This document shows, in pieces, positions 1 to 37,453 of a stretch of 37,453 nucleotides of DNA; within the stretch, counting starts at the first letter, position 1, and every line of letters begins with the position of its first letter. Origin of the DNA: a virus; the IMG/VR virus record IMGVR_UViG_3300023223_001048, positions 1 through 37,453 of that record. One strand, given 5' to 3'. A program made the position numbers and the translations under genes. The notes beneath the pieces are model-generated. The model did no database searches, was not told the origin of the DNA, and saw only the letters and a list, made by a program, of their open reading frames with translations.

Positions 1-144
1 CCGAATACGATGTTTGCAGTTGCTAGAAGGGCAGCAGAAGTTGGCGGCAGCGAAGAAATTATTGCTTTCACCAGTGGCGCAACGGATGAATATGGCTGTT
101 TTTATGGTAATACATCAGGAACCGCTTTCTTTTTAAACAATTCA
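1..144. repeat. Left copy of an exact 144-bp terminal direct repeat, identical to 37310-37453. This is the assembly overlap of a circular or circularly permuted genome with a unique length of 37309 bp.
   Basis: Base-by-base comparison of both window ends gives 144/144 identical (ccgaatacgatgtttgcag...ttaaacaattca). Confidence 0.95.
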
Positions 145-441
145 GTAAATAATTTTGTGATTAATTCAGGCAATACGAACACAAACTTTCAGATTGTTAT
201 GACAAGAAGAAGTGGCACTACACAAGCGATTGCTATTGATGGAGGAGCAGAAGATACTGATACAGCAGGTGCTAATGTGACAGGTTTAACAACACGGCAT
301 ATTTTTGCCAGAAATGGCAGTTCAAACTTTTTAACAGGTGATTTAGCAGAGATTTTCATATATGATACTTCGTTATCATCGGGTGATATTTTAGACGTAT
401 TAGATTATTTAGAAGCAAAATGGGGAATTACAGTACCATAA
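1..441 (+). CDS. C-terminal part (LamG / concanavalin-A-like lectin fold) of the DUF285/BspA-like repeat protein that starts at 35507 and wraps across the junction. The Met at 10 is internal.
   Basis: The frame of ORF 10..441 is open back to base 1. With the 37309-bp offset it is the same frame as the ORF opening at 35507, and ...GPNTMFAVARR reads through at 37310. Confidence 0.8.
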   Translation, partial: PNTMFAVARRAAEVGGSEEIIAFTSGATDEYGCFYGNTSGTAFFLNNSVNNFVINSGNTNTNFQIVMTRRSGTTQAIAIDGGAEDTDTAGANVTGLTTRHIFARNGSSNFLTGDLAEIFIYDTSLSSGDILDVLDYLEAKWGITVP

Positions 442-476
442 GATTTTTTAAAAGCAAAAAAGGAAAGGGGGGCATT

Positions 477-761
477 ATGCCAGTATACTTAATTTGGAAC
501 CATCCAAACGATGCGGAAACAGACGCAAAAGACTCATTAGCAGCGGTCGATATAGTTTATAATCTACCGTATTTAGATCAAGAGAGTGGTTATGTAATGG
601 ATACATGGGCTGAGGTCACTAATTCAGACTCTAATGATGACGAATGGGGCTTTTATAAACCAGAGCCTAGACTAGGGAAGCTGTTAAGTGTTTTGATGGC
701 TGTTTTAATTGGGAATTATAGTGAAGAAACTGAAATGCCGGATGATTGGGTAATCATATAA
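477..761 (+). CDS. Hypothetical 94-aa protein, paralogous to the N-terminal domain of the next gene.
   Basis: An aggaaagggggg RBS lies before the ATG at 477. Motifs shared with the next gene are SLAAV..(I)Y.LPY, YVMD.W..VT.SD, EWGFYKP, GKL, PDDW(V/I). Confidence 0.6.
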   Translation: MPVYLIWNHPNDAETDAKDSLAAVDIVYNLPYLDQESGYVMDTWAEVTNSDSNDDEWGFYKPEPRLGKLLSVLMAVLIGNYSEETEMPDDWVII

Positions 762-1603
762 TGATTGAGTTTTTAAGGTGGGACACTCAAGCAGATGCTA
801 ATACATCATTGGCAGCTGTTGAAGCTATTTATGACTTGCCTTATTCGGAAGGTGATTATGTTATGGATGATTGGGATAATGTCACACAATCAGATACGAC
901 TAGTGAATGGGGATTTTATAAACCACAAGTAATGCTTGGTAAATTACAAGTAGATCTTATGGCTGCTTGTGAGGCTGGCTATACAGAAACCGCAAATATA
1001 CCGGATGACTGGATAGTTGAGGGTAGTGAAACTATTCTTCTGTCTGAACCATTCGATACAAATGGCGATATATCAATTTATACAGATTGGAGCGTAGTAG
1101 ATGATGGCACCGTGGGTGCCCCGTCAATTTGGACGGTCACTGGTAATGTATTACAACAAACCACTAATATACGTGATGGGTTAGGCAACGCGTTGCCCCA
1201 ATTAGGCACGTATGCATCCTATGATCCTGGTATTAGTTGGACAGATTATAGCCTAGAGCTTGATCTTGATACTAATGATGATGATACTATTGGCGTGATG
1301 TTCCGTGTGTCTGATAGTTCTAACTACTATCGTTTTTCTTTGAGTAGCCAACAAGCTTTTCGGCGTATTGTGAAAAATGTAGCTGGTGTCTTTACTTTAT
1401 TAGCAGAAGATACCGTGGCTTATACAGTTGGGCAAACATATGCGCTAGAGATTGTTGTTCAAGGTAGCTCTATCACTGTCAGCATTGATGGGACTGAAAT
1501 ACTTTCGGCTACGGATACTTCTTTATCTTCCGGCACTATTGGACTTTATTCTTTTGCGCATGGCGGAAGCTATTTTGATAATGTCGTAGTAACCGAACTT
1601 TAG
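761..1603 (+). CDS. Hypothetical 280-aa protein. The N-terminal domain is paralogous to the 477..761 product, and the C-terminal part looks like a concanavalin-A-like/LamG (DUF1080-like) beta-sandwich.
   Basis: TAATG start/stop overlap at 759-763. The C-terminal pattern is YSLELDL...DDTIGVMFRVSDSSNYYRFSL...YALEIVVQGSSITVSIDG...GTIGLYSF...YFDNVVV. Confidence 0.65.
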   Translation: MIEFLRWDTQADANTSLAAVEAIYDLPYSEGDYVMDDWDNVTQSDTTSEWGFYKPQVMLGKLQVDLMAACEAGYTETANIPDDWIVEGSETILLSEPFDTNGDISIYTDWSVVDDGTVGAPSIWTVTGNVLQQTTNIRDGLGNALPQLGTYASYDPGISWTDYSLELDLDTNDDDTIGVMFRVSDSSNYYRFSLSSQQAFRRIVKNVAGVFTLLAEDTVAYTVGQTYALEIVVQGSSITVSIDGTEILSATDTSLSSGTIGLYSFAHGGSYFDNVVVTEL

Positions 1604-1615
1604 GAGGTAAAAATT

Positions 1616-1921
1616 ATGGCAATCACAAGCGAACTACTTGAAGCAGATGGCGATTTTGAGCATGTATATCAAGTTATTCCTGCAAGCTCAAGAGGCGTAC
1701 AAGGCTTCCAAATTAATGCAGATGGTGATTTTGGTGGCGGGACGCTAACGTTAACTGTTCTGTTAGCTGATGGGCTTTTCCATGACATGGAAAATGGTAC
1801 TTATACAGTACTCACGAGCAGGGATGTTGGATGGCGTAGTCCAACAACATTTAAAGCCACTTTAGCAGGCGCTACAGCACCGTCACTTTTTGTTCAATTT
1901 ACGGATAATGCACGCGGCTAA
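1616..1921 (+). CDS. Hypothetical protein (101 aa).
   Basis: A taggaggtaaaaattATG RBS precedes the start. The composition looks coding. Confidence 0.55.
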   Translation: MAITSELLEADGDFEHVYQVIPASSRGVQGFQINADGDFGGGTLTLTVLLADGLFHDMENGTYTVLTSRDVGWRSPTTFKATLAGATAPSLFVQFTDNARG

Positions 1922-1971
1922 CTGCTTTTCGATATTAAAATGTTCCACATGAAACATAGGAGGAAATAATC

Positions 1972-2139
1972 ATGCCACATAGAAGCGGAAGAGGTGGAAG
2001 AGCTGGTGGATTTGCACCTACCCGTAGAACACGACGATTTAGTGCGAAGCCAGAATTTCAACGTAAGGCGAGACGCACCACTAAACCAACTGCTAGACCA
2101 ATCAAAATGACTCGAAGAAGAGGCCTTAGAGTTTTTTAA
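1972..2139 (+). CDS. Very basic Arg-rich small protein (55 aa, MPHRSGRGGRAGGFAPTRRTRRF...), absent from the ORF track because it is under 60 aa.
   Basis: A strong aggaggaaataatcATG RBS precedes the start. The antisense ORF 1918..2211 appears to be its shadow. Confidence 0.6.
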   Translation: MPHRSGRGGRAGGFAPTRRTRRFSAKPEFQRKARRTTKPTARPIKMTRRRGLRVF

Positions 2140-2140
2140 A

Positions 2141-2401
2141 ATGGAAGATCTTTCACAACCATTAGCACAAAAAGTTGTTGATTCAACTACTACAAGTACA
2201 CTTGAATCCACATTTAGCTATAATTTTATTATGTTTGGCCATTGTCAGTTAAATAAGCCACTTCAATGTTACCACATTGGATACTTAGGCTGTAAAAGCA
2301 TTACAGAAGCCAGTAGCGGTATAGAGTTTGCTAGTTATAAGATTGAATTTGATGATGCCGAACCAATCATTATCGGTAACACTATACTGGTATCAGCATG
2401 A
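2141..2401 (+). CDS. Hypothetical protein (86 aa).
   Basis: The ORF starts 2 nt after the previous stop, on the same strand as its neighbours. Confidence 0.45.
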   Translation: MEDLSQPLAQKVVDSTTTSTLESTFSYNFIMFGHCQLNKPLQCYHIGYLGCKSITEASSGIEFASYKIEFDDAEPIIIGNTILVSA

Positions 2402-2514
2402 ATAAGGTAATTAATTTATCAGAATGGAAGCATTTGAAAAGGCAGATAGAGAATTGTTCCAGAAACAAGTCCTAAGAAATATTGCTGATAATGGAAAACT
2501 TAAAGGAAAGAATA

Positions 2515-2748
2515 ATGAGAACTAAACCAAGTATTGATAACAGTCAACAAGTGTACATGCTTGGAGATTCTTCAATAGAAAGTTGCCCGCCGTTACACAA
2601 AAGCCCATTTCAATGGATGGATACAGATTCTCTGGCATGGCGAGCTATTGTAGATTATGTATTAGCCCATCAAGACGATATAATTAATAACATTAATGAT
2701 TTCGAAACTTTAAAACCTGTACTTGATCATTTTAATAGGTACTGCTAA
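2515..2748 (+). CDS. Hypothetical protein (77 aa). Alternative starts are at 2482 (TTG) and 2491.
   Basis: An aaaggaaagaataATG RBS favours 2515. Confidence 0.45.
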   Translation: MRTKPSIDNSQQVYMLGDSSIESCPPLHKSPFQWMDTDSLAWRAIVDYVLAHQDDIINNINDFETLKPVLDHFNRYC

Positions 2749-2852
2749 TGAAAACTTACCGATCACCATGTCCCATTATAAGCGACGATGATTTTGAAAA
2801 AATACTTGCAAACAGCAGAGTAGATAAAGATCTTAAATTGATCAATAACTAA
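2748..2852 (+). CDS. Possible 34-aa small protein (MKTYRSPCPIISDDDFEK...).
   Basis: TAATG coupling to the previous gene. It is too short to be sure. Confidence 0.3.
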   Translation: MKTYRSPCPIISDDDFEKILANSRVDKDLKLINN

Positions 2853-2895
2853 TCAGTTGTTAACCTCCATCATTCAGTAAGTTGACCTAAATAAT

Positions 2896-3261
2896 ATGCC
2901 GACAAAAGTAACAAACTACAAAAACAAGATATTTCTTCTCAATAGATTGAAGGATATGTATGGCGATGACTTTGATCCTATTGTTAAAATGGCTCAAAAT
3001 TGTGTTACATTACAAAGGATTGCTGATGAGCATTCAAAAGGGAAGATTACAATAGATGCAGAGACTAAAGTTATTATCGATGCTTCAAGTTCAGCTATAA
3101 CAGCAATAGCCGGTTGGGACAAAGTAGCTCAATACATTCAGCCTAAACTTAAAGCTATTGAACTATCAGGCGACAGTGAACAGCCATTGGCTTTAGAGAT
3201 AACTTATGCCGGTGTTAAGAGCACTGGTAAAAGAGTAAAGAAGAAAGAGGATCTTAAATAA
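2896..3261 (+). CDS. terS: Probable small terminase subunit (121 aa).
   Basis: It sits immediately upstream of the large terminase, is the right size, and has a basic C-terminus. The call is positional. Confidence 0.55.
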   Translation: MPTKVTNYKNKIFLLNRLKDMYGDDFDPIVKMAQNCVTLQRIADEHSKGKITIDAETKVIIDASSSAITAIAGWDKVAQYIQPKLKAIELSGDSEQPLALEITYAGVKSTGKRVKKKEDLK

Positions 3262-3410
3262 TGCTTAATGTAGATTATGAAAGAATTGTGCAATTCCTGG
3301 TTTATATACTTGTATCCTTACCATTGTTGCTAACAGCCTTTGTTTTGATTGCAATGCTGGCTTTATGCTGGTCTTGTTATTATATTCGAATAAAACTTAG
3401 TAATGAATAA
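3261..3410 (+). CDS. Possible 49-aa single-pass membrane protein between terS and terL.
   Basis: TAATG coupling to terS, a hydrophobic core FLVYILVSLPLLLTAFVLIAMLALCW, and an 8-nt overlap with the terL start. Confidence 0.4.
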   Translation: MLNVDYERIVQFLVYILVSLPLLLTAFVLIAMLALCWSCYYIRIKLSNE

Positions 3411-4893
3411 CACAGCAATTAACATAGAATACGTCGATAGACTAGGCGTACTCCTTCAAAAGCCTAAGCGCATTAAGATTCTTGTTGGTGGTCGAGGTTC
3501 TACTAAGTCTACATTCATAGCAGATCATTGTTTAGCTAAAGTAACACAAGGTGATTCTTGGTGCTGTGCTAGAGAGTATTGGAGTTCAATTGATGATTCT
3601 GTTCATTCGCTACTTACTGATGAAATAGATAGATTAGGATTTACAGGTTTTGATGTTTTAGCTAGAGAAATTAACCATATTTCAAAAGGCCGGATATTCT
3701 ATCGTGGCCTTGCTCGCAATATAACGAGCTTAAAAGGAATACATTGCAAAATATTATGGATAGAAGAAGGCGAGACTTTAAGCACTGGTACGCTCAGAGT
3801 ACTAACAGCATCTATTAGAACATCAGCCAAAGAGCAGCAAGAAGCAGAACAGGAAGATCGAGAGATAGAGATCCCTGAGATTTGGATCTCAATGAATCGA
3901 GGTAGTAGTAAAGATCCTATTTCTCAACGTTATCTAAAGCGAGCAGAAAAAGACCTGTTAGAATGCGGTTATTATGAAGATGACTTAATGATTGTCGTTG
4001 AAATAAACTTTGATGAGAATCCGTGGTTCTTAGGTTCGGGACTAGAAGTAGAAAGAGCCGATGACGAAAGATATATGAGTACCGCTGCTTATGAAGCTAA
4101 ATGGTATGGCAAATACTCTGACACTGTCGAGAACGCTATCATCGATCCTGAATGGTTTGATGCATGTATTGATGCACACATTAAATTAGGGTTTAAGCCT
4201 GAAGGTTTAGAGGTTGTAGCACACGATCCTTTTGATGGCGGTAAAGATGCAGCCGGTCTTACGCATATGCATGGCTCTGTATTGATCTATGCGGATGATT
4301 CAAAAGAAGGTAAGGTTAATGACGCTTGTGACTGGGCTTTAGATTATGTTCACACTACTAAACCAGACTTCTTTATCTGGGATGCTGGCGGAATAGGCGC
4401 AGGATTAAAGCGACAGATTACAGACGCATTAGATCAAAAGAATATCAACGTACAAATGTTTGAAGGTCAGGCAAAAGTAGCACACCCTGATCAGATCTAT
4501 GAGCCTACACTTGGTATGGTCATGCAGGCCAAAACAAACCGCCAAACATTTTTAAACCGAAGGGCACAACGATACTGGAATTTAAGAGATAGAATCTTTA
4601 AGACCTATCTGGCTGTCACAGAAAACAAGCATACTGAGATAGGCGAGATGATCAGCTTTAGCTCAAGCATTGCTAAGCTTCCTACTCTTAGATCAGAACT
4701 ATGCAGAATCCCACGCAAATATAACGGCACCGGAAAGATACAAATCTTATCCAAGCCTGAAATGTACAAAGAGGGCATTAATTCGCCTAACATTGGTGAC
4801 CCTGTTATGATGTCGATGGATGCTGAGTTTATTCCTAAAGTAAAACGGCGTAAGCCACAGATGCCATCGATTAATTATTTTGTGAGGCAATGA
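3403..4893 (+). CDS. terL: Large terminase subunit, P22 gp2-like (496 aa).
   Basis: Walker-A-like ILVGGRGSTKST, WIEEGE (Walker B region), and size and gene order as in P22. Confidence 0.9.
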   Translation: MNNTAINIEYVDRLGVLLQKPKRIKILVGGRGSTKSTFIADHCLAKVTQGDSWCCAREYWSSIDDSVHSLLTDEIDRLGFTGFDVLAREINHISKGRIFYRGLARNITSLKGIHCKILWIEEGETLSTGTLRVLTASIRTSAKEQQEAEQEDREIEIPEIWISMNRGSSKDPISQRYLKRAEKDLLECGYYEDDLMIVVEINFDENPWFLGSGLEVERADDERYMSTAAYEAKWYGKYSDTVENAIIDPEWFDACIDAHIKLGFKPEGLEVVAHDPFDGGKDAAGLTHMHGSVLIYADDSKEGKVNDACDWALDYVHTTKPDFFIWDAGGIGAGLKRQITDALDQKNINVQMFEGQAKVAHPDQIYEPTLGMVMQAKTNRQTFLNRRAQRYWNLRDRIFKTYLAVTENKHTEIGEMISFSSSIAKLPTLRSELCRIPRKYNGTGKIQILSKPEMYKEGINSPNIGDPVMMSMDAEFIPKVKRRKPQMPSINYFVRQ

Positions 4894-4905
4894 AGAAATG
4901 AATTT

Positions 4906-5085
4906 ATGACAAATGTTATTTACATAGAAGAATGGAAGAAAAAGAAAGAAGATGTATTAGGTCATACATTAGATACTCGGTTGTTTCGATTGCAGCGTCC
5001 ACATCTTTCCTATTTTGAGCTGTGTAATATATGGGACGACTCACTAAATAGAGAGATAGCCATTGGCACTGATGCGAGTGATTAA
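4906..5085 (+). CDS. Hypothetical small protein (59 aa).
   Basis: This is a plus-strand ORF just under the track cutoff. The antisense ORF 4916..5239 has junk-like composition. Confidence 0.4.
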   Translation: MTNVIYIEEWKKKKEDVLGHTLDTRLFRLQRPHLSYFELCNIWDDSLNREIAIGTDASD

Positions 5086-5105
5086 TAACAATTGAGGCAA
5101 TGATT

Positions 5106-5270
5106 ATGGACACATATATTTTAAAAGTAAATTCAACAAATGGGCTTAAAGAATATGAAGGAAGCGAAGAATATTTTCTGGAAAGTATTACTAATGATGG
5201 TGCGGCAACGCTTAAAATACTAAAAGTCATAGATGACAAGACTATAAGAGTTGCGCCAAAGGAATATTAA
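5106..5270 (+). CDS. Hypothetical small protein (54 aa).
   Basis: A gagg RBS lies 8 nt before the ATG at 5106, on the same strand as the flanking structural genes. Confidence 0.4.
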   Translation: MDTYILKVNSTNGLKEYEGSEEYFLESITNDGAATLKILKVIDDKTIRVAPKEY

Positions 5271-5286
5271 ATAAAGACTAACTATT

Positions 5287-7353
5287 ATGCCACACAAGAA
5301 AGTAGACAATGATCTTGTAACAAATGATGAATTGAATAGAATTCAGATAATCATTGACAGAGATTATTATGCAGTCGATCAACAGCGTGATTGGTCTAAT
5401 GAAGACATACGCTTTGTTGATGTTGATGGCGCTATGTATGAGGACTGGTTCAGAGAAGAATTATTTGATGACCGTCCTAAGATGGAATTTAATAAGGTTG
5501 CCCAATCGGTACACAGATTTTTAGGTGAATGGGCTTCTAATCGTTTCCAGACTAAATTCATTCCTGATGACGGCGTCACCTCTGAGGCAGACGCAGATCT
5601 ATTATCAGGCTTATATCGCAAAGACTTTAGGCGTTCTAGCGGTGCTGAAGCAATTGACAATGCTGTACAAGAGATGGCTAAGGGTGGTTATAGCGCACTC
5701 AGATTATCGACTGAGTTTGTTGATGACGAAGACATTGATAACGATAAACAGAGAGTTATCTTTGAACCTATTTTTTCAGGTTACAATTCTACTATTTTTG
5801 ATGCCAATGCTAAGAAATACGATAAATCGGATGCTAGACACGTTACTTATCTTGAGCAAATCACACATGAGGCTGCCGAGGAAGAATGGGGCGAAAAGAT
5901 ATCGAGCGCTTTTCAACCGCCTAATCAAAGGCGATTCAATTGGAACAATGTTGCTCATGTTTGGATAGGACATTTTTATGAGATCAAAGAAAACAAAGAA
6001 ACGGTAATTGTTTTTGAAGATCCGCTCGGTAGAAGGAAAGCAATTTACGAGAAAGACTTTAAGCCATTCCTTAAAGAGCTAGCAGACGGTGGTTATGAAG
6101 AAATCTCCAAAAGGAAGAAAATCCGTCGAACTGTCTGGAAAACCATTATAGGTGGTACTTCAATTCTTGAAGAAGCTGTAAGAATCCCAGGTAAATTACT
6201 GCCTATTATCCCTATGTACGGCTATAGGTCTTATGTTGATGGAAAGGAATTCTGGTATGGTCTTGTACGAAAGGACAAAGATGCGAACCGATTATTTAAT
6301 ATGGCTGCAACGTCGATGGCTGAAGCCGCAGTGACTACTTCAAAAACTATGCCTATCTTTACGGATGAGCAAGTAGAGGGTCGTGAGTCTCAATTAAGTG
6401 AGATGCACTTAGGCAAACATAATTACGTTATTGTTAATCAATTATATGCGGAGGACGGCAGTATGATTCCGTCTGGCCCTGTCGGTATTTGGCAAGCATC
6501 ACCTGTAGATCCTAATAATGCTGCTGTTATGCAAGTAGCCAGTGAATACATCCAATCTGAAACAGGCGGCGCACCTCAGGACATTCTAGATCCTCATGCA
6601 TCAGGTAAAGCCATCAACGCTATTACCGCTAGAATCGATATGAATACCTTTGAGCTGATGGATAATATCGCCAAGACTTTAAAAAGAATGGGTGAAGTTT
6701 ACCGCTCAATTGCTGGTGAGATATATGATGTAGAACAGAAAGTAAATTTAATTAAAGAAGATGGTACAGACAGTACGGCTGTTTTGTTCGAGTTAATCAC
6801 AGATGAAGAAACCGGCAGAACTAAAGCGATCAATGATATAACGACTGGTGTGTATGAAGTTATTGTAGATACTGGCCCTGCTTTTGCGTCAAGACGTCGA
6901 GAGACAATGCAAGATATGAAAGACATTATGAAAATAACACCAGAAAATTCACCCTATATGCCCTTTTTATATGCTGAATGGATAGCTGCACTGGATGGGC
7001 CAGACTTAGCTGGATTAAAAGACTTTAATTCCCGACAGATGCTAATGATGGGGTTAAGAAAGCCAGAAAATGATGAGGAAGTTGCTTTACTGCAACAACA
7101 AAAAGAAGCGCAAACTAACGAGCAGGGTGAGTATTTTCAAGCCTTGGCCGCAGAAAGCAATGCAAATGCGCAAGAGTCCTTAAGCAATATTGACAAGAAT
7201 GCTTCTGTCGCTCAGTTAAATGCAGCGAAAACAGCAGAGACTTTAAATGGTATAAATATAGATCGCTTTAAGGCCGCTAATGAGGCCATTACTACTAGAA
7301 CTAAGGCAATAGAGTCTAGAGTTAAATTAGCGCAAGGGTTTACTAGGCGTTAA
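5287..7353 (+). CDS. Portal protein, P22 gp1-like (688 aa).
   Basis: Motifs occur in the same order as in P22 gp1: DKSDARH, HFYEIKENKET, IRRTVWKTII. There is also a long Gln/Ala-rich helical C-terminal tail. Confidence 0.92.
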   Translation: MPHKKVDNDLVTNDELNRIQIIIDRDYYAVDQQRDWSNEDIRFVDVDGAMYEDWFREELFDDRPKMEFNKVAQSVHRFLGEWASNRFQTKFIPDDGVTSEADADLLSGLYRKDFRRSSGAEAIDNAVQEMAKGGYSALRLSTEFVDDEDIDNDKQRVIFEPIFSGYNSTIFDANAKKYDKSDARHVTYLEQITHEAAEEEWGEKISSAFQPPNQRRFNWNNVAHVWIGHFYEIKENKETVIVFEDPLGRRKAIYEKDFKPFLKELADGGYEEISKRKKIRRTVWKTIIGGTSILEEAVRIPGKLLPIIPMYGYRSYVDGKEFWYGLVRKDKDANRLFNMAATSMAEAAVTTSKTMPIFTDEQVEGRESQLSEMHLGKHNYVIVNQLYAEDGSMIPSGPVGIWQASPVDPNNAAVMQVASEYIQSETGGAPQDILDPHASGKAINAITARIDMNTFELMDNIAKTLKRMGEVYRSIAGEIYDVEQKVNLIKEDGTDSTAVLFELITDEETGRTKAINDITTGVYEVIVDTGPAFASRRRETMQDMKDIMKITPENSPYMPFLYAEWIAALDGPDLAGLKDFNSRQMLMMGLRKPENDEEVALLQQQKEAQTNEQGEYFQALAAESNANAQESLSNIDKNASVAQLNAAKTAETLNGINIDRFKAANEAITTRTKAIESRVKLAQGFTRR

Positions 7354-7523
7354 CAGAATGTATTTATATTCTTTTTTATTATCTCTTCTGCTGCATAACG
7401 CATATTTAATTCGTGTTCTAATCGTTTTTGATATTGATTAAGTAATCTCACTACCAATTCAATATGATATTTAGTTGGCCCTCTAACAATCTCACCATCC
7501 TCATTTATCGTATATTCATTCAT
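7350..7523 (-). CDS. Hypothetical 57-aa protein, the last gene of the antisense cassette.
   Basis: A ggggag RBS lies 7 nt before the ATG at 7523. Its stop overlaps the portal stop (ttaa at 7350-7353). Confidence 0.5.
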   Translation of the reverse strand: MNEYTINEDGEIVRGPTKYHIELVVRLLNQYQKRLEHELNMRYAAEEIIKKNINTFC

Positions 7524-7535
7524 TATCATACTCCC

Positions 7536-7730
7536 CTAATCATAATCTGGCGCACAAAAAGATATAGTTAATCTAGTTTTACATTTATTGCACTCCATCG
7601 CCGCCACACAACAATTATTAGTTTTTGTATCTCTGTGACATCCATATTTTTTTATCTCTGGTGTTTTCGTATCAACATATTCATACACACCACTACATGA
7701 ACAATGTATATTTTCTATATCTCTGGACAT
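7536..7730 (-). CDS. Cys-rich 64-aa protein with 8 Cys, probably zinc-binding.
   Basis: agaggattagaataATG RBS, and motifs CSCSG...C.H...CC...CNKC...C. Confidence 0.6.
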   Translation of the reverse strand: MSRDIENIHCSCSGVYEYVDTKTPEIKKYGCHRDTKTNNCCVAAMECNKCKTRLTISFCAPDYD

Positions 7731-7742
7731 TATTCTAATCCT

Positions 7743-7868
7743 CTAAATATAAGCAAAAAACATAAGTAAAAACCCAATCGTAAGGCCGATAAGTAATGCC
7801 CTAATACAAACAAATAATATTGATTTTACAGTAATTTTATTATAATAATTTATTTTGGGAATTTTCAT
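7743..7868 (-). CDS. Possible 41-aa membrane peptide.
   Basis: gaggattgaaataATG RBS and a hydrophobic stretch ILFVCIRALLIGLTIGFLLMFFAYI. Confidence 0.45.
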   Translation of the reverse strand: MKIPKINYYNKITVKSILFVCIRALLIGLTIGFLLMFFAYI

Positions 7869-7969
7869 TATTTCAATCCTCATATTTGCAGTTAGCACAC
7901 TATTTTGTTATTATAGGTTTGTTGAAGATATACTGTTTTGCATGGTATAACCCGAGAAGCCCTAGAGGA

Positions 7970-8296
7970 TTAGTTCCCCTTCAGGGCTTTTTGTTTTTCT
8001 TCTTCTCTTGATTGTGCTACCTCATTGTCCAATCTAAACATTTCCAATTCTCTGGCCAAAAACTCAGATTTTTGTTTCCTGCATAAAAGTCTTTTTGTTA
8101 AATATTTTGCGAAATCTTCCATTTCTGCTGGTTTAAATTCTATTTTATCTATATTTTTCTCATCATAATCAATAGTAAAAATAACTTTATCCTTGAAGAA
8201 CTCTCTTAGATCTTTTTCCCATATGCATTTTGCAGTAGGAATTCCATAGTAACCAAAACTATATTCTTCAATAAATTCTTCAAGTTGACCATTCAT
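7970..8296 (-). CDS. Hypothetical 108-aa protein whose C-terminal motif is shared with the upstream gene.
   Basis: agagaggataatagcaATG RBS. The C-terminus FLARELEMFRLDNEVAQSREEE parallels ILAEEFENFKKDNYVSESREDN. Confidence 0.6.
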   Translation of the reverse strand: MNGQLEEFIEEYSFGYYGIPTAKCIWEKDLREFFKDKVIFTIDYDEKNIDKIEFKPAEMEDFAKYLTKRLLCRKQKSEFLARELEMFRLDNEVAQSREEEKQKALKGN

Positions 8297-8465
8297 TGCT
8301 ATTATCCTCTCTTGACTCTGAAACATAATTGTCTTTCTTAAAATTTTCGAATTCTTCAGCTAATATTTTATTAATAAGTGGTCTAAATTTATAGAAAATT
8401 GAAAGTGCGCTCAAGGCAGCAATTTCAGAATCAGAGCAAATTTCATCATCAAGTTCATCTTTCAT
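8280..8465 (-). CDS. Hypothetical acidic 61-aa protein.
   Basis: An agagaggataATGATG RBS/start lies inside the 3' end of the upstream gene. An alternative start is at 8468. Confidence 0.55.
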   Translation of the reverse strand: MKDELDDEICSDSEIAALSALSIFYKFRPLINKILAEEFENFKKDNYVSESREDNSNEWST

Positions 8466-8649
8466 CATTATCCTCTCTATGCTTAGCCATAAACTCATGC
8501 AAGTTTTCTTTTCTTCTTTCTCTGGCCGAAAGTTCAAAAATAAGCTCAGGGTATCTAGCGTGATTTATTATGACCTTGCGTTCTTTTGCAACTGTCTTAA
8601 AAATTTCCTGTGCACCATGGCGCCATTGAGTGGAAGTAAATGTTTTCAT
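8455..8649 (-). CDS. Hypothetical 64-aa protein with a weak resemblance to Phd/YefM-type antitoxin N-termini.
   Basis: MKTFTSTQWRHGAQEIFKTVAKERKVIINHARYPELIFEL fits the pattern by eye only. ATGA coupling to the upstream gene. Confidence 0.55.
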   Translation of the reverse strand: MKTFTSTQWRHGAQEIFKTVAKERKVIINHARYPELIFELSARERRKENLHEFMAKHREDNDER

Positions 8650-8885
8650 TTTTTTACTCTCTTTCGTTTCTTTCTTCTGATCAAATCGATAAATAAAGGG
8701 ATAAATACTTCCTCATTTACCGTATATTCATTATATTCATATTCAACATCAGGATATAAAGATCTTAATAAATCAAGTTCGATATTGAATCTTAATTCCC
8801 ATCTCGGCCTACCATTTGTCATGGTTCTGTAATTAGTTCCTACGCGTACTTTTCTTTGTTCAATTAATTCTTCGATTGTATCCAT
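8646..8885 (-). CDS. Hypothetical 79-aa protein with a basic tail (RRKKRKRVKK), the first gene of the antisense cassette.
   Basis: A ggag RBS lies 8 nt before the ATG at 8885. Confidence 0.55.
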   Translation of the reverse strand: MDTIEELIEQRKVRVGTNYRTMTNGRPRWELRFNIELDLLRSLYPDVEYEYNEYTVNEEVFIPLFIDLIRRKKRKRVKK

Positions 8886-9033
8886 AATACGCTCCGTTAA
8901 ATTGCACACAATGCATGCTGCATATACAGTGTACGCACAATTGTAACAGATATGCCAATGTATAACTAACTTGTAGTATTATTACTTCGAACGCCGGTAG
9001 AAATACCGAGGTAATCCACTAATAGGTGAGAGC

Positions 9034-9936
9034 ATGGCAGATGAAACCGAACAGTTAAACGAAGAAACTACCGTCGAAGTTAAAGCTGAAGAGACTGATC
9101 CTCCCTCAGAAGAAACCACCGACGAGTCTAAAGAAATTGAAGAAAACGAGATCGTTTTAGCTGGTCAAGAGACTGAAAAAGGCAAGTCAGCGCCTAAAGA
9201 TAATAAGCCTTTTATAATTAAAAGGTTTGCGAAAAAGAACGACAAGTTGCAAAGCGAGAATACAGCGTTAAAGGCGCAATTACAGCAAATGGCAAGCGCG
9301 CCCGTTGTTGATGGCGTAGAAGCTGAGCCAGACGAATTAGATTTTGATGATCATAAGGATTATTTAGCGGCAAAATCTAAGCATCAAGCCAAGCTTTTAA
9401 GAAGTGTGGTTAATGAACGGTTGGCTGAAGAACAAAACGCACATCGTATTGCAGCGGTACAACAGCAAAAAGAGAGTGCATTAAAGACGTATACAGAGAG
9501 TGCGGCTGCGTTGAAAGTTTCTGATTTTAATGAGACGCAAGACAAAGCTTTTGATGTATTAGGCGACGATTTTGCACAATTGATTATGGAAGAAATTCCA
9601 GAAGAAGGTTCCAAATTGATTTATTGGTTTGGAAAGAACCCTCAAGAAGCTGTTGAATATCGGGAGAGATATCTTAGAAATCCTGGTAAGACTACTTTTT
9701 CGCTAGGTAAGCTGGCTGGTAAATTGACCATACAGCCGAAACGATCAAATGCAGCTGATCCTGAAAGTAAAGTGGATAATGCTAGTGTTGGTGGAAGCGA
9801 TAGTGATTGGCAGAAGCAGCTTGATAAGATAGATAAAGCTGTCACTAATAAGACTATTTCCAAATCAGTAAACGCTAGACGAGAAGTTAAAAAGCAGGCA
9901 AAAGCAGCAGGATTTGACGTTTCGACACTTAACTAG
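9034..9936 (+). CDS. Probable scaffolding protein (300 aa).
   Basis: It lies just upstream of the coat gene, is about the size of P22 gp8 (303 aa), has an acidic N-terminus, and is helical and charged throughout. Confidence 0.7.
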   Translation: MADETEQLNEETTVEVKAEETDPPSEETTDESKEIEENEIVLAGQETEKGKSAPKDNKPFIIKRFAKKNDKLQSENTALKAQLQQMASAPVVDGVEAEPDELDFDDHKDYLAAKSKHQAKLLRSVVNERLAEEQNAHRIAAVQQQKESALKTYTESAAALKVSDFNETQDKAFDVLGDDFAQLIMEEIPEEGSKLIYWFGKNPQEAVEYRERYLRNPGKTTFSLGKLAGKLTIQPKRSNAADPESKVDNASVGGSDSDWQKQLDKIDKAVTNKTISKSVNARREVKKQAKAAGFDVSTLN

Positions 9937-9948
9937 TGAGAAACGATC

Positions 9949-11229
9949 ATGAGTAATCAAGCAAAGATAGTCACCCGAGTATTGGGTGATGAGTTAGAAA
10001 AGTTTGAGGCAGATAATATATGCCTTAGACGATCAACAGTTAGACGCATGGGTGGTCAATCAGGTCATCGTAGCGAGTTCACAGAATGGTATGACGTACC
10101 CTATGTCTCTACAACTGTAGACGGATTATCGCTTACAGATTTTAATGAGATAACAGGTCTAGCCGTACCGCACAGAGTTAATGTATATACTAATACGCAT
10201 TTTAGGCTCACAAATACCGATATCTTAGATACCTCAGAATTAAGCCGTAAGGTAGCATCAGGTTTTCAAGCCCTAGATAATCGTATCAATGTTGCTTGTG
10301 CTAATGCCGTTAACATCCAAGGCAGTCAGTATGTATCAAGTACTGTTCCATTAGCTGGTTTTGCAGATGTTGCAGATGTAGATACACGTTTTACTGAGCA
10401 AGATGTAAGTCAGATAACCGATAAGACAATGATCTTAAATCCTGGCGATTATAACAACATGGCCAATGATTTACAGATTGCAAGTCGATCTATTAACCCT
10501 AATAGCATTTCTGAAAACGCGTACGAAAAGGCTAAGATTGCAGAGATTGCGAACTTTTTAACTTTCAAAACCTCTTTTACGCCAGTTAAGGCAGCTGCTG
10601 TATTGGCTTCTACAACGGTTACTGGTGCTCAATCTGCCATTCCTGTCGGTCATATTTTGGATGCAGAAGGAAATCCGACCAATGTAGATAATCGTAGAAT
10701 GAATTTAGTTGTCGCTAGTACTGCGGGTGTTGTGCCTGGTGATAAATTCACGATTTCTACGGTTAACGCAGTGTCTATGCAAAACAAAAATGATACTGGG
10801 AATCTGAGAACTTTTACAGTTTTAGCCGTGGTTGACGCGACTAACATGACTATTAGCCCTCAAATTGTTCCTGTTACAGCTTCAGCTACAACCACAGCAA
10901 CACAATCTCAGAAAGATTGGGCTAATGTGACCGTTGAAGCTCCAGCAGCAGGCACCGTAACATTTATTAACTTTGATGATGCGAATACCAACTTATTTTG
11001 GGAAAACGATGCAATTAGTATCAATGTTGCGCCAGTCGTTGGATCAGAAGAAGACTTAGGTGGCATGATCTTGATGAATGCTACGACCGAGTTAGGTTTA
11101 AATGTTGTTATTGCTAAGCAGGGCGATATTGCTGATTTATCCACGCAATGGCGTATGACTACCTTTTTCGGTATAACAATTCGTGATCCGCTGAAATGCG
11201 GTGTGTTAGCAGGATCACAAACACCTTAA
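9949..11229 (+). CDS. Major capsid (coat) protein, P22 gp5-like (426 aa).
   Basis: P22 gp5-like motifs: NVDNRRMNL, NLFWENDAISI (P22: NVFWADDAIRI), QGDIADLS, and the C-terminal GVLAGSQTP. Confidence 0.9.
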   Translation: MSNQAKIVTRVLGDELEKFEADNICLRRSTVRRMGGQSGHRSEFTEWYDVPYVSTTVDGLSLTDFNEITGLAVPHRVNVYTNTHFRLTNTDILDTSELSRKVASGFQALDNRINVACANAVNIQGSQYVSSTVPLAGFADVADVDTRFTEQDVSQITDKTMILNPGDYNNMANDLQIASRSINPNSISENAYEKAKIAEIANFLTFKTSFTPVKAAAVLASTTVTGAQSAIPVGHILDAEGNPTNVDNRRMNLVVASTAGVVPGDKFTISTVNAVSMQNKNDTGNLRTFTVLAVVDATNMTISPQIVPVTASATTTATQSQKDWANVTVEAPAAGTVTFINFDDANTNLFWENDAISINVAPVVGSEEDLGGMILMNATTELGLNVVIAKQGDIADLSTQWRMTTFFGITIRDPLKCGVLAGSQTP

Positions 11230-11239
11230 TACTCCTTAA

Positions 11240-11270
11240 AGGGCTGCTCTTAATGGGCAGCTCTCTTTTT
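11240..11270 (+). terminator. Rho-independent terminator after the coat gene.
   Basis: An 8-bp stem (agggctgc / gcagctct, one G-U pair), a 9-nt loop, then cttttt. Confidence 0.6.
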
Positions 11271-11287
11271 AAAAAAGAGGTGTTGAT

Positions 11288-11743
11288 ATGGCAACAGCAG
11301 CCGAAGTAGTAGATGGATCGTTACAGTTTCTTGGTGTTCTTAATGAATTGAATCCTCCGGATGCCTTTTTACAAGGTGCATTTTTCGATGAGTTAATTCG
11401 TATGATTAATCGATGGTCGTCTGTTAATCTCGATTTAGGCATTACTATTCCTGATACTCCGGCCGATGAACTTGGTAATCCTGCATCTACTGATGATGCA
11501 TTAATGAGTTCGCTTGCTATAGCCGGTCAGAAGATAGCAAAAGTCATTGCGTCAGCATCTTTAAGAAAAGATCAAAAGATTTATTATAGGCAAATGAAAG
11601 CAGCTTTCGGTTTATGGCCAGAGCAACCATTTCCTGCTTCTTTACCGCTTGGTCAAGGTGTTAATCTTGGACCAAGGGCTAAACGATTCTTTCCAGATAC
11701 GCTTGTTGTTGGTGCGGATTCTAATACGTCATTAGGCACTTAA
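11288..11743 (+). CDS. Head-completion / tail-adaptor protein, P22 gp4-like (151 aa).
   Basis: It follows the coat gene as in P22. The N-terminus ...DGSLQFLGVL... resembles gp4 ...AALRKLGVA.... Confidence 0.6.
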   Translation: MATAAEVVDGSLQFLGVLNELNPPDAFLQGAFFDELIRMINRWSSVNLDLGITIPDTPADELGNPASTDDALMSSLAIAGQKIAKVIASASLRKDQKIYYRQMKAAFGLWPEQPFPASLPLGQGVNLGPRAKRFFPDTLVVGADSNTSLGT

Positions 11744-12370
11744 ATGGTCAGATCAACAACAAGAGTACAAAATCTTACAAGAATCACTGCGCTTGAAGAT
11801 TCTGATGTTTTTGTTATTGGCCCAGGTGATGGCGATAGAGCTAAAGGTATTCCCTTTAACGATCTTCTAAATGTTCTTAGGGAAAGGCTAGTCGTAGAGA
11901 CAGAAATTTTAATTAATGGCAGTAGTTTTGTTGCTCAAAATCCTATTGGTACTGACAATCCTTTACAGATAGAATTCGGTACAGCCGTTAATGGGCCGAC
12001 TGATCCTGTTCAAATGGATGCTACCGGCTTAGTCACATTTAATGAAACAGATGAATATGCAATAAGTTTTTTCTTCGAATATGGGCGCTTAGGTGCAGGT
12101 CAGGTATCTTGGTTATTTTGGCGCATTAAAGTTAATGGCGTGCAATCAGGCAATTCAGTTTTTGCAAAATTAGATGGTGCAAATGATGACGTTCCAGTTC
12201 AATTTGAAATAGCACGAGTCTTTAATGAAGACGATTTCTTTACTGTGGAATTAATGCGCGATTCACAAGGCAATAATACAGGGGGGCTATTAAGTGAAAC
12301 GCCGACTCCTATTGATTGGAACCGTGCTCCTTCTGCGAATATTGTTATAAGAAGAGTGGTGATTCAATGA
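11744..12370 (+). CDS. Virion/fibre-like protein (208 aa). Its N-terminal 45 aa or so are shared with the 19678 fibre gene.
   Basis: MVRSTTRVQNLTRITALEDSDVFVIGPGDGDRAKGIPFNDL compared with MTRSTTRIQNLTRISSLGNEDIIALGPKNGDRAKGITFGNL. Confidence 0.6.
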   Translation: MVRSTTRVQNLTRITALEDSDVFVIGPGDGDRAKGIPFNDLLNVLRERLVVETEILINGSSFVAQNPIGTDNPLQIEFGTAVNGPTDPVQMDATGLVTFNETDEYAISFFFEYGRLGAGQVSWLFWRIKVNGVQSGNSVFAKLDGANDDVPVQFEIARVFNEDDFFTVELMRDSQGNNTGGLLSETPTPIDWNRAPSANIVIRRVVIQ

Positions 12371-13725
12371 CCCAAGTACCACTTCCTACAGGTATACAAG
12401 GCGATAAAGATATCCCACGGTTACAGGAAAGTCTTGTTAACTTATTTAATCCTGGTGATAACACTTTAATAAAAACGCCTGGTATTACTGCTCTTTCTGT
12501 TGGTGAAGGTAATTGTCGTGGCGCTATAAGTTTTCAAGAAGAGCATTATCAAGTTTCAGGCACAGAGTTAATTAAGATTTCTGATTCTGGGTTTAAAACA
12601 GTTTTAGGCATGATTGAAGGCACTGCTGATGTTGATATGGCGATTAGTTTTATTGCTTTAGAAATTGTTGTGAAAGGGGGAAAGGGCTATTCGTTTTCTA
12701 CATCTGGTGGGTTAATTGAAATAACAGGTAGTTTTGTACCAAGCGTAGAAGTAGAAGCTATCAATTCAAGATTTGTTTTTGTGCCTTTTGACGGAAGCCC
12801 TTTATTTTTTACGGATGTTAATGACCCCACGACTATTCCGGCACTAAATTTCTTTGATGCTGAATTATTACCTGATAGAAATACAGGCGTTATTAATCTG
12901 AGAAATGATCTTTATGTCGGTGGCATAGATTCATTCGAAATATTTAGAGATACAGGTGATGCTGATAATGTTTTTCAGAGAGTTGACCAAGCTTCTATTG
13001 AATCAGGTTATTTAACCGCTAAGGCGCGTTATAAAGATACTTTTGTATTTTTAGGCAGAGATCGAGACGGCTCCTTCGGCTTTCATGCTATAAGCGCAGG
13101 TAATGCGCCTAAAATATCGATACCTCAAATTGATGAAATCTTAAATAACGAATATACATTACAAGAATTACAGTTATGCACCTCTCAAAGATTTACGAAG
13201 AGTGGTGTCGATATGGTTGCGTTTCGACTCGCGAGAAATACATTTACATTTTATGGTACAGATTGGTGTTTTCAACAAAGCGGTATTGATGGACTTGGAG
13301 TCGTAAGTCCGTGGGAAGTTAATCATTTAGCTTTTACTTACGGCAAATACATTACAGGTAATACTAATGATGCAAATATAGGCGTCTTAGACAACACCAT
13401 TATTACAGAATTTGGAAATGAAATTGAAAGAGTGATCGAGACTTTTGTAAAAGCAGAAATTAATTCTTATTTTGCAATTAATACGATTTATTTATCTTGT
13501 ATAACTGGCACGTCTTTGTTGTCTGGTTCTATCGCATTACAAATAAGCCATGACAATTTAACCTTTGGCCCACAAGTGCCAAGACTTTTGGGCGCTATTG
13601 GGAAAAGTGAACAGCAAGTCGCTTGGCTTGGAGGTGCGGGAAGATTTGAAAGATTTTGTGGTATGCGTTTTAGAACGACAAGCGATGTTGATTTTAGTGT
13701 TGATGGGGTATCAATTAATGTTTAA
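12367..13725 (+). CDS. Head-completion protein, P22 gp10-like (452 aa).
   Basis: ATGA coupling at 12367-12370. Size, position and N-terminal pattern (LP...PGIT...RG) match P22 gp10. Confidence 0.65.
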   Translation: MTQVPLPTGIQGDKDIPRLQESLVNLFNPGDNTLIKTPGITALSVGEGNCRGAISFQEEHYQVSGTELIKISDSGFKTVLGMIEGTADVDMAISFIALEIVVKGGKGYSFSTSGGLIEITGSFVPSVEVEAINSRFVFVPFDGSPLFFTDVNDPTTIPALNFFDAELLPDRNTGVINLRNDLYVGGIDSFEIFRDTGDADNVFQRVDQASIESGYLTAKARYKDTFVFLGRDRDGSFGFHAISAGNAPKISIPQIDEILNNEYTLQELQLCTSQRFTKSGVDMVAFRLARNTFTFYGTDWCFQQSGIDGLGVVSPWEVNHLAFTYGKYITGNTNDANIGVLDNTIITEFGNEIERVIETFVKAEINSYFAINTIYLSCITGTSLLSGSIALQISHDNLTFGPQVPRLLGAIGKSEQQVAWLGGAGRFERFCGMRFRTTSDVDFSVDGVSINV

Positions 13726-13747
13726 CATTTTAAGCATGAGGTAGATT

Positions 13748-14368
13748 ATGCCTCACGCTCCCAACAATCCGAAACACGGCGACAATATCATTGAAGAAAC
13801 CAAAGATACGTTTGGTAGTATTAAACATGTTGCCTCGTTTCAGTTTCAAAAGTTTCTGGATTCGTTAGGGACACTGTTAAGATTAACGCCTACTACTTTT
13901 GTAGTCGCAGCCTATGGAGGCATAGAGCAAACTGGGGCGCCAGCAATGGCTGATATTGATTCGACCTTTCAGACGATTGCTTTTGATGCTGCGGCTTTAA
14001 CTAATCCAAAAGGCGTTACACAGGATTTTGCAAATGATGCGCTTATTTTTGATTTCCAAGGTATTTGGCGCGTTACTGCTTTACTAACAATTAGTTGGAA
14101 TGATGCAAATTCTGGGAGAGAATTAGAGGTAAGGTTTTTTAATGCTGATACCGCAACAGCAGGCCCATCAACGACTTATTTTGCTGGTCGAAACCAAGAT
14201 GGCATTAATATTCCCGTTTCGTTTTTGGCTGAAATACCCGAGGATGTTGTTGGTGATAAATTTGAGCTACAAATAGGCAGTGTCACGGATACTTTTACGG
14301 GCGTTACGCTTGAGGACGCAAATTATGATACTAATCACGTCAGCGAATTTGTGGGAGATTTCACCTAA
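13748..14368 (+). CDS. Virion structural protein, function unknown (206 aa).
   Basis: gaggtagattATG RBS, and it lies inside the structural operon. Confidence 0.6.
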   Translation: MPHAPNNPKHGDNIIEETKDTFGSIKHVASFQFQKFLDSLGTLLRLTPTTFVVAAYGGIEQTGAPAMADIDSTFQTIAFDAAALTNPKGVTQDFANDALIFDFQGIWRVTALLTISWNDANSGRELEVRFFNADTATAGPSTTYFAGRNQDGINIPVSFLAEIPEDVVGDKFELQIGSVTDTFTGVTLEDANYDTNHVSEFVGDFT

Positions 14369-14385
14369 TTTTAAGGGGTTTAATT

Positions 14386-15249
14386 ATGGGTTTATTTAGT
14401 GGTGGTGGTTTTTTAGGTGAGATCGGGAGCGCATTGGGCATTAATACGTCTGCTCAACAAGCAGCGATCGGTGGTGTTGGAGAAACAATTTTCCAGGGTT
14501 TTGAAGAAGGTCGCGATATTATTACAGGTGGTGCTGAAGCCGCACGCGGTGAATTAAGACCTTTTGCCCAAGCTGGATTAGGGGCATTGCCTGGATTACA
14601 AGCAGGTGCTACTTTAGGTGGATTTGGACAAAATATAGGTGATATTTTTCAAAGTGGCGCTTTAAATCCTTTGATTGCACAAAGACAAAGATCGGCAGAG
14701 TCCGCTTTAGGTCGTGCTGGATTAACGCGATCAGGAGCAGCTGCGCGATCAGCTGCTGACATACCGGCTGATCTGGCATTTCAACTTGAAAATTTATTAT
14801 TCGGACGTACAGCTGAGCTTGCTGGCCTTGGTCAAGGAGCCGCAGGTGGGATAGCCAACATTTTTGGCACTGAATCCACTAATATCGCCAATATATTGCA
14901 AGCACAAGCTGAAGCTCAAGGGTCTACTGTGCTCGCTCAACAACAAGCGCAGGCGGCAGGACAGCAACAGACAGGTGGTTTATTGGGTGGTTTATTAGGT
15001 GGTATTTTTTCAGACATTCGATTAAAAACTAATATAAAACAAATAGGGACTATTCATGATTTAATTTTATATGAATGGGATTGGAAACCAGGCGTGGAAG
15101 ATTTGATTGATATACCGCTTATGAATACTGGATTTATTGCACAAGAAGTAGAAAAATTACATCCTGAATTTGTGGGTAACAGCCATGGTTTGAAAACAAT
15201 TAATTATAGCGGCCTTATTAAACATTTGGAGGACATATGGTTACATTAG
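14386..15249 (+). CDS. Gly/Ala/Gln-rich virion protein with a C-terminal peptidase-S74 intramolecular chaperone domain (287 aa).
   Basis: SDIRLKTNIKQIG...YEWDWK...GFIAQEVEKLHPEFV is the hallmark of the self-cleaving chaperone of endosialidases and tail fibres. Confidence 0.8.
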   Translation: MGLFSGGGFLGEIGSALGINTSAQQAAIGGVGETIFQGFEEGRDIITGGAEAARGELRPFAQAGLGALPGLQAGATLGGFGQNIGDIFQSGALNPLIAQRQRSAESALGRAGLTRSGAAARSAADIPADLAFQLENLLFGRTAELAGLGQGAAGGIANIFGTESTNIANILQAQAEAQGSTVLAQQQAQAAGQQQTGGLLGGLLGGIFSDIRLKTNIKQIGTIHDLILYEWDWKPGVEDLIDIPLMNTGFIAQEVEKLHPEFVGNSHGLKTINYSGLIKHLEDIWLH

Positions 15250-16442
15250 CTTCATTAGATGGTGCATCCCTTGTACCTCAAACATTGGGCGCTCTTTCTC
15301 AAGGATTTCAATTCGGTAGAGGTGTAAGATCAGATATCTTGACGCCTGGATTAATCGAACAATTACGAGGGGGTGACGCAACTGCTAGAGATAAATTGTC
15401 TGCTTTAAATCCACAGGCTTTACAAAATTTATTTGCAGCGCAAGGAATGCAACAACAATTACAAACTGCTCAAGTGCAACAACAGTTACAAACTGAAAGA
15501 GCAGGCGCAATTAGACGAAAAGCACAAACACAACAGTTGTTAAAAGGTGGCCCTGAGACGCTAAACAATAATATTAAACAATGGGTACTTAGAAATAAAG
15601 ACGATCCTGATTTTGATATACGAGAAGCGCAAGAGTTAACTAATTTATCTGTCACTGATCCTGATAAAGCGATTAGCATGCTAGAAAACAATTTACAAGC
15701 GGCCAATAATGAGATTTCAATCGCTGATCAAATATTAGCGCCGGCAACGGCTCCAACGCCAGGCCAAGCATTTACATTATCCGAAGGACAAGTACGATTT
15801 GGCCCTGGTGGTCAGCAAATAGCGTCAGTTCCGAGTAAACAAGCGGGAGAGAGCAAACAAACACAAGTAAACAAGCTTAGATCAACACTGAATAATAATT
15901 TGAAAGATTTTAGAAAAGTTGGGGATGCATTTAATCGAATACAAGCTGTAACAAAAACGCCTTCGGCGGCAGGTGACCTTGCCTTGATATTTAATTTCAT
16001 GAAGATACTGGACCCTGGATCTGTTGTTAGAGAATCAGAATTTAAAACAGCAGAACAAGCAAGAGCATGGTTGAGCAAAGCAGATGATACTAATATTACA
16101 GTTCCAACGGCTGTTAGAACGGCCATTAATAAAGCAATAACAGGCCAAAGGTTATTGCCAGACCAAAGAGCCGATTTTGTTCAACAATCACGGAATCTTT
16201 TTGACTCACAAAGGCAATCTGCCGATATATTAGTAGGGAATATTTTACAACAAGCCGATCAAGATGAAATTTCTAGAGTTAGAATATTAGGAAAACAAAG
16301 ATTAAAAGAATTTGAAAGTAGACGACCAAGCGCATTCACACCTGTTCCTGCTGATCCAATTAAGGAGCCGGAAGGAACAATAGCCCGATCAAAAGATGGC
16401 AGAGAAATTGTAGTCAGAAATGGCACGTGGGTACTTCAATAA
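15237..16442 (+). CDS. Probable internal/ejection protein (401 aa, Gln-rich).
   Basis: Its position is equivalent to the P22 ejection proteins, with QQQLQT repeats. The call is positional. Confidence 0.55.
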   Translation: MVTLASLDGASLVPQTLGALSQGFQFGRGVRSDILTPGLIEQLRGGDATARDKLSALNPQALQNLFAAQGMQQQLQTAQVQQQLQTERAGAIRRKAQTQQLLKGGPETLNNNIKQWVLRNKDDPDFDIREAQELTNLSVTDPDKAISMLENNLQAANNEISIADQILAPATAPTPGQAFTLSEGQVRFGPGGQQIASVPSKQAGESKQTQVNKLRSTLNNNLKDFRKVGDAFNRIQAVTKTPSAAGDLALIFNFMKILDPGSVVRESEFKTAEQARAWLSKADDTNITVPTAVRTAINKAITGQRLLPDQRADFVQQSRNLFDSQRQSADILVGNILQQADQDEISRVRILGKQRLKEFESRRPSAFTPVPADPIKEPEGTIARSKDGREIVVRNGTWVLQ

Positions 16443-18403
16443 TGGCAACTCCTGAAGGATTTACTATCGTAGAACCAGTCGGTGTGCCTGAAGGGTTTAC
16501 TATTGTAGAACCAGTGCAACCGCCAGTTCCAGCTCCGGCCGAAGAACCTAGGGGTGTTGTAGGTACTGCTATTGCTGGTGGCGCAGAAGTGGCGGCCGGT
16601 GTAAATAGACAATTACTAGGGTTATTGGATTTTCTCGGCCCTGATACTATTAATGCAATTTTAGACGTAGTCGGCAGTGAAAAGAGAGTGCCTACATTTG
16701 GTCAATTAGCCGAACCTAGGGGTGCGTTTCTTGGGCCTGGGACACCCGCAGATATTTTAGGCGGCGTTGGCGAAGTAGCTGGAATAGGAGCTGGCTTGGG
16801 AGGCGCATTAAGGCAAGGCGCCCAAGCGTTGTCCCCATTAGCCAGAGAATCTGAAAGCGCAATTAGAGGTGTTTTAAGACAGGCTGGTCAAACTACTCCC
16901 GCACAAGATATAGCATTAGGCGGATTAGCAGGAGCGGGTCAAGAAATAGGCAGAGCTGAAGCTGGAGAAGAAGGCGCTTTAGTTGGCTCTATTTTATTTC
17001 CCTTAGGCGGAGTCGCCGTTCAACAAGGATTAACAAAATTATTAAATCTAGGTGGTAGAGGTATTACTGCGTTAACATCACAATTATCACAATTATCAGA
17101 AGAGGGGGCAGCAACATTATTAGCCGAACAGATGGTAAGAGAAGGTCTTTCTCCCTCTGATCTTGCAAAAAGATTACAAGCGCTTGGCCCTGAAGGTGTC
17201 CCCGCCGATGTAGCAAATTCTTTTGGCAGATTATTAAGGGTAGCCTCTAATGAAGTACCACGAATAGAAGGAAGGGCTGCACAAATTTTAAATGAAAGAC
17301 AGGCTGGTCAAGCCAGTAGGTTGTTTGCGGGTATTGATGAAGCGACTGGCACTATAGGTCTTTCTGTTGATGATGAAATCGCTAGAATGAATACTGTTTT
17401 AAAACCGCAAATAGATGAATTATATGCAACAGCCAGAGGTAATTCTGTTCCGCTCAGCCCAAGATTAAAAGGATTGTTCGCAGGTAAAAATTCTTTAGGT
17501 CGAGCTAGAAAAGCAGCAGACAGAAGGTTAGCAGATAAAGAAGCCGCAGGCGATGTTATTACCAATATTGATATTATTGATGCTACAAAACAGGAACTTG
17601 ATGATCAAGTAGGAGCTGCTTTAAGAAAAGGTCAAAATAATAGAGTAAGAGATTTGATTCGATTAAAAAATGTAATGGTAGAAGAGGCAGACGCAGCTAT
17701 TCCAGAATATGCGCAAGGAAGAAGTGTATTTGCAGGGAAAGCAGCTTTAGAAAATGCAGCTGATGCTGGCGGCCAGTTTTTTAAATTAAAGCCGCGAGAA
17801 ATAGAAGATTTTGTTAAATCCATGGGGGATAGCGAACTAAAAATGTTTAGATTGGGTGCTAAACAAGCTATTGTCGATAGAGCAGAAAATTTACAAATTA
17901 ATGCCGACGCTGTTCGTAGATTATTTGGGAAACGTGGCGATATACAAAAATTAAAAAGTTTATTTCCAGACGAACAATCTTTTCAGGATTTTTCTAATGT
18001 TTTAGAAAGAGAGGCTAATTTTGTCCTAACAAGAAGGGCTGCACAAGCTAATTCGACAACTGTTAAACAAGCGATTGATTCAGGCAAAGCAATAGATTCT
18101 TTTATAGCCGCTCGAGCTGCATTAGGAGATCCTACGGCTGGGGCCATTGGATTTTCAAGAATATTAAGAGGATTAAAATCTAAAAAAGGTGGGGAGGCTT
18201 TTACGGCTGCTTTAGAACAAGCAGGCGATATATTATTAGAATCTGGTATGAATCCCAAGCAACTAGAAATATTATTAAGATCAGGAAATGCAGTAAGAAT
18301 TAGAAAGATTTTAGAAAATGTTTTAATTAAACCAAGTGAAGTAATTGTGCCTGTTTCTCAAGCTTCTATTGCTGCGCAATTACAAGAAGGAGCGCCACAA
18401 TGA
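16442..18403 (+). CDS. Probable internal/ejection protein (653 aa, Ala/Gly-rich).
   Basis: TAATG coupling at 16440-16444, size close to P22 gp16, and position. Confidence 0.6.
   Translation: MATPEGFTIVEPVGVPEGFTIVEPVQPPVPAPAEEPRGVVGTAIAGGAEVAAGVNRQLLGLLDFLGPDTINAILDVVGSEKRVPTFGQLAEPRGAFLGPGTPADILGGVGEVAGIGAGLGGALRQGAQALSPLARESESAIRGVLRQAGQTTPAQDIALGGLAGAGQEIGRAEAGEEGALVGSILFPLGGVAVQQGLTKLLNLGGRGITALTSQLSQLSEEGAATLLAEQMVREGLSPSDLAKRLQALGPEGVPADVANSFGRLLRVASNEVPRIEGRAAQILNERQAGQASRLFAGIDEATGTIGLSVDDEIARMNTVLKPQIDELYATARGNSVPLSPRLKGLFAGKNSLGRARKAADRRLADKEAAGDVITNIDIIDATKQELDDQVGAALRKGQNNRVRDLIRLKNVMVEEADAAIPEYAQGRSVFAGKAALENAADAGGQFFKLKPREIEDFVKSMGDSELKMFRLGAKQAIVDRAENLQINADAVRRLFGKRGDIQKLKSLFPDEQSFQDFSNVLEREANFVLTRRAAQANSTTVKQAIDSGKAIDSFIAARAALGDPTAGAIGFSRILRGLKSKKGGEAFTAALEQAGDILLESGMNPKQLEILLRSGNAVRIRKILENVLIKPSEVIVPVSQASIAAQLQEGAPQ
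16451..16522 (+). repeat. Tandem 36-bp duplication encoding PEGFTIVEPVGV / PEGFTIVEPVQP.
   Basis: cctgaaggatttactatcgtagaaccagt at 16451 and cctgaagggtttactattgtagaaccagt at 16487. Confidence 0.85.
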
Positions 18404-25846: not shown

Positions 25847-26179
25847 ATGTCAGATGAAAAAATATACGAAGAACTTGTTAACTTAGGGGGTGCATATGCT
25901 AAGGCCAAAGCAGACCGTATTTATCTGTCTGAATTCAGGAAAAGCAAGAAAGCATTGCTAATGATAGCCTCAGAGCTCGATAACCCTGGAATACCCGTAT
26001 CAAAGCAAGAAAGGGACGCCTATGCACACCCTGAATATAAAGAGCTGTTAAAGGGCTTACAGGCAGCCATAGAGATAGAAGAAGCAACCAAGCACAAAAT
26101 AGATGCTATTAATATGAAATTTGAAAGCTGGCGCACAAAAGAAGCGACTAGAAGAACAGAGATTAATTTACAGAAATAG
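25847..26179 (+). CDS. Hypothetical helical protein (110 aa).
   Basis: An ORF with an aagagaa RBS. Confidence 0.55.
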   Translation: MSDEKIYEELVNLGGAYAKAKADRIYLSEFRKSKKALLMIASELDNPGIPVSKQERDAYAHPEYKELLKGLQAAIEIEEATKHKIDAINMKFESWRTKEATRRTEINLQK

Positions 26180-26190
26180 GAGCAAAGATA

Positions 26191-26373
26191 ATGAAATTTG
26201 ATAGTTTTGTTTTATGCGTATTCATTATAGCATTGGTCGTATTAAGCCATTTTGAACATATTATAATATTGGAAGAATTGACAGAAAAAATTGAACGGCT
26301 TGAGCGTGTTGTCAATGTAATTCCTAAGAAATTACCAGCCTGTATAAACGATAACAATATTTTAAGTACATAA
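26191..26373 (+). CDS. Small membrane-anchored protein (60 aa).
   Basis: N-terminal hydrophobic FVLCVFIIALVVL, and an aggagcaaagataATG RBS. Confidence 0.5.
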   Translation: MKFDSFVLCVFIIALVVLSHFEHIIILEELTEKIERLERVVNVIPKKLPACINDNNILST

Positions 26374-26385
26374 AGAGTAAAGATA

Positions 26386-26757
26386 ATGTGTGAAATTAGA
26401 AGAAAAGTAATAGGAAAAGGTGTTTTTATTGAAGAGCGCGTAAAAAATGAAAGAAGAACAAAAAATATATTCACACAAAAAATTGTGCGCAAAATTGTAA
26501 ATTGCATTATTTTAGATTGTGGTCATAAGATATCAGTATTGTACTTTACAAATTATATGAAAAATAAAGTCCCATCAAATAATACTCGTTGTCGAGAATG
26601 TGAAGATGGAAGCAATCAAGCAACCTATTGTGAAAACCCCTATCTTAAGATATATAAGGGCATAGATCATTTAAAAGAAATGCTTTCAATTTCAGATGTG
26701 AGTGAAATACTTGTTACATCTGAAAATGGATTATTAAAGGATAGACATAATGAGTGA
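26386..26757 (+). CDS. Hypothetical Cys-containing protein (123 aa).
   Basis: CIILDCGH...CRECEDG. Confidence 0.5.
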   Translation: MCEIRRKVIGKGVFIEERVKNERRTKNIFTQKIVRKIVNCIILDCGHKISVLYFTNYMKNKVPSNNTRCRECEDGSNQATYCENPYLKIYKGIDHLKEMLSISDVSEILVTSENGLLKDRHNE

Positions 26758-26968
26758 TATAGATCCCAGTATAGGTAATGAGGCTCAAGTTTATTATGAA
26801 GAAGGAAAAGGATCGCCTAATTTAAAGAAGAGAGTTTCCGAATTAGAAGACGCTATGAAAACATTTATAATGAGAGTAAATAAAACCAAATCTAAACAAG
26901 AGTTATTAATTGCTGAAGCTACCGCTATAACACGATTTAAAGAACTGTTAAAGGAGGATGATTCATGA
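26750..26968 (+). CDS. Hypothetical protein (72 aa).
   Basis: An overlapping, coupled ORF. Confidence 0.5.
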   Translation: MSDIDPSIGNEAQVYYEEGKGSPNLKKRVSELEDAMKTFIMRVNKTKSKQELLIAEATAITRFKELLKEDDS

Positions 26969-27126
26969 AAACATCAAACAAGAATAATATCGTTGAAGAA
27001 GGGATTAGTTTTGGGTGTTGTTTGGCTATGGTTATATCATTTAGTGTAAATAAGTCCATTTTATGGGCAATATTACATGGTATTTTTTCTTGGTTTTATG
27101 TTATTTATTTTGCAGTAGTTAGATAA
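26965..27126 (+). CDS. Small membrane protein (53 aa).
   Basis: aaaggaggatgattcATG RBS, and GISFGCCLAMVISFSVNKSILWAILHGIFSWFYVIYFAVV. Confidence 0.5.
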   Translation: MKTSNKNNIVEEGISFGCCLAMVISFSVNKSILWAILHGIFSWFYVIYFAVVR

Positions 27127-27255
27127 TCGGTAGCTGATACTCTAGCAAGACAAAAGTATAATATAAATAAACATAATATACTTTCAGCACATAAAGTACT
27201 GTTATAACGCTTGAGACCGGCGTTAAAACCATTTTAGGATCACATTGAGATCATT

Positions 27256-27582
27256 ATGAAAAACCTTAAAACTTTTGAAGCTAAAGACGCTAGATTTGAA
27301 TTAACCATATTTGATGATGGTGTCGTAGTAATTGAAGACCATGGAGCAGAAAGTTACTTCAACACTGAATTTAAGACAAAAGATTCTGTCGTTGAAATGG
27401 GTGTTTATGATGAATATATACGTATTTGTACTGCTTATTATACTTTTCAAGGAGAAGGCCCTGGAGTTACTATAGAAGTCACAGAATCTCAATTCATAGA
27501 ACTCATAAAATTTTATAGGTACAGAAAAATGGAATTGACTAAGAGGAAACACAAGAGTAAAGTAACTAAAAGTCTTTCCTAA
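27256..27582 (+). CDS. Hypothetical protein (108 aa).
   Basis: Coding-like composition. The overlapping antisense ORF 27301..27711 looks like a shadow. Confidence 0.55.
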   Translation: MKNLKTFEAKDARFELTIFDDGVVVIEDHGAESYFNTEFKTKDSVVEMGVYDEYIRICTAYYTFQGEGPGVTIEVTESQFIELIKFYRYRKMELTKRKHKSKVTKSLS

Positions 27583-27733
27583 GACTGACCCACCCCGCAT
27601 TAACGGGATGGAATCAGAGGGATTGGCCCCAGTGATAGAAGCACTGAAGATATCGCAAGTATAACACCCTATCTTTAAAACTCCAATCACTGACCTTAAC
27701 GTACATAACAAATTAACTTTTGGAGGCTATATT

Positions 27734-28270
27734 GTGGAATTTGAAAGCTTTGAAAAAATAGCTCGTCTCAACAGAGGGATTGTAGTTACTGAAAAAATAG
27801 ATGGTACCAATTCACAGATAGCATTCGATGAAGACCTTAATATGTTTGTTGGTAGCCGTAATCGATGGATAACTCCAGATAACGATAATGCAGGGTTTGC
27901 TCGTTGGGCAAATGAAAACAAAGAAGAATTAGAAAATCTTGGGCCTGGGCGCCATTATGGTGAATGGTGGGGGTCTGGAATTCAAAGAAGATATGGGATG
28001 GATAAAAAGATATTTTCTTTATTTAATACTGGAAGATGGAGTAATGATCGCCCTTCCTGCTGCGATCTTGTTCCGCTCTTGTATGCAGGCAAGTACAGTG
28101 AAAATGAAATAAATAATTGCTTAATAGACCTGGAAAAAAACGGTAGTAAAGCTGCTCCTGGGTTTATGAACGCAGAAGGTGTTGTTGTCTATCATGCGGC
28201 AGCAAGGAAATGTTTCAAAGTAACAATCAAGAACGATGAAAAGCCAAAAGGAAGTAACGAGATAGGCTAG
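27734..28270 (+). CDS. Stand-alone RNA ligase, nucleotidyltransferase domain only (178 aa, GTG start).
   Basis: Ligase motifs I EKIDGTN, IV AEGVVVY and V FKVTIKN. Motif I sits about 20 aa from the GTG, which follows ttaacttttggagg by 7 nt. Confidence 0.85.
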   Translation: MEFESFEKIARLNRGIVVTEKIDGTNSQIAFDEDLNMFVGSRNRWITPDNDNAGFARWANENKEELENLGPGRHYGEWWGSGIQRRYGMDKKIFSLFNTGRWSNDRPSCCDLVPLLYAGKYSENEINNCLIDLEKNGSKAAPGFMNAEGVVVYHAAARKCFKVTIKNDEKPKGSNEIG

Positions 28271-28284
28271 AAATTATTTTATTA

Positions 28285-28396
28285 ACGATAGGCTTTTATT
28301 TAAGCTGGGTAAGCTGCTTGGTAGAGCGTCCTACGACCAGTAGGAAGGGTGGGTTCGATTCCCACGCCTCGCTCCATAGATACGATAGGCTTTTAT
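28285..28396. repeat. Two exact 15-bp direct repeats (acgataggcttttat at 28285-28299 and 28382-28396) bracketing the tRNA-like gene. A degenerate third copy, aacgagataggct, lies at the ligase stop (28255-28267).
   Basis: Read directly from the sequence. Confidence 0.9.
28304..28376 (+). tRNA. Non-canonical tRNA-like gene (73 nt with encoded CCA) that has Gly-type acceptor features and an aberrant anticodon loop.
   Basis: Acceptor GCTGGGT/GCCTCGC (1 mismatch, 2 G-U). D arm GCTG-CTTGGTA-GAGC. Anticodon stem TCCTA/TAGGA with loop CGACCAG, which has G rather than U at position 33 and anticodon ACC. A 3-nt variable loop. Canonical T arm GTGGG-TTCGATT-CCCAC. U73 followed by CCA. Confidence 0.5.
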
Positions 28397-28524
28397 GTGG
28401 TGGTGTTGTTGAACTGGTGGCTTTTGTTAAAGCGACAAAGGTTCGCTGGGCGAGACAAGCTTAGTTTCGACTCAGCATCACCTCATAAGAGTCTATCAAC
28501 AAATTAACTTTTGGAGGATTTATT

Positions 28525-28752
28525 GTGAGGGAAAGAAAAGAATTTGAAATAACTGAGCGTCAGCTTAACATCCTTATAGACGCCAGTAACCCAGTGCCAA
28601 TGATCATGCTTCAATGTGGCAAGCCTAAAAGCGCTCAAGAGAACGCTAATAATGCATGGAAATCACTCGGGCGTGAATTGGGCTTCGATTCTATGACAGT
28701 TCAACGAATCAACGGGAAAGGGGAAAGATTTTTCACTGCTGTTGTCTTCTAA
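28525..28752 (+). CDS. Hypothetical protein (75 aa, GTG start).
   Basis: It has the same 20-nt translation-initiation region as the ligase, aacaaattaacttttggagg, 7 nt before the GTG. Confidence 0.5.
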   Translation: MRERKEFEITERQLNILIDASNPVPMIMLQCGKPKSAQENANNAWKSLGRELGFDSMTVQRINGKGERFFTAVVF

Positions 28753-28785
28753 AAATTAGTTATCGTCTAACGAGGATAATAGAGC

Positions 28786-28995
28786 ATGAAATACAAAAGC
28801 GTTAAAACAGGAAATGTGATCGAGATAAAAGAGCGCATGTTTTATTGGAGAAACAGGTACTTTAAGGGATTAGTAGATGTTGAAGACAATGCTTTATACG
28901 ACTACCCAGAAAACAGTTTTGCAGATCATGTCGGAATAAAATCTTCTATTGATAAAGGGTTGATTAAATTAGTGGAAGGAGAACAAAAACTATGA
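28786..28995 (+). CDS. Hypothetical protein (69 aa).
   Basis: cgaggataatagagcATG RBS. Confidence 0.5.
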   Translation: MKYKSVKTGNVIEIKERMFYWRNRYFKGLVDVEDNALYDYPENSFADHVGIKSSIDKGLIKLVEGEQKL

Positions 28996-29281
28996 GTGAG
29001 GGCAGAGCTGAACACTTTAAACTTGAGCTAATGTCGATCGTAGGACTTTAAACAGCGAAATAGTATAACTACATATCGAATAACTTTCGAGCGAGGATAA
29101 AGCGGCGTGAATGCAGGGTAGAGGTTGACCGCCTCAATGGATTGAAAAGGTGCCGTATATTGTTAGATATGTTTTGAAAGACGGGTTGGGCTATCCCTGC
29201 AAAACGCTCTAGATGAACTATGGGAATTAAGTATTAAACAAACCGTTTTAGATCTAGGTTAATGTTAAGAGGATAAATAAA

Positions 29282-29539
29282 ATGAGCTTAGGAGATAAGA
29301 TAAAAGAACTAACTTCGCAGACTAGATTTCAAAGTAAAGAGTGTTATTTGCTTGCTGAGTTAGCTGCTGATATTGCTGACAGAGCAGTAAATCCCTATGT
29401 AGGTGAAGATGCATTTGAAAGAGCAGCAACACCGCTTATTAATTATTTAAACGAAAACCATCACCCGCATACAGTTGCTATTATAGATAACAGGTCTGCT
29501 GAGATTTTTGAAGGTGTAAAAGTGTTTACAAGACCCTAA
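29282..29539 (+). CDS. Hypothetical protein (85 aa).
   Basis: aagaggataaataaaATG RBS. Confidence 0.55.
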   Translation: MSLGDKIKELTSQTRFQSKECYLLAELAADIADRAVNPYVGEDAFERAATPLINYLNENHHPHTVAIIDNRSAEIFEGVKVFTRP

Positions 29540-29578
29540 GGTCTATATGACAACTATGCTTAAAACAAAGAGGTAATT

Positions 29579-29785
29579 ATGAAAACACTTATTAAAGAAA
29601 TAGTTAATATAAGCAGTGAAGGGGTGTCTTTTAAGTTAACAGTGAAAGCCTCTCTTAACGGGGGTTTAAGCACTAACCAGTGGTATGTTAGCTGGGATAG
29701 AATCGGCCGAGCTTTATTTAAAGACCAATACTCTGATACCGTGATCGTTAAAGATTTGAGAATAGAGCGTGATGGGATTAATTAA
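29579..29785 (+). CDS. Hypothetical protein (68 aa).
   Basis: aagaggtaattATG RBS. Confidence 0.5.
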   Translation: MKTLIKEIVNISSEGVSFKLTVKASLNGGLSTNQWYVSWDRIGRALFKDQYSDTVIVKDLRIERDGIN

Positions 29786-29818
29786 AGAGATTTGCTGAAC
29801 ATATATAAGGCAATTAAT

Positions 29819-30112
29819 ATGAAATACGATTTAGACAATCTTCCTAATGGTATAAGCAAAGAAAGCGCACAGCATTTTATTGATCACCGGAAAATAATAA
29901 AGAAGCCATTAACACAGCATGCGCTTGAGATCGCAATGGATCATGCGGCTAATGCGATCAAAATTGGGAAAACACCTGATCAAGTAATAGACAAAACAAT
30001 AGAATGTGGATGGTCATCTATCAATTTAGCTTGGTTAAATGAAAGATTTCTTATTGAGACTGATATTACAAGCACATTTGAAAGGTGGAATGACAGATCT
30101 TGGGCGGAATAA
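29819..30112 (+). CDS. Hypothetical protein (97 aa from the ATG at 29819; the track start at 29792 is TTG).
   Basis: An aagg RBS lies before the ATG. Confidence 0.5.
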   Translation: MKYDLDNLPNGISKESAQHFIDHRKIIKKPLTQHALEIAMDHAANAIKIGKTPDQVIDKTIECGWSSINLAWLNERFLIETDITSTFERWNDRSWAE

Positions 30113-30120
30113 AATAATCC

Positions 30121-30149
30121 TTGACATGACATGTCACATAGTGTATCTT
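30121..30149 (+). promoter_or_regulatory. Sigma70-like promoter with a perfect 7-1-7 palindrome overlapping the -35 box.
   Basis: TTGACA (30121-30126), 17 nt, TATCTT (30144-30149). The palindrome tgacatgAcatgtca lies at 30122-30136. Confidence 0.45.
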
Positions 30150-30185
30150 TGCATCACACAGTTAATAAATAATGAGGACAAGAAG

Positions 30186-30563
30186 ATGAAAAATTTACTA
30201 ATGCTGGCTGTTATAACTATGGTTGTAGGTTGTTCGGACGCAGAAGTTGCGTCTAATAATCTATCTAAAGCTTCAGATATGTTTGAAATAGATCGGCGTA
30301 TAGTTTTTTATGATGCTATTCAAGGGGTATATTTGTTATCAATTGAAGGTAGATGTTCATTAGACGTAGATAGTATGGACTCACAATTAGAGGTGACTTG
30401 TAAGACTAGCGCAACATCATACAAAAAACATTTTTTAGGGTTGTCTGATAACGTCACCTACTTTGCTGAGCAGCTAGGGGCATCGAATGTGGATGTTTAC
30501 AGGTACAGAGTTATTTTTAAGCCAGTATCATTCATACCGGATGTGGATTTAAGAACGCAATAG
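30186..30563 (+). CDS. Lipoprotein (125 aa).
   Basis: Signal peptide MKNLLMLAVITMVVGC with lipobox VVGC, and a gagga RBS 8 nt upstream. Confidence 0.7.
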   Translation: MKNLLMLAVITMVVGCSDAEVASNNLSKASDMFEIDRRIVFYDAIQGVYLLSIEGRCSLDVDSMDSQLEVTCKTSATSYKKHFLGLSDNVTYFAEQLGASNVDVYRYRVIFKPVSFIPDVDLRTQ

Positions 30564-30577
30564 CTGAAAATATAAAA

Positions 30578-30718
30578 ATGGCTAAAACAAACACAGAACT
30601 CAAGCGAGATCAACGTATAAGAGATAAAAAGCCTGGTGCTAGGTATGAAAAGACTTATCGCGCTACATCTAAAGAGCATAAAGTGCTTAAGAAGACTCTT
30701 AAAGAATTGAGGAAATAA
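30578..30718 (+). CDS. Small basic protein (46 aa).
   Basis: MAKTNTELKRDQRIRDKKPGARYEK...; it is under the track cutoff. Confidence 0.4.
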   Translation: MAKTNTELKRDQRIRDKKPGARYEKTYRATSKEHKVLKKTLKELRK

Positions 30719-30720
30719 AA

Positions 30721-30879
30721 ATGGAAATGCCATTCGGAAAACATAAAGGCGAAGAAATAGAGGATTTGCCATCCAGTTATTTAAAATGGTTAGCTGAAAA
30801 TATGGACAATGAAGATATATGTCTGGAAGCTGATGAAGAATATCGATATAGAGCTGATAATGGGTGCCACCATGAATGA
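30721..30879 (+). CDS. DUF3820-like small protein (52 aa).
   Basis: MPFGKHKGEEIEDLPSSYLKWLAEN matches the FGK(Y/H)KG...P..YL.WL signature. Confidence 0.55.
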   Translation: MEMPFGKHKGEEIEDLPSSYLKWLAENMDNEDICLEADEEYRYRADNGCHHE

Positions 30880-31150
30880 TTTAACCATATTTATTTGCGA
30901 TAGCATTGGCGTGTGCGGCACGACAGATTGCCATGTTAAGAAACTTGATAACGGTCAATTTGAGGCACGAATTGGATTTTCGTTGATGGGCACAACCAAT
31001 ATGGACGAAGAAGGATTCGAAAATTGCAATTATGATCCTTGGCATGCTGAATTTTATGATAATTATGCTTCTGGACACGGTTCTACTAAAGAACTTGCTA
31101 TTGAGGCGATGAAGAAAGACTTACATGGTATGGGTGATTCACTATTTTAA
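30872..31150 (+). CDS. Hypothetical protein (92 aa from the ATG at 30872).
   Basis: It overlaps the end of the previous ORF (ATGAATGA). Confidence 0.5.
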   Translation: MNDLTIFICDSIGVCGTTDCHVKKLDNGQFEARIGFSLMGTTNMDEEGFENCNYDPWHAEFYDNYASGHGSTKELAIEAMKKDLHGMGDSLF

Positions 31151-31215
31151 ACTTAAATGCAAAGGCGAAATAGAATTATTAAATGCTGTTCACAGTAAAT
31201 TAGAGTCTAAGAAAA

Positions 31216-31509
31216 ATGATTGAATTAAATAAAAAAGAACAATTGATTATGTCATTATTGGCCGATACAGAACAATATTATCTTTCATTGATAAGATCAT
31301 CAAAAGGGGAACTGGAAAGAAGAGATATCTTTATGTATTTACAATCACTAAAAAGAAAAGGACTAATTGAATCAAGAAAAAAAGAAATAGAACTTGATTC
31401 AAGATTAATAGCACTTGAGCCAAGATTATATAAAGTTAATCGTACATTCTATAAACTTACTGACACTGGAATAGCGAAGAGTAAATTAGATTCTAAAGGT
31501 GAATTATGA
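31216..31509 (+). CDS. PadR-like winged-helix transcription regulator (97 aa).
   Basis: LIMSLLADTEQYYLSLIR...IFMYLQSLKRKGLIESRKKE...FYKLTDTG. Confidence 0.5.
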   Translation: MIELNKKEQLIMSLLADTEQYYLSLIRSSKGELERRDIFMYLQSLKRKGLIESRKKEIELDSRLIALEPRLYKVNRTFYKLTDTGIAKSKLDSKGEL

Positions 31510-31691
31510 AAGATCAAACAGAAATATTTGATGATCCTAAAAAAAATTCTGAGGCATATAAGGCAGGCTATGACGCTGGTAAAAACGGTTCAAATACAAT
31601 AAATACACACTTTAGATATTTTGCCACTAAAGAGCTTATGAATAATTGGGCATTAGGCAACAAGCAGGGTAAAGGCGAAGGACTTGATTAA
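31506..31691 (+). CDS. Hypothetical protein (61 aa).
   Basis: ATGA coupling. Confidence 0.45.
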   Translation: MKDQTEIFDDPKKNSEAYKAGYDAGKNGSNTINTHFRYFATKELMNNWALGNKQGKGEGLD

Positions 31692-32061
31692 ACCCACACA
31701 AAAGCAATGTACAATTTGTAAAAAAAATAAACTTTTAGATGAATTTTATAAAGATCCTAAATGTAAAAATGGATATAGCACTAGGTGTAAACAATGTTCA
31801 AGAAGCATTGGCCGCGCAAAAAACCGCACAAGAAAAATGTCATGTCATGAGTGTGGATCTAATATAAGCATTATTATAAATTCCAGATCTTGCGAGGTGA
31901 ATTTTTTAAGAAGGCGCAGAGAATGTACAGATTGTGGGAACCGATACACAACAGTTGAAATTCATATAGATGAATATGAATCATTGGATAGAATAAAAAG
32001 ATCCATCGAATTTATGGGAAAGGCAGTTAGCAATGTTAAAACCTACTCGAAAGCAGATTAA
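31684..32061 (+). CDS. Double zinc-ribbon protein whose second ribbon is NrdR-like, with no ATP-cone (125 aa, TTG start).
   Basis: CHECGSNISIIINSRSCEVNFLRRRRECTDCGNRYTTVE compared with the NrdR N-terminus CP.C....V.DSR......RRRR.C..C..RFTT.E. The first ribbon is CTICKKNK...CKQCSR. Confidence 0.6.
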   Translation: MIKPTQKQCTICKKNKLLDEFYKDPKCKNGYSTRCKQCSRSIGRAKNRTRKMSCHECGSNISIIINSRSCEVNFLRRRRECTDCGNRYTTVEIHIDEYESLDRIKRSIEFMGKAVSNVKTYSKAD

Positions 32062-32401
32062 AACATGGCTTAAAATGGTTGCTGATTTTGGTTGTGTTAT
32101 TACTGGATCATCTCAAATACATATTCATCATGCGGTTGGCCGAAAATATGTCAAAGACAACTATCAAATAGGGGAATTGTTTGTATATGCATTATGGAAG
32201 CCTTTGCATATGGATGGCCAGTATGATCTAGACCTTCCAGAATACAACATTACCGATCACAGAAAAGCATTTTTAAAAGAACATGGCGTTGAATATGAGC
32301 GAGAATTCTTCTTCGGAATGGTGGATAAAATGGTGGATAAAGGGCTAGAGATTCCGTTTGATCAGGTATTTCTTGATAAAATACAATTGGTTAATAGATA
32401 A
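32033..32401 (+). CDS. Hypothetical protein (122 aa). Its Cys...HIHH motif is weakly reminiscent of NinG/Ref-type HNH-like proteins.
   Basis: FGCVITGSSQIHIHHAVGRK. The resemblance is weak. Confidence 0.45.
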   Translation: MLKPTRKQIKTWLKMVADFGCVITGSSQIHIHHAVGRKYVKDNYQIGELFVYALWKPLHMDGQYDLDLPEYNITDHRKAFLKEHGVEYEREFFFGMVDKMVDKGLEIPFDQVFLDKIQLVNR

Positions 32402-32420
32402 GCTTGTAAGGGGGATAACT

Positions 32421-32696
32421 ATGGAGTTAAAAGACATTAAAAGTATATTAGTCCATTGGTCAGAATCGGCTCTTATAAATGAAGAGCTTGGCTGTAACGA
32501 AGATGATGATATTGAAAAAGTAGTAGAAGTTAAAAAATTTGATGATTTAATACATAGGGCTTCAAAATTAGTTGATGTTGGATATGATAAAACAACATTA
32601 TCAATAACAATGAAATCTGGTGAAATGCTTTGTAAGCAATGTAAATTTTATTTAACACCAGAAAACGATACGTTACTGAAATTAATTAGGGAATGA
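32421..32696 (+). CDS. Hypothetical protein (91 aa).
   Basis: aagggggataactATG RBS. Confidence 0.5.
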   Translation: MELKDIKSILVHWSESALINEELGCNEDDDIEKVVEVKKFDDLIHRASKLVDVGYDKTTLSITMKSGEMLCKQCKFYLTPENDTLLKLIRE

Positions 32697-32726
32697 ATAG
32701 AATCAATATAAAACCTTTATCCGTTA

Positions 32727-33101
32727 ATGACGCTTGGCAAGGTAGACGATATGAAAGATCTTGAGCATCAAGAACAAAAAGCTCTTATTGAATGGTGTGA
32801 ATACAAAGGTTACCCATTCAACCTGATTTTTGCCATTCCAAATGGTGGCCAAAGACATAAAGCTGTTGCTGCTAAATTAAAGGCTGAAGGCGTTAAGTCA
32901 GGCATTCCTGATTTGTTTTTGCCGGTTGCGGCTTGGGAAAAGCATGGTTTGTTTATAGAAATGAAAAGCGAAAAAGGCAAAGTGACAAAAAATCAAAAGA
33001 TTTGGTTATCCAAATTAAGCAAAGAAGAATATAGCACTGTGGTTTGTTTTGGGTTTGAAGATGCCAAAATAGAAATAGAAGATTACCTTGAAGGGCGATG
33101 A
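32727..33101 (+). CDS. VRR-NUC domain nuclease (PD-(D/E)xK). An alternative start is at 32751.
   Basis: EHQEQKALIEW...IPNGG...GVKSGIPDLFLP...LFIEMKSEKGKVTKNQ..WL. Confidence 0.8.
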   Translation: MTLGKVDDMKDLEHQEQKALIEWCEYKGYPFNLIFAIPNGGQRHKAVAAKLKAEGVKSGIPDLFLPVAAWEKHGLFIEMKSEKGKVTKNQKIWLSKLSKEEYSTVVCFGFEDAKIEIEDYLEGR

Positions 33102-33388
33102 ATACATTAAGTTTAAAATTGAAAAGTGGGAAGGATAATATGGATCAAGAACCAGACCAAATAGACATGACGGATGAACAGCACATACAAATAGCTACCA
33201 ACCTTGTCGATAGTGGTTGTTTAGCAGAGGAATTGGCAAGAATGGCTTCTTTGAGCAGACACGATGAAACTGTTGGACATATAGTCATAGGGCTAAAATT
33301 AAGTTTAATACTGATGGAACGTTTTGATCCAGACAACTTTAGAGAATTTATTGAAAAATTTGCTGATTTAATTGATATTGAGGATTAA
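33098..33388 (+). CDS. Hypothetical acidic protein (96 aa). An alternative start is at 33140.
   Basis: ATGA coupling, and a gggaaggataatATG RBS for the internal start. Confidence 0.45.
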   Translation: MNTLSLKLKSGKDNMDQEPDQIDMTDEQHIQIATNLVDSGCLAEELARMASLSRHDETVGHIVIGLKLSLILMERFDPDNFREFIEKFADLIDIED

Positions 33389-33390
33389 TT

Positions 33391-33549
33391 ATGATCTTTT
33401 TAATATTTTATCTATATATGGTGATATGTACTGGAATAGCGCTTATTGAAGTAAGCGACAAGATGCCAAATTGGCTGATAGCATTATCTAGTATATTTTG
33501 GTTTGTTCCTGTAACTATCGGATTATTAGTTAAAACATTTGAGGAATAA
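33391..33549 (+). CDS. Small membrane protein (52 aa, 2 TM).
   Basis: MIFLIFYLYMVICTGIALI...LIALSSIFWFVPVTIGLLV. Confidence 0.4.
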   Translation: MIFLIFYLYMVICTGIALIEVSDKMPNWLIALSSIFWFVPVTIGLLVKTFEE

Positions 33550-33786
33550 ATGGACGAATTACTTAATAAATGTTTTGAAGTAGGCGATCTTGTCTATATA
33601 CATAGCGGCATTTGGAAGGACAGTTTTGGTAAAATACGTTGTTTCGAGACTCATTTTATAGCTGTTGTTACTAAAAACGGATTAGCATGTGTTCGGCCAG
33701 AAGAAATAAGACATTATGCAAAAGGACAAGAGATTTATCCTGGTCAATTCACGCTTGCCGGAGAAAATAATGTTAAAAACTTTTAA
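33550..33786 (+). CDS. Hypothetical protein (78 aa).
   Basis: It starts 1 nt after the previous stop. Confidence 0.5.
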   Translation: MDELLNKCFEVGDLVYIHSGIWKDSFGKIRCFETHFIAVVTKNGLACVRPEEIRHYAKGQEIYPGQFTLAGENNVKNF

Positions 33787-33892
33787 AACTTTAGATACTA
33801 AAAGGAAGATCCTTTTTATATTAGTTTTTATTATGTCAGCTTCCATTACGTGGTATTTATTTTCTTTGGCTGAAGAAGTGATAAGGCGTTAA
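33770..33892 (+). CDS. Possible 40-aa membrane peptide.
   Basis: KILFILVFIMSASITWYLFSL. Confidence 0.35.
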   Translation: MLKTFKTLDTKRKILFILVFIMSASITWYLFSLAEEVIRR

Positions 33893-33962
33893 ATACTAAA
33901 CCTTTGTAAGGTATAACATTATGGTGTAACATGCCGTTTTAATCTAAAGGGGAGCACACGTT

Positions 33963-34052
33963 ATGCCAAATGGAGCACAAAATCGTGCAAAAGCAAGGGA
34001 AAGGGAGAGGAAAAGGAAAGAGGCTAAAGAAAAAAGAAACAAGAAAAAATGA
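33963..34052 (+). CDS. Possible 29-aa Lys/Arg-rich peptide.
   Basis: aaaggggagcacacgttATG RBS and ATGA coupling to the next gene. Confidence 0.35.
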   Translation: MPNGAQNRAKARERERKRKEAKEKRNKKK

Positions 34053-34507
34053 AATATCTATGTATTCTTATCACCTGTTTTAGTTTACACCTAATTCCCT
34101 ATGGGCTCGGTACAATAGGGTTTTATCTGTTAGGATCGGACTCCTGGTTTTATGTGGCGAATGCCGCATGGTCTACGCTAATAGTTTACGTAATTTTGAC
34201 TATTCAAAAAAGTAAATTAACCTTCATTATTGCAGCAATCGAAATAAGTGGTCTATTCGTTAACTTCTTTACAGTCTTTAATGGGTTGACATATGATCAG
34301 CTTCTTTACAGAGAATATGATATGATATCTAGTGGCTTGATTTTGATAGAGTTGCTTGTATTGCTGTACTGGATACCTTGGCGTGGAATTTATAACGGAC
34401 ATAAAGGATATATTAGTCCTGACTATCATTGGATTACAAATAATCTACACAATTTCAAGACTAATATTACTTATATTGGCGAAGAAAAGAAAAAATGCAT
34501 GCACTAA
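34049..34507 (+). CDS. Polytopic membrane protein (152 aa, about 4 TM), a holin-like candidate.
   Basis: Four long hydrophobic segments, located at the late end of the rightward operon. Confidence 0.55.
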   Translation: MKYLCILITCFSLHLIPYGLGTIGFYLLGSDSWFYVANAAWSTLIVYVILTIQKSKLTFIIAAIEISGLFVNFFTVFNGLTYDQLLYREYDMISSGLILIELLVLLYWIPWRGIYNGHKGYISPDYHWITNNLHNFKTNITYIGEEKKKCMH

Positions 34508-34767
34508 AAGAAATACACGACTACATAAGTAATCATTTTTTTTCTTTTTCTGTTTCCGGCACGGCTTCAGCTGGTCTGGCCACTATACCCATTCAATTAG
34601 ATTATCTTAAAACCCATGCGTTAGGCGCCTTAAGTTATGCAGAATGGATTCAAATAGTAAGTGCGTTCTATGTTTTGTGTTTATTGGTAATAACTATTCC
34701 AAAAGTTATGAACGTTCTTGTTAAAGGGTTTAAAGTTATTGATGGTATAATAAGGAATAAGCCATAG
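34495..34767 (+). CDS. Membrane protein (90 aa, 2 TM), a holin/antiholin-like candidate.
   Basis: Hydrophobic segments FFSFSVSGTASAGLATIPI and IQIVSAFYVLCLLVITIP. Confidence 0.5.
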   Translation: MHALKEIHDYISNHFFSFSVSGTASAGLATIPIQLDYLKTHALGALSYAEWIQIVSAFYVLCLLVITIPKVMNVLVKGFKVIDGIIRNKP

Positions 34768-34796
34768 CTAGAAACAAAACGCCAAAGGTTGATATA

Positions 34797-34988
34797 ATGA
34801 TTACTGAAAGAGAAATATTACTTTGGAACATAATCGACGATATTGATACGGCGACTCATGTCTATGCACCTGAAGATTCACCATTCATGGCCTTTCTTTA
34901 TAAAATAATCGCAAAAAGGTTTGATTTATTAGCATTAAATGGTAATGAATTATGTGAACCAACAATAGAAGATAAAAATGCCAACTAA
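34797..34988 (+). CDS. Hypothetical protein (63 aa).
   Basis: An ORF with an aaaggttgatataATG RBS. Confidence 0.45.
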   Translation: MITEREILLWNIIDDIDTATHVYAPEDSPFMAFLYKIIAKRFDLLALNGNELCEPTIEDKNAN

Positions 34989-35172
34989 AGTAGTAAAAAG
35001 GGGTGGGAAATTTAGAGTTGTTGAGTCTGATACAGGCCGTATCGCTAAAAATAAAGGTGGAACTGCTATGGATGGTGGGGGTAGCAAGACAAGAGCACCT
35101 GTATTAAAGCAAAATGCAGCTGTTAATATAAAACAAGCACGTAAACGTGGGGCTAAAATACCGAGGAAATAA
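34978..35172 (+). CDS. Basic small protein (64 aa).
   Basis: MPTKVVKRGGKFRVV...KQARKRGAKIPRK. Confidence 0.5.
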   Translation: MPTKVVKRGGKFRVVESDTGRIAKNKGGTAMDGGGSKTRAPVLKQNAAVNIKQARKRGAKIPRK

Positions 35173-35174
35173 TT

Positions 35175-35441
35175 ATGTTTGACTATTCGTGGTTATTAGG
35201 ACAAGCAGCATTCGGACTAAGCGGCACTGGCCAACCATTAGGATCTTTAGGGTCTTATGCGCTACATCAGGGCTACCAAGATATGTCGGCAGCACAACAA
35301 GCAGGATCCCAGGGCCAAGCAGTGATAAACCCAACACCCGCCATATCCAATAAAGATTACAAAGACCAAAAGATAAAATATTCTAAATTTAAAGAGTGCG
35401 AAAATCCAATAAAACCATCAGAACTTACCTATAGGGGGTAA
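35175..35441 (+). CDS. Hypothetical Gly/Gln-rich protein (88 aa).
   Basis: An ORF with a gaggaaataattATG RBS. Confidence 0.5.
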   Translation: MFDYSWLLGQAAFGLSGTGQPLGSLGSYALHQGYQDMSAAQQAGSQGQAVINPTPAISNKDYKDQKIKYSKFKECENPIKPSELTYRG

Positions 35442-35506
35442 TCATGCCTATTCATACAGTAAAAGAGCGTAAGAAGAGAAGGAAAAAGCGCGTAAAGAAG
35501 TAAATC

Positions 35507-37453
35507 ATGACAATTAGAAACACTATTCAGAACACTATCCGGAACACTGTCCAAGATACTATTAGTGATGGCGCTGTTCCGGCCGTGGAATTTATTTCTT
35601 TCTGGAAGACCGATAACCCAGGCACTTCTAATAACGATCAGATCAGCTTGCCTTTAGTAGCGTCTGGCACTTATAACTTCTTCGTGGATTGGGGCGATGG
35701 TAATTCAGATACAATCACTGTTTGGAATCAGGCAGAAGTCACCCATACTTATGCCGTTATCGATAGTTATGATGTGATAATAACAGGGACTATTACTGGA
35801 TTTAGATTCAACAATGCTGGCGATGAAGAAAAGTTATTAGTGATTAGTATGTATGGGCCATTAATTCTGGGGACTTTAGGCCGTTATTTTAACGGTTGTG
35901 TTAATTTAAAACTAACGGCTACTGATATTTTAGATACTTCTACAACAACGGATATGGATTCCGCATTCATGAATTGTTCTAATTTAACAACTGCCCCAAA
36001 TATGGGTCAGTGGGACATGTCTAATGTAACAATGTTTGACAATACGTTTAACGGTGCAACTGTCTTTAATGAAAATATTAGTGCTTGGAATACTTCTTCT
36101 GCCATATCTATGTCTTCGGTGTTTGCTAATGCAAGTACCTTTAATAGTGATATTGGATCTTGGGATTTATCATCAGTTACTAATGTGGTTGGAATACTTC
36201 AAAATGCGACTGTTTTCAATCAAGATATTAGTAGCTGGAATGTTGGATCAGCCACTTCTTTTGCTAATGTGTTTTCCGGTGCAGTCGCTTTCAATCAAGA
36301 TATCGATATTTGGGATGTATCGTCTTCAGCTAATATGTCCAATATGTTTAACGGAGCCACAGCCTTTAATCAGCCTTTGAATACTTGGAATGTTGCTCTG
36401 GTTACCAATATGTTTTCGATGTTTCGAGATGCGGCAGCTTTTAATCAATCACTTAATAGTTGGAATGTTGCTTTAGTTACTAATATGTCAGACATGTTTG
36501 AGGGAGCCACAGGGTTTAATCAAAATATTACCAGTTGGAATGTCTCTGCTGTTACTACTATGGAATTAATGTTTTTTGGTGCCTCTATTTTCAATCAAGA
36601 TATCAGTGGTTGGACTGTTTCAAGTGTCCTTGATATGTCGAATATGTTCAAAAATGCGCTTGCATTTAATCAAGCCATTGGCGTTTGGAATGTTTCAAGC
36701 GTCACTACGATGGATTCTATGTTTTGCGGTGCGGCTGCTTTCAATCAAGCAGTGAATGCCTGGACTGTGACTGCTGTTACTGATATGGACAGTATGTTTG
36801 ATAATGCTACGGTCTTTGATCAAGATGTGAGCGGATGGAATGTTATTAACTTAACGACAGCGGCTTTAATGTTTAATGGATCTGCCTTTCAGATTACAAA
36901 CTATGATTTGTTATTGGTGGCTTGGGATGCGCTAGCCTTACAAAGCAGTGTTACTTTTGATGCAGGAGCCGCGATGTTTAGTAGTGGTGCGCCAGCTACA
37001 GCAAAAGCGAACATGATTTCTAGTGATCTTTGGACTATTACAGATGGCGGCGAATTACCGTTTTTACCTGATCAAATCGCCGGTTTACAGTTATGGCTAG
37101 ATGCTGATGACGCAAGTACTATTACTTCGGCAGCGGATTTTGTCTCACAGTGGGATGATAAGTCTGGAAACGGATTCGATGCAACACAAGGGACTGGTTC
37201 TGCTCAACCAATGACCAATCAAAACACATTAAATAGTTTGAATGTTATTACGACAGATGGCAACGACTCTATGTTACTGCCTTCAGGACTTAATGCTCTT
37301 GCTAATGGCCCGAATACGATGTTTGCAGTTGCTAGAAGGGCAGCAGAAGTTGGCGGCAGCGAAGAAATTATTGCTTTCACCAGTGGCGCAACGGATGAAT
37401 ATGGCTGTTTTTATGGTAATACATCAGGAACCGCTTTCTTTTTAAACAATTCA
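35507..37453 (+). CDS. DUF285/BspA-like repeat protein fused to a LamG lectin domain. It is open at the window end and continues at base 145 after the overlap, ending at 441, for about 747 aa in total.
   Basis: ATG at 35507 (MTIRNTIQNTIRNTVQDTI...). The frame has no stop to 37453, so the ORF track missed it. Repeats of the form FNQDISxWNVSxVTxMxxMF are followed by LQLWLDADD.... Confidence 0.85.
   Translation, partial: MTIRNTIQNTIRNTVQDTISDGAVPAVEFISFWKTDNPGTSNNDQISLPLVASGTYNFFVDWGDGNSDTITVWNQAEVTHTYAVIDSYDVIITGTITGFRFNNAGDEEKLLVISMYGPLILGTLGRYFNGCVNLKLTATDILDTSTTTDMDSAFMNCSNLTTAPNMGQWDMSNVTMFDNTFNGATVFNENISAWNTSSAISMSSVFANASTFNSDIGSWDLSSVTNVVGILQNATVFNQDISSWNVGSATSFANVFSGAVAFNQDIDIWDVSSSANMSNMFNGATAFNQPLNTWNVALVTNMFSMFRDAAAFNQSLNSWNVALVTNMSDMFEGATGFNQNITSWNVSAVTTMELMFFGASIFNQDISGWTVSSVLDMSNMFKNALAFNQAIGVWNVSSVTTMDSMFCGAAAFNQAVNAWTVTAVTDMDSMFDNATVFDQDVSGWNVINLTTAALMFNGSAFQITNYDLLLVAWDALALQSSVTFDAGAAMFSSGAPATAKANMISSDLWTITDGGELPFLPDQIAGLQLWLDADDASTITSAADFVSQWDDKSGNGFDATQGTGSAQPMTNQNTLNSLNVITTDGNDSMLLPSGLNALANGPNTMFAVARRAAEVGGSEEIIAFTSGATDEYGCFYGNTSGTAFFLNNS
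35940..36900 (+). repeat. About 11-12 tandem coding repeats of 75 nt (25 aa) inside the DUF285/BspA-like gene.
   Basis: ttcaatcaagata recurs at 36215 and 36290 (period 75). The peptide series is VFNENISAWN, TFNSDIGSWD, VFNQDISSWN, AFNQDIDIWD, AFNQPLNTWN, AFNQSLNSWN, GFNQNITSWN, IFNQDISGWT, AFNQAIGVWN, AFNQAVNAWT, VFDQDVSGWN. Confidence 0.85.
37310..37453. repeat. Right copy of the 144-bp terminal direct repeat, identical to 1-144.
   Basis: Exact match read base by base. Confidence 0.95.

Follow-up and report, generated by a model that had tools for sequence, protein, structure and literature searches.

The seven small antisense genes between the portal and scaffold genes of the window (the whole stretch of 37,453 nucleotides analysed here, IMG/VR record IMGVR_UViG_3300023223_001048) are not a private one-off insertion; an antisense island was found at the same site, running from the scaffold start to the portal stop, in at least 24 uncultured phage contigs. 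The explanation that we prefer, to which we give as a whole slightly less than an even chance, is that the segment exemplifies an old, position-conserved accessory island in a clade of uncultured P22-like phages; the island is probably transcribed independently and devoted to host takeover or counter-defence, functions that we infer, with its gene o2 as an autoregulator.

The cassette consists of seven minus-strand open reading frames (ORFs) of 41-108 aa, o1 to o7, which occupy positions 7350-8909, as the first-pass annotation had described, and are flanked by a P22-type portal gene (PF16510, E = 1.6e-121) and a scaffold gene (PF09306, phrog_648). From the scaffold side, o1 (8646-8885) encodes 79 aa with a pI of 9.3 and the basic C-terminal tail RRKKRKRVKK; o2 (8455-8649), which o1 directly precedes with an overlap of 4 nt, encodes 64 aa, made up of an N-terminal domain of modelled Phd/YefM fold (residues 1-45) and a variable C-terminal helix; o3 (8280-8468) encodes an acidic protein (pI 4.3) of 62 aa (61 aa with the second ATG as the start); o4 (7970-8296) encodes 108 aa with a pI of 5.1; o5 (7743-7868) encodes 41 aa with a GRAVY of 1.29 and one hydrophobic stretch of transmembrane length (single-pass); o6 (7536-7730) encodes 64 aa including 8 Cys; and o7 (7350-7523) encodes 57 aa, a form also called in L009 by JGI's gene caller. 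The stop codons of o7 and the portal gene overlap ('ttaa', 7350-7353), and GGAG, GAGG or GAGAG was found 6-9 nt upstream of each of the seven ORFs; these details had been reported before, as had the basic tail, the membrane peptide, the 8-Cys 64-mer and the 57-mer, and all are present. On the cassette strand, 94% of the sequence belongs to ORFs of 40 aa or longer, against 12.6 ± 10.5% (maximum, 55.6%) in 1,000 dinucleotide-preserving shuffles. The reported AT-richness holds in that the cassette GC content lies below that of the portal gene (40.2%), the scaffold gene (40.5%) and the whole genome (37.2%), the value being 30.9% rather than the 28% given earlier. This content ranks in the lowest 1.1% among segments of equal size, and the sign of the GC skew inverts across the cassette; within it, GC is highest in o2 (0.374) and lowest in o5 (23%). 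The earlier description of a tightly coupled string of seven genes did not survive, because o1-o4 and o5-o7 are set apart by a gap of 101 nt (7869-7969) in which a strong hairpin and a conserved TATAAT lie. The island of the window probably comprises two transcription units rather than one seven-gene operon, and the hairpin/promoter module that splits them is conserved in close relatives, where it precedes different cargo.

The portal and scaffold genes are adjacent in P22, as the first-pass annotation had stated, and in APSE-1, Shewanella phage ZP9, a Manatee Spring phage and some Vibrio phages; they are adjacent also in the close relatives L003, L005 and L006. In L005, 24 nt lie between the portal stop and the scaffold ATG, and in L003 and L006 a terminator was found between the two genes. 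All of the o2 homologues with a readable context (L002, L011, L012, L016-L023, L045 and L046, plus most of 18 IMG/VR loci) occupy a P22-like head module, on the antisense strand, in the interval bounded by the scaffold start and the portal stop, with the sole exception of the homologue in L041, which sits in another portal-containing head module. The islands range from 0.35 to 2.3 kb, and in 17 of the 18 compared the GC content is below that of the portal gene (mean difference, 5.6 points). In some relatives the same slot is filled by plus-strand genes resembling those for polyvalent proteins (LPD23, E = 9e-8), a class that was reportedly proposed by Iyer in 2017 to act in phage-host conflict. 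Of the independently transcribed moron suggested earlier, the unusual composition and plausible sigma70-type promoters belonging to the segment itself (see below) stand, but the segment is a position-conserved island and not a private insertion.

The small ORFan genes around o2 are gained, lost and swapped fast, even at 91% portal identity. Clustering of the 101 island genes from 24 loci gave 63 families, among them 51 singletons. Compared with L011 (portal 91% identical), o3, o5 and o6 are swapped for unrelated genes, and L010, whose portal is likewise 91% identical, carries yet another set of portal-proximal genes. The cargo proteins are small and often acidic or membrane-associated; apart from o2, the island genes gave almost no matches in Pfam and PADLOC, no structural-protein, defence-system or enzyme family was found in the 50 island proteins searched, and no island protein matched a known anti-defence or exclusion protein in searches that used no dedicated anti-defence library. 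A single homologue of o1 was found in 5.8 billion clusters (P0026 of L011, 53% identity); its dN/dS is 0.41, family searches gave only a weak PADLOC match (MTase_II, E = 3e-4), and its AF2 model was unusable (pLDDT 56.8). As a recurring cargo gene, o7 has homologues in L011_82 (41% identity) and L047_91 (45%), with a dN/dS of 0.41-0.61. No homologue in any fetched locus and no family match was found for o3, which is cargo unique to this phage; o5 and o6 are likewise unique, having no homologue outside identical contigs (the o5 copy in L009, from a different sample, is identical). The o6 product is possibly zinc-binding, and its sole similarity among PDB sequences, to the zinc-ribbon protein eL42, was not significant (E = 0.14). 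The o4 gene is a mosaic, of which the N-terminus and the last residues (KALKGN) are common to L011_73 and an L010 partial ORF, beyond which no homologue was found in 5.8 billion clusters, and of which the middle part resembles the C-terminus of o3. The C-terminal motif previously noticed in these two proteins is real by Smith-Waterman score (58 versus 28.3 ± 5.3 for shuffled sequences, with 0 of 5,000 reaching 58); BLASTP reported no alignment between them. That the ORFs are chance or decaying remnants, or genes for virion or decoration proteins, we regard as scarcely credible; the lack of homologues of o3, o5 and o6 and a dN/dS near 1 in the N-terminal part of o4 (0.97, with a dS of just 0.18) would fit this, whereas ORF coverage far above the shuffle maximum (94% versus 56%), the RBS found for each ORF, the purifying selection seen in o1, o2 and o7, an orientation opposite to the late operon and the absence of structural families all argue against it.

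The o2 gene was found in all islands uncut by a contig end and is the sole gene in those of L016 and L029. Its family has 18 members, with 241 representatives at E ≤ 1e-3 in a wider search. The modelled fold of o2 (AF2, pLDDT 83.8) matches the DNA-binding/dimerisation domain of Phd/YefM antitoxins, so that the likeness suspected earlier for this 64-mer has gained substance; the top ~41 Foldseek matches in the PDB are all Phd/YefM antitoxins (with 4zm2, 4zlx, 2a6q and 6jqy on top), superposition of the N-terminal domain on 4zlx_A and 6jqy_A gives an rmsd of 2.0-2.4 Å, and the top BFVD matches are phage proteins that carry an antitoxin or Phd annotation. With these antitoxins (PF02604; P1 Phd, E. 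coli YefM) o2 shares the modelled fold of its N-terminal 45 residues, a similar N-terminal pattern (M-K/R-T-F/I-T/S ... V-x-I) and a small size with a variable C-terminal segment. It differs from them in falling below the Pfam threshold (sub-threshold PF02604 matches were obtained for 9 of the 18 family members), in the distinctive H-x-R-Y-P motif that is invariant in its family, and in its fixed place within a phage head module, with no adjacent toxin, where these antitoxins belong to two-gene toxin-antitoxin operons. The dN/dS of o2 is 0.22-0.39, and the identity of its domain correlates with portal identity (Mantel r = 0.62, with 0 of 5,000 permutations as high); o2 has diverged together with the head module.

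No conserved toxin partner of o2 was found among its neighbours across the islands, the type of its C-terminal tail does not covary with the adjoining genes, and its place within the island differs between loci, from first gene to last. These results, together with the islands in which o2 stands alone, disfavour the toxin-antitoxin option raised in the first-pass annotation. A classical type II toxin-antitoxin, addiction, superinfection-exclusion or defence module, in which either a neighbouring toxin (o1 or o3) would be countered by o2 or other phages would be kept out by the membrane peptide o5, is accordingly very unlikely in our judgement. It could draw on the antitoxin fold of the o2 model, the small, basic o1 overlapping o2 from upstream, the resemblance of o5 to some exclusion or holin-like proteins and an RHH antitoxin-like gene in one island of another phage; yet the neighbours of o2 are not conserved (o1 occurs elsewhere only in L011, and o3 nowhere else), and no toxin fold or family was detected in the searches. 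Since neither an integrase nor a CI-type repressor was present among the 20 larger non-head ORFs scanned, prophage-based exclusion and expression as a lysogenic-conversion moron are unsupported. It is unlikely, though not to be dismissed as readily, that o2 is an orphan antitoxin serving as a counter-defence, its N-terminal domain dimerising and its variable C-terminal helix neutralising host abortive-infection toxins (of the Doc, YoeB, RelE or ParE type), with the other genes as independent accessory cargo. That phages use orphan antitoxins as counter-defences is established (PMC11825919, PMC11481870), and the antitoxin-like architecture (a folded N-terminal domain and a variable helix modelled with lower confidence), the presence of o2 without any encoded partner and its antitoxin-annotated BFVD neighbours agree with such a role; moreover, the tail type KENLHEFMAKHRE is kept in islands with differing neighbours, which fits a target encoded outside the island. 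However, it is the DNA-binding domain and not the putative toxin-binding tail that is most conserved, the tails are very diverse and sometimes nearly absent (proteins of 50-56 aa in L025, L028 and L029), no toxin target is known, and the strict linkage of o2 to the head module is left unexplained. As for the autoregulator that we prefer, it has no obvious need for the variable tail, which we counted against our explanation.

Between the divergent o1 and scaffold genes, the intergenic region (8886-9033) is largely conserved with L011 and contains a candidate island promoter, P1, and a small hairpin. P1 (8940-8948, minus strand) has the extended -10 element TGtTACAAT and a weak -35, because of which it was missed by a consensus promoter scan; L011 has TGgTACAAT at the same place. 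At the equivalent site, clear sigma70-type promoters were found in L035 (TTGACT-16-TATAAT), L036 (TTGACA-16-TACAAT), L019 (TTGCGT-17-TATAGT) and L002 (TTGGCA-17-TATAGT), and promoter-like elements are present at the scaffold-proximal end of the island in every lineage inspected. Two short palindromes, ACAATTGT (8937-8944) and TACACTGTA (8925-8933), overlap the -10 element of P1 and the likely start site, with 11.5 bp between their centres; members of the Phd/YefM family use their N-terminal domain to bind paired palindromes located over the -10 element (PMC1802561). As evidence these palindromes are weak, because a stretch of 150 bp should contain ~0.6 of this kind (8 bp) by chance, and their centre is shifted by 1 nt in L011; no operator motif was found that all island lineages share. 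Both the weak -35 and the short palindromes, at about chance frequency, were counted against our explanation.

Within the gap and the end of o4, a hairpin followed by UUUUUGUUUUUCUU forms a predicted intrinsic terminator in the direction of the late operon (7953-8006, plus strand; dG = -20.6 kcal/mol, z = -3.3, 0 of 200 shuffles as stable), whose conservation in L010 and L011 exceeds 90%. Read on the minus strand, the hairpin (7957-7989; dG = -19.4, z = -2.5) overlaps the o4 stop codon and has no U-tract. The second candidate promoter, P2 (7869-7915, minus strand), consists of TATAAT (7910-7915) with a conserved leader and an RBS ahead of o5. In the alignment this leader, TATAATAACAAAATAGTGTGCTAACTGCAAATA, is nearly identical before o5, L011_161 and L010_104 and is partly found before L010_103, the cargo genes that follow it in L010 and L011 being unrelated. 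The promoter scan also gave an alternative or additional plus-strand promoter, TTTGCA-18-TGtTATTAT (7885-7914), which might hypothetically drive an RNA of ~80 nt ending at the terminator (block 7885-8006); an Rfam match to MicC (7881-8003, plus strand) was not significant (E = 0.31; 27.2 bits, where the gathering score is 90).

These elements bear on a further possibility, which we consider quite unlikely, that the island is mainly a regulatory device for head-gene expression in which the cargo hitch-hikes. Here the scaffold-coat operon would be controlled by o2 through the divergent promoter region, and convergent antisense transcription with the late-sense terminator or small RNA would set the timing or ratio of portal versus scaffold and coat. 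The o2 operon is always divergent from the scaffold gene and convergent with the portal gene, over portals of 25-100% identity, and o2 occurs in a different head module too (L041). The small hairpin just upstream of the scaffold RBS (8995-9008, CGGTA-TTTC-TACCG) has counterparts with other stem sequences at the same place in most other islands and none in the island-less L005; the strong plus-sense terminator lies within the island, and that of L003 and L006 indicates that the portal-scaffold junction can be a transcriptional boundary. Against this, close relatives such as L005 do without any island, the late-sense terminator is restricted to the group of the window, L010 and L011, o2 may be separated from the scaffold promoter region by over 1 kb (as in L035), and the small-RNA idea is based on the insignificant Rfam match.

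Under the accessory-island explanation, host RNA polymerase would transcribe the island from its own sigma70-type promoters, P1 before o1 and P2 before o5, independently of the late operon and probably earlier. The o2 protein would be a dimeric autorepressor of the island promoter, like the Aca protein of an anti-CRISPR operon, and its repression would limit strong antisense transcription convergent into the portal gene and divergent from the scaffold gene. The acidic o3 and o4, the membrane peptide o5, the Cys-rich o6, o1 and o7 would be host-directed effectors (for takeover, counter-defence or exclusion), and the conserved hairpin, promoter and leader module may supply both expression signals and homology for cargo-exchanging recombination between phages.

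The likeness to acr-aca operons comes from gene layout, namely a small conserved gene of DNA-binding fold usable as an anchor for locating islands, together with ever-changing small ORFans and a promoter of its own (predicted here). In contrast, no Acr homologue is present in the island, and known Aca proteins are HTH proteins, plus one RHH family, Aca14, none being of Phd/YefM type (PMC13551039). An aca gene is usually the last of its operon, whereas the position of o2 is variable, a point that we also counted against the explanation. Like lambdoid morons, the island places extra genes of deviant composition, with a predicted promoter of their own, between two genes that are adjacent in relatives; unlike them, it is long-lived and multi-gene with a resident anchor rather than a sporadic single insertion, no terminator is evident on its strand, and no prophage context was identified. 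The P22 immI region (mnt-arc-ant), near the tailspike gene, is also a small, partly antisense regulatory/accessory region amid the late genes, encoding small dimeric DNA-binding repressors, Arc and Mnt, which are RHH proteins. The island resembles it in these respects within a P22-like phage and differs in its site at the portal/scaffold junction, in the o2 fold, which is not RHH, and in the lack of an antirepressor homologue. Finally, in the PeSL cassettes of T4-type phages (PMC2839356, PMC4122927) a conserved stem-loop and promoter likewise flank variable ORFans. The phage type is different and the hairpin U-tract of the window is on the opposite, late-sense strand, so that a PeSL-type terminator for the island fits only loosely; the hairpin/promoter module was found in three genomes, with no further copies in the collections searched, and is more than 90% identical between phages whose adjacent genes differ.

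The island is real and compositionally distinct. The seven minus-strand ORFs between the portal and scaffold genes (7350-8909) were present exactly as described in the first-pass annotation, namely o1 (8646-8885), o2 (8455-8649), o3 (8280-8468), o4 (7970-8296), o5 (7743-7868), o6 (7536-7730), and o7 (7350-7523), and each had, as reported there, its own Shine-Dalgarno sequence (GGAG, GAGG, or GAGAG) 6-9 nt upstream. ORFs of at least 40 aa occupied 94% of the cassette strand, as compared with 12.6 ± 10.5% (maximum, 55.6%) in 1000 dinucleotide-preserving shuffles. The AT-richness was also reproduced (GC content, 30.9%, versus 40.2% for the portal gene), although the earlier figure of about 28% was not; ranked by GC content among genome windows of the same length, the cassette is within the bottom 1.1%, and the GC skew changes sign across it. 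The stop codons of o7 and the portal gene overlap ('ttaa' at 7350-7353). The tight coupling assigned to the whole cassette was found within o1-o4 and within o5-o7, where the ORFs overlap or abut, but the two groups are set apart by 101 nt of non-coding sequence (7869-7969). The C-terminal motif common to o3 and o4 gave a Smith-Waterman score of 58 (shuffled sequences, 28 ± 5; reached in 0 of 5000 shuffles); BLASTP returned no alignment between the two proteins. Searches with Pfam, PHROGs, NCBIfam, and PADLOC gave nothing above threshold for all seven proteins, in keeping with the initial impression that no known family was represented, and PDB sequence searches with o1, o4, o6, o7, and the o2 profile gave chance-level matches only. 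The AlphaFold2 (AF2) model of o1, built from a two-sequence alignment, was left out of the fold search because of its pLDDT of 56.8.

The source of the window is one entire JGI metagenome contig. Bases 1-144 are identical to bases 37310-37453; because of this 144-bp terminal direct repeat, the contig is considered to have been circularly assembled and is probably a complete phage genome (unique length, ~37.3 kb). Its P22-type head module consists of the terminase (3403-4893), portal (5287-7353; PF16510, E 1.6e-121), scaffold (9034-9936; PF09306, phrog_648), and coat (9949-11229) genes. The 20 larger non-head ORFs scanned included those for a RecT-like protein, a DHH phosphoesterase, an RNA ligase, a LexA-DBD protein, and a PadR-like protein, and neither an integrase nor a CI-type repressor was found among them; for this reason, and because the contig is a circular phage genome, the view that the island is a lysogenic-conversion moron expressed from a prophage is unsupported.

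The position of the island is conserved. A nucleotide search of 50,697 deposited phage records detected no DNA-level similarity to the region or to the head module, and the nearest cultured portals were only ~34% identical. The adjacency of portal and scaffold, expected from P22, was found in P22-type phages, ZP9, a Manatee Spring phage, APSE-1, Vibrio phages, and three related loci from uncultured phage contigs (L003, L005, and L006), but in other relatives the slot is filled; the island, as expected of a moron, separates genes that are adjacent in related phages. In L005, 24 nt lie between the portal stop and the scaffold ATG, with the same RBS context as in the window. In L003 and L006, portal and scaffold are ~110 nt apart with a terminator between them (the canonical intrinsic terminator GAGGTCGCATTTTGCGGCCTTTTTTT; L003 2882-2990 and L006 984-1090), and even an empty junction can therefore mark a transcriptional boundary. 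The filled slots differ in content. One Vibrio phage has two plus-strand genes between portal and scaffold, and three loci have large plus-strand genes resembling those of polyvalent proteins (L001 6373-7605, L007 7261-9243, and L008 8145-10392; LPD23 match with E 9e-8, weak ART-PolyVal match, and HExxH-like motifs), which may encode packaged or injected proteins. Antisense cassettes resembling that of the window were found in L002, L010, L011, and L012.

By all-against-all comparison, o2 was the sole gene common to the antisense cassettes. A profile search gave 18 members of its family, and an exhaustive HMMER search (E<=1e-3) gave 241 representatives at 50% identity, with lengths of 50-141 aa; tblastn with two o2-family proteins detected no close member in 50,697 deposited phage genomes. 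The ~45-residue N-terminal domain (MKTFTAKELNKSPAQVFRAADKDGSVKINHDRYPDKVFILEARER) is conserved across the family, and the C-termini after it vary greatly. All members with readable context were antisense and occupied the interval from portal stop to scaffold start in a P22-like head module, the portals being 25-100% identical with a GC content of 40-56%; the sole exception (L041 2296-2508, antisense) is located shortly past an Sf11-type portal (E 6e-51) in a non-P22 head module. The genes flanking this exceptional copy encode proteins of 374 aa (after the portal) and 451 aa.

As in loci of the acr-aca type (anti-CRISPR genes with the Aca repressors of their operons), a constant gene accompanies variable ones: o2 was called in 22 of the 24 loci compared, and as for the other two, the contig end cuts the island of L010, and the crude gene caller missed the gene in L030, where tblastn finds it. 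In the slots of L016 and L029, o2 is the sole gene, and elsewhere its rank ranges from first to last in the island. The identity of the o2 domain was correlated with that of the portal (Mantel r 0.62, a value reached in 0 of 5000 permutations), its dS against L011 was 0.76 (portal, 0.67) with a dN/dS of 0.22, and its GC content was the highest in the cassette. Because of the portal correlation, the portal-like dS, and the high GC, we regard o2 as a long-established gene whose divergence has gone in step with that of the head module, and not as recent cargo.

The island is anchored by this gene, whose product is predicted to have a Phd/YefM fold. The weak Phd/YefM likeness noted for the 64-mer stood at the level of the fold but not at the family sequence threshold. 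No Pfam match was obtained for o2 itself at E<=1, and PF02604 matched 9 of the 18 family members consistently, with E>=0.015 and under the 29.8-bit cut-off. The AF2 model made with the family alignment (pLDDT, 83.8 overall and >90 over residues 1-40) has the N-terminal beta-alpha-alpha-beta-beta DNA-binding and dimerisation fold. In a Foldseek search of PDB, the top ~41 matches were all N-domains of Phd, YefM, or VapB46, with a probability of up to 1.0, a target-normalised TM-score of 0.70-0.76, and an rmsd of 2.0-2.4 A over 42-45 residues (the small size of the domain keeps the E-values at 0.02-1), and among them were operator-bound Phd and two DNA-binding domains in isolation (4zlx and 6jqy). 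The top viral structural neighbours were phage proteins annotated as antitoxin or Phd, and o2 may be an orphan antitoxin used as counter-defence, a reading that we consider unlikely. That the island is a true toxin-antitoxin, exclusion, or defence module is highly improbable. The toxin-antitoxin module suggested at first sight was not borne out, the cognate co-conserved toxin being absent: the genes beside o2 are different in almost all islands, and o2 stands alone in L016 and L029. One tail type (KENLHEFMAKHRE) occurs with five different neighbour sets, and the tail does not covary with the neighbours.

The rest of the island content has been exchanged rapidly. The 101 island genes (>=40 aa) of the 24 loci fell into 63 families, of which 51 were singletons. 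The family scan of 50 non-o2 island proteins gave one RHH match and a few PHROG matches of no assigned function; the cargo obtained no functional assignment from Pfam, PHROG, or PADLOC, and no PADLOC defence family was found for six window proteins (all but o1) and 43 island proteins from other loci (50-protein set), o1 giving a weak, partial match to MTase_II of PADLOC (E 3e-4). L011, whose portal is 91% identical to that of the window, shares o1, o4, and o7 (53%, 62%, and 41% identity, respectively); a homologue of o7 also occurs in L047, and o3, o5, and o6 are unique to the window phage, of which an identical fragment (L009) came from another sample. Among 5.8 billion clusters, there were no other homologues of o4 and one of o1. 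L010, with a portal also 91% identical, has two unrelated genes in place of o5-o7. In 17 of 18 cases, the GC content of the island was lower than that of its own portal gene. The dN/dS values were 0.4-0.6 for o1 and o7, ~1 for the o4 N-terminus, and 0.07 for the portal, and we consider it extremely improbable that the genes are non-functional or structural. The dS of the N-terminal 46 codons of o4 against L011 was 0.18, as compared with 0.66-0.76 for o1, o2, o7, and the portal in the same genome pair; this low dS, together with the dN/dS of ~1, suggests recent exchange of the piece between lineages. Separately, an integron cassette array was considered and rejected: there was no integrase among the 20 larger non-head ORFs scanned, no attC sites were found, and the overlapping or abutting ORFs leave no space for attC-like repeats.

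Two conserved promoter-like elements were found on the island strand. The first, P1, is an extended -10 (TGtTACAAT, 8940-8948, minus strand) upstream of o1, which reads TGgTACAAT in L011; textbook sigma70 promoters were predicted at the equivalent place in other lineages. Its -10 is overlapped by two short palindromes 11.5 bp apart, a spacing similar to the 12-13 bp of the YefM and Phd operators (PMC1802561); the palindromes occur at chance-level frequency and are not conserved across lineages, and no convincing operator motif common to all islands was found. The second, P2, is a perfect TATAAT (7910-7915, minus strand) followed by a leader and RBS, and lies in a ~150-bp block between o4 and o5 that is >90% conserved in L010 and L011, though the downstream genes differ. 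Also in the block is a hairpin of -19.4 kcal/mol (island strand), which overlaps the stop codon of o4. Hairpin, TATAAT, and leader precede unrelated genes in the window, in L011, and at two places in L010 (one copy partial), and the block resembles the PeSLs, promoter/stem-loop cassettes that shuffle ORFans in T4-type phages (PMC2839356, PMC4122927). The exact leader and hairpin patterns gave no matches in viral_contigs and metagenome_contigs.

On the plus strand, the hairpin with its U-tract is a strong intrinsic terminator in the late sense (-20.6 kcal/mol, z -3.3); among all islands, late-sense terminators were convincing only in the group of the window, L010, and L011. No island-sense terminator was found, including before the portal gene, and therefore island transcripts would run antisense into the portal gene and late transcripts antisense through the island. 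A candidate plus-strand promoter (TTTGCA-18-TGtTATTAT, 7885-7914) lies ~40 nt before the strong terminator, and a plus-strand small RNA of ~80 nt that ends at this terminator is possible (promoter and RNA together, 7885-8006), which would be complementary to the 3' end of o4 and to the leader of o5; the Rfam scan gave only an insignificant match to MicC (27 bits against a threshold of 90, E 0.31).

Just upstream of the scaffold RBS is a hairpin with a 5-6 bp stem (8995-9008), which may be a 5' stabiliser, an operator, or a late-promoter element. A hairpin is present at the equivalent place in L011, L016, L025, L029, L030, L033, L035-L037, and L046 and absent from the island-less L005; the stems differ between lineages in what looks like covariation, and a AGGTAAACGCAAAC-like sequence precedes in several. 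A separate reading of the island as a whole, distinctly unlikely in our judgement, is that o2 and the island regulate the expression of scaffold and coat versus portal; if the anchor does control scaffold and coat, head assembly in P22-like phages would have a new layer of regulation.

The reading that we favour, tentatively and as somewhat less than probable, is an accessory island that is transcribed on its own, with o2 as an Aca-like repressor and a host-directed cargo. The host polymerase would transcribe the island independently, probably early, o2 would repress the island promoter in the manner of Aca, and the cargo would act on the host by takeover, counter-defence, or exclusion. Morons, hypervariable regions, and anti-defence loci made of an anchor plus cargo are known kinds, and hypervariable islands with a conserved anchor, such as aca genes with anti-CRISPRs, have led to new anti-defence proteins more productively than any other route. 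The anchor on offer here is new, a distinct Phd/YefM-fold family of the 241 representatives, at an unusual fixed address in the head operon, and is linked to ~60 small families with essentially no annotation; the arrangement is also relevant to the question of how an operon of late structural genes can accommodate a permanent antisense transcription unit. A limited literature search found no description of a Phd/YefM-fold anchor fixed antisense at the portal/scaffold junction, and in a 2026 survey, Aca proteins comprised only HTH families and one RHH family (PMC13551039). A bolder proposal, which we hold to be rather unlikely, is that the o2 family, neither HTH nor RHH, would be a new Aca-like anchor marking a counter-defence or host-takeover island in the head modules of many P22-like phages, all uncultured, and in one or more head modules of non-P22 type, that repression by o2 would link the switching-off of the island to the onset of late head-gene transcription, and that the ~60 cargo families would hold anti-defence or exclusion proteins not yet described; if true, the cargo families could be found by guilt by association.

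Several other features of these genomes were recorded. A second AT-rich minus-strand block of the window (20500-22900; GC 0.30, negative GC skew), probably the leftward early operon, carries small ORFs as well as the gene for the RecT-like annealing protein (20968-22176). A tRNA-Gly gene (anticodon acc; 28304-28376, plus strand) adjoins the RNA-ligase-like gene (27734-28270). In L012, an HNH endonuclease gene (PF13392; 4656-5216) lies on the opposite strand directly downstream of the coat gene. The terminase-portal spacer is a second variable slot: in the window (4894-5286), it contains small plus-strand ORFs of 59 and 56 aa, and in L010 (1-665), it contains plus-strand ORFs of 64, 46, and 70 aa that are not conserved relative to the window despite the 91% portal identity.
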